Notes under the pieces: generated by a model
The model's database searches: none
Told to the model about the DNA's origin: nothing
What the model saw: the letters and a program-made list of their open reading frames with translations, nothing else
Source of the DNA: Tubulanus polymorphus
Lineage: Eukaryota > Animalia > Nemertea
Direction of reading: 5' to 3'
DNA: 64,000 nt
Assembly (NCBI RefSeq): GCF_964204645.1
Contig: NC_134029.1
Coordinates: 18,284,950-18,348,949 of the forward strand
Shown here: one piece after another, positions 1 through 64,000 of the stretch
Layout: each line of letters opens with the position of its first letter
How positions within the stretch are numbered: the stretch's first letter is position 1
Translations under genes and position numbers: made by a program

Positions 1-129
1 TAATCGGAACATCCGACTCCAGGGGCAAGTAAAAGAAAGTCATAACCTTAGCGCAAATATCACCGAAACATTACGAGACTGATTGCAATCTTGGGTTGGT
101 TGCAGAAGCAAAACCCCCAATCACAAAAA

Positions 130-640
130 GAACAACACATATGGTTCTAGGCCATTTATTTTGTCCCAATGATCGTAGGTTTTTGCATCAACCCCAAAAA
201 ATTGGTCTCATTATCCTAGTTACATTGGTCATAGTATCAAAATGGTTTTCGACCGGTCTTCAATCTAATTCTTAAGCGACAACACATACATATAGTTCTA
301 GGCCATTTATTTTGTTACTATGGTCATAGGTTTTTCTTGTTTAGTTCAATGGAGTTTTACATCCCAACTGCAAGTTGGTCTTAAGAGACGGTCAGGGCCT
401 TTTTATAGGTCGTTATGACTCGCAACCTGACAACCACGAGTAAGCAGAGCTCAGTCCATGTTTGTGTCTTGACGCCAGAGGTGGTTTCGAACCAGGGACC
501 TCTCGGTTCCCTGTCCTCCACTTAACCGCGCTGGACTTTTGCGTCAACCCTCGAAATATGGGCCTTATATCTTTATCCTAAGTTGTTATATCGGTTATAG
601 CAGCAAAATAGTTTTAGACCGGTCTTAAATCTAGAATTCT
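130..640. repeat. Two-unit ~150-bp tandem duplication; second unit split by the SINE
   Basis: 133-185 matches 279-335, and 181-272 matches 537-640. Confidence 0.65.
336..536 (-). mobile_element. tRNA-derived SINE, copy 1
   Basis: Minus strand has a tRNA-like head (degenerate A box, B box ggttcgaaacc), a body homologous to 37980-38210 and a 3' gggatgtaaaactcc...A-rich tail. Confidence 0.75.
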
Positions 641-1088
641 CGACTGTGCAGCTCAGCTGAGAAGATCAGAATTCTACACTGTATAGAAACCTCATCACAT
701 GAGAGAGTAGTAACGGTGAGAATAAATCAAATCGGAATCGATGGTATCCTTAATTTCCTCTTTATCCCGACTTCTGCGCTGAATTCTTTATTTACCGAGC
801 TAACAGGTTAGGTTTGTCGGCGGCTACCGCCGGGTGATCGAATGACCGCAGCAGACGCCAGACCGACTCCTATGTAATATACCAAATGAATAATACCCAG
901 TGCAACGACGACGACGGGATGGATGTTGTACTGTGATATATCAGTCATCGGTCGAGATTGATGAAGTAAGACAACATCATTGTCAATATTATCAACAGGA
1001 TGAAATGATCGATTGCTTGAATTACAACTTCGTAGTCTACGGTCAATATATAATAAAGCAAACCGTCATTATGCTGCGTGTATATACA

Positions 1089-1213
1089 TTAAGCCTCAGA
1101 CGCACTGGGCGATTTCGCCGGCCCAACTCAGTCACCGGCGATTTTATGACCGATTTAATCGCCGACAGACCCGGACACACTGGACGAAATCGCCCAGTGT
1201 GTCCTCGGCTTAA
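1089..1213. mobile_element. Short TIR element (MITE) flanked by TTAA
   Basis: ttaagcctcagacgcactgggcgatttcg ... cgaaatcgcccagtgtgtcctcggcttaa. Confidence 0.7.
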
Positions 1214-2859
1214 GCGGCATTGGGCGACTTACAGCTCGTCTCACTTTCTCGAGTACTGGGTCCAATTGCTGAAAGGTTACTTACAGTTAACCAGTTAGCA
1301 TAGTGACAGTTTAAACTTGCTTTGCTACTCGCACCCCAGTCAATGATTAGAATTTGATTTTGTAAGAGCAAAGACATTGCAACTCGAAATGAGAAATATC
1401 GAACTCAAGGCCTTGATATCTGGTACCTGATCGTTGATTTCAACGTCCTACGACTTTTAATTAGGTTTGGACCATTTTTGAGGCCATAACAACAAAGTTT
1501 TATACATTGATACCTAGAATGCAGCTATTTAAGGAGCTCTGTGTGAGTCAATGTGCACTATTTATTTTTTAGACGACATGCACTACGTCATCAATGTATC
1601 GGGGCTTTAGACCAGTGATAAGTTGATTTAGGAATATGTGTGAAAGCGCAGCATTGATTTGGCCAGTTCTTCATTGGTCCATGTGCAGGTCAAATAAGAA
1701 CAAACTATCTATGGACTAACTAGCGTTAATGAGTACTTTGCTATTAATGTTCACTTATACAACTGATGTGCAATGGGGTATCCGCACTCATCCGGATGGT
1801 GCCACGAAACACTGGGTCATTCCTAGCGAAGATCAGTTCATTTTCGATGAAGTTTGAACTTGATTTTTAGGCTTCCAAACCAGAAGATTATCCAACAAGT
1901 CATCGGATAGATATAACATTTGCTTTCTCACCCAGTATATGGTATTGACTTCACTAAAAATTTGTTTATTAATGAGAATACTGGATTCAAATTCAATTGA
2001 AATGTAGGAACTAAAGCGCAGTAACCCAGTAACCATTCGCGAACCTGGCGGAATCCTCGCTTGCCACAGTAGCATTGTCGGTGCCATTGGGAAAATAGCA
2101 GCTGAACATTTTTCAGAAATATAACCATAATCACAAGGCCTACAAGTAATAAACAAGAATCTATCGACTGAACTTTCCAATTAACCATGTTGACATTTTA
2201 CTGGCCCGTCTTAAATGCTGATCTCTTTTCTCGCGTTCTCGACTCGCCGGTTAACAAAACTTAATCGACACAACATCGATAAATTCATTAGCGCAAACGA
2301 CGACGACGACGAACGATGATAGTTTAGTTTAGTCAGTCGCTACCACCAACGAAAATGGATTCGTCTTCGACGCTGACGACGTCGGGTGTAAGAGAGTGCC
2401 AAACAGAAGTTTCCGATACGAATTTACATCTAAATAGCCGTCGTAAAAGACGCTTATTGTACGTGCAGAAATAGACTATGCGTGACTTAGCTCTCTAGCA
2501 GTGGCGCGCCCGTCTATCATAACATGAATAAAACATATCAGCTATAAAAGAGAAAAAAACACTCGGCCATCATAAAGCAATGACGAAAAACGATGCAAAC
2601 CGTCAACTATGACTAATGACTGGCTGTCAATGCTTATATTACCATTAAATATATATTTGTCATGTAAAACGCACAACTAACTACATATATTTATGTATAT
2701 TTATATACCGAGCGTTAAGTATGATTTCAATCCTGATATTCCAGCATTCTTTCATGCTACAGTAGAATATTTGAAGATTTGAATCATAACTGGAGAATTA
2801 GGTACCGATATAGGAAACAGACCTATTTCATCTTAAAATACGGATTATCCCTTTTATTT

Positions 2860-2955
2860 ATTTGATTGATAGATTTGGATTGATTTGCTTTGTCCCCTTA
2901 CCAACCCACCACACCTGCCAGGATCGAAACAGGTTTGATTTTGAAATCGGAAATC
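2860..2955 (-). repeat. Dispersed repeat with (AATC)-rich tail, SINE/LINE 3'-end-like; other copies at 8761-8850 and 25661-25748 (+)
   Basis: Shared atttcc.atttca.aatc.aaccctgtttc.ctcc...tgt.gtggg..tgtaaggac..caaatc core in three places. Confidence 0.6.
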
Positions 2956-4984
2956 GAAGAACAGATATAGTCGCGTGATCAGCGGATGAATTTTAATTGT
3001 TCCTTTGTTTAAATCATAGTAGTGAAATTTCGGTTCCGGTTCATGTAAAAAAATCTTCCAACAAGACGATCTATTCTAGCACCTGCAGCACGACATAAAC
3101 AGGAAACATGAAACAGAAACACTTTTCCAACTAGTTCCATGACTCTTCCATGGATAACACCATTGGGCAGACTTAATACATCATCATGATTCTATTCGAC
3201 CCGATCTTTGTCGCGGTTGTGCCCGACTTTCTTCAAGACGAAAAAAAACCAGATCGCGCGACCTTTTGCTTGACAACCATAATTGGCCAGTCTAAAGATC
3301 GTCCACGGAATTATCATCAGTTTCGCCTGGATGATGATGTAGAACTAATATACGCCTTACATCAATGCGTCACGAAAGGTTTATTATCCCAATAATTTGA
3401 ATGTCAACGCCGGCATTGACAATATGTCTAAAGTGATGGATGAAACGATCCGCCCGACTTAGTCGAAAATATTCAAATGTCACTCTTTCTTAACCATTTT
3501 TTCTTCCTCGGTTTCGAGTTCGATTATATCTCTCCGAGTTCTACCGCTCGCAATGAGCAACCAACTCGTGTACGCAAAATTGCACATTTTAGCCGGAAAA
3601 ATTTTTCGAATACGTCGTCAATCGCTTTATTCATGGTTCCTTGGTGATAAACGAGTTCATTAATATTCAAGTTCTGCTATTCATAGAATTGAAATTGTAC
3701 ATTTTGTATAATTACTGTAAGTACATTCCAACGATGGTTCGGACCTGAGCACAAGTGTCGAATACGGGGTAATAGTGCAAGGGTGTAGGAACATATATTC
3801 CACACGTAGATTCGGTTCTTAATTTTAACCTGATTCGAAGACCCACCGACTGTTGACAGGTGACATGGTATACTGGGTGACTGGTCGACTGCTTGACTGG
3901 GTGACTGGACCAGTTGCTCGGCCATGCAGTCAGTTAGTCATCCAGTCATCCAGTCACCCGGCCAGCTGCTGTGTAGTGCAGATGAATATGAATATGTGAT
4001 TTGTCCTGGAACTACTAAACTGTATCCTACACTTTGGCCCCTGACCTGAGCACAAGCAAATACTATACCATCAAATTGCAAATGAAGGAATGGCGTATCA
4101 CATTGTCGGAGGTGTTGTGTCTATGGTACATGTAATCATTCAGGCTCTCAACTCAAAACCTTGGCCCCATGACCCATTTGTGACTTGTTCATTATAACTT
4201 GTTCAAATTCCACTCATGGCCGAGTAACCTTAGTTGAAAATGAACTCATTCCTTAGCAGTCAATTTTACCAATGAATATGACCCACTGTGTTTACAACAT
4301 TTAGCTAATCTGTCATTGTTGGTTTCATCAAAACAGTCGAAATATACACCAACAAAACAATTGATATGTTAAGTAACTGTTTGAATATTACTGAAGTCTT
4401 TTAATGCATTTTTCATGTTCCCGCATATCGTACGCGTAGGTTTAGAAATCTTTCAAAAACCGCTACGATAAACGTTTCGCAGACATATTGACCGTTCAAA
4501 GAAGCAAATCGTGTTTCATCAAAAGTGTGTTTTATTGCTTTTTCTCATGAGCATTTAGAGGCGCACAGCGGACTCTCGTCGTCGTTCCAACGTAAAACAG
4601 CCAGTCGACAGCATTCAGACGACTTAGTAACCAAGAGACCCATTTCTAATCAAAGAGCTCGTGAAACAGGCATTATCCAAAATTTATGGCGAACCTCATG
4701 CATCCGAATGCAAATAAATACTCTTTGAAGAACACGAAGCACCATCGTATAAAAGGCATTTTATTCAAATTTGGCCAATCGCGTAGTAGAAATTGTGACG
4801 ACAGTCTGGATGTCTCTAGAGGCTTTATATGGCTGGCACTTTGTTTGCCGTAGATAATTATCCAATATCAGCGAGAACGTTGAAATCACCCACAGCAATA
4901 TTATAGAGTACACAGCACATTCAATCTCTATCTTGCTACATTAAGCCTACGCATGCTACGAGAAAACTGGATGTTTCATCATCC

Positions 4985-5352
4985 ACCATTACCAGACTAC
5001 AGATCGGAAGGAACCCGTGAAAGACCACCCATCACCACTCCAGACTAGAAGCGGGTACACAATTTCAAGACTCCAGACTAGAGGGTAGACCACTACGAGA
5101 CTCCAGACTAGAGGGTATAGAGCATTACCAGACTCCAGCTTAGACCATTACCAGACTCCAGAATAAAGGGTGGACCATTACCACACTCCAGACTAGAGGG
5201 TACACCATTTCATGACTCAAGACTAGAGGGTACAAGATTACCAGACTCATAGTCTAGAGGGTAGACCATTACAAGTCTCAAGACTAAAAGGTTTACCATT
5301 ATGAGACTCAACACTAGATTTGCACCACAATAATATATCATACTCCAGACAA
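4985..5352. repeat. Degenerate minisatellite, ~29-bp unit
   Basis: Repeated accattaccagactccagactagagggta(g/c). Confidence 0.85.
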
Positions 5353-8300
5353 TAGACATGTACACATTCATCATTATGGATCCCACTACTACAGTAAATG
5401 ATTTGTCATGAACACTAATTTCTGGACTTAGTACTCATTCCGTATGGGGACTTCATCATCTAATTTCTAGCTCATAGCACTGCTTGTTTTAGATTATCTC
5501 ATAGTTTATATTGATGTTTTATTTGCAAAAGGCATTTTTGTGGACTGATGAATCTGTGCGTGGAATATCTTCATTTGTAATGTCTGAATCAGCAGAACAT
5601 CAGAAATGTTCGATCGAAGGGCGCAGTCTACGTAGTTTTTCCTCTTTCATCACGATGTTTTGATCATAATCGTCTCGCATCGCTTTGAAAACTGCCAAAG
5701 CACCGATGCACACGCAAAGCGATGAACAGCACTCGACTGACTAAACAGTAGTTTTACATTAGACTCTGCGAGTCGCCCGGTCTGCCGGATACATGCGAAG
5801 CACGTTCCTCAGTCTCTTCCTCGCTGTATGCGCGCGTACTGCTGTAGCCGTGATACAATCGTCACCCACGAACTGTCACTAGAGGATCAAGTTTACAAAA
5901 TCATCTGTTCTGCGGACAGCTCTATTGAGGCTAACAACCACTCACACGTGTCTTTCGAGAGCACTCGTGTAGAAACACTGCTCCAATAAGAGCCTTTCAC
6001 CATTGATTACGATTGCTAGTATTAGAGCCAGCACTTACTCTCATGTCTTGTATAATTAATCTGCATTGCAAGCGCGGAGCGAGTGATGTTGCCTAGTTAA
6101 TTACTTACCATACAATACGGGAGAGGAAACATTTGCTGTCATTAATTCACAACCGTCCAGACAATCGGATCCAATAACCTATCAGCAGCTACGATGCGAT
6201 CTCAGAAATCACAGAAATCGCCCAATGCATGTCAATGTGGAATCAGCTCGATAAGAACACTCTCCTTAAACCTAAGAAATTTGTCAATTCTCATTTCTTT
6301 CCCTTTTGTTCTTTCTTTTTCCTTCCCCCTTTTACAGGGTGCTTGTGACAGCAGCCTTAAGGCTTTGTTTGGCCCACAAAGAAAGTTACTTTTCTTTCTC
6401 TCTTTTAATACGTGCTTCTTCAATCGAGCGATTGAATTTTAAACTGGCCATTACGGAGTAGGCGATTTTGTTGCTAATTCAGCCATGAAATTAAAAATTC
6501 TATTTTTTGTTTGCCTTTTCTATCCTTGGTTATCTCTGTATATAGCCTGTCATGCTTTCCATGAAATAGAATTGAACTTGAGCAGTTCAACTTTTCATTC
6601 ATATCAGTAGAATTGTGGGTTCACGAAATCACAGGCCCACCAGATTATTGAGATGGGAAGAATGGTTGAGATACCAACTGTACTTCCAGTAAGAGACCAC
6701 AAGGGTTTCTGGTGTGTCCAAACAGCATCGTGAGTTTTTTAAGGTTGGATCTTCCCCAATCCCCGGTGATTGGTCAAAGTCGACAAGATGAATGGAAGTT
6801 GATATGGCAGAAGGTGTTGGCCTGGTTAGTGCTCCCTCAACCAAGCGATTGAATTCTAAACTGGTAACAGAGTAACCATTGAAAAAACACTATATCCGTG
6901 TTATGACGATAATACAGAGAGAATCCACGATAACAATGAAAATTTGTGAAAATGTTTCCTTGAGCAAGTAGTTTATTCAATGGTTCGACTTAATTCTAAT
7001 AGTCATCTTCAGGCATACTGACAGAAGATGACTATTAAGAGTATTGTCAATTCGATTAGAGTAATGCCTATTTCCCGAACTTGATTCACCAGACACTGAA
7101 GGAGCTATGACTCCTTTGAGATTTGGTCAATACAACTAGATTCACGACAATATTCATTGAAGTCAAATTACCACAAAAATTATTCCTTCTACATTAAGTA
7201 AGTTACCTCTGAAACTGATTTAATGATAGAATAATCTGACTTCTTTAAGCCTAGCTGTGAAGTGTACAATTACAAATTGATATATACTACTGCATTCAAA
7301 TACATTTAATCCTGAAAACTTTGAATAACCAACAATATGAAAACTATTGTCAACTGAATAACAGGCTAGTGGATACGTTCATACTGCCATGAGTTTGTAC
7401 CGTTGAAATATTGAATATAAATCTTAGATAGAAAACCACCGAAGTAATATCAATTCCCGACAAAAGTCGAATATACAGAGATGTGGGGATGCTTGTAGCA
7501 AAAACCAATCCGACGATACGATATCACAGGTGCTGTAGAAGTGACTAAATTAAAATGCCGTTACATAAAACACCGGGGAAATGAGGTGCCATCTCAAATT
7601 GCTCGATTATTATTCTCGTCGGTTACACGTTTGACAGATTGTAAATAGTTTTTGCTCGGGGTTTTTTCTTTTCCTCGTCGGCGGATTCCAGCAGCTCAAT
7701 CACGCTTATGTAAACGCGATACACCGCCTAGCGAGATCAATAAGGAAACACGAGGCCTCACGCTATCACCGGCGCTCGCTGTGCGTTCACTCGCTGCTTG
7801 CATACGAAATCCAGTTACGTTATTGAAAACGTCGTGGCAATGAAAAATGTCAACGATGATGACGAACGAAGACCACGACGGCCAGCTAGCCGAGATTCTG
7901 TCAAGGGATCTCTCTACGACGTGTGATTAATGCTCGCGCCAAACGTTCGTTCTTATAACGTATACCGTACAAACGAAAATGTCTTGAGATAAAAATAGTC
8001 TCGAGATACGAGCCGCGTTCGCACTACGGTACTCGGAATGTTCGAAATTCAACCCATTCCAATTTAGAGAAATCGATCACACCGACAAAAAGCCTTTTCT
8101 TAATTGGTCCATTCTATCAATTTAGAATGAACCGATTTTAACCGACCCGAACGACTGATCTAGGTCTGTTTCAGAATAGACCATGTCTCTGAATGAAAAA
8201 TCTGCTTTCATCACCTGTAAATCAGTGTTGCGTCTAGCCGGACCAGCGACAAAAGCCAAATTTGACACTGGTCTGGTACAAATTATCTCTTGTTTGATAA

Positions 8301-9062
8301 CAGCTTATGTCTCTTCTAACGAGGCCCATACATCAAACTGAACCAATTTAGGCTTCAATAAGACCCTTAGTGCTTACACCTATGTTTTCAATGAAGAATT
8401 TTAATCTGAATACAGATATGGATATAGATTACCATGGCTACCATGAAAAAAGCTGTCCTACTTTTCTTGTCACACTTTACTTCTGGAAAAACGCATTTCC
8501 TTGCATCGTATTTTTCAAAATTCATTACAGAGGACCTATACATCGCCCAGCTCAGCTTTGTGCCATTACCATCTCACCATCCCCAATGAGCCCCAGTAAA
8601 TTGGTGATCAACTTGGCACTTAGCTTAGTAAGTACATGTTTTTAAATGTTCAGCTATGTTAAAATGAACCAGAACTGAAATTTCCAATTAACTATTTCGA
8701 TTAAAAGAGAAAATCATGCATTTTTCGACCTTCAACTTAACTGCAACATTTTGTACTTCAATTTCCAATTTCAGAATCAAACCCTGTTTCGCTCCTGACA
8801 TTTGTAGTGGGTTTGTAAGGACACCAAATCAAAACAAATCAAACCAAATTTACTGATCAAATAATAAATAAGAGATTAAGTCAGATGTTCATGGTCCCCT
8901 CTTCCACTGCCCCTTTTTTCACCTGATACCCGTTCTTTGCAAATTACTGGATCTGCCCCTGAAATGGACCAGTTTAATATGCAGCCTCGGCACTCGTTTG
9001 AGAATTGACTGAATCTATTTCCATGCTCATAGCACCGATGTGGATATGACGATCAAAGCATT

Positions 9063-9092
<30 letters not shown>
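9063..9092. repeat. (CAG)n microsatellite
   Basis: agcagcagc... run of about 10 units. Confidence 0.9.
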
Positions 9093-9094
<2 letters not shown>

Positions 9095-9385
9095 CAATCG
9101 TCATCGTCAAATATCACGAGACATCGTTCGCGCTTAGACGAGTTCGCAGATAAGAAAGGTAATTTGACGGAAAACTAATCCGGCAATCACTCGTCGACAC
9201 GGCAACCATTAAAAGAGAACATAAAAATACCGCACGGTTTAATAAAAGTTTTCACTTTTTTTACCCGCAGCGCAAACACAGCGCCAGGCGAAAGCCTCGC
9301 AAGATCGAGGAATTATTAACAGTATCATCTCTCCATAGCAACCGAACTGAAAATGCAATTTTGATTTCTCAAGAAAATGGATTGA

Positions 9386-9906
9386 CCCTTTCAGTGCTGA
9401 CTAATTAATACATGAGAGTGTAGGATAATTTGTAAATTTTTAAATATACCACCACAGTATATTGAATAAAAAGCATACCGCTTTAGTGCGTCTACACCAC
9501 GGTGCGGTGTATCATTAGTTACTAATATTTCACTATGTTTGACAGGTGTAGAGAGAATCCCACAATTATAACGAAAAAGTCAGAAAATGAAACTTCGAGA
9601 TAGTAGTTTATTTCAACGTTTCAACGTTTGACAGGTGCTGCCATCGTTTAATATAGATCACTAATCACAACATCAATGCACCATGATGCGGTGTACTAGC
9701 AAAATCCATCACTGATTTATACACTGCACAGCATTGAAAGGATTTAAGAGCGTTCCCAAAAGTACAACTGGATCATGTAAAAGTAAAGGTGCTGCCATCA
9801 TTTAACGTGGATATCTAATTACTTATAACATCAATACACCACGATGCAGTGTAAGAGCAACACCCATCACTGATCTATACACTGCACTGAGGAAGCATTG
9901 AAAGGG
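9386..9906. mobile_element. piggyBac-like non-autonomous element with duplicated right end
   Basis: ttga|ccctttcagtgct ... agcattgaaaggg|ttaa; ~155-bp direct duplication 9632-9780 / 9788-9946. Confidence 0.5.
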
Positions 9907-10359
9907 TTAAAAAGAGCTTTCCCAAAAGTACAGCTGGATCATGTAACGTGTTTAACATGTGACTCTCGATGAAATGGAAAATTTGGAACAACTACATTCT
10001 GCCAATAATGCGTCAACGAATAAGCAAATTTATCAAAGACGTGCCCATAAAGATGACGTGGCCATGGCAACCAAAATTTGAAATAAGATAGATAATGATA
10101 ATAATGAAAATATATCTTGTTTATCATGTAGCACTACTTTCTCAAATAAGAAGAGACTCTGCGCTTTACGATATGAAACATTATGGAAAACGAATGAAAA
10201 CAATTATATTCTTTTACTTTTTAGGTATTCTTTTTAATCTTGAAATAACTTAAGCATAGCAGGGTGTTAAGTGATATTCAGTTTGTGAGTACGATTGACT
10301 TTTTATATGAACAAACCTTCATAGATAATAAAAGAAACAAGCCACAGGTGCAAAAACAG

Positions 10360-11870
10360 TTCTTAGGCTCAGACTCGAATCAGGAACTCCGAAATTCACA
10401 TGCATTAGTTCCCATTGCATTTTGGTTATGTTGTTTCTAGAGCCAAAAGCTAAATTTTCTCAAGAAATTTTTGAATTTTTTTGAATTTTTGATACTGCTT
10501 CTCAGTTATGCCTAGTTCTGCCGCTAGGTGGCACACTGAGTCCATTCTCTGCACTGCACAACTGGACCCCCATACAAAAATTACAAGTTTCATCAAGATC
10601 GACCCACTATTAACGAAGCTAAGTATCTGCAAGACAGACGCACAGATACGCACTATGAAAATAAGGGTTTCATAATGGAAGCTCCAGTTGCATTTTCGCT
10701 CGACTGCAAAAATTCATAACTAATAATTTGGATTTCTTGGTTTTCACTTGTCAAATCAATTTTCAGTTCATTTTTTTTGTATAAGTCGGTGTACTGTTAA
10801 AACGGAATTCCTTTCACGTTCACGAGTTGTTTCTTCACGTTAATGTCTATTGATGTAAAGCCGGGGTTGCAGTCTCAATATATACCGCAAGCCGCTGTCG
10901 ACGAGATAGCCAACAACCCACGATACACACGGTATATCAGAATATGACAACCTTCGGCGATATCCCCAGATCGCCGCGTTCACCGCGCTCGTAAGCAAAT
11001 AAAATTATTCAAGCGATCTATCACGAGAGTTCTGGCTGACAGGCAATACATCGACCATCAGCGACGACGTCGACTGCAGCCCGCCGCTGCTGCCGATACG
11101 TCGTCATCGCATGCGAAATTTAATCGCAAATTCTTTAAAAGGCCCCGCGTCAAATTCATGCAAATGCGTTTAACCCCCGAACGAACGAAAGCTTTAGCGA
11201 GCGATAAATTCGATTGTAACGATATTCCGACAAACACGAGAATTCAAACGCGACGCAATTCGAACGCGAAAACCGTTTCATGTTTAACCCTTGTAATGGG
11301 AGAATCCGTCATTAATATTCTAATCGAATTGTAGTTGAGACTATGGCGCGAAATAAGAAACAGATTTCGAGATTGTGAATCGCGTTTGCCTTCCTATTGC
11401 ACAGTGAAACAAGAAACATACTGAAACAAATGTTATGGAAACAGCAATTGAAATATTTCTTGTTTTGCAAAATCCAGCATGTTGGTTTCGTGTTTTTGGT
11501 TCTTGAGCTTTTATTAAGAGACCTTCATTCTCGTACTGTCTGTCTGTGTGTGTCAGTGTGTGTGTGTCAGTCTTTCAGCTACTTACCTTTATCAATAGTG
11601 GGTCGATCTTGATTTTACTTAGGTACAATGTTAGCATAGGGGTCTAGTCGTGCTGTTCAACGAATGTGCCCAGTGCGCCACCTAGTGGCAGAACTAGACA
11701 CTGTTTTTCAGCAACATGACCTTGAAGATGACCTCATAACTGATGAAAAGGGCAAAAATTCAAAAAGCTGTTTCGACAAAAATCTAGCAATTGCCCCTAG
11801 GTACAAGATATCCAAAATACAATGGGAACTGATACACAGTAATTTCGGAGTTCGTGATTGAGCCCGAGAA
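10360..11870. mobile_element. Inverted pair of ~300-bp repeats (10360-10655 and 11535-11870)
   Basis: e.g. atcaagatcgacccactatt vs aatagtgggtcgatcttgat; tagttctgccgctaggtggcacactg vs cagtgcgccacctagtggcagaacta. Confidence 0.7.
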
Positions 11871-11982
11871 CCGTTGTTGCCTACGCTTATTTTATTTAGA
11901 AACATATATGTTTTGTGATTATTCTGTGCTGAAAAACACTAAGCGAAGAATAGATTAGAATAAATAAGTATATATGTAGTTG

Positions 11983-12074
11983 TAATTGTAGCTATACCCA
12001 GGGAGGTGGGAGTGCTCCCTGCTATACCCGAGAACGGGAGCCTACTACATACTCTATCTCCCTATAGCTTGTGC
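11983..12074. repeat. ~90-bp dispersed module, near-identical copy at 17637-17727
   Basis: taattgtagctatacccagggaggtgggagtgct.cctgctatacccgagaa.gggagcc.ac.acatactctatctccctatagcttgtg in both places. Confidence 0.85.
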
Positions 12075-14164
12075 AACCAAGGAAGTAACAGTAACCTTCT
12101 TCAATATTTGCTAAGAACCTCCTTGGTGAAACAATTTAGGTAATCAGCGCCACCAACTTGTACAATTCAATAAATTCTAACCGTGAAGTATATACATATT
12201 ATCATGAACAGTCATGTAATTATTTTGCAGCTTATCGTAGTTTTATTCCGAACAGAAAGATGTCAATCGCGTAGGTCGGTCTAACATTTTCATTTTCGAA
12301 AGGTTCGCTGAAAAAACATTGAAGAAAAACAAACAATTACAATCTGTATTGATCAGATTATATACAATCTGCATTTCAGCTTTTCCGAACAACCCATATT
12401 CAGATAACATTGTCAACACTGCCAGCTAATGATCGCCTACACCAATATAGAATGTATAGATTACATGTGTTGCAGGGAATTTTTCGAACCAAAAATGGAA
12501 ATTGTTGAATCAAATGACTAGTAACTCAATTGTCATAATATTCATTCGTTGTGAGATCAAATCTTACAAGTTTAAGCTTGGATGATAATAAGCCATTATT
12601 AATTATCTAAGTCAAGCTTACTTTTATATCCTGGGCCTGATTTCAAGTTTAAATCTGGTCTATATGAAGAAAGCTTCTAGGATTTCGTAGGCTTTATCAA
12701 AAGAAAATGTTAAAACTCATCTATGAGACTGGGCTAACTGCGTTGTGAAAATAAATCTAAAATCAAAAGGCTAGTTTTAAAATGTTAGACGCTAAAGAAC
12801 TAAAATGAGTAATAGACTGGTCTTAAATCTAAGCCATGACTATCATCCGGTTTAGTATTTAAGTAGTCTCCTGACTTGGTGCTGGTCAACTCCAAAAATG
12901 CTCACGTTGAATTTCACTTTGATTAGTCGATTCTAACTCGGTATCCAGTCATTAACAAAGTTCCACCTACATGTCGGCCTTATGAAACATTGTGCAGCGA
13001 TTTCTAAAGATGCACTCTTTGGTAACACTTTTCCATTCGTTTTGTTCAAAATATACATATGCTTCAAATTTACTTGATTGTAGGGGAAAAAACAAAATTT
13101 TCATCCCTTATGTGCAAGAAGTTGTGAAAAAGCTTCTCTTTGTATACAATTTTCGAACCATTTTCTGAGTGATTACTACCAGGACCCAATATGTTGCAGG
13201 GCTACTTTCAAGAAAAGAATTCCACTTCCATGAAAATCAAACCCCCTACAAAGACATGGCGGGCTACAGGATGCTTAATGCGTATAATATTTTCAGTTCA
13301 AAGTTCATAGTTCAAATGATACCCGAGTAAAGGCAGAATACCAGTCTAGTTTACAAAGAGTCAATCGATTCATAATCACAGGTTTCTTATACGCGACAAG
13401 TCGACATAGATAAAAATTGATACGATCTGTAATGGACAGGTGTATATAACAGCAGCAGTGTCGTCTGACTTTTCAACACGAAAAGCTTCTCGATACACGA
13501 GAGTTGTAATTAAATGATGAAATTTCATCCCGGAAGCTGAAATGATCAATTTAACTTGACATTTCATTAATGCTGCAAGCCCCTTCAACATGAATTACAG
13601 TGTTTCCATCCGTAGGATACGACAACAACACAACAGACGAATGAATGTCTTGTTATAGAATTTTTGATCGATGATGATCCTGGTTTTTCAATTATCATCG
13701 AGTTTATTTATGACCGCGTTTTGTGAGGTTTCAGTTTTCTCGAGCCAGCGTCCGAACCATTTCTAACATTACTTTCTGACAGTCATATATTTTAGACTTA
13801 CACGGTTACTAGTCAAGACAAAAGTTCACGTATGAAATCGGGCCTCGGACTTATTACTGTAAGGCTAAAGAGAATTTAGGCCTTGTTTATCATTTCTGCT
13901 GAGCTTATAAGGTGACCCCCCCCCCCGGCAGCTATAGAAATAGTTTACAAAATGACCCAACTGGAAAAACAAGGTATCATTGTTTCTAGCCTAGTGGAAA
14001 GAAGATTTTAGGTTTTTCAGGATGAGATGATACAGAACTAAGAGAAACAAGATATACACCCCATAGAGGTGATAAGAATATGAATTGGAAAGAAGAATAA
14101 TTTGATATTAAATCATCGCATAAGGGAGATAATAATCATGACTAACAAGATGCAACCTTCTTGC

Positions 14165-14432
14165 GCGGCAGATCTAGGATTCTTTTAAAGGGTATAAACC
14201 TGAAAATTGAAAAGCACATATTTGGCATTATGTGAGGGCTACAAGCACGAAAATTGATTTGGGCTTCTGGTGGCCCTCCCACAGAAAATCTAGGAGAAAA
14301 AGCGGCTTTTCTGGCCCTCATCACGACCCATCACTTCCTTATTATTTGTCCTTTAAAAGTTTTCAGTCTTTTTGTAGGGCACATTTGAATTTTGAAAGGG
14401 TGGACCAGTCCACACGATCCTAAATCCACCCT
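14165..14432 (+). mobile_element. hAT-like MITE family with ggcggatc/gatccgcc ends; homologous copy at 25185-25430
   Basis: ggcagatctaggattctt...cctgaaaattg...tctggtggccctc.cacagaaaat...ttctggcc.t.atcacgaccca shared; related ends at ~8950, 28485-28668, 36400, 41630, 44128. Confidence 0.55.
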
Positions 14433-14836
14433 TGTAAATTACCTACATGCAGTGATTATATACGTGTAGATCATTTTTATCGTTATTATTTGCAAGTAAA
14501 ACATACTACTACACCACCATCTGTCAGATTATAGATCAAAGAATAGAAACAGCCGATGATGAACAATGACAATGAATATAAGATTGCAATACCCGGAATC
14601 TCTCGGCGAAATCTGATTACGCGCCAGCGATCGTGAGTAGAACGACAAAAAAGCGGTTTCCTCTTCACCATCGGTTTAAAGGTTTACCAAACAGTGACGC
14701 GCGTTAAGCGTAAGTGGCAGACACATCCACAGCATTAACTCCGGTGTGTGCGAACAATGAGAATAGAGGAAACGCCTTTATGAAATATTCATTCGTTTCA
14801 GCTTGATATCTGGTCACCTCTATCTATATGTATATA

Positions 14837-16588
14837 CAGTCAAAGCTCGTTATAACGCCAGCCCCGGGACTGTCAAAATTTTGGCGGTATAATGACCATC
14901 GAATGTGAGAGAAATAGTATACAAGACATAACTATTAACCAAATCTGGAGATTAGTTGATCTTAATTTAGGAAGGGCAAAGGTCTTAGCTCATTTCATTT
15001 AGATAATAGAAAAATATGATACAGTAGAGATGTGTGATACTGCCAAACACAATAGATGAGAAACATCTTTGACGAAAGATCATCGGCGGTATAAAAATTC
15101 AATTCAATTCAATGACTTAACTGTTCCTTGTTACATAACATCATCGGTCGAAAAAAATACAATAAAGCGATACACAGAAGACAAACATAAACAAGAAAAT
15201 TAACTTTAATAAATTATTTGACGCCTGCGAAAAAATGTAGAATTTCTGGGATAAGCTAATGTGGAATTGCAAATTTGAAATCGAAGTTTTAAGAAATTTG
15301 GGGAATTATGAGATTTGGCGATGATACAGTCTTCGACTGGTCTAATTAAAAAAAATTGTCAACTTGTGACCGACTTCGATTCACTTTTGCTCTAAGCTGG
15401 TCTGAAACTTCATTGCCTCCATGGTTGAAGAAAGAGCTCTTCTGATGTCTGCTTCATCATGACTTCGAGCATATCGTGTAGCCAGCCGGCCCGGTCCCGG
15501 GGCCCGGTTTGGCTGTCACTCGATATCCTAGACTTGAGTCTGGGTTGAAGTAGACATCGTCATTTAAATAACTTATTCATGTTATTCTGTATGAATTACC
15601 CATGTGTCTTGTATTTTGTATTTTCTTATTCTAAAATTTGTAACTTTATTGAATTTGGGAATTTCATCCCGGAATTTCAATGAAATAAGGATCAATAAAG
15701 TATTGAATTGAATTGTCACCTTATACACATGCCATCAGTGGACGCGGAGCCGTATATGACAGCTATGCTATTATAGATTGCTAATTTCATGAAACCTGCA
15801 TACCCCTAATATCGAACATATTTTCTAAAACATTTGAATATTGAAATTATTTGTTTACACGTTTTTATATAGACCGCTTGTAGCCGCTGATGAAATTCAT
15901 GCCGGCCCTACTCAGATCGTAGATAGCTTCGTCATTCCACTAGCATCCCCATGTCAGGGTCTGACTTTTATATCAGACTTCCAAATCGTGTATACATCCG
16001 CCATTTAACCGAATAATCCGATTTACTTGTCATTTCTATTTATGCCTGCCGCTCCTGATATAATCATACATCCTTTACTATTACAATACCTCTTATCATG
16101 ATATTCAATGCAATATAACATTTCGACGTTCAAATAGAGGTCATTATATAATCACAGGGAGCCATTCTACATCTTTATCAATAATATTTTGCCAAATAGC
16201 TTGTATGTGTACACATAAACCTGTGACGTTTTGCACATCGATTTACGGTTGTCGTTTGTAAAATGACGCTGAATGGTTAACATTGTTTAAGTTTCATAAT
16301 GGTAACGTTTTATAAGGCGTCAAAAAAGTGTAATACAACACACACACACACACACACAAAAAACAAACAAAAACATGCACAAAAAGAGACCGGTAGCCCA
16401 TTACAGGGTATATACAACAAATGTTTTCTCTATGAGTTTGAATAGGACTGTTCCAGTATTTCGTTGGCATTATGGCGGAGGGTGAGAGGTATAACGAGAG
16501 CTATTTACTAGATACACATAGATATGAGATTCTTGGCAATAGGTAGATTTGGTGGTATTACGGATGGTGGTATAACGAGCTTTGACTG
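14837..16588. mobile_element. Tc1/mariner (pogo-like) non-autonomous element, 1.75 kb
   Basis: ta|cagtcaaagctcgttata ... tataacgagctttgactg|ta: 18-bp perfect TIR with TA on both sides; no transposase ORF. Confidence 0.75.
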
Positions 16589-16594
16589 TATATA

Positions 16595-16755
16595 CAGTAA
16601 ACCTCACCTTAGACAAACTGGGACCGGCTGAAATTGGTCTGAGATAAGCGAAGTCAGATTTAAGATTTGAAAATACGCTTAAGTCAGAAAAATGTTTTTG
16701 TCCGATTTAGTTGAAAGTTCGAGTTGGCCATATCCGAGAAAGGTGAAATTAACTG
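16595..16755. mobile_element. pogo-like MITE abutting the previous element
   Basis: ta|cagtaaacctcacctt ... aaggtgaaattaactg|ta. Confidence 0.6.
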
Positions 16756-18289
16756 TATAGCAAATCGTAGGTTGAATTTAATAGATGAATAACTACATCA
16801 TTTCTCAATTCATTTTCGAAAGTCTTTTAACAAACATCATTGATTTCTATGAGGTTTATATATAGGATAATAGGTTAGGGATATTTTTTCCATTATTGAA
16901 CATTTCGTATCCGATCTATATATTCTCTGACAAAGAACAAAGGTTGTTTTCATGTATACCCGCGTGTTTTCTATTGTAAGTCATGCACGCCAGGACGCCC
17001 GGACAAAAATACAACCACAACAAAACACCAGCTTGTACCGACGACAGTAAAGCCGAATGATGAATTTGTAAACAGATATCCCGAAGCATTTGTGTAATCA
17101 TTATTCGAACTATCGCAGAGTCGTTTTCATTTCAAATGCAAATCAAAAGCGTCTGTGAAAGTTGTTCCCCGTATAATACTTAGTATCAAATAACAATACG
17201 TACGATGTAACATGTGTGTGACCATCGAGCGCAAACCGTTCGTTGTTCGTCGCTGGGAGTTTTGAATTTCAATTTGTCTTTGTGTTCGTTTCCCATAATA
17301 TGAATAACTAGGGTGGAGTAGTCATAAAATTGGTGATGTCATCGAATACGAAGAACTATTCGAACGATTCAGAGAGATTTAAACGTCCCAAGCTCGGCGT
17401 GTTTGGTGAAATATTTTTCTGACTCTATGTATGAACCCTGATATCGATTCAACAAAAATCCGGCACAAGTTTATGTTCATCCACACGACCGAGTACACGC
17501 ACAGCTGACTTGTTGACTGGACCGACTGGATAACAGGCCGAACGGCCAATGGATGACTGGATGAATGGCTGAGTGGATGTCCCTACCATCTTCAGCATCA
17601 CCCCCATCATGGCCATACCCATTGTAATACCCATTATAATTGTAGCTATACCCAGGGAGGTGGGAGTGCTTCCTGCTATACCCGAGAATGGGAGCCCACG
17701 ACATACTCTATCTCCCTATAGCTTGTGGATACTGGATGACCCTACCATCTTCAGCATCACCCCCATCATGGCTATCATCCCCATCTGCACCATCACCGCA
17801 ATCTCCATCTTCATGACTATAAATTCCAGTCATCCAGTATACCATAACACCCGTGTACAGTCAATGGGTTTTCAAATCATGTCAAATGAAGAACTGAATC
17901 AATACCAACGTACCCTTGCACTATTACCCCATATTCTATACTTGGGCCAAAAAAATCCAATATAATTTTCTAACAGAGGAAATGAGCTTCCAGTTACCTA
18001 CAATCTATACAGTGGTTTTTCACGTGATGTTATGGAATTTCATATCAAGCGTAAAGGCAGGCTTAGGTCAACTAGCTACGTGATCAGTTTCAACCAGTCA
18101 CAAATCAGTGCTTAGCTTGACTGCTACGTGACAGGGAGACATGTTCACATCGCAGAGTTAAACATGTGTGACTCCTTCCGACTAGTAACAATGGGTCGAC
18201 AGGTCTTTGCTGCAACCTGATTGTCACTAGCAGTTCCTGAGACTTGCGCAGCAATAGCAGCGATCGCATGGAGATGACTTGACTGGCGC

Positions 18290-18585
18290 CAAATTGGCAC
18301 GAATCAGACCCGAGTCAAAGTTGGCCCGTGTTTAATTAGAGAATGGTTACACGTAAACCACTCACTCGATACTAAACAATGCTCGAACGAAGCGAAGTAA
18401 TCACTTCTGGATCTAATTGCAATTCAAACGCAATAATGTTAAAATGTGGCCCGGGCCTGGCCTGATATTTTGATCAGGCCACATTTCGCCCAGGCCAAAC
18501 AGGCATTGGCTCATTTGGCAACCATTTGTGAATAGTTGTACCAGTCTAATTTAACGAAGGTCAAAATGCTCATGTGATTGCTGCA
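18290..18585 (+). mobile_element. MITE 'agccgcgatcacac' family, 5'-truncated copy
   Basis: cactcgatactaaacaatgctc...ttgcaattcaaacgcaat core. Confidence 0.75.
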
Positions 18586-19065
18586 AATGAGTCATGGTTG
18601 ACCTACGCCCGGAACTGATGTAAAAAGTTAAAGTTGAACGCCTCGTGTGAACAGTTCTGCCAAGAACCAGCAGTAACTAGACCAGGAAATATCCCATCAG
18701 TCAAACTAACTGCCAGGGCGAATTCCGATTTTAGATTGTAGCGTTCTTCAACGTCGTCAGTTAAAGGCCACCGCTGCCGATGATGACTCCTCTCGGTTTT
18801 TGCTAACAGCGAATACAAACCACCGACAAATGCAATTATCAAGAGAGAGAGAGTTTGCCGGAAGACGGAATTTGAAATTGTGAGAACGAATGAACGGCGT
18901 ATGTGTCAGTTTTATCCCAGTCAATAATGCTCATACCTCGAGGGTAATCATTCGGCCATTTTTGCGTTTAGACGGCACAGACACGAAATTGCGTAAATTA
19001 TGCCGAAAATGCAGCCACGAATGCAAATTGTATTAGAGCAACACTGATTCGTAAGTAACATGTAC

Positions 19066-20393
19066 AAACATGATCCATGAGGATCTTTCGGAGCATCAAA
19101 CATGATACATGAGGATCTTTCAGAATAATCAGACACGATAAATGAGGATCTTTCAGAGAATAAAACATGATACATGAGGATCTTTAAGAGAATAAAACAT
19201 GATACATGAGGATCATTCAGAGAATAAAACATGAAACATGAGGATCTTTCAGAGTAATCAAACATGATAAATGAGGATCTTTCAGAGAATAAAACATGAT
19301 ACAAGAGGATCTTTCAGAAAATAAAACATGATACATGATCTTTCAGAGAATAAAACATGATACATGAGGATCTTTCAGAGAATCAAACATGATACATGAG
19401 GATCTTTCAGAGAATAAAACATGATACATGAGGATCTTTCAGAGAATCAAACATGATACATGAGGATCTTTCAGAGAATCAAACATGATACATGAGGATC
19501 TTTCAGAGTAATCAAACATGATAAATGAGGATCTTTCAGAGAATAAAACATGATACAAGAGGATCTTTCATAGAATAAAACATGATGCATGAGGATCTTT
19601 CAGAGAATAAAACATGATGCATGAGGATCTTTCAGAGAATAAAACATGATACATGAGGATCTTTCAGAGAATAAAACATGATACAAGAGGATCTTTCATA
19701 GAATAAAACATGATGCATGAGGATCTTTCAGAGAATAAAACATGATGCATGAGGATCTTTCAGAGAATAAAACATGATACAAGAGGATCTTTCATAGAAT
19801 AAAACATGATACATGAGGATCTTTCAGAGAATAAAACATGATACAAGAGGATCTTTCATAGAATAAAACATGATGCATGAGGATCTTTCAGAGAATAAAA
19901 CATGATACAAGAGGATCTTTCAGAGAATAAAACATGATACAAGAGGATCTTTCAGAGAATAAAACATGATGCATGATCTTTCAGAGAATAAAACATGATA
20001 CAAGAGGATCTTTCATAGAATAAAACATGATGCATGAGGATCTTTCAGAGAATAAAACATGATACATGAGGATCTTTCAGAGAATAAAACATGATACATG
20101 AGGATCTTTCAGAGAATAAAACATGATACAAGAGGATCTTTCAGAGAATCAAACACGATAAATGAGGATCTCGTAAAGAATAAAACATGATACATGAGGA
20201 TCATTCAGAGTAATCAAACACGATAAATGAGGATCTTTTTTGAGTATCAAACACAATACATGAGGATGTTTCAGAGAATCAAACATGATACATGAGCAAA
20301 CATGATACATGAGCATCTTTCAGAGTATCAAATCAAACACAATACATGAGGATCTTTCAGAGTATCAGACATGATACATGAGCATCTTTCAGA
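19066..20393. repeat. Minisatellite, 32-bp unit, about 40 copies
   Basis: Tandem gaataaaacatgatacatgaggatctttcaga with no spacers. Confidence 0.97.
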
Positions 20394-20581
20394 TTACAGG
20401 GCCGTGATCACACAGAGAAGATTTTGGCTCGAATCAGGCCTGAGTCAAATTTGGACCATCATAAAACATGATAAGAAAAACTGTTAATTTTTCTAAATAT
20501 ATTTCTCAATCAGAAGTTTTTGTGACCTTTTTTGTCAGAGAATATAATGTCTGATTCTTTGGCTTAGTGTTTTTGTGCTGT

Positions 20582-20668
20582 AGCCGCGTTCACGCTACAT
20601 TAGTTAGAACAGTCTAAATTTGGCCTGTTCCTATTGGGAGTCTAAATAGTCGTAGTGTGAACACGGCT
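20582..20668. mobile_element. Mini-MITE with agccgcgttcac TIR
   Basis: agccgcgttcacgctac ... gtagtgtgaacacggct. Confidence 0.6.
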
Positions 20669-20739
20669 TATAAGATGGACCCTGGTTAATTGAAGACAAA
20701 CTTATTAACTCACTACTGCCGACGTCGCATTCACACATG

Positions 20740-20991
20740 AGCCGCAATCACACAAGCATTTTTGGCCCGATCAAAAACGGCCGAGCCGAATTTTAGCACC
20801 AGACAAATGATTGCGTTTGAATTGCAACTGGCACCGAGAATGATCCACTTCGCTTTGTTTGAGCATTGTTTAGTATCGAGTGAATGGTTAGCGTGAAAAC
20901 GCGCTCTCTAATTAGGCACGGGCCAGATTTGGCCCGAGCCTGATCCGTGCTAATTTGGCCCGGGCCGAATCGTCTCCGTGTGATCGCGGCT
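20740..20991 (-). mobile_element. MITE family 'agccgcgatcacac' (possibly PIF/Harbinger-like)
   Basis: TIR agccgc(g/a)atcacac / gtgtgatcgcggct; internal gcattgtttagtatcgagtg and tttggcccgggcc motifs. Confidence 0.85.
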
Positions 20992-22214
20992 ATGATCTGT
21001 TTATCAGAAAATAAAGATCGATTTACATTTACCGAATCAGGAGTGATTACATAAAAAAGAATAATCAATCTCATGCTTTATAAGAAAATTTTATGATAAT
21101 TTTCAAATAATTTTATGATCATTTTCGCATCTAAATATAAGACCGACTGCTCGACTGAACAAACCGCACGCTTATCGATCAGTAATCGATAACGCAATCG
21201 ACTGATCGCGCGTCTGACATGTAGTATATAGCTGAAGTGTAATTGAGTTCTATGCGATTAGTTAAACAGCTTGTTTCCGATGAATAGCCAGCGACCGCCC
21301 CCTCCGAATCTCGCCGCCGCCGAAACAAATCCGTTGTTGATTAAATCAAATTTCTATTTTGTCGACTAAAATCGATTCGAGTTGCGAAACACGACGACCG
21401 AGAGAAGAACTGTCAATAACGTAATAGGTTTCCACGGTGATTTATTAGTCAGATGTAAACCGCTTCATCGTGCGTCTTACGGTGAACAGTACGAGAGAGC
21501 GCCGAGGCTCCGATGTCTCTCTTCAAGCCACACGTCGTTCGTTTTTCGATTGAAATTTTTTAAGCGATGAATTCCCGAACAGCCGTAATTAAATAACTCA
21601 CGCACACCACCGAAAGAGATATAAACCACCACCACCACCGATGAACAACGCGGATTAGTTTACCTCGTATACAAACAACGCACGCCCGATGTAAAAAAGG
21701 CGGCTTTCGTCGAAACGCGAGAAAAAAACCCGTCTGCTAATGGAATATTCATCAAATTATGATTAAATCATCGATCACAGCCAACGATGACGACGTTCTG
21801 AAATTCCATCCATCGACGAATTGTCGTCGTACAAATCCGATTTCAATTTCTTCTACTTCGAAAATCGATAATTAAAACGCGACTTTCGCGGTTGATCAGT
21901 TGGGCGTCGTTGAGGAAAAAAGCGAAAGAAAAGAATAAACCCACCAGCAGCAATTTTTCTAATTAGATGTTTCGTTGTTTATCAATCGATTTTGCTGTAC
22001 AGTGAAGATTAGCCGGATTTACCACCAGGTATTTACAACGTGCGAAATCAGGCGCGCAACTTGATCCCGGTAAACATCTCGTACGAATCGATGTAAGGAT
22101 CCTTCGAGTAATCAATCATTTTGAAATGAATCAATTCCAAGAATGAACCATACTCTCCAAACTCAATGACGATGAAAAATTTGGCATGATTTGCCTCGTT
22201 CTTAGATAGTAGAC

Positions 22215-22421
22215 CCGCGGCAAATGTTCACACAGTTGTGGCGCACTAGCGCCTAATGGACCAAAAACGTTGGATCATGCCAGAGCTAAATTTGAGCACG
22301 GGTCAAATGATGGCGTTTGAATTGCAAAAGGTTCCGGAAGTGACTCACTTTTGCTTTGTTGAGTAAGGAGAGAGTGGTTCACTCTCTAATTTGACTCGAG
22401 CCTAATCCTGTGATCGCGGTT
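22215..22421 (-). mobile_element. MITE 'agccgcgatcacac' family, degenerate copy
   Basis: gcgtttgaattgcaa...ggaagtgactcactt...tgtgatcgcggt. Confidence 0.7.
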
Positions 22422-23577
22422 TAAGTTTTCTATGCCAATGGCACGGCTGCAAACTTTTGAAAAAGGCTACACGAACATCTTATTGAAATGAAATTGAAAA
22501 AATTATCAGTAATCGACAGTAAGATTCTCAGAAGCATGTTACGTATCATTTCTGTACGCATCAAACAAATCAAATCAGCATTTGTCGGGTCCAAATAATA
22601 ACAAAATCAGGAACAGTTGGCAGCAATATGATGGCAAAAATCTAGTCCACCCGGAGTAGATGGCTCTGAAGGGGCCGAATGATGATTTGCGAGGGGAAAA
22701 TTCACGACATGGCCCACAGATATAACTCAATCTCATGATGCCGATACCAAGAATTAATCCCCCATAAAGGGATGGCTCGGCTCGATGGAACGGTTACCGA
22801 GATCATTTACGAAGTGCATTCGAGTAAGCATATACAGTATCAAACGAACCCGGAAATGGTTCTATCAATTTGCGGTTATAAAATATTCAGCGACTAAACA
22901 AATCTATTCTTCATATTCACACGTTTCGCATTTCAAACTCAAAGCGAAAATTGAAAACCGCCGCAATCAAGCGATGAGAACTGAACTGATTACAGGTGGC
23001 GCCGCCAACAAGCCGTATATCTCCGAGGAAGCGTCGTCGTGGCTCGGTAATACCGCACGGTATTACGGCAGGAACAACGATTATTGGTCAATCTCGGGAA
23101 CTGTCAGACAGATAACAACCGAAACGCATTAAATCACACTCATACGCATATACAAGCAGCGGTAACCGACTCAGAATGATAAGGCAATAACGCTGTTAAA
23201 CATTGATTCGACCGAGTTCGAATTGCCCAATCAGTTGACAAGTGTCATTACGTACACGCGAAACTCGATTGCCAACAACTGGATATACTGTTCATATGTA
23301 TATCATGTGTGTGTATATATAAGTATTGACAAGCCTCAAGAAATATCAATAGAGTTAATGTTTTATTCATACCGTAATAATAATGCGTAAACATATCCTC
23401 TATACATCGCACTTAGAAGAAAAAAATATCGTTTCATGTATGTTATCATCAGATACGGAAGATTGAACAAATCTAGCGAAACTGAAAACAGTTAGAAAAA
23501 GAGAGCAGAAGAGAGCATGTTCCAAGAGCAGCTCGATTGAAAAAAGCATCATCACCTTTCTGGATTTATTCAATTAT

Positions 23578-23811
23578 AGCCGTGATCACACGGAGACGAG
23601 TTGGCTCGGTTCAAAATGGCATGGATCAGACCTGAGTCAAATTCGGTCCATGCCCATATTTAGAGAGCACGTTCAAACGTAAACATTTGATAATAAACAA
23701 TGTTTAAACAAAGCGAAGTGAGTCACTTCCAGAACCAGTTGCAATTCGACCCGCGCTAAAATTTGGTGCTAAAATTCGGCTCAGGCCAAAAATGCTCGTG
23801 TGATCGCGGCT
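23578..23811 (+). mobile_element. MITE 'agccgcgatcacac' family
   Basis: Both TIRs present. Confidence 0.85.
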
Positions 23812-26800
23812 TTCAAACACATGGCTGCACGGTACAAGCTTCCATCGTTATTGAGGACGGATGGCGAAAATTTCAGGGATATCGACTCTTTTTCAATACC
23901 TACCACGGAAGCTAGCACAATCAGGGACAGTAAACCGTTTGGCGAGGACGGATCCCTGATATTCAAGGATTGTGAAGGATAGCGTTGAAACAGGAAACCA
24001 ACCAAACATCGATTGAGCTCCAATGCCACATCCTTCATACATATCGAGGGGGAAGCACGCGAGCTACTATCATCTCATTGAATCAGTGCATAGAAATTCA
24101 TCTTTCCCGTTATTAATTCCGTAATGGTATTTTTGCCTATCGTGACTGCAAGTGTCTCATTTATTCCAGCGCTATTATTCTTCGACCGAAGCTGTCACGA
24201 TCTCGTGACGACGAACGCGCCATATGTCTATGATCGACGAAGCATAATTGAATACGCCGAGCACGTTTTCAACTGGTATACACTAAACTCGAGCCTTCAT
24301 TCCCGTTATCGAATTCAACTGTATCGTCTGTAGGACGACTATATTTAAATTGAAGCTAGATTTAGTCCGCGCGGACAATAGCAGGTGCGGATCTGGGAAA
24401 GTTGGAAGGCCGAGGTCCGGATGAAAAGAAAATGCATTTTACAGATAAAGCAGCCGTGCCATAAGCCGCGTTCACACTAGATTCGGCGCTTGTGAAGTAC
24501 CGTACTTCGCTGGTGCCGAATTCACCAAAATACGGCGCTTACATGGCCAGTTACGTTCGAGTCGGCAATTCGGCACTTAAGTAAGTCCTGTATAGTAGTC
24601 TACCGATCAAATTTTTAACAATTGTTGTCTCGATGAAAAGGGCAACTTCAATTCGAAGTCTGAGGTCCCCTAAACCTGCCCCTGAATAGACCAACCTATC
24701 AGGTACAGGCAGGTATGTTCCCGAAATGCAGAATTTGTTTAATGATTGGTCTATTCAGTCGTGTCCAGGTCATCATCTCTACGATGTGATGGAACCAGAA
24801 GCAACTGGATTTCGAGCGACTGATAATGATTTTCAGCCACCAGCCACCAGATTAGGTGTAGTCACGGTGACATGAACTCATATACTGACTGCGAGGAGCC
24901 AATTCAACTAAGTTCTGCGCTAGTCAAACTTTAAGTTAAAACTAGTAAAACTGTGTAACCGAGTTTAGCCACTGATTTTTATACCTTGTAATTAGTAACC
25001 TCACACTGGTTAGTTACTAGTTGTGACTGCAGTTAGCGATCATCATGACCTGACCCGACGACAGCACAGCAGTCACTAGTAATCATCAGTCATACCAGCC
25101 TGAGCGCAAACGTCCCTCATGGTTTTGTCCCATCGTATAGGATGACCTGAACCCAGTAAACAGCCTTAAAGTGCATAGCAGCATGGGCAGATCTAGGATT
25201 CTTCGAAAGAGGGCGGACCTGAAAATTGGAAAAGGCCAGATTTGGTAATGCAGGGCTTCAAACGCTAACATGCGTGGGGGTTCTGGTGGCCCTCTCACAG
25301 AAAATTCAGGAAAAAAATGGGTATTTCTGGCCTTTATCACGACCCATTTGGATTAGTTTTTTTTTTAAACTTTATTAGCAAGAGAAATTTCCAGGCTTTT
25401 TAAGATGCCCATTTGAATTTCGAAGGGGATTGAGTAGTCTGGTGTATCAAATATTTTTGGTGGTGTATTGTATATGAATGCACAAATGACTGTAGTTCGA
25501 AATCAGTTTAGTGTCACTGGATCTAAAGGCAATCAGAACAAAATAGAATTTCTTTGACAATTGAACTTTGTTCAAGAATCGACTATTTTGAAATCTTACT
25601 TAAAAACGAAGCCGATCCCCATCAATAACAGCTAGATCACACAACTATATCTGTACTTCGATTTCCTATTTCAAAATCCAACCCCCTGTTTCACTCCCAG
25701 CAGGTGTGGTGGGTCTGTAAGGACTACTCAATCAAAAAATCAAATGAAATTTACCAACCAAATAAAAGACAGGTACAATCCCTACTTTTAAGATCAAAAA
25801 TATCATTCCTATTGACATCTTCCGGTGAAAACTAAATGCATTACAAGCGTATCGAGAATGACAATTTCTCTACCCAGGCACTCGGTCATCGTAGAAGTCT
25901 CAGGCGAATTGTCCGGGAAAACTAGTTCCGACAGTGTCCAGCTTTTGCTCGACATATGCAAAGAACGAACGAGAGCCGAGGACGGTTTCGTTTCGAAGCA
26001 GCGGAGTGACTCACAAAGCTGCCGGTAATTAACGACGGATCGTCGGGCGGTATTATTGATTTCCTTTCTTGCAAACGAACTACAGATGGCTTTTAGCCGT
26101 CAGTTTCCGTGATAGAGCCTGACAAGAGAAATTACTCGCTTGGCTCGTCGTCGTCGTTCGGCAAAAACGACGAAACAAGACTGATGACGAGAAAGCGTTC
26201 ATTATGCATTGGCCTAAAACCAATGTCAAACGAGGAGCAAACAGAATACGAAAGAAAGGTCAATAGGTTCTTCATGCGAATACTAATGTAGGAAGAAATC
26301 GGCTGAATATTTTTCAGTTGCTTTCATTCAATCGTTTTCTTTTTTAATTTTTATTCCCAATTTCAATTATTACCATTGTTGTTATTGTTATCGTTTTTTT
26401 CCTCTCAACGTTCCCTCAATCTTTCTATTATTTATGTATCTATATGTAAATAATACTGTACATGACTTGACTATTTTTTGGTTAACAACTATAATTATGG
26501 TGTTGCTATTAATATACATTGTACCTAGGCAAACCTTTAAGATAATAATTCTTTGTCAAATTAAGTCACATATATTAAAAAATATAAAAAAATTCAGTTG
26601 CTTGAAGTAATCATCTTTAGTCAAGGAAGTTGAAGCAAAGCGTATAAGCCAGGTGCTGCTTTCGAGTGGGTTTAGATAGATTTGAACTGGCGCTTAACAA
26701 AGAGAGAGAGAGAGGGGAATGAGAAGTGAAAGAGAGAGTACCTGCGCAAGTTATGATAGACATATCACAAACATATCCATTGAACACAGTTTTATTTATA

Positions 26801-27787
26801 GGTGAACATCGAGCTGGAATATCTCAATGATTACTGTGGTAGAGAGAAACCACGAATATTATGTGGAGTAGAGTAGATCAGTACCATGCTCCTTAATAAA
26901 CAGTTTCTCTCATCCGAACAGTGTCTGGCATTGAATTTTGTATAGTATAATATATTCATTTTTCATAATCCATACATACAATGTTATATTTGGATAGATT
27001 TTAAGTGCACTATATGGTTATGAAGGATCCAGCTGGCTGTACTTAGAATTAAGGCACTGGACCCTGTGCATGGTGCACACGGGTGCAATCGAATTTTGAA
27101 TTGAAATATCAGTGGCGCTATCTAACCAAAATCTATCGACCAAATTTGTTCAAGTTTCCCTTTCACGGTTTTTCCGCCTCATCTGATAATGACAAGTTCT
27201 TTCTTTTATCTACTCCCACACATTTCTCCCCGATCCTCTTAAGCTCTCTCGCCGCGTTCAATATTTCACACTAAAACATAGATGAATAGTCAATGTTTTT
27301 CAACGAACGATTAATTTCATTGCGTGCGAGAGTTTACGATCATCGTCGTCGTCGTACCGCCGGTCGATTCTCATTGGTTACCGTTCTTCGAGCTCGTCTC
27401 TACTCGGAGATCGATAAAACTTATCCATCCGTCCGTCTGTCCGACATTGAAAGCTTCTTCCGCGTTAAATTATTCAACCGCCGAACAAAGATTGTCCGAC
27501 AACGGACGACGACGCGCGATGTAACAAAGCCCCGACGCCCGGATCGGTTTAAGTCAATTGTTATCAATTATAGCAAATTTAATTCCGTACACTCGTCGTC
27601 GCCGCGGCACGGCAGACGTGACTAATCTACCAATCAGATTTACGCGTTTGTCTCCCCGCCGGTGAACACATGTAAATGAAGCCGCACCGCTAGCGGGGAT
27701 GACAAACGCTTCAACGCATGGCGGCTTTGTTCCGAGAAGAATAGCCACAAATGACACCTGATTATAAATGTTCGACTGACTAGTTTA

Positions 27788-27789
27788 TC

Positions 27790-27864
<75 letters not shown>
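27788..27864. repeat. (CT)n microsatellite
   Basis: Directly visible in the sequence. Confidence 0.97.
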
Positions 27865-27867
<3 letters not shown>

Positions 27868-30292
27868 CGTGTATAAGCCGCTATGCCGCGCGGAGAATTC
27901 CTTGAAAGTGACGCCTCGGATTTCGCCGGTTAACATCCTTACGGCAAACGCATCGATCGCGCTTTAATAAAACGATGGTTTCCTGTACCCGCCGGGCTAA
28001 CCGGTCGCGTAGAATATCAACACAATGAAACGACACCGGCAAAAAATACACTGTTCGCTTAAAAAAGAAAACAATCAATTAAATGACACGCTGAGCTAGG
28101 GATGCTAAATGTTAACTCAACTCAAATCATTTCATGAAATTTCAAATTGTAAAATCCGAACTTCAACGATACACTTACTAAGGAGTTCTGGTTAAAAAAC
28201 AGATAAAATATTGATCGACGTGAATATTGAAACATAAAAGGTCATTACTCATATAACTTTATTAATTTATTAGCCCATGTTTGACTTCCCTGAGCCTTAT
28301 CATAAGTGCATTACAAATGTTCTCATTTCAAAGGACCACAATAGGGTTCATATGCCCTTTGCTAATAAGTCATTGAGTACACATGGGGCTTACCATTTCT
28401 ATGTATGTATGTATGCAAAGTGCTAAATTGTGTACAAATTGGGGAAACAGTGAAAGTTGGCAAAATTCTGCATTCACAACATTTCATGGGTGGATCCAGG
28501 GCAGATTTGTACGAGTCTATTAAATTTTTTTGAAGTGTCTTTTTTCATTTCTTCAAAAATTTCACCAAAAATTGGCACATTTCAGCGCATGAGTACAAGT
28601 AATATTGCCTTTTGGATATCATACCGCCTTTTTGGGACTTCAAAATTAGCCTCTGGATCCATCCCTGCATGGTCCCCAAAATATCCTAGCTAGTTATATC
28701 CTAGCGACTAGACGTATATGGATTGAAGGCGAGTGAGCTTCTTTATTCCATACGCGCGCGCATGTCGTCGTGACTTATTTTTTTATTCCTCGGCAGGAGA
28801 AGATTGCATTTCCGCATTCGCCTCGAAGCAGCTATTTCCCTGCCATCAATAATGAACACAGAGCCATTAGTCAGGAAAATCAAGCCATCCACTTCTGCGT
28901 TGTACCTGATGTGCGCGCACGTATAGACGTATAGCTCTGTGCTCTCCAGTCGAGTGATTTTACAGCTAACCGAGTACGAGGAAAAGTGATGGAGAACGTT
29001 GGGATCAGACATTCCGTTAACAACGGCGAATTACAAGAAAGCCACCGTTACATTTTCAATTACTCCGATTCTACTTCGGCTGCAGAATCGGTGGTACTGC
29101 GCAAAAAATTAGAATAACAAAGACTAAAAAAATTGATACCTGCAGCCCATCTACCCCGTACATTACTTATCTTTAAATCATGGTCAAGCTAACAATATAC
29201 TTACAATAACAGACACGGCAACTGAAATTACAAAATCCGATTTACAAAATGACCCGGCCGATTATTTCATTGGTCACATCTTGGGTTCCCAGACTAGGTG
29301 GCAAAGGTGTTACACGGTCAAGCGTAAAAAATTGCCTCCAACCTCAATATCGCAAACAAAAGCCTAGCGCGCATAGCACACAGTGAAAGATACAAATCTG
29401 GAGGAGGAAACAGAAACGCTTTTCAGGCTTGTTTCGTGACAGAATTGTTCCAAAGGAAAAAAAAAGAAACAGCAGAAACGAAACAACATTTGGATAAACC
29501 ATGTTTCATGATTCAGAAAAATGCATTTGTATTCTGAATTCCACAAACCAGGTATAAACAATCTTAACACAACAATACATGGTTTGGTATAGTTTCATCT
29601 CAGCTACGTATGAAATTATCCAAATCACTCGAAGAAACGCGCCGTTAAATCATCGGGCTTCACTGTCTGGTTCATTCAAGTTGCAAATCAGTGCGTATAC
29701 GGATAATGGTTCGAATTTATGTAAATTCAGTCGATATCTCTCAGTGAATTGAAGTGGTGTATCAACGATCAACGCGTATTTGCAATCTATTACTAATGGA
29801 ATCGCGTTGGTAACATCGACGGACGCCCCGGAATGAGAATTACTTTATAGCCTCGATACGAAATGAAGAGCAAACACTTATAACAGTAGAAATATGTTAC
29901 CCGCACGGGCCTGTAGCCAGCCATGTCTTCGGAGGGGTTTCGATTTTCATGAAAGCGGAACTTTTTGTAATACAGGTGCAATGTTTTGCTTTCTAATCCT
30001 ATATTTTGGCCTCACAAATCAAGTACATTCAGAAGCATACGCATATTTTGAACGTAATCGAATAAAAAAATTTTACTAATAATTGAATCTTTGAGGTCGA
30101 TGCTCAAATTCACTTTAAACTGGCATCTGGGCGGAACTTCGTCGATGAGCTTTCGAATCTACCCCCCCCCCCCTAAATACGGGCCTGCCGTCACACGCAA
30201 ATCCGACAACTTCGATTTCGTGAATTTGTCGCTCTTTTACGTTCGACGAGTCTTGTCTTTTACCGCGAGCGTTTCGTTTTTATCATCGGGAA

Positions 30293-30294
<2 letters not shown>

Positions 30295-30366
<72 letters not shown>
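30295..30366. repeat. (GA)n microsatellite
   Basis: Directly visible in the sequence. Confidence 0.97.
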
Positions 30367-30367
<1 letters not shown>

Positions 30368-31652
30368 ACGATAGCGCAATTCAGGACGGACGCCAGGACG
30401 GCACTCAGGGGATAGCTATTGGCATGCTTAGTCATGTTTTCATGTGGTAATTCTCCTTAACGTCAACCTTACATCTTACGCATTAAATGTGATATACCGC
30501 TACGAACTAACTCTCCGACTTCATTAATCTAACGCTGGTGAGGGGTCGTCACCGCTGCCAAACTGCGTTAGCCGCGCTCGCGCCACGCCGGGTCAATAAA
30601 CATTGTTACGTGAATAAAACATTAAACATGACTTTCAGAGTTTTTTCTTAAATAGTTCATGGGCGATTTTTCAATTTTCCTCAATGGAAAGAACAGATAC
30701 ATCCAAAATAAAAGGACTTCAACATAACAATGGAGACTGGTTGATTAAGGTGATTTTCAAGGATTGCATAAGTAAGTTGCCCTTGGCAAATTAGGCGCAG
30801 AGGGGGGGGGGGTGGTATTAGTCTATCCCAATGCAGTCTAAAGCCCAGCTTATGTCAAAGCCTCAGAATGCCAAGAAATAGTCCTAAGATTTCAAAACTT
30901 TCTGGGGATATCCCCCACCCATAAATTCACTCCACACCTACGGCATTTGGTACATGAAATACCCTCATTTCGCATGAGTGGCCTCAATTTTCTTCCGATA
31001 CTGCCTAGATTCAACCCCGATTCCGCGTCTGCCAATGCTGGGCAAAGTACAAAATGAAATTTGAAAATATTTCCTGGACAAGAGGAAAATCTATTGCATT
31101 CCCAAATACGTCCAAATCAGGAAACATTCCAGTTTTACCCTATTCCTGCAACCATGGGAATCATGAAAAAGAGGCAATTCTCGATTCTGCTCTTGAAAGG
31201 AAGTATCTTCTTTCTCTTTCCATTATTGCTTCCGAGTTTCTACCAATTATTTCATCTCAGCGATGGCACAACTGTCTTCTGCTGGGAGAAAACTCATTCC
31301 GAAGAATATTCATGACAAATATCATTCATAATAGATAAGAGTAACTTAATTGGAATGAACTATAAGCAATAAAGGTGCGCTTTATTTATCAATACGTAGA
31401 AATGAGTGTTACACCGTAGTACGGTGAGTCTTAGAAAAAATTTATCCATTATTGATTATTGCGTGTCAATCGTAGTACATGTAATCATAATTAATCTAGT
31501 TTAATTCCCTTCTACCTTCAGGCGAAAACTATGTTATGGATCTTATAGCATCAGCCAATGATTCATATGTTACTGTCTTTAAAACTGTCATTCAATTCAT
31601 TTGTCTGTGTGCGAGCCATGCTCATTATCATTTCTTTCATTAACCAGACTAT

Positions 31653-31949
31653 AGCCGCATCACACGGAGAGGATTTGGCCTGGACCAAATTGGCACGAGT
31701 CAGACTGAGCCAAATTTTGCCCGTGCCTAATTAGAGAGTGCGCTCACACGCAAACCACTCATCAATATGATACTAAACAATGCTCAAAGCGAAGAGGGTC
31801 ATTTTCGGTATACAGTTGGAATTCAAACGCAATCATTTGTCTCATGCTTAAATTTGGCTCGGGCCTGGTCCGATGTTTTTGGTCGGGGCCAAATTTGGTA
31901 CCCGTGTGAACAGTTGTTCCAGGCCAAAAATGCTTGTGTTATTGCAGCT
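31653..31949 (+). mobile_element. MITE 'agccgcgatcacac' family
   Basis: Both TIRs (degenerate) and the family core are present. Confidence 0.85.
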
Positions 31950-32174
31950 TACAGCTCAGCAGTCACATGAGCAAAATTAGTTTAAGGCTAAAACAATTGA
32001 TACCTTGTTTCTCATTTCTGCTGAGCTTAAAAATTTACCCAGCCAGCCGCCTACCCTGTATATTTACATTTCCTAAAATCACGATCGAGCTAAACATAAC
32101 AGACCCGATAGAAATGAACTGATTCATACAAATTTCATTGCAGTTTTCAAAATAGCCCTGGGCGATTCGATTGG

Positions 32175-32418
32175 TAGTGCATTCGATTTTCTTCTGCGAG
32201 TAAGTCTGGGTATACCCGGGGATCACCCAGACGCGTTCGATTTATCCATCACATGGTAGTTTTGGCTTCCCCGGGGAAGTTTAAAGTGAGCGACTCCCGT
32301 AGCAGATTACTTAAAACTTCCCAAGGGAAGCCCAAACTATCACGTGACGGATAAATCGAACGCGTCCGGGTGATCCCTGGGTATACCCTGACTTACTCGA
32401 AGATAATCGAACGCGCTA
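32175..32418. mobile_element. Foldback/palindromic MITE
   Basis: ~110-bp imperfect arms, e.g. gagtaagtctgggtatacccggggatcacccagacgcgttcgatttatcc vs ggataaatcgaacgcgtccgggtgatccctgggtataccctgacttactc. Confidence 0.85.
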
Positions 32419-34597
32419 TAGGAGAAACGAGGTATCGTTTTATTCTAGCCTTGTTGTGAAATGTGAACGCATAGTGACAGAGATTCGCAGTCTCTCACGG
32501 TTGATGATTTCGAGACGGTCCCTCGCGCGAGACTAGTATTCGTGGCACGTTTATTACTCAGGCGACGTCGACATTAGCCGAACAAAGTATCGGCTGAATC
32601 AGCTCGATTGTAATCCACGGTAATTGCATCATTATTCAATAGGAAATACAGCATGATGCCGCAATATCTCAGGCGCTTAACTTCGAACCAACCTGTCCCT
32701 TTTATCATTTAACCGGTCTGTGACCATCGCCGGCGCACCCGGACGATTACGTTATTCCCGTCGCACTGGATATTCGCTAAATAATGAAACCCGCCAGTAG
32801 AGCGTGTGGAAGCGATGGTATTCAATAACACAATCCGTGCACTGTTACCGCTGAATTTACACCGACGATCTTTTGTCGATGAATCAGGAAGGTCATGAAT
32901 TGTTGAAATGAACTGAATCGTTGCGACCGGCACGCGCCAACATTGACAATTTCTGCATGAAGAATCGTCTCCACACCCATTTAATCAATCCTGTCCACTT
33001 TACCCAAAATAACCATCGAATCCAGATATCGAATCTATAAAAAGAACCAGTACATTTTGTGTTGAATGTTCTGACAAAGATTTTTGGGGAAACATTTACA
33101 CCTAGTAACAGACGAGGAGGACAGATTATTGTATGTGAAAAGCAGCAATTCTATTAGATGAAGCAAATCACGCATAATCGGATCAGTGTAAGTCGGATGA
33201 AAAACTCGAGTCAGCAGAAAATGTTGTTTTTTCTTCTCAATTTCAATTCAATTCCAGAAGTCAGAAATTCATTCGTAATATTTCTATGGTCGAAACGATA
33301 AAGATGTATTAATAGCATCAGCTGTTATTATTTTACTAAGACATATGACATATATTTTGGTGGTTTTTGCCTTCCATATTAGTCCGCAGTTATTGATGCA
33401 ATGATGTAACACAATGATCTAGGACGATAGGTTAGATACAGAGGCCTCCCCTCCTTAAACGTAAGATAAGTCGATACACGAAAGATTGAGCTGTTTCTAC
33501 TTGCAGCCGCAGTTTTCGTTTCCGATTCAAAACCTTGAAAATCATGAATTCTCGAAGTCGAGGGTTTTCTCGGTCAGGGCAAATCTTTCAATGCCAAAAC
33601 ATCCGACTTACACGTGGTTTACTTTCAACAGAAATCCACGACTTCTCGCACCCAGCCCCAATATGAAGAGTGCTATCGTTACATTCTGTGAAAATCAACG
33701 GATGCGCAATTTTCACCGAAGGACGACTCACTCAGTCGTCGCTAAATCATCGTTGATGCAATTAACGCGTAACAATCACCGTTCGTTAATTCGAAAAAGC
33801 GTCGGTAAATAGCTCGCCGCCGTCAGTCGTAGCCACAACCGGTACCGCGAGCGTCGACTCCAGCGACCAGCCGTATAGCGCAGTCGGGTGTCATTACGAT
33901 AAACAGCGTTTAACGACTCTTAATGGCTCGTAATTGGCGGAAAATATCACGAACCCGGCAGAAAAATAACGACGATGACGATGGCGAAGTGGAGTGGTTA
34001 ATAACGAAATACCAATAAACACTTAATATCATTCTTGTAATATACGAACGTTCTCCAGTTTATATACTGAATATAGAAGCGTTGTTGTCATCGAGGGGAC
34101 GAGTATCATGCAGTACATTTCTTAATTTTCATTTTGATTTTTATCAGTGAGTGTATAATAAATGTTTCTTGTGGATATAATATTGTTTAATAATGCTAAA
34201 TTTAATTCTTTCGTAGATTAATCAGCCTGATTGTGATATGTGAAAAAGGGCATCAACATCGATGAGTTTTTTGCATTAATTGGATTAGGTAATTAGTAAT
34301 GCTCCTAAGTAATATCACTGCCATAAACATGTCAGTGTCAAAACATGTCAGCAGTACTCATTCTCCATTTTGTATACAAACAAAAATATGTAAGCTCACA
34401 GTTTTCTAGTTGGAGTTGTAAGTTGAAAATGATTAATCATCTAAATTCAAGATCATGGCCTTATTTCAATGATGAGAAAAGGACAAGATTTACACATCAT
34501 GACACGAGGCCTCTGGTGGCACAGATGTTCATTTGTAGGATGTACCAGAATGAGAACTATAAGCAAATGGGAACGCAAACTCTGCGATGTCAACATA

Positions 34598-34873
34598 AGC
34601 CGCGATCACACAGAGACCGCACAGATCGGGCTCGAGCCAAATTTGGCCCATGCCTTATTGGAGAGCACTCGCTCAATACTAAACAATGCTCAAACAAAGT
34701 GAAGCGAGTCACTTCCAGAACCAGTTGCAATTCAAACCTCCGATCGTTTGTCCCGTGCTAAAAGTTGGCCCGGGCCTGGTCCAACGTTTTTGGTCTGGCT
34801 AAACAGGCTCAGGCTCATTTGGCATCCGTGTGAACAGTTGTTCCAGGCCAAAAACGCTTGTGTGATCGCGGCT
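34598..34873 (+). mobile_element. MITE 'agccgcgatcacac' family
   Basis: agccgcgatcacac ... gtgtgatcgcggct perfect TIRs. Confidence 0.9.
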
Positions 34874-34908
34874 ATATGCATTTGTCATCACGATCTTGTA
34901 AATTGATT

Positions 34909-35110
34909 AGCGCCCCTCACCGTTAGCGATAAACAATAGATTATTGGTAATATTTACGATGATATTTCTGCACGAGCGTTAAAAGGATAGCCCTTATCAA
35001 GATTTGGTAAAGTTTTAAGACTTAAACAAATCATGGAAAACACTAATTACGAATAGAGACCAGCAACCAGTCTAGAAAATCTATTGTTTATCACTAATAG
35101 TGAGGGTGCT
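34909..35110. mobile_element. MITE with ~33-bp TIR
   Basis: agcgcccctcaccgttagcgataaacaatagatt ... aatctattgtttatcactaatagtgagggtgct. Confidence 0.7.
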
Positions 35111-35204
35111 GAACAAAACACAAGATTACTAGCTGTGCCTAGCGGATTCTCGAGGAGTCAGCATCCCCGTTCACTTCTATGATTTTCTAAATGACAATCC
35201 CACA

Positions 35205-35923
35205 ATCCCGTTTGAGTCAAATCTTTCTGTGTGATCGCAGCTAATATAGCCACAATCACATGAACACTTTTGGCCGGAACCACTGTTCACACAGGTATGA
35301 AATAGGCCTGTGGCTGTTCGACCCAAGTCAAATTATTGCGTGTGAATTGCAACTGGTTTCGGAAGTGACTTGCTTCACTTTGTCTAAGCGTTGTTTAGTA
35401 TCACTCTAATTAGACATGGGCCAAATTTTACTTGTGCCCGATAGCAACCAATGTTGCCCCGGTATGCAATACGAATAATAGTCCCTATGGGATTATAATA
35501 GCCGCGATCACACAAGCATTTTTGGCCCGGGTCAAATTTGATCCGTGCCAATTTGGCCCGGGCCAAATTGTCTCGGCTATAGATTGCATCATATGGTAAC
35601 CAATGGTATATAGATTATCAATCTAATCAATCAATCCGCCTAATCAAAAATGCCCAAAAAAATATCAAAAACAAGTGTTTTTTACTGAAGCTGCGATCAC
35701 ACAAGCATTTTTGGCCCGAGCCAAATTTTAGCACTAGACAAATTATCGCGTTTGAATTGCAATTGGTACGGGAAATTATCCACTGTGCTTTGAGCATTGT
35801 TTAGTATCGAGTGAGAGGTTTGCGTGTGAACGCGCTCTCTACTTAGGCATGGGCCAAATTTGGCTTGAGTCTGATCCGTGCCAATTTAGCCCGGGGCAAA
35901 ATCGTCTCCGTGTGATCGAGGCT
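35205..35923 (-). mobile_element. Cluster of full and deleted MITE 'agccgcgatcacac' copies (35248-35440, 35500-35578, 35689-35923)
   Basis: Several TIRs and cores in succession. Confidence 0.8.
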
Positions 35924-36476
35924 CGAGATTTGACTGGACATCGACTAAATAAAACTGATTCCATATGAAATTATTTCGAAATTAGATAGGGTTGGAAACA
36001 TAAAATGCCCACACGATAATCTCTTGTGAATAATATCAGCTCTTCTAACTCAGACATCAATATTTGATTCAAAGGCAGGTGTTGTAAAAGCTAACATACA
36101 TTCAAGTACCATATCTATTACACCGATGGTGGTACTTGTTCAACAGATGTTGTAGTAGCAGATCTAGAGTCTGATTCAGGGAGGGATGCACCCCCAAAAT
36201 AGGGCATATTGCATAATCGATAAGGGCCCCCCTCCGCCCGTAAGAAAGTTCATTGGAAAACATTAACTCATTTTAGGCAATGCAAAGAATGAGCTTCAAC
36301 AAGAATTCGAACCTTTTAGGTATCATTTATCATTTCCCCGTAAAATTTCAGGGCAACTTGACATTTTTAAGAGGGTGCGCATTCCCTGCACCATACCCTT
36401 GGGATCCGCCCCTGAAGTAGTATAATAGAGCTTGATAACTTAATGAATTATCCCTCTTCTAATTACCGATCTCTAT

Positions 36477-36713
36477 AGCCATGATCACACAGAGAGGATT
36501 TGGCTCAGGTTGAAATGGCACAGATCAGACCCAAGTCAAATTATTTTGGCCTGTGCCTAATTGGAGTTAACACTTAAACCACTCACGCGATACTAAACAA
36601 TGCTTAAACAAAGCGAAGTGAGTCACTTCCCGGAACCAGTTGCAATTCACACGCAATTATTTGACCCATGCTCAAATGAAGCACAGGCCAAAAACGCTTG
36701 TGTGATCGTGGCT
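36477..36713 (+). mobile_element. MITE 'agccgcgatcacac' family
   Basis: agccatgatcacac ... gtgtgatcgtggct. Confidence 0.85.
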
Positions 36714-37979
36714 TCCATTCACGGAGTAATTTAATAAGCCAAAGAGGAACGTCATCAAATAAATGAATTGTATACAAACACTTTATTTTTGCAGCAAGCA
36801 ATCATTTTAGATACATGCATTTTCTATCATCATTATTTACGAGGGTCATTTTTTTCGAGCCTCGCTGATTTCCATTTATCACGAGACACACGCGCTTGGA
36901 ATCAGCAGCGGTAACGAATTATACACTCGCGCGAACAAACGAACGCGGAATCTACGAAGCGCACATCCCTCGGTCGACATTAACGTGATTGGTATAGATG
37001 GACGGCGACCGATTCCGTTGATGGGTAACGGAAAGCAAAAACCCCGTACGGCCGTACACAAAGGAAATTGCCGTCGCGTTTCCCCCCCCCTACCCCCCTG
37101 ACGAAAGAAGAATAATAATCATCATCGGCGCAACTCGGCGGCATTGTGCGGATTTTCTTTTGACACGACACGGGGTCTGCATTCGAATATTATTCGCCTC
37201 AGATACGACGATGAATAAACCGCCATCGCTGCAACGGCGTGTACACCGCATAAACGCGCGCATACACGGTCGACAGTCGTCGCCACCGCCCGCGCCAAAT
37301 CTCAAAGGGTTTAGTAAATACATCTTCCCTCTCTCTGGCAGCCTGGCAGGCATGTATAAATAATAGATGATAACTCGGCCGGCTCGATAGTGGCAGCGGC
37401 GGTGGTGGTGGCGGTACACACACAGGCAGCTCCGTCAACGTCGTCGTCGTCGTCGCGACAGCTCGTTACACCGCGTCTACATTAATGGCCGATGGATTGA
37501 TGCACGGCTCGAATGACTTCGTGATTTTATGAATAATTTCCGATTAGTTCGCGTGGAAATGAATTCGACTCCATTAATGATTAAAAACGGCGCGCATATC
37601 ATCATATACGATACCCGATAGCCCCACATGCGCGGGCGGGTTCAAATTTCGTAAATTAGTTATCGAGCTCGGAATTAGACGATAAATTAAATTCGCTGAA
37701 TTCAGAATTTCAATTATTTTAAAATGCCCATGAAATTGTTAACTGATGATATTTAGTTCCCTTGCAATACAATAAATACGCCTGCGCGTACTTAACACAC
37801 CATACATAGCGGGGGGGAGTTGTCCCCCAGGAAATTTTGGAAAAGTGCCCGCTTTGCAAATATTATTGTTGTATCCAATGGAAATTTAATGTAGGATTGG
37901 GACTTGGGACTTAATTGACACTTGGGACTTGACATGCATTTTATCACAACTGAGTTTTTGTTAGGGCTTATATGTTTGA

Positions 37980-38210
37980 GGTCTGTGCAGTTAGCTCAGT
38001 TGGTGGAGGACTGGGGTCCCTAGTCCCTAGTTCGAAATCACCTCTGGCGTTGGCTGTCGTGACACATATGGACTAAGCTCTGCTAACTTTAGTCAGGTTG
38101 TGAGCCATAACAACCTATAATAAGGCCCCGGCCGTCTCTTAAGACCCACTAGGGTTACACTGTTACTTGCAGTTGGTACGTAAAACTCTACTTCTTAACT
38201 GAAGGAAACA
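37980..38210 (+). mobile_element. tRNA-derived SINE, copy 2
   Basis: A box tagctcagttgg, B box gttcgaaatc, body ...aacctataataaggccccggccgtctcttaagacc...ttggtacgtaaaactc; homologous to 336-536. Confidence 0.75.
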
Positions 38211-39244
38211 GATGTTTTCAGGGTTTCTCTAACCTCCCAAACATTAGAATACTAGGTACCGCCTTGCTAAATAAGCCAAACGTGTTGTCATTTTTCTATT
38301 GTGTTCATCATCCTAGAATGTTAATGCGTATACATTACGGATCAATAAACTTTTTTGATTTGATTTGTAAGAAGTGTTTCCTACAGTCCATGCGGCAGGT
38401 TTTTTTTCGAAAGAACAAAACACCTATATTTTGTCTGGGGGCTAGTCAACATACTGCCTTGTGTCTATACCGCCGCCAAAAAATCACCTAAGTGGGCGGT
38501 GCATAGTACGTAACAGGTAAAATAATCCCACTGCTCGATACATATCCCCCAGGTAAAAATTACATCCTGGTAAAATTCCTTAACGGGCAATCTGATGCAA
38601 TCTTTTGCAGCAAACCTGCGCATGTACATGCATACCCAGTCAAGCGCGGCAGGATTTATTGCCATGGCCGAGTCTAGCATTCTGCCACCAGATTCGAATT
38701 GCTGCCAAGTGAGGATGGTCAGAAGTCTCCCCTCAATACACTCCTGTCTAAACTTGTATTCGTATAGTATGAACATACGAAATGAATATTAGGCAGATGT
38801 TTAAGAGAACTCAAGTTGATAAATATTGACCTAACGACCCATTACAGACTGGCTAAGGGGCCGATATAAGTAAGTATATGAATATTAGTCATTGTAATTA
38901 GCGCTTCTATTGGACACGAGGGAAATCAGTGACAGCTAATGGATGGTCGATGTTGTCCTCCAGAATCCAGCGAAGTTCTTATCGTAATTACAAACATTAC
39001 TGGATAAAATATGCACGGCTTATATAACTGATTGTTACGTCAAAGTAATAGATTCAGCACGGATACAGCGACACTTCATTTGATCTATATGAATATGCTC
39101 GTGTTATAAAATGTGCCCGGCAGCAGTCGATTGACAGTCAAGCGAACAGTGACGACGACAACTCTTCCATCCGTGCGAAGAATTCGGGAGCCTGATGGCA
39201 TAATTTTGCGGCGATGCTGTATGAAAGGCTACCCACGGTACTAG

Positions 39245-39549
39245 AGCCCGTGCAAAATTTGGCCCGGAACAACTCTTCACACGGGTGCCAAATGGGCCCC
39301 GAGCCAAAAAATTTGGCCAGACCAAAAACGTCAGACCAGGCCAGAGCAAAATTTTAGCATAAGAAAAATTATTGCATTTGAATTGCAACTGGTACTGGAT
39401 ATGACCCACTTCGCTTTGTTCGAGCATTGTTTAGTATCGGAGTGACTGGTTTGCATGTGTGCACGCTCTCTAGTTAAGCATTGGCCAAATTTGACTCGAG
39501 CCTGATCTGTACCAATTTGACCCGGGCCAAATCATCTCCGTGTGATCGC
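39245..39549 (-). mobile_element. MITE 'agccgcgatcacac' family
   Basis: Core plus ctccgtgtgatcgc end. Confidence 0.8.
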
Positions 39550-42500
39550 TTAGAAGTTGATTCCATAGGAGTTTCGATACCATTTTCTGGTTTCTACTAT
39601 AAGTAACTAACTTAGTTTAACTAACATGTTAATTTGAAGTATGAGCTTTCTCTACTGATGTATAGTAGATTCATCAGGTGAATGACTCTTATTCTTTACC
39701 AGGCTAATACGGCCCCTCTACAAATGGTTTGCACTAGATATAATATCAGAATCATCTATATTTCAATAACAACGAATGACAAAATGATGAATGAGCGATA
39801 CGATATCGAAATGGAGAACATGTTCTCTACAATGAATTACTCATAAGTAATCAGTTCAAAAAAGTAATGGTCATTTGTACTAGAGGTGTATAGGGGGTCC
39901 AAGTCATGGAATATCATCTCCCTAATATCAAAGGAGGCACGAACTGATCACATCATCAAAAAAATGAATTGAATAACCCCCCTTTTTGATGAAATAAGTA
40001 TGAATTAACAAATCAAAATAATTTTCGTCCACAAACTATATCAGTCTCTATAAGGTGGCCTCATCTAGGTAATTTGAAGCTATAACACCTGTAACAATAA
40101 TGTCTATAAACTATCGTCATCGGGTTCCCTATAAGTCGATGTGCACTATGTCATCAATATTGACAAACCAAAAATAGTAATCACAATTGTGAATTTTGTA
40201 ATCAAATATATTCCATAACTCTTATTCCATTTTTGATAAATTTTGATAACTATTTTTGTGATGATGTGCACTACATCAATATATCGGGGCTAGACTGATC
40301 GCCAGCAAATTCAATTCAATTATCGATATATTCAAATGAAACATAATCTTATCAATCCTTAATATTAAGTTCATATCATTCATATTATATTATTTATTGT
40401 CAATGATATTAAGCGATATATGTGTGCCATTTTTCACGGCGTCAATAAATTTTTAGAGTTATTTTTCTTGTTATACCAGGTGTACGGCGATGTAAAATTG
40501 AGTTTTTGTTATAACTCAGGAGCCATTTGGAGCCGTAATAAAAACGGAGCCATTTGGGGAAACACATTTGGTTATGCCAGTGCATATGAACCGATCATAA
40601 ATCATTAGTAAGAATGGAATCAAATCGCATGATCATAACTTTATCACGGCGTTGAACCTGATTGAACCTTGAAATCCGGCGTACTGTACTCGATTAATGC
40701 GTACTCAATATTCACATAATTCGGAATACTCATCGCAAACATCATCATCATCACACGCGACGCAACGCGCGATTATCCGATCGAATTTCGTAGCGTTCGA
40801 AATTCGAAAAATCGTCTATGCAAGAAAAACACAGAAAATTGAAAATCGCTGGCGACGATACAAATAATACTAAAGTCATCTGTGAAATGAACGCTAAATC
40901 ATTTCTCTCTACACAATCATCGCTTTTAAAAACGACTTTATTGCGCGCGCGCGCGCGCCTCAGGGGCCATAATTCATCTCGACGCGGCATTCTTTTCTGA
41001 CTCAGTTATTACGGGCGACAAAGGCGATACCTAGGTTTTTATCGATATCAACGGCAGAACGCGGAATTTTCGTCGCCGCAGCCGCGCCGGGAAACCGGCC
41101 AATCAGACGGCGCCGTTCGCGTACCCGGGATCAACGGATACGAGGCAATTAATGGTCATCAATAGAAATGCGCCGGGAGTGAGAGTCGATATTGTGCTCG
41201 CTCCGGCGGGTCTTACATCGAACAAACAAATCAATTATAAGGTCATTAAAAGCAACACACTCTCCATTAACCCGATCAACCTATTAAACCGCTAATAAAG
41301 TCGGGTTGTAATGTAAAAGCTGGCTGCTTCGACGGTTATTTCAAGTCCGTAAAATATTTTCAGGCCCGTAGCCAGTGATATTTTTGGAGAAGGCTGCGTT
41401 TTCACAGAAGTGAATGTTTTCAAGGGGACCCCAGCCCTCACAAATCAAGTGCCTTTCAAAAAATCATGAAAAAAATGAGTAGATTTTCTAAAGTTACTCG
41501 TACGAAGACTAATCTAAAATGCCATCAAATTCTATGCTCATAAGGCATTTTGCATGCCGCTGACCAACGGGAAACTATAAGCTTGCAACAAATGAAGCAT
41601 TTATCAAGAAGTATCAGGATATACCATCTGGATCTGCCCCTCGTAGGGGTAGTCGGGGTCCAGGGAGTGTTCCTTCAGAACATATTTGAAACATGCAGTG
41701 GAGCAATTTTATAACTTCTGGCAAATTCAGGTGAAAATTGGAGAACATTTTTCCTACAATTTGGCATTAAATGAAGTAATTCTGAAAATGAATACTTAAC
41801 ATTCTGTATTGCATCGATATACACGCCTGCTCATTCTGAACTGAACGTTGCGACCCTGGAAAGGTTTGTTGGTTATTAACAGCTTTCAAATTTGTAATAA
41901 ATTTGAAATAAGGTAGATGCGTGTATTTAGCTTTGAAACTGCCCGGTACGGTACCGTGAAAAATCAGGTTATTATCAATTCATGAACATTACATCGGAGA
42001 ATAGGAATATATGGCCAAGTGGCCTTTCCCATAAATGCATTAGGTCAACCATTAAGTAATTAAGTAATTTTTAGTGTGATAGTCCTTGATTTGCAAATAA
42101 TTGTGGTTTATCACAAAAGGCTAAAATCCTAGGACATGTCCTGAAGGCCTAATAACAGTGTGCTACAACCTTGATCATAAGTGAAGGGCAATCGTACATA
42201 TTCAAGGAATCAATTTTCCAAACAAAAATTCTAAACCATTTCGATAGAAATAGAGGTCAAACAAAATTACATTGAAGAAATTTATAAAAAGAAAGAAAAG
42301 TGATTGAGATTAATCCCACAATTGAATTGAAATTGTGTTGGACCACAATATTTTTCAAACGTCATCATATTCTACTTGATGACGACTGTTCAGGAAAAAG
42401 CCGAAACATTGCCGTCTGAATAATTCGTCAATACCTTCATACTTTTAGTTTTCAAGCGTGGGATTATTCATAATCACATTTTTCATGGATTAATGCGTTT

Positions 42501-44356
42501 CATTTACTCGATAAACTTGCGTAGTAGTTAGATTTGGTTCCTGACATTGCCAAAGATGGCAACACTGTACAGAGACTCCAGATCAAATCATATTAAAACA
42601 AATGTTTAAGGTCTCCCCAAAACTGCGTAAATTAATTACTTTTGGAACGAACTGCATCATGACAAAACGTGTTGTTTCATAAACTTGCCAAAAAAGGAAT
42701 TTTGCTTTGATACGTATTTAAACTTGCCAGCAGAGTTAGCTCTTTCTATTTGTTTTTATCAAACATTCAAACTTTCAGACTTTTTGATTTACTCTTTATG
42801 TTATAGTATCACTATCTTCGACGAGTATTTGCAGAATGCTCTATCTTAGACGAGCATAGACAACTAGTTTGGAACAGCCCTCTTTTTAGACTTGCCCACC
42901 AAACTTGGAACCATATTAAGTGTGTGTAACTACAAATTTAGGAAATTATGAATACTTTGTAAAACAATTGTGAAGCTTATTATTACAACAACCCTAATCG
43001 TCATTTTAGGGTTTAAAAACTCACTTCTTTATGATTCAGGTCCATTGTTAATATGTATTAGTAGCTGTACATAACAACCATATCTATCCATCATATCTAT
43101 TGCTATCCATCATATCTATTGTCAACTAGCTAAATACCAATAAATGACAGAGGCGGGTATAACCCTGAATTTCTGATTCATTGCCTTTGAATTCAGTAGC
43201 AACGTTTTAGAATGTATGTGTTATGCCAGTGCCAACCAACGTGGGATCTTGAAAACATGGATAACCCGGCCAGCCTGCATAGATCGAGTCCACCACCATG
43301 GAAAATTACTCGAGATCACCGTGGGGACCTCGCAACAGAACAGCAAGTCAATAAATACATAGGCCCCTATAATAATAGTTCTAAGTGAAAAAACATATTC
43401 CCTGGCACGCCGGAATGAGAGTCCTAATCAAAAACCAACTGAGCGCCTGTGACTGGTAACGTGCTAACGATGCATCATTGATGCTGTATCAAAGTACTAC
43501 ATGATATCATCAGATGGCGCATATGTCTGGTCAATTTTTCAAAATGCCTCAATTGATGAAATATGACAAGCCAAGATTATTAGTTCATTACCAACACATT
43601 ATAGATATTCAATCATTAGCATCCTACGATCACCTACATATCCATCATGACCTACACATCTGTCATGACCTCCTACACATCCATCCATCATGACCTCACT
43701 TGTGATGATCTCCTACACATCCATCCACTTGCCACTCACTTGATTTCTAAAGGCAACCCACCAAAGCAGGCCCCCATTTTGGGGGCTCCCCGCTATCAGT
43801 GAAGGTCCCTAACCGCCTTACTGATGAAGCAGGGGCTTTGCCTAGGGGGATCCGAAAAACTCCCCCCATGAGAAAATAGTCTCTCTGAATGAAAATAATT
43901 GAATACAGCAGAATAGAACCTCAATTCAGTAATTTGAATAGAACCTCATTTACAAAGAGGGTTCAGGGGCCCGATAAAAAGTCATTGTTATATCCCACAC
44001 TTTGTTGTTAGAGGTAAAGGAAGAAGGAGGGAAATCTCCAATTTAGTAGTTTCTTCAACCTAGTGCAACATTTCTAAATCAAAAAGGTCCGTTTTCTAGT
44101 CCGACAAACTTTTGCGCTCAGAAGGCACCAGTGGCGGATCTAGGGATCAAATCTTGCGTACTGCTCAAAGTAATAATTGTCACCCAAGTTGTTGGTCGAG
44201 GGTCCCATGCCCTGGCGGGAGCTCATATTCCAGTGCCTGTCTAAGGGGCTCGTCACGATAGCTGGGGGTCGAAAATCAAAGATTCCTAGGTACCGCCTAT
44301 AAAAAAGGTCAATTCTGTATGTTGATTTTGAATCCCCAGCTATCGTGATGAGCACA

Positions 44357-45057
44357 AGGACTTGTCACAGTTGATAGTGAATGAATAAAACCAGTATCAA
44401 AATGACCAACCCCAGTATCCCTGTATGAAAAAAAAGTCCCTAGTTTTTTTTATTATAGGCTACAGGGATACTGGGGTTGGTCATTTTGATACTGGTTTTA
44501 TTCAATCACACTGGGGCTTGCAAACTGGCTTGGATTTTATTTCCGAGTTGTTGATAATCTCGCAAGAATGGCGCTAAATTTGAACTGCAAATAAATTCAA
44601 AATATCACGCCTGCTGTGACAATATTGATGCGGTGGAAACCACTGCGCATGCGCAGCAACTTCTGAGCGCTGGTGAGCTGTCGATCAAACAACACATTAC
44701 AGTTTTTCTACATCAAGTCAAAAATTGATACTTTCCTTAGTTTTGTGATTGCCTTGGCTAGACAAGAGGTTTTTGAGAAAAATCAATTTGAGGTAGAAGC
44801 CGTTTCATCCCTTGTTATTTTCTACAAAGTAAGGCGTCACCACCCCCGCCTGATAATGATCCTTAACGACCAATTGTTCATTGGAACTTTATAGCGGATA
44901 AATAAATAAACAATATCAACATAAGGTATTTCCGTGATATTTTAAATTTCCAGTTCAAATTTAGCGCCATTCTCGCGAGATTATCAACAACCCAGAAATA
45001 AAAATAAAATCCAAGCCAGTTTTCAAGCCCCTGCGTGATCAATTGTGACAAGTCCCT
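44357..45057. mobile_element. Long-TIR foldback element with a nested perfect hairpin
   Basis: Outer ends ggacttgtcacagttgat / atcaattgtgacaagtcc; ~100-bp arms 44513-44609 vs 44933-45031; inner 44-bp perfect inverted repeat 44382-44425 / 44461-44504. Confidence 0.85.
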
Positions 45058-45918
45058 CCGGCCTCCCCCTGGCCTGTGTGTGGTTTGTAAGTAATGGTAG
45101 TCCTGCCTATTGCTTCATACGACAACGTCTGAAGTCGCAATCCTCGGTAACTCGATCCACCCCTAACTGATGATGACAATTATATAGTTTGATTAATCAC
45201 TCACCCATAAACTGTCAACGCCTATCGCCCCATCACGGTCATGGTCCGTGGCTTTCAATAATAATGGCCAGCGTTAATATTGCGCAATCACTTTTGTACA
45301 GTTTTTGTTGCAGATGTAACAAATATCTTCAAAGCGCAAATGGTTTCGAATCCTTATGACGTAACTACTACATGGAATTAGCGCAATTGCAGCCCAGTCA
45401 ATCCGTATCCAATACATACCGTATTCCGCCATCCATTCTTCTTATAAATGATAAAGAATTACCGGTATGGTAAACGTTGCCCCGGCTTTGTATAACAGCA
45501 TTGATTTCCAGATGTTTCACCTCAATATTTCTCTAGGGAAGCCGTAACTGCCTCAAATAATTTCCGAGTCCTTTTTAGCATATTGTACCAATTTGATCAA
45601 AATGAAAGATCATTATTTCCTGTCTGTGGTTTAGTCTCACGATCGGATATTAGCCCATCCGATTATAAACGTTTACCACCAACGATTAGGTAAAGTCTCC
45701 CCCAGGCAGAAAGAAACTGGACTGTAGTACGGCTTCAAATTGAATACCGGTATACTATTGGTACCAAATAAGCCAATTCAATTATAAAAGTTTACTACCA
45801 CTAATTAAATTCCCTGAAGTCTCACCAAAGATATTTGGACACGTTACACAACTTATCCTTATTCCCTGCACATCAACAAATGAACTAAACCAATAGAATT
45901 TATCTGTATCAAGGTAGT

Positions 45919-45924
45919 TTTATT
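45919..45924 (-). terminator. Candidate polyadenylation signal (AATAAA) of the A2M-like gene
   Basis: tttatt on the + strand ~590 nt past the stop codon, followed on the minus strand by a GT/T-rich stretch (ggtttagttcatttgttgatgtg). Confidence 0.5.
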
Positions 45925-46512
45925 ACATATATATATATTTTTTTTTTAATCATCAATGCCCACTAGGCTCCAGTAAAATGCAATTATATAAATCATAACC
46001 CAGACTAATGTATAATCTATGAGTATTATCGTAAATATGTCACCGAAATAGGTACCGTATATAAGAATATCAGTCATTAAAAATTCATTCACAGTGATTA
46101 AAAATAAGTAAAAGTCAAATACTGTATTAAAATTTCATGTTTATCCTAATGGGGAAGTCCATATTCCTATTCTTAGTTACCGAAAATCGATAAGTAAATG
46201 ATTTGTTCGTTTTGGCAAAAAAGTCATTCATAGCCTAAATGCAGTTAAATATAGTACTGTACCGATAATGGCAATATTTTCCATCAATAAACTAGGATCA
46301 CTATCAACTACTATCAAAATGGTTATTACCCCGAATATGCTAGAATAAGTGCACATCGAGCAACATCTCGGAAATCTGCGAGACAAATCATCAATTGATA
46401 CCACAAAATATACAATATTCATGAAAATAATACTTGTTAGGTAGGATCAGATACTAACACAAATAAATTTCAGTGTAAGACGATTAACTAAAATGGTCAG
46501 GAATTTTCAAGT

Positions 46513-46682
46513 TTACATTGAACGGCAAGGATTTTTCTTCCAGAGGAAATAGAGCTCGCGTTCGATTTCGCGCGTCAGCCGCATTCCAACGGTTTCATCG
46601 GTAAGCAATAATGTGTCGACGTTGTTCTTTTTCATTAGCTGATTTTCGTTGATGAAGAACGCGTACTTGTCATTCGGAGGCG
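46513..46682 (-). CDS. Last coding exon (NTR/C345C-like, part 3)
   Basis: APPNDKYAFFINENQLMKKNNVDTLLLTDETVGMRLTREIERELYFLWKKNPCRSM*. Confidence 0.8.
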
Positions 46683-49600
46683 CTACAAAATGTTAAGAAA
46701 TTTTTTGGAAAATGGAATACAAATTACCATCATGTACGAAGGAAATAAAGTACACATCTCAAGCTAATGTGTGTATGTATATAACCTCCTGTGTGGTTCA
46801 CTCAGGTCAACAGAGAAACCCCACTGGTGGTCCTATATCAGGGTGCCCAATTTTATCTGACTTGCTTTTCCCCTGACTTTTCCCCGACTATTCCCTGACA
46901 TGCATGTTGTTTTTCCTGGCTTGATCCACTAAGAATCCAATCAGCTAACACAGTCAAATATATAAGACATAGACGGAAACTTCAATTCTTCACACGATCG
47001 TAGCAATCTCAACAAATTTCCCTGACTTTTACCCGATTTTTAGCTTTTCTTACAAAATTCCCCGACCATTCCCCGATTTTCAGTTACCCGGTAAGTGGTC
47101 AACCTGTTTGTAAATATATAAACTATCTAACTGAGAATCCAGAATGGCAGTATCATAGTTCCCAGTTAACTGGATCAAAACGATAAGTTTGACTCTACAT
47201 AAAAGTTAATATTAGCCACAGATATATTCTTACCATCTGCCTCGAAAAAGTCGCAGTTGCACATACCATCCATCTCATATTTGACGTACTTATTGACAAT
47301 AACCTTTCCGCGGATGTTTGCACCAAATTTAGCCATCAATCGCACTCGCCCATCTCTCAGAATCATCGTCTTATAAACTACGAATGATAAACAACATCCT
47401 GAGTTATACAGCACAGATTTAACTGAACCATTCACTTTTCCGAATAATACTTTTACCGTACACGGTTTGGCACTGTATTCTGCCAAAGTTAGAAGTTATA
47501 TGGAAATCATAGGAAGTATTGATTAAATGAACTAATCAACAGATCATCAGAGCAAGATATTGGCTGAGCCGATAAAGTGAGCCTTATAAAATCAGGGGAC
47601 AACCCCAGAAAACGTGTGGGAATTGCATCCACGCTTTCTCTGGCTCTGAATTTTTCAAACCTCTCTGTAATAGAACTAGCAGAAGACTTGTATCATGCAC
47701 TGCCCTAGTGCTATACAAGGGCTTGAATCTTAATTGTACTGATGCACAACATACCTGATGCATGGTCGCAGTAAAGTGTCGTGATATTAACTGCTGCAGA
47801 ATCAACTGTCACACACACCGGACAGCCAAGTTTCTTATCCTTTAAAAACAGAAATATTTCTATCAGATGATCATTTTGCTAGTACTTGTAAGATATGGCC
47901 AAAAATGGAAATCGGTTTTAGACTGCGAGCTGATAGTGCCCTCGTACAAAACTTATAAGCCCAAGACCAAACTCGAATTGACTGAATTGGTATATATCCT
48001 GCCAGTATCAAACCTATACCACTGAAAATCGAGAATGAATACGAATGCAAGTACCTGGTTTTCTTCAACTGCTACTTTTTCAATCGTCTTTCTTCTAAAT
48101 CCTTTTGGAGCAGCCAAAGATTGAGGCTGAGCCGGCGCTGGCAGTCTAAGCTGCCCAGCGAATTCACCGGCGGAAAGTCGATCAAATTCCTCTTGGGTAA
48201 GGTGTGGCAAATCCTCCTTTGTTGCGGTCAATCTTTTGCAGCCAGGTAAAATTGAATAGTCTTGTATGACGTTCAGGTCTGAAATAATCACAATCAATAT
48301 GTCAACGTGTGTAGTTTAATTCAAAAGATTGACGAAATCACTGGAAAATTAATTAAATTAGTCGAACAAAGGATATTTCCTACCAGTTTCATAGTAGTCA
48401 TAAACTTTGACGTAACCGGGTTTAGCAAAATCGATATCCATATGTCGTTCAACATCAAATGATAAACACTTTCGCTGCGCGGTCAATTCGTTATAGTACA
48501 AGTAAACATAATTCTTGCTGACTTCGAACTTTTTGATCGCACCATCGGCGCGTTGAACGAGTTTCTGGATGGTTGCTTTCACGGGTATCCAACCAGATAC
48601 CATACGTACTTCGATAACGGCCATGTTGGAAGCGCCATCTGGTCGAGTGTATCTAAAAACAAGATACAATACAAGATTCAATGTCACAGGTAAGATGTTA
48701 CTAGAAGGCTTTTTACCTAATTAAAGAACTAGTGAAGTGGAGCCAGTTCTTAGTTAAATTTGAGTTGAAAATTAGTTAATTTCCAATATCTTGATCCTGA
48801 GTCCAATCTCAACCCTTAAGTTACCAATCTCACAATTTTGCGAGCACCGAACAAACATGTCGTGTCTTTTGCAACTTTTATGACATCATATTGATTGAAA
48901 TGGTTGGTTGGATGGTCAGTTGAATCTACATTTTATGTTCTTTTTTGTTAAATCGAAGTAAATTATTGGAAAAACATTTCAGTTCATTTTTGATTCTGAT
49001 TTACTATCATACCGGTACGGTATGTGATCTCCCGCACAGCAAGGGAGATCTTGGGAACTTAGATAACATACCCATGGGATACTCTTTCACGGGTTTTCAA
49101 GCACAGGCCCTCCACCAACTAAAGATGTCCCATGCCTGGTGGTGGGCACGGGTAGTAAATTTATAGCTGAAGTATATATAGCAACACTATAGCAAAAAGT
49201 AAGTAGTACCAGTGAGAAGAATTATTCCCTTAACTACTGCAAATTTTTTGCTGTATTGGTATAAGCCATTGAAGCAGAGGTGATATATTTTCGGGGGTCT
49301 ATCATGGCCCCATATTTCAACTAAATAGGCTTTGAATATTTCAAACATGTGCAAAAAATCGCTAAGAAATCACTGACTCAAAAACAAATAAATACTGTTA
49401 TCCTAGGCAGAGGAAGCGAATTCAGGTCACCCATGTCTGTGTAGGCAAGCACACTATACTAAACAGCTGGATGCTCACAGCGGGCAACTGTTTATTTTGA
49501 TCAGTGTGCGCAGTGACGTCACGTAGAGCGTCCCAACTTAAGTGGTCCAAAACTCTATCTGAAATTTAGCGTATCCGCAAAAATTTGATCCTAAAACATA

Positions 49601-52600
49601 CATATGACCAGTATCTTTCATTTGGTACCAAAAACTTGTTCAAGCATAGCGCACAGACCGCGTCAACCCCTAACAAAGTTTCGCCGTTTGTCTCTTATAG
49701 TATACGGTAGATTAATCCGGTAACCTTACTGTTAATTTATGACTTAGGAACTGGGTGATGATTAACAACAAAATTCTTTTAACAAAACTAGGGACGAGTT
49801 TAATTTTCTATCTTTACTTACGTAGTGCAAATGCCAATACTTCTTTTTTTACATTCACCTCGTTTCCTCGATACAATAGTGTTCAGCGTAAAAGCTGGAG
49901 TTAATTTTACTGATTTTTTGATATTGTATTTTACGCTAGCCTGAAAACGACAAAGGATACACACGCATAACAGAATGACGCTAATCCATGTAAGGTATGA
50001 TTAGTTTGGAATAAGGATTTGTACCTGAAGAAGAGCACATCCCGTTCCATTGGCAGAAATGACCAACAAATCTGGTACTTGGATTGTCCTCTTTTGCAAC
50101 AATAAACGGTTATCATCATTCACCGAGAAGGAGACGCCGGCTAAGTGTGAACCTTGAGCTGAAGTGTACACCAACGATTCTTTCTTGTGAGCTAGAGCCG
50201 CATAATCGGCAAGCGCTTGCAAGGCAACGATCGTATCCTGCGTAGACGTGAAACCTCCGGCTGAATTTCTCTGTCGCGCAATCCATTTCACAATCGGCAG
50301 AGCTTCAGCCACGCCGGCTGCTCCTTTGTGATTCAATAATGCCATCAACGCGTAAGATGTTAACTCCACATCGGCCGAAGCGGCTTGATGATGAGGCTTC
50401 CAGGACTCAGCGACTTCCATGATCGGTTGAGCGGGCCGCTGCCAATGGGTCATACCATCTGAAAAAGAATTTATAATGGCAGCATAATTCCCCATGGTGG
50501 GGTGAACAATTAATTGGATAATCCTGATTCTACATGAAGACATGCATCCTTTGACACTGCTAATTATTACTAACACTAGTATCAAGACCATGAGACAACT
50601 GATTCCATCTATGGACGAATGAACAAATGGATGGATGAAAAAAGTGAATGCAATAGCCCACCAAAACTCACCATCGGTATAGCAGACTCCACAAATTTTC
50701 TATATTTTACCTGAATTTATCGAAAGTGTTAATAACACAGCCATTAGATCCAACGCTTTTTTACTTGATGGATTGTACAAGGAGTAGGTATAAGCCATCA
50801 ATGCTACAAGATATGGGTCAGTCTGATCAATAGTTTGCGACTCCAAGCAACCCACAGCAGCTACCACAGCAGTTGACTGAAAGACAAATAATTTTTATGC
50901 ATCTCTTTTGCTTCATAAAGCTTTAACCGCATTTAACCTGTGAAATAGTACATATGTTAAAACAAATGTAAATGGTTGATAATATCTATTTCAAGACTGC
51001 AGATAATATGGAAATTAGATGTCTAGTAATACGTTATTTTATTCAATAATGGTCGATTCACCAATAAGCCGCTCTCAAGTCATTTCTTGGATGCTCAACT
51101 TGATGAAAACTTTATAGTCCCTATCGAGTAAGTTTACTATATTTTGATCTCTGAACTATACTACCATAGTTTTACTTTATTTACCTCTGAACCCAATCCA
51201 GCTTCCAACATAGCCATCAAAACAAATGTAGTCAATCCTACAGTTGATGAACCACCACTGAGACCACCTTTCATATCTTTATGCAAAACACGGCCAACCT
51301 TGAAATATAAAGCAGATATTCACAAATTGATATACTGATGATACTTCATATTGAACATCCATAAACTGGACCCGATTAGGCAAAACATTTTACATTAAAT
51401 ATCTTTTTCCCTATCATCGGGAAAAGATGGAAATGTCTGTTGAATTAAGCTTCTCAATTACTACAGTTGTTATATGAAAATGAAGCCTATGTCTAGAAAA
51501 CCAATAGTACAAGTACAAATGTTCAAGAGTGGTGAAACTTAATCAAACCTGAGGGAAACATCCATTTTCAAGTTGTTGCGATTTGAACCAGTCGATGCTC
51601 TTCTGCAGATGTTCATCGTCGATGAAAATATACGGTTTCGATTGGGCAAAAGATTTAACAACGAAAGCTGTCAACCACATACTACCAGACGGGTCACTAT
51701 TACCAAATGCACTGAACGAACCATCATTATGTCTGTAGTTTAATTCCCTTTGATATCCTGTAAGCAAGATTTAAGACCTAATTTTTTTTTTTTACAATGG
51801 GATACCAACAACGATAGAGTGACAAGCAAGGATTCAGTGATAATCCAGGATCGCTATTGGCACCGGGCTTACCGCGCTTCAATTTCCATCTACATTTCAA
51901 TGAGTGAAAAAGGGAATCTTATATCTATGCGATGACTTATTTGATGTTTAGATATGGCAACCTAAAAATCAAGTTCAAATTTCATTGAAAATGAACTGAT
52001 TCTTACTAACAAATAACCCAGGAAGAAAGACACTCTGAATATTTGGATGGATATATGAAAGCTGTGGGTACTGGAGTGTGTAATGGGTAGTGTAGTGTGA
52101 TCTGTGTGCATTTGTGGCCAGCACACAGATCACATTGTTCAATGGGGTTTGGTCCAGGACTCACGAGATTTTCAACAACACGGAAGTAACGTGTAATAAA
52201 TGATGACTTGAATTGCATGACTACCTACTATCCCTCATTATTGTTGGAAAACTAAACGTTCGGCACTGACTAAAAATTAGTAATAACATTTTAGAAATGG
52301 CCAGAATTTTAACTTAGGTTCTATCTCATTTTTATTTTACAATTGCGATTGGTATGATTTTTTTTAAACGGCCGTTAAGGCTTCATGTTTCGTCTGCAAT
52401 TCACTGCAAATAGTTACGCAACTACGCACATTTCAGTGTTTTTGGCAGCTGTACACTCAATCGGCACCGTTCGTGACTAGCTTCACTACGGAATTATCAT
52501 TAATTAACATCGCCATATCACATCATCAACTTATATTGTGCCTTAAAACCCTAACAGCCGAAATAATTGAAATGCACACACGACTTCTATCATTGAAAAT

Positions 52601-55600
52601 TGAGAGAGTGGCCATGTTTGTGTTTACTGCTTCGCGTAAATCCCGGAGTGGGGCCCATACGTCCAGTGTTTTGTTGCCCCATCTGGTGAGTGATGGTATC
52701 CTATTGGATAGATGCGTAGGAATTCTACTACATGTCTTAAGCTACGGTATATCTAAAACTGCAGACAAACCTCTTTTCATGTGTGCGAGGGCTTTTGCTT
52801 CAACATTCGGCGTTAGTTGTTTGGTAGCAGTGAGATATTGCAACACGAATATATTCGGAGTAAATGTGATCATGTTCTGTTCTCCACAGCCAACTGGAAC
52901 AGTTAGCAGTTTGTCCAATCCGGATAAAGTCGGTCCCATAAGATCACCTGGAGTCAGAGATAAATCAAGATCATGTTTAAGTTAACCTACCGCTACGTTA
53001 TATCCACTCCACAGTGGCTCTCCCTCTCCCTCCCTGATAAGCCCTTCTGGAATTAAAGCCCAACAAAATTGCGTGAAACACATCAATTACTACGGGTGGC
53101 CACTTTTATCTGACTTGCTTTTCCCTGACATGCACGTTGTTTTCCCTGATCTGCTAAGAATCCAATCTTTAATCACAGTCAAGTACATATGTTATTGACG
53201 GAAACTGTTTGATTTTCCATGCAATCTAGCAATTTCAACAAATTTCCCTGATTTTTAGCTTTTTTCTTTTTTTTACAAATTTCAATAATTTTTTTAAGAA
53301 AAGAAAATTCCCCGACTTTTCCATGATTTCCAAGTGAACAGTATTTAAGGTGTTTCCCAGAAAACACCTGTATAAAATTTCCATGCATACCAACAACTGA
53401 GAGTTGAGCTCGTGCAGAATCAGGGACGAGGTTTTCAGGCAGATTTAAATCGAATGTGGTAGAGTAACCGCGGTAATCTGCAATTCAAAAAGATCAGAAA
53501 ATTGATCATGAAGTGTGCCATAATTGAAAGATATTGAAAAGGAATCAAAGAATATGGTTACAACGTACCTGGACACACTAATGAGCTCAGAGAATATTCC
53601 TCCTCAATTCCTTCCGCCTGAAATACAGACAATCATTCAAGTTCAAACATCAGTTTTAAAGAACAGTCAAAACCAATGCTCAGTTGCACCACTTATTCAT
53701 ATTTATAGGTTAAAAGCAGTAACTATTCTTCGAAGAAAATCTAATCATCTAGAAATGTAGCTACTAGATCCATGCCTCGAATGTGATGGTCCACGGGCCG
53801 GGGTCAAATTCATGATCCAAGTTTAACTCACTGGCTAGCCCATTGCTGAAAGTTAAAAATGGTCTATTAAGCCGAGCCCAGACGACTTACCTCAACCAGT
53901 AGTTGCCTAACGACAGCATCAGATGCCCCTTCACCGGTAAGTGTCTGAGTTAAAATGATATTTCCACAAACCAATGATTTATCCGATGAATAAGCCTACA
54001 ACAATAAGAACCTTGTGCTTGAAGCTAAATTCCTTGATATTTCTCTAATGCTGAGGTTACCATTGATAGTTTTATGTATGATCTTTCAAAGGATGCATAC
54101 GTATGACATGTATGCTGATTTAGATTAGCTTGAAAGGAAATTGTACAATTTCTATTTAAGTAGGTTTTCATCGCTAGTTGCCTACTTACATAGACAGTTA
54201 TATTAACTTTTCCGAGAGTTTTTGGAATGACATAGAATGTATGCGACTTCTGCTCATTCGCACACACGCACACGGCAGCGTTATTGGTTCCATTTATTGT
54301 ATAATCATCCGAGTGTCTCAACGTCAAATCAATCTGAAACACGAACAAAATAGGCACGACTGAAAGAAATGACATATAAAGAATTCACTGAAATTTACAA
54401 GAATACAATTATTGCACGGCTCAAAATGCTATGGCTTCTCGAAGAAAGAATGAGCTCCAAAATAAGTTTTTTGATGTAAGGGGTTAATAATTGACTACCA
54501 GGTATCTAGGGAGATAGTTGGAAATTTAATCAACTGCGAGTCAAATGTGCTAGGTTTAACTGCATCTACAGAAATGGATGGCGGGAGTGATAACAGGTCG
54601 TCCCCACACGAACCGGATTAGCAAATTCAACAGTAGGGAAATTCAAACATTTCGTCTGGGACACACGTCGTAATCCGAGTGACAAGCGCAGTCAACTGTA
54701 TATATGAACCATCTGAAATGTTCAAATTTTTGAGTCACGTGCCAGTATTGGAAATCCTATTGACATTATTTTCGTATCATACTTACAACCAGGCACTGCG
54801 TTAAGTAGTTAAACACGGTCACTAAAACCGGCACCTTCTCGCCACGAATGACTGAGTAGGGAAGAGTAAATGACACAAAGAATGGCTGAAATCCTTTGAC
54901 GCGAGTGACTTCCGAGAGTCCCATTCCCATCTGTAAATTCGTGCACAAACTTCTTCCAACCCATTCTGTAATTGTGTGCGGTAATCGTTTCTCGAGATTC
55001 AATTCACCAGTAGGCCTAAAATTTGGAAAAATATTCATTAATGATATTGAGAGTACTAACTTTAACCCCAGGGAAAACTCATGAATTTCTTAATAGCGTG
55101 TTTGCGGTACTAGGTTCTGGGCTCAATGGTGACTGTTTACTCATTGCCTGCCAAACATGTACTGGTACGTTCGATATTTCCCATCCCTTGCCCGCCAAAA
55201 CCGTACTGGTACGATTGGCTTGTTTCTTAACTCAAACGATGGCGAATTCATCACACAACACCAGGTAGTTTAATGCCTTTTACTACTAGAACAGATTATC
55301 ACCAGTCAAACGATGCAGTGTGTTAGTTATATCATATATTGATATGGGGTCTGAAAACGCATGAATGGGCATATTTTCTGCAAAATAACCCCCCCCCCCC
55401 GCAATGATATATCAGTGCGCGAGCACCTGTGAAGATAAAGATGGGGATAACACTTCGTTGCCGGGTAAAACCGATATAGACAATTCACTGACAGGTAGGC
55501 TCTTCATGTGCCTCAAGACTTTCCATAATTCGTAACGATTATGGGAACCTAAATACAACAGGCTATGATGGTCATAGCTAGGATCCTGGGTACAGACAAA

Positions 55601-58600
55601 TGACGCGTTACATGCATCGGATTATCAGTTCTATATGATACATAATTATGGGACTATCATGGTAGTAGAGATACTACAAGTGTTGTTTGGTGAATGGCTA
55701 GCTACGATATGGCAGGCAGTGTCAAGTTAAGCTGAAAGTAAGAGAACTGTTTTCATAGTTACCCGACAGTTTCAAGGTCGAACAACCACGTTTCGGGGAA
55801 GTATGACCTAATTTCACTTGTTGCTTGTCTTTCTTTTCTCCTACGCTGAACAGAATGATCTTGTTTAATAACTGCACCCCCGGAGGCCATCGGAACTGGC
55901 CCTAGTCAAATCAAGAGAAAATTGAGTCTGAAGTTATAAGCATATTTATAAGAAGCCAAATATCGCAAGACATTCTAGTATGATGCTCCAGACTATGATC
56001 ACGTGGGATATGTATTTTTAGCAAGAAAATGCATGGCCCAGGATTTATCCCAGATGATTCATGTCCTGAGACATTTCATTTGTTGTGAATTTCAAAACAT
56101 ACATTTTATCATCAAAATTTCTTTTAAATAGTTTCACAAGATTATTGTTGTATTATCATGAAAATGGTAGAACTTGTTAACAGAGTGAATAAGCTTGAGG
56201 TTGTGATGATAGATATTGAGGGTTACCATGCTGACTAGAATATCATTCAAAATCAGTTCAAAAAGTCTTATTTCACCAGAAGGATTATCTGAATATGAAG
56301 CAGATGACCAACACCAAAAGCCCTGTTCTATGTTTGAGACTTAAGCCTCAATCGCGAAGAGATGATTCGGCTGGGTAAACAGGCACCGGCCCATTTGGCA
56401 GCCCAGCGAACAACCAAATTTGATCCGGGGGAAAAACGTTTGTGTGTTCATGGTTTCAAGATAGAATTAAACCACCAGTAAGCTAATTCAGATCCTCTGT
56501 AGCAAATTAAAACTTATCTTAAGATTTAATTCCAATTAACTGTTTCAAACCTCTAAGTCAAACATAGAACACGGCTGCAGGTAACCATTTCGTGAAGCTT
56601 TATTTTTATTGAAAATCTATCGAATTAATCCACTAATAACACCGTGATCAGCTATTGAATCACGAATAACGAGGCGATTCATTTCAATAACATAAATCAG
56701 CTTCGCAAAACAGACCACCGATGATTTCTATTTGATATCCTAACTCGTCAATCGCAGAAAAGATACAGGAATCAAATGGTATTATCAGTGATAGTTATGA
56801 TTGATGCATTTGTGAAAGTACCTTGACCACCATCATCATCAAATTCGACTGCATCTGCGATTCTCCAGTAAGCCTCTCTCACTATACCACATGGACGAGT
56901 TTCAATATCAAAATCGCTCATGACCAATGAACCAACATCCTAATATAGTGATTTACGTTAGCAGTGCATATGTTAAGCAAATGATTATGTTACATGCCAT
57001 GGACACATGTTCATGCAAAATATCAAAAGGAAAGTTTTCGAACAGGAAGAAACGAAATCGACATTTCTCAGAATTATTTCACATGCATGAACATGATCCA
57101 AAAGCAAGTTATGTCTTTTCAGCCAGCCTTCAGGGTTTCAATTCGAACATGTGGCATGGAAAAAATTGTGACAAGTAAGAATTCTATAAAGAAGATCTCA
57201 ACATCTCTTTTAAGCCACCCTGGACACTTGCGAATTTTGTCCCCGCAATGCGTTGTGGCAAGGCGTGCCATTTCGGTGGTACATCACAGACATTTAGATG
57301 CTTATGATGCAATGATGCGTGCCGAATATTCGAACATTTTAAAATTCTCTCTACAACATGGCACACCCCCTCGCACCCTTCACACTCCTCACGCTCATTC
57401 CTGATGACTTTAAGTAATGGCACGCTGAAGTGCGTGCCATTGCGGGGACAAAATTAGTGTAAGTGTCGACGTCGCTTTACTCATTCTTACTATTCCAGTG
57501 TCGGACTAGATATAGCGGTATGATATATTTTGACCAAATTTCTGAAATTTGAAGCCCTAATAAATGGCCTTCATGATTAAACATTTAACTGACCGAGCTT
57601 TACTTTAGCTTTCAGCAATTGTCGGGTACGTATCTTTCATTTACAGGCCGATGCTAAATGATACCCTTATCAAACCCTTGAACATGAAAGTAGGTAGCTT
57701 TCCAACAAGAAATAGTATTGCCGAAAAAGGAGGCAACCTTATGAAATCATTTGAATTCCAATCAGCAGAACGCCAACAATTTTTCTGCCAAAACATTTTT
57801 GTCAACGGTATGAATTTTATTTTATTCTTTTTAGTCAGCATAGTTGATTTCACTGACCTAAACGTTAATTGACCCCACAGGGTTGCAGTCAAAAAGATGA
57901 CAAATGAATTCATTTGAAAATGGATTAACACAGATGTTCTATGACGGCCAGAGAAGAACCAGTTTTGTTCCCAGCAGTGAGGTAGGTTCGTAAGGGCCAC
58001 GCCAAATAAATAGTGAAATCAAATTGCTAATTGAAATGAGGAAGAGGGAAAAGTCATGCCTATCTCAAGATTAAAGCTGATACTGAACTTCCAGGTTTAC
58101 CATGATTTGTGAAATATGGAAGAAAGCTAAAATCAATATCGCAGCGCCTTGTTTCAAGTGAAAAATCACTTAATATCAATATGCCTACATCCTGAGTAAC
58201 AAAAAACATGACAATTAAACAGTTTTAGACACAGTTATGTTGATACGCGTATTACTAACTTCTAATCAAAATTCTATGTAAAATGGAGGTCTGTCTGCTT
58301 CTGTTGTCAATAAGAGCTTTGCGATGAATGTTGCTGTTATATGATACAGATAGTCAGATCTGGTGAAAGACCCACTAATACCCTGAAAGCTGGCCGACTA
58401 ATAGACACGGGCACATTGGCGAATTATTACCTGCAGGACCTGGCACACTGGCCCTCGAATACGCTACGACATAAAGAACTTGTTTACAAGGCCTCGTTTC
58501 AATTTCCAAGTCGGTCGAAACTACGAAGCCTAAATCCTAGTATAAGTAGAGGAGAAATCACGATGATTGAATTTCTAGCCGGAAACAATTCAAACCCTTC

Positions 58601-61600
58601 TGGTGAGTGAGCTTGGACCAATAATATCACAAAGTTAATGCATCATGATAACCATGCAGCCCAGGCCTATCAAACTACCAAACCATTCAATATCCTTCAA
58701 CAACGAAAAATAATTACCACGTCGGCCCTGTTTACGTCTCAGTTTTGTTTTCCTATATGCAATAGAAATTGCATGGCATGGTCTGGTTTCGATCTGTAGA
58801 TTGCTTATAACTGTGACACCTACATCCTAGCAAAATTTACGGTTAACTCTTTCAACTCTTCTAAACATTGAACCACTCAATATACAGTACAATATGAAGA
58901 GTAACTGCTAGACTTCAAATACTGACAAACGTTAAATCAGGGAGACCAATGAGCTTGAATAATTCAAAGTCTGAACTATGTATCTTCGACGTGGTTTTGT
59001 TATATCGAGATAACATTCGGTCATTTAGTCATCAAGCAAACCTCTTATGTACCTTCTATTCTCAAATTAGAAGTAGTGGATGTTTTTATACAAGCGACTA
59101 GCACTGACATTAATGAGTTATTGCTAAATTTGTTAATTACAAGTTTCGGCCACAATTCTGTCAATTTATATCCAAACAGCTAAACTACTGAAATCATTTG
59201 AAATGCCTTGACTGAAGTTCTGAATAAACAGCAAACAAGTTAATCTATCGCAAGTAGCAATAGCGCTTATACCACGAGTTTGCAGAGCCAATCATTTATT
59301 CAAAAGTATACCGTCCTAACTAAGGAAGAATAAATATCAGTGTTTTGTTATATAAGTTAAACTAAAATGCCAAAATTCTTCTTTATAGAAAATTCTTCCC
59401 AATCATTTGGTTATCAAATCGACTCATTCAATTCATTTCTACATACAGGTTGGTCAAGGTGATTACAAATTCAGCCAGGAAGGTTAGTTGAATCAGTGAT
59501 TCATTAAGTATTGATACATGATATTAGTGAAAAAGATAAATCAAACTGACTAAAAATCCACAGCATTTGTGGCATATTACCATCTTCCAAAGACGACATA
59601 AGAAACACTACTCTGGGTTCTTTGAAATCGCAAGGTCTCGTTTCAATGTCAAAATCAGTTAATATCGCAAAACTGACATCCTATTCGGGAATACATTTTT
59701 AACAACAAATAGAAACATTTCATTTCACGCAAACAGCAGTAATACATCAAACAAACATTCAATCTCTACTGAATTCAAGCCATATTGATTGAAATTATTT
59801 ACCTTGAACGCTTTGATTGAGTCGTAATACGAACTAGAACGGCCAGACCAAGGAAATCTAACATCACGTCGCTGTCGGTTGTCACCAGGTGGCCCAGCGG
59901 GCATAGGAGGCCCACGAGGATCGTGTCGAATATCTAAAACATTTTAAAAGCAAATTTCACCGAATTTCTACCAAACATATCAGGCATGAATAAGGTGTCA
60001 GACCATCCTTACCATCATCAGCATTTCTGCAGTGATCTCCACCAAATTCAAACGTTTCTGGACGCAGTGAAAATGAATCGACAAGTGAAACCACCTAAAA
60101 TGACCATAGATATATCAAAAATGTCAATATTCATAACTATATAGTCTTGATTCTGTTATAGCCGGTATTCATTCTAATCAACTAACTTTAGCCGGAGTTA
60201 ACTGCTTGTTGGCTTTTAGAAGGTGTACGCTCTTATCGACAACCCCAACACTGCACAATGATCCTGGAGCAGCATTCAGCTTCAGATTAACAGGTGCTCC
60301 AGGAAGCGCTTTTTCCTTCTCAAAATTCAATGAAACCTACCAATACAATAAAAGTGACGTACATGAAAATGGTGAACATATATGTGAAGTGATATACACC
60401 AGTGAACAATATGCCTTGACATTTAATGAAATTTGACATTTACCTTGTTTCGGAAACAACTCGCTACTGCAAATTCTTGACTATCAGCGATAACTTCTCC
60501 ATCGGGCCGTACACTATAAACTAACAGACGAACACCTCCGGACAGTTCTGGTTTGATGAACAACTGAATTGGTGAAAAAAAAAAAAACAACATATAATCA
60601 CTCCATTCACTTCCAGCTGACAGATAGATCTGCAGGGTTTGTAGTAGTAGTAAGGCCGAAGAAAAAGTCAGCAACTATAAGTATTTTAGTAGAAGTAAGC
60701 ACTTGATAAAGCACTTTCATAAAGCATAAGTGATACTTTATCCTTATCTACAACATAAATTGTTGAAACAAATAACAGTCATGGACAACGTTTATACTGG
60801 AATTTTTGAAATTTCTGTGACCATTTTGAAATATCGGTGAAATTTAAGCACTTTCAAAGGCCTTATTAAATTTTTTTTCAAAAGTAAGTGTAAGCACTTT
60901 GAAGCACTTTGGAGACATGCTATGAACCCTGTAAAGCCCAGTGCCCACAGCAAGAAAACCCTAGAAACAATTTTGTGCAAATCTTTTTATTCATTTCGAT
61001 GTCTAGTTCACCTGCTATTGTAACACACGGCGAGTGCAACTAGCCAACAGTGAGTAACTTACATTGATCTTGAAATGGGCAATATGTTTTTGGGTCCTTA
61101 GTTCCTCTCCTTCTTCCTCATTTTCATCGATAATTTCTGTTACTTCATCCGATTCATCTGATTCTTTAAAATGAAATACAAATATGTCATAAAATAATTG
61201 ATACAGCCTCCCATATACTGAATTCATAGTAATCTTATACTTTTTGCATATGTGCATGAATAATCAGGCCCATAACGCGACTGATTATATGGGCCGTTTC
61301 ATTTTCCGAAAAATACGGCCTTTTTGGTGAAACTTCTTGAAATGGCGCTGGAAGGTAAAAGTGTTGCGTCGTGACGGCAAATAAGCCTGCAATTGAAGGA
61401 CTCCTATGGAGTTTTATGCCAGTACTAAATACCTTGTAGGCCTAAGACCGGAAGTAGAGAGGACAAGCCTGGGATTTTATCTAATTCGAGCAAAAGCGGA
61501 GATTTTGGCTGGTTTGTCGAAAAACCCTTTAGTTCGCCCGGAGGACTGATAATCAACTGAGGTATAACTTTTTACCTCCAACTGCTGGTGCTAGTTCTGG

Positions 61601-63609
61601 TTCAGACGCTGTTTCATCAAGTAGATCTCGCTTTCGTCTGCTTGACAATGCTACTTTCACGTCATAGTCATGAATCTTGAAGTAATGCCCAATGCGGCCT
61701 TTTTCAACTACTTCACCGCGTTTTGTCATTGCCTACAAAAAAAACCCAGCAACTATCGAATCACTCGATCCAAAACTACAAACATTAAATGGCAAATCCA
61801 ACAAATGTCATCAAATACCTGATAATAAAATGTAGTGGATGAATCGCTGTCAGTGGTATATGTAACATTGATATCATAAGCTTTGTTACATTCCATTGTG
61901 TTTTCCTGATTAATTATCTGAACGGCGTAACCCGATTTCGAGTACCAATTGCGAATGTGCACCGAATTGTACGAAGAACGCATGCGATGCCTGCTATAGT
62001 CTGTGGAGCTTGGTTCTTGAAATTTAACCTAAAACAGTAACATTCAGAAAAATATTTATCCGAGCGCAGAAAAATGGCAAATCCAGAACAATGAGAATTG
62101 ATACAATTCATGTCTCCCGAATGCATATAAACCAATATGGTTTCTTTCGGAAGAGGATTCAAACCCCTCCATGAATCAAATAATTCTCTGTTAACTCTCA
62201 AAGCTGTAACAATTAAGTATAACACCGAAATATGACACAAAAGTGTTTTTGTCATTTGAGATGTTTTAGAAAATGAAGTCGAACCTCGGCAGAAAGTATC
62301 GAAATGTCAGACTATGTCTGCTCATCCAAAAATCCCTGCCTCCAAATTCAGTAAGGCTGAACAAAAATATTAATCAATAACACATTGGTATAAGAAACCA
62401 TTTGACAATTACCATTATATTCAGTCGTTTGACATGTTCACCTATCTTTGGCAGATATACTGAATAAACACCCTCTTCATTTGTCAAGATTTGCTTTTCT
62501 TGTTCAAGTTCCTTTGAGCCGTCGATATTCAGGGTTATTTCTTGGAAGGCTGCCGGAGTACCGTCTGGTCTTCTTAGTACACCCTACAAAGAATTATCAT
62601 TCACTTTAATTACTCCATACATTCCAACAGCAAATGTACTAACTAAATATGAATACTCCTACATGAAATGATTTAAGGGGTTCGTTCCCTTAACTCAGTG
62701 AATAAGACATACACCTTAAATATTCCTCCTTATTCTGTTAATTGTTCCCAAGTCGGTGAACTTGATAAACCCTGTTATTCCGTTATCATGGTTATAGATA
62801 TTCCCTGTCCAGGTTTAGCACCTTAACATGAACATCCTCCGACCGGAATCTCACCAAAAACTATATGATCTACTCACTTTTCCCATATAAGGCAGTCCAG
62901 GTTTGAAGAAATCTGGCATGCCAGTACTGTCGAATTTAAATCGTTGGGTTTCAAGTGGTGAGCTTGAACTACCATTCAGAATAACGCCTAAATTAGTGAT
63001 AAAAATTTTCATACAATCACTGGGAATTAAGAAAGAAACCATTAACATGTATGGATGATAGAGTAACTGACCCGTGGCGGTCTCTTTTACTTTGGCAAAA
63101 ACGTGTAGCTTCGTATTCCAGACACTCATGGTAGAATCGTTAAGTCCAAGTCGATCAGCTGATAAACTGAACTCAGTGCAGCGGTTTATCTGCGAGCAAT
63201 TGAATGATTGTAGTGAAACAAATATATCAGGAACAAATCTTGCATCTTAAGATATAGACGAAAGATTTCTACATTATCATACGATCAAAGATTTTTCAAT
63301 CAAACGCACCGCTAAGGTACCATCAAAATATTCATATCCATCAAACTAATGGTCACAATGCATTCACAAAATATGCATATTCAGTGGCAGTGATGAATCT
63401 AAGTATTGGCAACATAATATTGTTCAGAACAATCATTTAGCAGCTTTGATAGTCAAAAACTGAGCAGCAAGATTTAATGATCTATTATAGGCATGCTGAC
63501 CTTTTCCTTAAGGGTAACTGGTGGCCTTTGCCGATGAGCAAACCGGTTACCCGACTTGATTTGCAATGTAGCCTCTATATCCCCGATGACAGGTTTTCCG
63601 TAAGTATAC
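46513..63609 (-). CDS. A2M: Alpha-2-macroglobulin-like thioester-containing protein (multi-exon; 5' end lies beyond the window)
   Basis: Hand-spliced GT-AG exons with consistent phases: 63501-63609, 63072-63189, 62878-62987, 62413-62583, 61819-62028, 61576-61732, 61063-61163, 60444-60563, 60187-60336, 60013-60094, 59803-59933, [one of 5 bait exons], 55763-55901, 54787-55015, 54190-54333, 53891-53995, 53569-53617, 53391-53477, 52771-52947, 51549-51757, 51185-51298, 50711-50876, 50025-50458, 49822-49940, 48384-48652, 48055-48278, 47755-47839, 47234-47377, 46513-46682 (TAA). Family motifs: [123 protein letters not shown]. The A2M symbol is family-level, not proven orthology. Confidence 0.95.
46839..47106 (+). 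mobile_element. hAT-like MITE in an A2M intron; second copy at 53093-53341
   Basis: cagggtgccca...ttttatctgacttgcttttccc(c)tgac...aagtggtcaacctg; internal ttccctgac subrepeats shared by both copies. Confidence 0.7.
47234..47377 (-). CDS. C-terminal exon (NTR/C345C-like, part 2)
   Basis: VYKTMILRDGRVRLMAKFGANIRGKVIVNKYVKYEMDGMCNCDFFEAD; gtaaga donor. Confidence 0.8.
47755..47839 (-). CDS. C-terminal Cys-rich exon (NTR/C345C-like, part 1)
   Basis: DKKLGCPVCVTVDSAAVNITTLYCDHAS; aag/gtatgt; phase 0->1. Confidence 0.8.
48055..48278 (-). CDS. End of MG8 plus C-terminal linker exon
   Basis: DLNVIQDYSILPGCKRLTATKEDLPHLTQEEFDRLS...KVAVEENQ|gt. Confidence 0.8.
48384..48652 (-). CDS. A2M receptor-binding (MG8) exon
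   Basis: [23 protein letters not shown]...VYLYYNELT...AKPGYVKVYDYYET. Confidence 0.95.
49822..49940 (-). CDS. A2M-like exon (start of MG8)
   Basis: ASVKYNIKKSVKLTPAFTLNTIVSRKRGECKKRSIGICT. Confidence 0.9.
50025..50458 (-). CDS. A2M-like TED/CUB exon
   Basis: GMTHWQR...[13 protein letters not shown]...[33 protein letters not shown]...GTGCALLQ. Confidence 0.97.
50711..50876 (-). CDS. A2M-like TED exon
   Basis: STAVVAAVGCLESQTIDQTDPYLVALMAYTYSLYNPSSKKALDLMAVLLTLSINS. Confidence 0.9.
51185..51298 (-). CDS. A2M-like TED exon carrying the catalytic-position His
   Basis: VGRVLHKDMKGGLSGGSSTVGLTTFVLMAMLEAGLGSE. Confidence 0.92.
51549..51757 (-). CDS. A2M-like TED exon
   Basis: [46 protein letters not shown]...QLENGCFPQ. 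Confidence 0.97.
52771..52947 (-). CDS. Thioester exon (GCGEQ at 52877-52891)
   Basis: [38 protein letters not shown]...HMKRG. Confidence 0.97.
53391..53477 (-). CDS. A2M-like exon
   Basis: DYRGYSTTFDLNLPENLVPDSARAQLSVVG. Confidence 0.9.
53569..53617 (-). CDS. A2M-like small exon (start of CUB)
   Basis: AEGIEEEYSLSSLVCP; 49 nt. Confidence 0.85.
53891..53995 (-). CDS. A2M-like exon
   Basis: AYSSDKSLVCGNIILTQTLTGEGASDAVVRQLLVE. Confidence 0.9.
54190..54333 (-). CDS. A2M-like exon (MG7)
   Basis: IDLTLRHSDDYTINGTNNAAVCVCANEQKSHTFYVIPKTLGKVNITVY. Confidence 0.92.
54787..55015 (-). CDS. A2M-like exon (MG6b/MG7)
   Basis: [20 protein letters not shown]...[35 protein letters not shown]. Confidence 0.95.
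55763..55901 (-). CDS. A2M-like exon (constant 3' bait part plus FPETW)
   Basis: [47 protein letters not shown]; starts in phase 1. Confidence 0.92.
56262..56312 (-). promoter_or_regulatory. Candidate intronic docking site for mutually exclusive splicing
   Basis: Pre-mRNA CCUUCUGGUGAAA (56271-56283) is complementary to intron segments at 58596-58606 and 58359-58368. Confidence 0.45.
56343..56455 (+). mobile_element. Internally deleted MITE 'agccgcgatcacac' copy in an A2M intron
   Basis: aagcctcaatcgc...aaaaacgtttgtgtgttcatggtt. Confidence 0.5.
56822..56939 (-). CDS. Alternative bait-region exon E
   Basis: ag|DVGSLVMSDFDIETRPCGIVREAYWRIADAVEFDDDGGQ G|gtactt; 118 nt, phase 0->1. Confidence 0.88.
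57212..57478. mobile_element. MITE between bait exons D and E
   Basis: gacacttgcgaattttgtccccgcaatg ... cattgcggggacaaaattagtgtaagtgtc inverted ends. Confidence 0.7.
58101..58191 (-). CDS. Alternative bait-region exon D
   Basis: ag|DVGILILSDFSLETRRCDIDFSFLPYFTNH G|gtaaac; 91 nt, phase 0->1. Confidence 0.85.
58431..58536 (-). CDS. Alternative bait-region exon C
   Basis: ag|DLGFVVSTDLEIETRPCKQVLYVVAYSRASVPGPA G|gtaata; 106 nt, phase 0->1. Confidence 0.88.
58718..58826 (-). CDS. Alternative bait-region exon B
   Basis: ag|DVGVTVISNLQIETRPCHAISIAYRKTKLRRKQGRR G|gtaatt; 109 nt, phase 0->1. Confidence 0.88.
59581..59680 (-). CDS. Alternative bait-region exon A
   Basis: ag|DVSFAILTDFDIETRPCDFKEPRVVFLMSSLED G|gtaata; 100 nt, phase 0->1. 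Confidence 0.88.
59803..59933 (-). CDS. A2M-like exon with RQRR processing site; last constant exon before the bait cassette
   Basis: DIRHDPRGPPMPAGPPGDNRQRRDVRFPWSGRSSSYYDSIKAFK; ends in phase 0. Confidence 0.88.
60013..60094 (-). CDS. A2M-like exon (linker)
   Basis: VVSLVDSFSLRPETFEFGGDHCRNADD; phase 0->1. Confidence 0.8.
60187..60336 (-). CDS. A2M-like exon (MG6a, VDKSV)
   Basis: [50 protein letters not shown]. Confidence 0.92.
60444..60563 (-). CDS. A2M-like exon (end of MG5)
   Basis: LFIKPELSGGVRLLVYSVRPDGEVIADSQEFAVASCFRNK. Confidence 0.92.
61063..61163 (-). CDS. A2M-like acidic exon
   Basis: ESDESDEVTEIIDENEEEGEELRTQKHIAHFKIN; phase 1->0 is required to link the neighbouring exons; gtaagt donor. 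Confidence 0.8.
61576..61732 (-). CDS. A2M-like exon with RRKR furin site
   Basis: AMTKRGEVVEKGRIGHYFKIHDYDVKVALSSRRKRDLLDETASEPELAPAVG. Confidence 0.85.
61819..62028 (-). CDS. A2M-like exon
   Basis: VKFQEPSST...RNWYSKSGYAVQI...ECNKAYDINVTY...TFYYQ. Confidence 0.85.
62413..62583 (-). CDS. A2M-like exon (MG4)
   Basis: GVLRRPDGTPAAFQEITLNIDG...TNEEGVYSVYLPKIGEHVKRLNIM; phase 0->0. Confidence 0.85.
62878..62987 (-). CDS. A2M-like exon (FKPGLPY, MG4)
   Basis: VILNGSSSSPLETQRFKFDSTGMPDFFKPGLPYMGK; gtgagt donor. Confidence 0.9.
63072..63189 (-). CDS. A2M-like exon
   Basis: INRCTEFSLSADRLGLNDSTMSVWNTKLHVFAKVKETATG; phase 0->1. Confidence 0.85.
63501..63609 (-). CDS. A2M-like exon (YTYGKPV, MG3 region)
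   Basis: ag/gt flanked; YTYGKPVIGDIEATLQIKSGNRFAHRQRPPVTLKEK. Confidence 0.9.
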
Positions 63610-64000
63610 CTGAAAAACAGACGAGAAACAATCATTTTCATAAATATTTTTTTAGCCCGGTTTCATGTGCAATCAGTCGTTGTGATACCTACAGATAATA
63701 TTAGGGCACTGGACACATAATCTACTAGCATTTATTACCCATAATAACAAGACCAACAAAATAAGGGACAGGTTATAATCAAAACAGGACAATATAATCT
63801 GCAATATGGCTCCAGAAAAAAGAGAATGTGGCACTTCCAGAAGATTTTGAGATGTAGAAACTACTGGACTCAACAAATGCTGGTATAAGGTCCCAGTGGA
63901 AGAAGAAGCTTGTCCGATTGGGAAAGAATGAAACAAAAGTTAAGTCCAAGCAGAAGAAACTGTGATACATTTACGGTGATTGAAATTGTACAACTACTTA

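Follow-up and report, generated by a model that had tools for sequence, protein, structure and literature searches.

Five tandem alternative exons, likely used one per mRNA, in the bait region of an alpha-2-macroglobulin gene of the ribbon worm Tubulanus polymorphus

Introduction

Alternative splicing of bait exons in thioester proteins is an arrangement of a known kind that has already been published for ticks, snails, scallop, shrimp and Drosophila. The tick alpha-2-macroglobulins (A2Ms) IrAM and TAM are described as occurring in seven and four bait variants, respectively, produced by splicing (PMC5438962). Three BgA2M variants and 12 mutually exclusive exons of BgTEP2 are described for Biomphalaria in an article that also gives six mutually exclusive exons for the thioester protein (TEP) of Chlamys farreri (CfTEP) and cites bait splicing in shrimp A2M, scallop TEP and fly Tep2 (PMC7016707). 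Exon 5 of Drosophila Tep2 is reported to yield five isoforms (PMC5489563). The precedents named in the original prediction for the locus analyzed here (Drosophila Tep2, scallop TEP and tick A2M) are all borne out by these sources.

The A2M gene of the palaeonemertean Tubulanus polymorphus resembles each of these systems in part. It shares with IrAM and TAM the combination of a true A2M and spliced bait diversity; the tick isoforms, however, have one stem behind which short segments are added or dropped, whereas in T. polymorphus whole exons, consisting of a stem and a variable tail, are swapped. Among the other precedents, CfTEP is an insect-type TEP. BgA2M, BgTEP2 and CfTEP are spiralian thioester proteins in which, as here, tandem alternative exons encode a bait-like region; BgTEP2, however, is an insect-type TEP rather than an A2M, and its exons are conserved at the C-terminal end, in contrast to the N-terminal stem of the T. 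polymorphus exons. Drosophila Tep2, as described, also has five forms of a hypervariable bait-like region but is an insect TEP. A search of titles and the opening lines of abstracts, with subscription literature mostly outside its reach, found no article dealing with a bait cassette in a nemertean, an octocoral or amphioxus; the accessible parts of PMC12939704, PMC9835746 and PMC11359984 contain background on mechanism or nothing on bait cassettes.

Results

The host gene and its annotation

The window analyzed is a 64,000-nucleotide stretch of the T. polymorphus genome, and the features considered below are the following.

46513..64000, minus strand: host gene, alpha-2-macroglobulin of Tubulanus polymorphus; protein of 1733-1742 aa with the thioester motif GCGEQ
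59803..59933, minus strand: constant exon upstream of the cassette (IRHD...RQRR...DSIKAFK), with its end in phase 0
59581..59680, minus strand: exon A; RefSeq isoform X4, XP_074651837; aliphatic/acidic tail; RNA joint from the upstream exon
58718..58826, minus strand: exon B; RefSeq isoform X2, XP_074651835; basic tail (8 of 19 residues K/R); RNA joint from the upstream exon
58431..58536, minus strand: exon C; RefSeq isoform X3, XP_074651836; aliphatic tail (8 of 18 residues); RNA joint to the downstream exon
58101..58191, minus strand: exon D; RefSeq isoform X5, XP_074651838; aromatic tail (4 of 13 residues F/Y); RNA joint from the upstream exon
56822..56939, minus strand: exon E; RefSeq isoform X1, XP_074651834; acidic tail (6 of 22 residues D/E); RNA joints on both sides
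55763..55901, minus strand: constant exon downstream of the cassette (GPVPM...RRRKER...RSYFPETW...), with its start in phase 1; encodes the second half of the bait, common to all isoforms

The start codon of the host gene lies about 3 kb past the window end. One of the constant exons has a 100% match assigned to T. polymorphus, and the cluster of the host protein consists of five RefSeq proteins (XP_074651834-838). Each of the five contains exactly one cassette exon, located at residue 750, and the remaining 1703 aa are identical. The cassette had been thought probably unannotated; this was wrong because RefSeq already models all five isoforms, with one exon apiece.

The assignment of the gene to the A2Ms, also part of the original prediction, is supported by several comparisons. 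Seven Pfam families score above the cut-off, with the MG domains, A2M_BRD, A2M, TED and the receptor-binding domains in order, and there is no Pfam match to an anaphylatoxin domain in the host protein. The GCGEQ thioester is intact (residue 1056 of isoform X2). Human A2M ranks first among PDB matches (1.8e-227), followed by CD109 (3e-171) and C3 (1.7e-86), and the FastTree tree places the host protein among A2Ms. By these sequence characters, the host gene is an alpha-2-macroglobulin that is nearer to A2M than to CD109/iTEP or C3. The RQRR motif in the upstream constant exon is likely to be a chain-processing site.

The cassette exons

Between the two constant exons lie five tandem homologous exons, A-E, of similar length (100, 109, 106, 91 and 118 nt, respectively). 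All are flanked by AG and GT, begin with GAT, are stop-free, have lengths of 1 modulo 3 and lead from phase 0 to phase 1; the coordinates, flanks, starts, phases and translations that had been predicted for them match the sequence exactly. The predicted junctions of the constant exons also stand (59803 in phase 0 and 55901 in phase 1), and these exons now extend over 59803-59933 and 55763-55901. The first 17 codons of A-E, which encode the stem, align without gaps, with D1, E13, T14, R15 and C17 invariant. The predicted ETRPC end of the stem requires a correction: the terminal cysteine is present in all five but exon D ends in ETRRC.

A profile of the stem gives scores of 60-67 for A-E compared to 28 for the highest-scoring site elsewhere in the 64-kb window, and each exon, when omitted from the profile, still ranks among the top five in the window. 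No sixth copy of the stem was detected in the window with this profile. A genome search with exon E recovered only exon E itself, which, with one candidate scored, is a weak test for further copies.

Pooled over the 10 exon pairs, the stem shows a pS of 0.78 and a pN of 0.25, in agreement with the predicted purifying selection, whereas nucleotide identity of the tails (28%) equals that of the upstream introns (28%). The copies are therefore old, with the stem held by selection at the protein level. The tails are all stop-free, whereas just 11-18% of AG-started stretches of equal lengths are.

RNA evidence

None of the listed sequencing runs is recorded as RNA. Run X2 was taken as such because CT..AC introns are spliced out of its contigs: 12 of the 15 listed joints correspond to CT..AC introns of the host gene, none of which is skipped in runs X3 and X4 from the same sample. 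Run X5 contributes one short piece only. The low or absent cover of 57939-58872 in runs X3 and X4 was not used as evidence.

In the cassette region, run X2 provides 13 contigs with six of the 10 expected joints, namely, those from the upstream exon to A, B, D and E and those from C and E to the downstream exon. Each cassette exon thus has at least one spliced joint, and E alone has both. The predicted junctions are in this respect partly observed; the joint from the upstream exon to C and those from A, B and D to the downstream exon are absent from the run X2 contigs. Some contigs that contain A, B or D read through into the intron behind it, and one consists of B, the following intron, C and the downstream exon. 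Assemblers prune rare branches from contigs, so the contigs, which come from RNA of one sample, are evidence of presence only, and the four unseen joints are a gap rather than a refutation; either branch pruning or partly spliced RNA can explain them. The depth of the joint from the upstream exon to E is 104 compared to 8-20 for A, B and D, contig depth being a poor measure. No joint between two cassette exons is found in the run X2 contigs, and each RefSeq isoform has a single cassette exon. The RNA contigs and the RefSeq models are not independent lines of evidence because RefSeq may use the same data. Altogether, the cassette is an expressed, already annotated array of alternative exons.

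Probable use of one exon per mRNA

The five single-exon forms all have an open frame, whereas each of the other 27 combinations contains a premature stop: in the 26 forms with two or more cassette exons, the stop falls within the second of them, and in the form that skips all five it lies 154 nt downstream. Given that the upstream exon ends in phase 0, the downstream exon starts in phase 1 and all 27 combinations stop, only single-exon mRNAs can give a full protein, regardless of what the spliceosome produces. It has been argued that decay cannot explain clusters of more than three exons because exon lengths can sum to a multiple of three (PMC6071210). Unlike in that length-sum argument, the shifted frame of the present cassette hits a stop first, and this holds in a five-exon cluster, that is, at a size where the article considers decay alone insufficient.

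Exclusivity is most likely set by competition between splice sites, and nonsense-mediated decay, as a putative further step, would remove double and skipped products. Pyrimidines number 9-10 per 20 nt at the acceptors of A, B and E, whereas 12 constant introns average 12.8. Steric exclusion is ruled out by the introns between the copies, which, at 181-1161 nt, are not short, and minor-spliceosome incompatibility by the fact that every site is GT-AG. Rbfox-type TGCATG and GCATG motifs show no enrichment (143 and 127 of 500 shuffles, respectively).

A Dscam-like mechanism, in which exclusivity would come mainly from competing long-range RNA pairing between a docking site and selectors, is conceivable but unlikely. 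Such pairing is named as the major mechanism in PMC6071210; the cassette contains three perfect inverted repeats of at least 14 nt, matched in none of 500 shuffles, and three nested pairs of arms connect the intron between A and B to the regions flanking E. However, perfect repeats are equally numerous in four of 14 other stretches of the window, and none of the three models of a Dscam-like docking site is significant, with equally good results in 35 of 40, four of 25 and one of 25 shuffles. Two local inverted repeats, in the D-E intron and in the intron between E and the downstream exon, are not common genome repeats (one weak other match and none, respectively).

Stem and bait

Each cassette exon encodes the 17-residue structural stem followed by 13-22 variable bait residues. 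The stem cysteine is present in all 66 aligned proteins and a second cysteine, at residue 700, in 65 of the 66; presumably, the two form a disulfide, as in human A2M. A model of the homologue from Paramuricea has a mean pLDDT of 79.9; in it, the stem reaches about 87-90 and contains a strand, and residues 754-795, starting three residues past the cysteine, are disordered. This mapping of the stem comes from a multiple alignment with fish, bird and frog proteins together with the homologue model; the PDB alignments skip the stem.

The bait of human A2M spans residues 690-728 (PMC8267569), and human residue 724 aligns with residue 812 of isoform X1, which places the bait of the host protein at approximately 767-816. 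Of the residues of this bait, 13-22 are variable and about 28, among them RRRKER, are shared. The cassette had been predicted to diversify the bait region; it does lie in the bait, but only the 13-22 residues after the cysteine belong to it, and the larger half of the bait is shared. For human A2M, PMC8267569 states that the bait sequence sets which proteases are inhibited, that a substrate site added to the bait confers inhibition of the matching protease, and that a site for MMP2 works better at 703 than at 710. Considering these effects and the different chemistries of the tails, the isoforms may tune the protease range. Both this effect and the immune role originally suggested for the isoforms are predictions that had at first been stated too firmly. 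Trypsin-like proteases could trigger every isoform because the half with RRRKER is common to all.

It is quite unlikely that the isoforms are real but nearly equal in protease range, with tails drifting under the sole demands of an open frame and disorder and the shared RRRKER half doing the trapping. The tails are indeed at random-level identity, about 28 bait residues are common to all isoforms, and PMC8267569 considers no part of the human bait structurally essential. Nevertheless, the retention of five copies to synonymous saturation needs a reason, the tails are markedly different in their charge and in how many aromatic residues they contain, and chiton and spider isoforms also pair basic with acidic bait alternatives.

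Origin within Tubulanus and parallels in other animals

A Pfam search reveals at least three A2M-domain loci in the genome. The two other loci have one stem each (20 kb inspected per locus); one of the two, also an A2M, has a stem exon that likewise begins right after AFK, whereas the second looks C3-like. In the FastTree tree, the paralogous A2M is the sister of the host gene (support 100), with Lineus, which has one annotated protein in its cluster, next. The stems of A-E share on average 9.6 of 17 residues with one another, whereas the average is 6.8 in comparisons to the paralogue and 6.4 in comparisons to Lineus. A value of 9.6 is also reached in 930 of 10000 draws of random outside stems, so the likeness of the stems is by itself no proof of a lineage-specific origin. 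Judging from the sequences, the array most likely arose in the Tubulanus lineage after the split from the one-exon paralogue. The independent origin, initially raised as a possibility, is accordingly considered probable, the sister paralogue having a single copy.

For comparison with other animals, 30 protein clusters were read, a biased sample picked mostly for multiple members, on the basis of annotation records and proteins only. Stem-bearing alternatives are found in five of the 30: the host gene, Dendronephthya (four forms, identical except for a segment of 35-41 residues), Paramuricea (three forms and two models with a tandem double copy) and two Branchiostoma clusters with two forms. 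In 12 clusters (ticks, horseshoe crab, spiders, chiton, snail, bivalves, Owenia and brittle star), alternatives lie behind a single stem, and the remaining 13, one of them unparsed, have no alternatives. In the A2Ms of Dendronephthya gigantea, Paramuricea clavata and Branchiostoma, as in the host gene, the alternative segment starts from the identical residue and includes the stem and its cysteine. The octocorals and amphioxus differ in having, as known from protein records, two to four alternatives with species-typical stems, compared to five in T. polymorphus, and in amphioxus the second half of the bait, constant in the host gene, is exchanged as well.

The variation of the same segment with the same boundary in Dendronephthya, Paramuricea and Branchiostoma could also mean that the cassette is ancient, common to octocorals and amphioxus, and lost in most lineages. 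This scenario is very unlikely considering that stems are more alike within species (9.6, 11.5 and 12 of 17) than between species (6.0-7.7), that the sister paralogue is single-copy, and that 25 of the 29 other clusters, one unparsed, lack stem-bearing isoform alternatives. The variability of the stem-bearing segment in octocorals and amphioxus instead suggests repeated duplication. Tentatively, it is quite possible that three or more independent rounds of duplication, in octocorals, in amphioxus and in a palaeonemertean, turned the exon combining stem and bait into a mutually exclusive array, owing to the 0-to-1 phase of this exon, by which double and skipped products acquire a premature stop.

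Discussion

Taken together, the five tandem copies are very probably spliced as alternatives, likely one per mRNA, each predicted to change the first half of the bait. The duplicated exon would have had to include the 17-residue stem, with its linker strand and invariant cysteine; because the copied exon had to carry it, the stem would have been kept by selection while the exposed tails diverged, apparently giving one basic (B), one acidic (E), one aromatic (D) and two aliphatic (A and C) baits. By analogy with human A2M, cleavage of the bait would trigger the trap, the attacking protease would be captured through the thioester, and the isoforms would broaden or tune the range of proteases caught. 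That only E, and perhaps C, yields protein in quantity, with A, B and D rarely completed and mostly present as intron-retaining, unproductive RNA, is highly improbable: E alone has both joints, with the greatest joint depth by that poor measure, and the contigs of A, B and D run into introns, but all five stems are under purifying selection, every tail is stop-free, RefSeq models A-E in full and contigs prune rare branches.

The existing understanding of A2M and of mutually exclusive splicing is unchanged by these observations, and the isoforms were already in RefSeq. Bait-region splicing is now extended to Nemertea, for which no earlier report was found. The gene offers a natural panel of five baits on one scaffold that is useful for relating bait chemistry to protease range, and its apparent parallels in octocorals and amphioxus, where the corresponding exon seems to have been duplicated too, would make a tidy case of convergence. 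If the independent duplications are real, this exon would be a predisposed hot spot at which sets of protease traps, their basic, acidic and hydrophobic baits complementing one another, evolve convergently.

Potential pairing around exon E

The exon of the cassette used in RefSeq isoform X1 (exon E) has self-complementary segments in the introns on both sides, and its flanks are also complementary to segments of the A-B intron, as follows.

56822-56939 (-), alternative bait exon E
57233-57455, local inverted repeat in the intron on one side of exon E, with perfect arms of 18 nt that are 187 nt apart
56319-56576, local inverted repeat in the intron on the other side, with arms of 19 nt (95%) that are 220 nt apart
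59377-59467 (intron between exons A and B) versus 57182-57195, 56963-56986 and 56813-56829 (flanks of exon E), three nested complementary arm pairs

Both local inverted repeats are MITE-like in shape, yet scarcely repeated elsewhere in the genome. Among the nested arm pairs, one is a perfect 14-mer; judging from this complementarity, the A-B intron could possibly engage in long-range pairing with the flanks of exon E.

Further repeats are found elsewhere in the window. Another intron of the A2M gene (about 51950-52700) contains a high-copy repeat that is very deep in all three mapped sequencing runs of sample S2. The region 27308-31208, with 56 perfect inverted repeats of at least 14 nt, is probably a repeat array, and a dispersed repeat with the translation ...DTKQC... 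recurs at 18-40 kb.

Bait alternatives in other animals

Among annotated A2M-type proteins, isoforms of a chiton (P0015/P0080) and a spider (P0031/P0103) differ in a short stretch of bait that is basic in one form and acidic in the other, which resembles the Tubulanus exons B and E. In Branchiostoma (P0113 cluster), alternatives are present in both halves of the bait, resulting in combinatorial isoforms.

Other features of the protein

The Cys-rich C-terminal tail of the Tubulanus A2M (residues ~1613-1736; 46513-47842) can be aligned with the tails of the Lineus and Dendronephthya proteins and, in amphioxus A2M, with the NTR/C345C domain of Pfam; the Tubulanus tail itself has no Pfam call for this domain, and the paralogue lacks such a tail. 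Residue 1174 of isoform X1 (about 51290) is His, and the Limulus and bird proteins have Asn in this alignment column, the one that determines thioester preference for hydroxyl versus amine groups. In addition to the RQRR motif upstream of the cassette, another dibasic motif, RRKR, precedes a long acidic insert (residues 534-580; about 61060-61786). These two motifs suggest that the protein may be cleaved twice during secretion.

Follow-up and report, generated by a model that had tools for sequence, protein, structure and literature searches.

The Tubulanus polymorphus gene described here encodes an alpha-2-macroglobulin-type thioester protein and carries a cluster of five mutually exclusive bait exons, A-E, and the choice among them may be guided by base-pairing between introns. 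The cassette is a plausible, unproven new case of a known mechanism, for which the statistical support is moderate. That intronic pairing helps to choose among the exons by way of a shared docking site downstream of them is given a little under an even chance, and we infer that such helices could form in vivo and affect splicing. Positions count from the first letter of the window, i.e. the whole stretch of 64,000 nucleotides that was analysed, and are collected in Table 1.

According to the proposed mechanism, a motif shortly after each of exons A-D would pair with one site in the intron after E. Through this pairing the exons further downstream would form a loop, and the 5' splice site of the selected exon would come close to the constitutive exon Dn, with exon E as the likely default choice. 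No more than one motif would occupy the docking site at once, and the motifs would thus compete, while two stronger crossing duplexes might in addition favour D over E or E over D, depending on which of the two is looped out. Products with no variable exon or with at least two would meet an early stop and be degraded by nonsense-mediated decay. Since decay would clear the wrong products, pairing need only bias the choice and not enforce exclusivity alone. The proposal covers the skipping of exons downstream of the chosen one, not of those upstream.

Table 1. Exons of the cassette and predicted pairing elements (window positions)
Feature	Position	Strand	Remarks
Constitutive exon U1	59803..59933	-	last before cassette, ends in phase 0; joints to A, B, D and E; in 5/5 RefSeq isoforms
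Bait exon A	59581..59680	-	100 nt; joints on both sides in run X5; isoform P0121
Candidate selector A	59525..59536	-	8 contiguous bp, 12 with 1-nt bulge; net -6.1 kcal/mol
Bait exon B	58718..58826	-	109 nt; U1>B joint in X2; isoform P0001
Candidate selector B	58588..58606	-	14 contiguous bp, 19 with bulge; net -14.6 kcal/mol
Bait exon C	58431..58536	-	106 nt; C>Dn joint in X2; isoform P0123
5' arm, D-bracketing duplex	58374..58408	-	18 contiguous bp at 58380-58397, 29 bp in all; single-copy
Candidate selector C	58347..58373	-	10 contiguous bp, 15 with bulge; net -8.8 kcal/mol
Second match after C	58294..58301	-	8 bp to 56297-56304; chance level
Bait exon D	58101..58191	-	91 nt; U1>D joint in X2; isoform P0124
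Candidate selector D	58011..58019	-	9 contiguous bp; net -5.1 kcal/mol
5' arm, E-bracketing duplex	57354..57400	-	inside repeat-derived palindromic element, ~57210-57467
3' arm, D-bracketing duplex	57111..57142	-	single-copy
Bait exon E	56822..56939	-	118 nt; final variable exon; joined on both sides in X5 and X2 and on the upstream side in X9; isoform P0122
Local stem	56319..56576	-	19-nt arms, 95% complementary, around dispersed-repeat fragment; 25 nt upstream of candidate dock
Candidate docking site	56263..56294	-	shared core 56273-56278 (UGGUGA); predicted pairing only; single-copy in own-genome search, which skips common words
3' arm, E-bracketing duplex	56187..56240	-	directly downstream of candidate dock; also 13-bp match from 57832-57844
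Constitutive exon Dn	55763..55901	-	first after cassette, starts in phase 1; joints from A, C and E

A cluster of mutually exclusive bait exons

The assignment of the gene product is based on domains and motifs. The Pfam matches in isoform P0122 come in the order MG2, MG3, MG4, A2M_BRD (residues 584-668), A2M (826-914), TED (1037-1347) and A2M_recep (1453-1544), and the thioester motif GCGEQ is found at residue 1059. Neither of the complement C3 domains anaphylatoxin and C345C was among the family matches at E up to 1. The protein also has a C-terminal extension beyond the matched domain families. The variable exons sit between the A2M_BRD and A2M domains and are, judged from the sequence, the bait exons of a candidate protease trap.

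The five variable exons are tandem homologous exons, B-E being 29-48% identical to A. All of them have AG/GT borders and a length of 3n+1. They are separated by introns of 754, 181, 239 and 1161 nt, and the last intron, after E, is 920 nt long. The cassette exon is the sole difference among the five annotated RefSeq isoforms, each of which contains one of the exons. Seven cassette joints, every one of them between a variable and a constitutive exon, were found in RNA contigs and together cover all five exons; A and E are joined on both sides, B and D on the upstream side and C on the downstream side. No joint between two variable exons was found among these contigs, which drop rare forms. The runs X5, X9 and X2 were classed as RNA from their spliced joints, no RNA label being on record, and in such contigs the presence of a joint is informative while its level or absence is not; runs X7 and X8 gave only one 40-nt piece. 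All 26 multi-exon combinations, as well as the form skipping the cassette, run into an early stop within 40-57 codons. Decay alone could thus yield apparent exclusivity.

Several known routes to exclusive splicing do not fit this cassette. Steric exclusion requires introns shorter than roughly 50 nt. The introns between the variable exons measure 181-1161 nt and are too long for it, as the earlier note had stated. Incompatibility with the minor spliceosome is rejected since all sites of the cassette are GT-AG. An upstream docking site of the Dscam exon 6 type is rejected as well: there is no signal before A, all five pairings of the U1-A intron being at chance level (115-265 of 300 shuffles), and no common core was found with the 3' parts of the four introns. 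A search of 55700-60150 against Rfam gave no matches at E up to 1.

Predicted pairing with one site in the last intron

It had been proposed from the sequence that one site in the intron after E is complementary to the introns after B and C, and all eight strings on which this was based are present at their coordinates. After B, 58606-58596 pair with 56273-56283 through 11 Watson-Crick pairs. The helix reaches 14 contiguous pairs and 19 across a 3-nt bulge; the further seven pairs that had been counted on top of the 14 are not additive, because they share bases with the G-U extension. The match after C, where 58368-58359 pair with 56271-56280, was recovered as described (the bulge is 3 nt), as was the collinear pairing of 58301-58294, and the two selectors overlap on eight dock bases. 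The match after A is weak, as had been noted. Nothing convincing had been seen after D, yet 58019-58011 match the same dock core with a strength equal to that of the A match. The introns after A and D thus contain matches of 8-9 bp to the same six dock bases as B and C, and the core matches lie 50-111 nt from each 5' splice site. The predicted order of pairing strength is B > C > A > D. Selector D is also predicted to take part in a local 11-bp helix with 57844-57854. Selector B might also be the branch point of its intron: it overlaps the sole YTCAY motifs within 80 nt of the acceptor, but further AG dinucleotides are found between this selector and the acceptor.

Each of the four introns that follow A-D has a single TCAC[CT]A motif within its first 130 nt. 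This motif is absent from the introns before A and after E, and is found in 6 of 60 constitutive introns of the two A2M genes. When the dock was scanned freely along the last intron by helix length, the best common core was 56278-56273, i.e. the site of the earlier note, with helices of 8, 14, 10 and 9 bp for A, B, C and D, respectively. Their summed length was matched by none of 1000 shuffles and none of 268 genomic layouts, and the shortest helix by 2 and 9, respectively. When four real introns were drawn and set against the real last intron, the summed length was matched in 0 of 20000 cases and the shortest helix in 70; with other long introns in place of the last one, the figures were 20 and 61 of 21000. 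Among 30 settings the signal holds with a 6-nt core, one or two G-U pairs and windows of 130-300 nt, the 130-nt window having been picked after the B match was known. It is weakened in whole-intron windows (18/268 and 59/268 genomic layouts) and is gone with strict Watson-Crick pairing, with a core of 5 or 7 nt or with a 100-nt window.

Energies give a less uniform picture. For B, one of four introns tested, a helix as good was obtained in 7 of the 300 shuffles and in 11 of the 268 genomic layouts. The C match lies at the null mean (-8.4 vs. -8.5), and its intron contains a better duplex. When a common dock was sought by energy, a GC-rich repeat at 56407-56378 was preferred, and the site considered here is outside the top six windows. 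The dock core is also less open than 85% of the 10-mers in its intron. The free fold of 58900-55880 includes the B helix (p 0.90), and in constrained folds B (-973.5) and A (-970.7) outrank C (-958.5) and D (-941.6) by a wide margin. The setting for competing selectors that had been suggested stands as to the exclusive bait exons, the complementary site downstream and the overlapping matches.

That two overlapping matches to one site would be unlikely by chance holds only in part. Overlapping perfect matches of at least 11 and at least 10 nt in any two of the four introns turn up in 69 of the 2000 shuffles and in 19 of the 268 genomic layouts, so that this event alone has a p of about 0.03-0.07; with A and D counted, the pattern is less likely than had been claimed. 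Restricted to the two short introns the event occurs in 1 of 2000 shuffles and 0 of 268 layouts, but this restriction is post hoc.

It is quite possible, if appreciably short of even, that the matches are chance or leftovers, that splice-site strength and tissue-specific splicing proteins choose the exon, and that frameshift and nonsense-mediated decay give the exclusivity. The common length of 3n+1 and the early stops in every wrong form agree with this, as do the p of the two-match event and the C energy taken alone. Furthermore, 23 of 268 genomic layouts have at least four intron pairs as extreme as those of the cassette, and the joints seen do not follow pairing strength, contig depth being a poor measure: the C>Dn joint is observed and a B>Dn joint is absent from the contig list, and exon A equals exon E in contig depth in X5 though selector A is weak. 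A paralogue, which is not alignable to the cassette, lacks the signal, the duplexes of its two candidate bait exons staying within chance expectation (51, 61 and 179 of 500 shuffles). On the other hand, one and the same 6-nt core is matched by all four upstream introns, at similar distances from their 5' splice sites, none of 300 shuffle sets had four intron pairs at p <=0.03, and decay removes wrong products but cannot choose an exon.

A metagenome scan gave 12 loci of 42-64% identity and no close relative, and no usable bait cluster was found in 10 of the 12 when inspected. Within the species, 14 rows of other letters were found in 4451 nt, nine of them in repeat stretches; neither the dock nor the selectors nor the 18 bp at the core of the D-bracketing duplex contain any, numbers too small for a test.

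Predicted duplexes bracketing exons C, D and E

Two duplexes that the earlier note had missed, one bracketing D and the other E, are stronger than the dock matches. The D bracket was equalled in none of 300 shuffles and in 4 of 268 layouts (net -27 to -30 kcal/mol), the E bracket in 1 and 20 (net -28.5 kcal/mol) and a weaker bracket around C in 8 and 22 (net -13.6 kcal/mol). Only 1 of 56 real pairs of neighbouring introns scores as low as the D and E brackets. The E-bracketing duplex is about 40 bp long and is predicted to cross the D-bracketing one. Its 5' arm has a 74% copy on G000:C9, and ends common to G000:C8. The free fold of 58900-55880 that has the B helix also has the 18-bp helix of the D bracket (p 0.99), a long-range helix of 14 bp being found in only 1 of 11 control folds. 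The repeat-derived arm is kept in a local hairpin by its own free fold. A variant at 56199 in the DNA run X6 breaks one pair of the E-bracketing duplex.

Such stems could act by themselves, with no shared dock: the 18-29-bp duplex would loop out D, the crossing 40-bp one E, the weaker one C and the B helix C-E, some of the arms being inverted repeat copies. We regard this as unlikely, even though the D, E and C brackets are the strongest duplexes of the cassette. The pairing is weaker on the antisense strand (-15.9 vs. -23.9 and -11.7 vs. -22.2), but sense-over-antisense gaps of similar size are found among controls too. The D and E stems cross like the two stems of srp (PMC4691838) and the joint depth in X2 is lowest for D, while the bracketing stems for A and B are at chance level (195/300 and 270/300 shuffles), the D stem alone would put C beside E, out of frame, and one arm is the repeat-derived one held in a hairpin. 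An excess of G-U pairs in the E-bracketing duplex was rejected as proof of selection on the RNA, since a G-rich arm and fold-based alignment favour such pairs and controls have similar strand gaps. The local stem at 56319-56576 was tried as a pair of transposon ends and rejected as well; its 14-nt arm pattern gave 15 matches against 5 in the control, but four of four inspected copies had no common flanks, and the dispersed repeat is the interior of the stem only.

In another reading TCAC[CT]A binds a protein, was duplicated along with each exon and has been maintained by selection, so that the complementary stretch of the last intron would be incidental; this is very improbable. The motif is present in four of four introns after A-D, although the introns are otherwise barely alignable (one of ten pairs reaches 11 of 1000 shuffles and the others 125 or more), and neither the A helix nor the D helix is strong enough to be safe alone. 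But the intron after E lacks the motif, B and C pair well beyond it, and their helices run past the shared core in different directions, which shared descent of a single motif would not produce.

Relation to known systems

Pairing between selectors and a downstream docking site has been described for the insect 14-3-3zeta, Mhc and MRP1 genes and for the Dscam1 exon 4 and 9 clusters (PMC6071210; PMC4691838). As in these, the docking reading of the ribbon worm cassette has homologous exons in tandem, a single site beyond the last variable exon and overlapping complements after the earlier exons, none being needed for the last. Conservation across species revealed the insect elements, and compensatory mutations were used to test them, whereas the ribbon worm case is a prediction from one genome, in a different phylum and gene family, and two of its four selectors are of 8-9 bp only. 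The primary paper on the downstream system is reportedly that of Yang et al. from 2011.

In Drosophila srp the pairing is bidirectional, with two crossing stems (PMC4691838). The predicted stems of the ribbon worm likewise each bracket one of two neighbouring variable exons, D and E. The upstream dock of srp lies before the first variable exon, while the upstream arm in the ribbon worm lies after C, one arm is repeat-derived, and the intron before A has no pairing above chance. It is doubtful that the cassette combines a complete downstream docking system, with four selectors and a six-base core, with a pair of crossing stems for toggling between D and E, of which one was co-opted from an inverted repeat. 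Exon skipping can be brought about by inverted repeats, for example by Alu pairs (PMC11802352). The E-bracketing duplex resembles them in consisting of a repeat-derived arm and a diverged inverted relative, but it comprises about 40 bp rather than hundreds, and its effect on splicing is putative.

Mutually exclusive exons in the protease-sensitive central region are known from other invertebrate thioester proteins, with reports from flies, shrimp, scallop and snail. Cases in which a bait or variable region is alternatively spliced include the five isoforms of Drosophila Tep2, six exons in Chlamys farreri TEP and 12 exons in Biomphalaria BgTEP2, and are also found in BgA2M, BgCD109 and shrimp A2M; the parts of that source consulted give no splicing mechanism for these clusters or for the choice among their exons (PMC7016707). 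As of 2018, TepII was among the clusters without a reported competing structure (PMC6071210).

With mutually exclusive bait exons, an invertebrate thioester protein can answer a wider range of proteases or microbes. Competition between selectors for a docking site has been shown mainly in arthropods and in a few mammalian genes. A model holds that competing RNA structure arises whenever exons duplicate (PMC6071210), and with a five-exon cassette of 4 kb and named bases both this model and bait choice can be tested in one minigene. If docking fails, the cassette would be an ordinary further example of bait splicing. If the complete docking system with its two crossing stems is real, RNA competition of the Dscam type would have arisen convergently in a lophotrochozoan, and the system would be, within the literature searched, the first mechanism for bait-exon choice in any thioester protein.

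The bait-exon cassette and its relatives

A thioester protein gene lies on the minus strand from 46.5 to 64 kb of the window and beyond, and the encoded protein has the alpha-2-macroglobulin domain order and a GCGEQ motif. Five RefSeq isoforms, labelled Tubulanus polymorphus (ribbon worm) and 1733-1742 residues long, differ only in one exon between the last constitutive exon before the cassette (U1) and the first after it (Dn). The protein identity of the other bait exons to A is 29-48%.

Exons of the bait cassette and its flanks (window coordinates)
Feature	Position	Strand	Properties
Exon U1	59933-59803	minus	flanks cassette upstream
Bait exon A	59680-59581	minus	100 nt, 3n+1, GT-AG
Bait exon B	58826-58718	minus	109 nt, 3n+1, GT-AG
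Bait exon C	58536-58431	minus	106 nt, 3n+1, GT-AG
Bait exon D	58191-58101	minus	91 nt, 3n+1, GT-AG
Bait exon E	56939-56822	minus	118 nt, 3n+1, GT-AG
Exon Dn	55901-55763	minus	flanks cassette downstream

The spliced joints U1>A, U1>B, U1>D, U1>E, A>Dn, C>Dn and E>Dn are found in contigs of three runs; joints between two variable exons, B>Dn, U1>C and D>Dn are not among the contig joints listed for these runs, such contigs being evidence of presence, neither of absence nor of level. The cassette is real, and annotation of it already exists. One contig of the RNA run X2 leads from Dn through exon C and the entire B-C intron into exon B (58430-58828), with neither B>Dn nor U1>C listed. Reading from B meets a stop within this intron, and the contig could represent either a common intermediate or a form that retains the intron.

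Past the receptor-binding domain there is a C-terminal extension with cysteines (46500-48320, about residues 1550-1742 of P0122, the isoform with exon E), for which no Pfam match was found; tails of similar look are seen in Lineus and Solemya proteins (P0131, P0132). An intron segment at 52181-52624 matches, though with several differences, separate contigs of the RNA runs X5 and X9; it is probably a transcribed repeat.

A paralogue on the same contig has one annotated isoform and two candidate bait exons, 106 and 124 nt long and 61 nt apart (L004 8090-8380; G000:C5 ~307.1-307.4 kb). The 106-nt exon is open, 3n+1 and unannotated, and lies upstream of the annotated 124-nt one; a two-exon cassette governed by steric exclusion is possible. 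A third thioester gene (L001-L003; G000:C7 ~19.36-19.38 Mb), with an anaphylatoxin-type cysteine exon recognized by eye, is presumably complement C3-like. Chiton A2M (P0006, P0125, P0126) has three isoforms with the bait varying at another junction, which suggests an independent cassette.

Complementarity to the intron after exon E

The earlier note proposed that motifs after exons B and C (selectors) compete for one docking site in the intron after E (dock; 56263-56294, core 56273-56278). All eight of its sequence strings are where it placed them. Selector B can pair with the dock over 14 contiguous bp, or 19 across a bulge, and selector C over 10 bp, or 15 across a bulge, the two matches sharing 8 dock bases. 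Duplexes were scored by nearest-neighbour energies with a length penalty, and compared with dinucleotide shuffles and with 268 genomic layouts, stretches partitioned like the cassette; these are not independent because they overlap and both strands were used. The B duplex score, from one among four introns tested, is reached in 7/300 shuffles and 11/268 layouts, and a lone 11-mer match in the B intron occurs in 134/2000 shuffles. The C duplex scores -8.4 vs a null mean of -8.5, and ranks third within its own intron. Two overlapping matches of this kind occur in 69/2000 shuffles and 19/268 layouts for any two of the four introns, and in 1/2000 and 0/268 for the two short introns alone, a restriction chosen with hindsight. 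Taken alone, the B and C finding is marginal; the observation stands, and its interpretation as competing selectors is only partly supported.

The finding is strengthened by a motif shared by four introns and by a common-dock scan. TCAC[CT]A is complementary to the dock core, and the introns after A, B, C and D each carry one copy of it within 130 nt of their start (59530, 58606, 58366 and 58016). It is absent from the introns before A and after E, and one further copy adjoins the acceptor of E. Among 60 constitutive introns, taken from this gene and the paralogue, 6 carry it within their first 130 nt. When the dock was left free anywhere in the last intron, the scan returned the same site, with helices of 8, 14, 10 and 9 bp. 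Their summed length is matched in 0/1000 shuffles and 0/268 layouts, and the shortest helix in 2/1000 and 9/268. Random draws of four real introns match the sum and the shortest helix in 0/20000 and 70/20000 cases against the real last intron, and in 20/21000 and 61/21000 against 21 other long introns; at least 8 bp at the dock core are found in 5/46 real introns. A 3.0-kb free fold includes the B helix (p 0.90), and a long-range helix of that length appears in 1/11 control folds.

Other results weigh against the dock. Over 30 settings of the four-intron common-core test, the signal is kept with a 6-nt core, one or two G-U pairs and windows of 130-300 nt (sum matched in 0-15/268 layouts), and is weaker over whole introns (18/268 and 59/268 layouts; 0/200 and 17/200 shuffles). 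It is gone with strict Watson-Crick pairs, with a 5- or 7-nt core, and with a 100-nt window, which leaves out B. Predicted selector energies net of opening costs are -14.6 (B), -8.8 (C), -6.1 (A) and -5.1 kcal/mol (D), and selector D is also placed in a local helix. An energy-based common-dock scan prefers a GC-rich repeat fragment (56407-56378; 2/150 shuffles) and does not have the proposed dock among its top 6; a dispersed-repeat fragment covers 56370-56452, with relatives at 18497, 34795, 35506 and 36690 and at another locus (L027). Constrained folds put B and A ahead of C and D by 12-32 kcal/mol, an order that is not mirrored by the contig joints. For the candidate bait exons of the paralogue no duplex exceeds chance.

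Predicted duplexes bracketing exons D and E

Stronger than these matches, and missed in the earlier note, are two predicted intron duplexes that flank D and E and cross each other. In the D bracket, 58397-58380 is predicted to pair with 57136-57119 over 18 bp, two of them G-U, and the whole duplex has 29 bp. The helix has p 0.99 in the fold; the D bracket is reached in 0/300 shuffles and 4/268 layouts, and both its arms are single-copy. The E bracket is an imperfect 40-bp duplex (57400-57354 with 56233-56187), reached in 1/300 shuffles and 20/268 layouts. Scores as low occur in only 1/56 real neighbouring-intron pairs. Four of 15 intron pairs have a shuffle p <=0.03, equalled by 0/300 shuffle sets and, by rank, 23/268 genomic layouts.

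The 5' arm of the E bracket lies inside a palindromic element, of which C9 has a 74% copy and C8 shares the ends. The 3' arm aligns with the 5' arm (0/2000 shuffles) and shows a weak alignment to the C9 copy (68/2000), and the arms are therefore likely to derive from an inverted repeat. A variant at 56199 in the DNA run X6 disrupts one E bracket pair. The element itself (57210-57467) has perfect inverted arms of 18 nt and is possibly a small non-autonomous element carrying an insertion; G000:C8 has a shorter form of it, and G000:C9 its interior. The free fold predicts that the 3' end of exon C (58434-58453) pairs with the acceptor of exon E (56922-56942), and the acceptor of exon D with its downstream intron (p 0.88-0.99 for both acceptor pairings).

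Working model and known systems

In the most likely working model, held tentatively, a downstream docking system biases the choice of exon, with decay behind it. The selector after a given exon would pair with the dock in the intron after E, looping out later exons and moving the 5' splice site of that exon towards Dn; exon E would require no selector, and the crossing stems would tilt the choice between D and E. Decay would back up the bias introduced by pairing. What the analysis shows is the complementarity, together with the early stops; we infer that the helices may form in vivo and act on splicing. No upstream dock was found, and the model leaves the skipping of exons upstream of the chosen one unexplained. 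A somewhat less probable reading is that the matches are due to chance and that proteins and decay are responsible. A stop comes within 40-57 codons in the skip form and in each of the 26 multi-exon combinations, even those of four exons, where the summed length keeps the frame, so apparent exclusivity is explicable by decay. That the bracket stems alone are responsible is unlikely.

The docking model has the layout described for 14-3-3zeta, Mhc, MRP1 and Dscam exon 4/9, where the dock is likewise downstream (PMC6071210, PMC4691838). Proven docking systems are defined by conservation and mutational rescue, and membership among them cannot be claimed for a likeness of layout predicted from one genome. 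The crossing stems resemble srp (PMC4691838), whereas an srp-type upstream dock is missing here. Mutually exclusive bait exons are known from Drosophila Tep2, scallop TEP, snail TEP2 and shrimp A2M (PMC7016707), and exon looping driven by repeats has been reviewed (PMC11802352). Nothing on pairing or isoform choice was found in the accessible parts of PMC3912159 and PMC12846816; a search of partly accessible literature, which could miss supplementary TepII structure predictions, found no paper on RNA pairing in a TEP or lophotrochozoan cluster. A metagenome scan for relatives gave 12 loci, all distant. At best, the cassette would be another case of a known mechanism, with the phylum and the gene family new for it.
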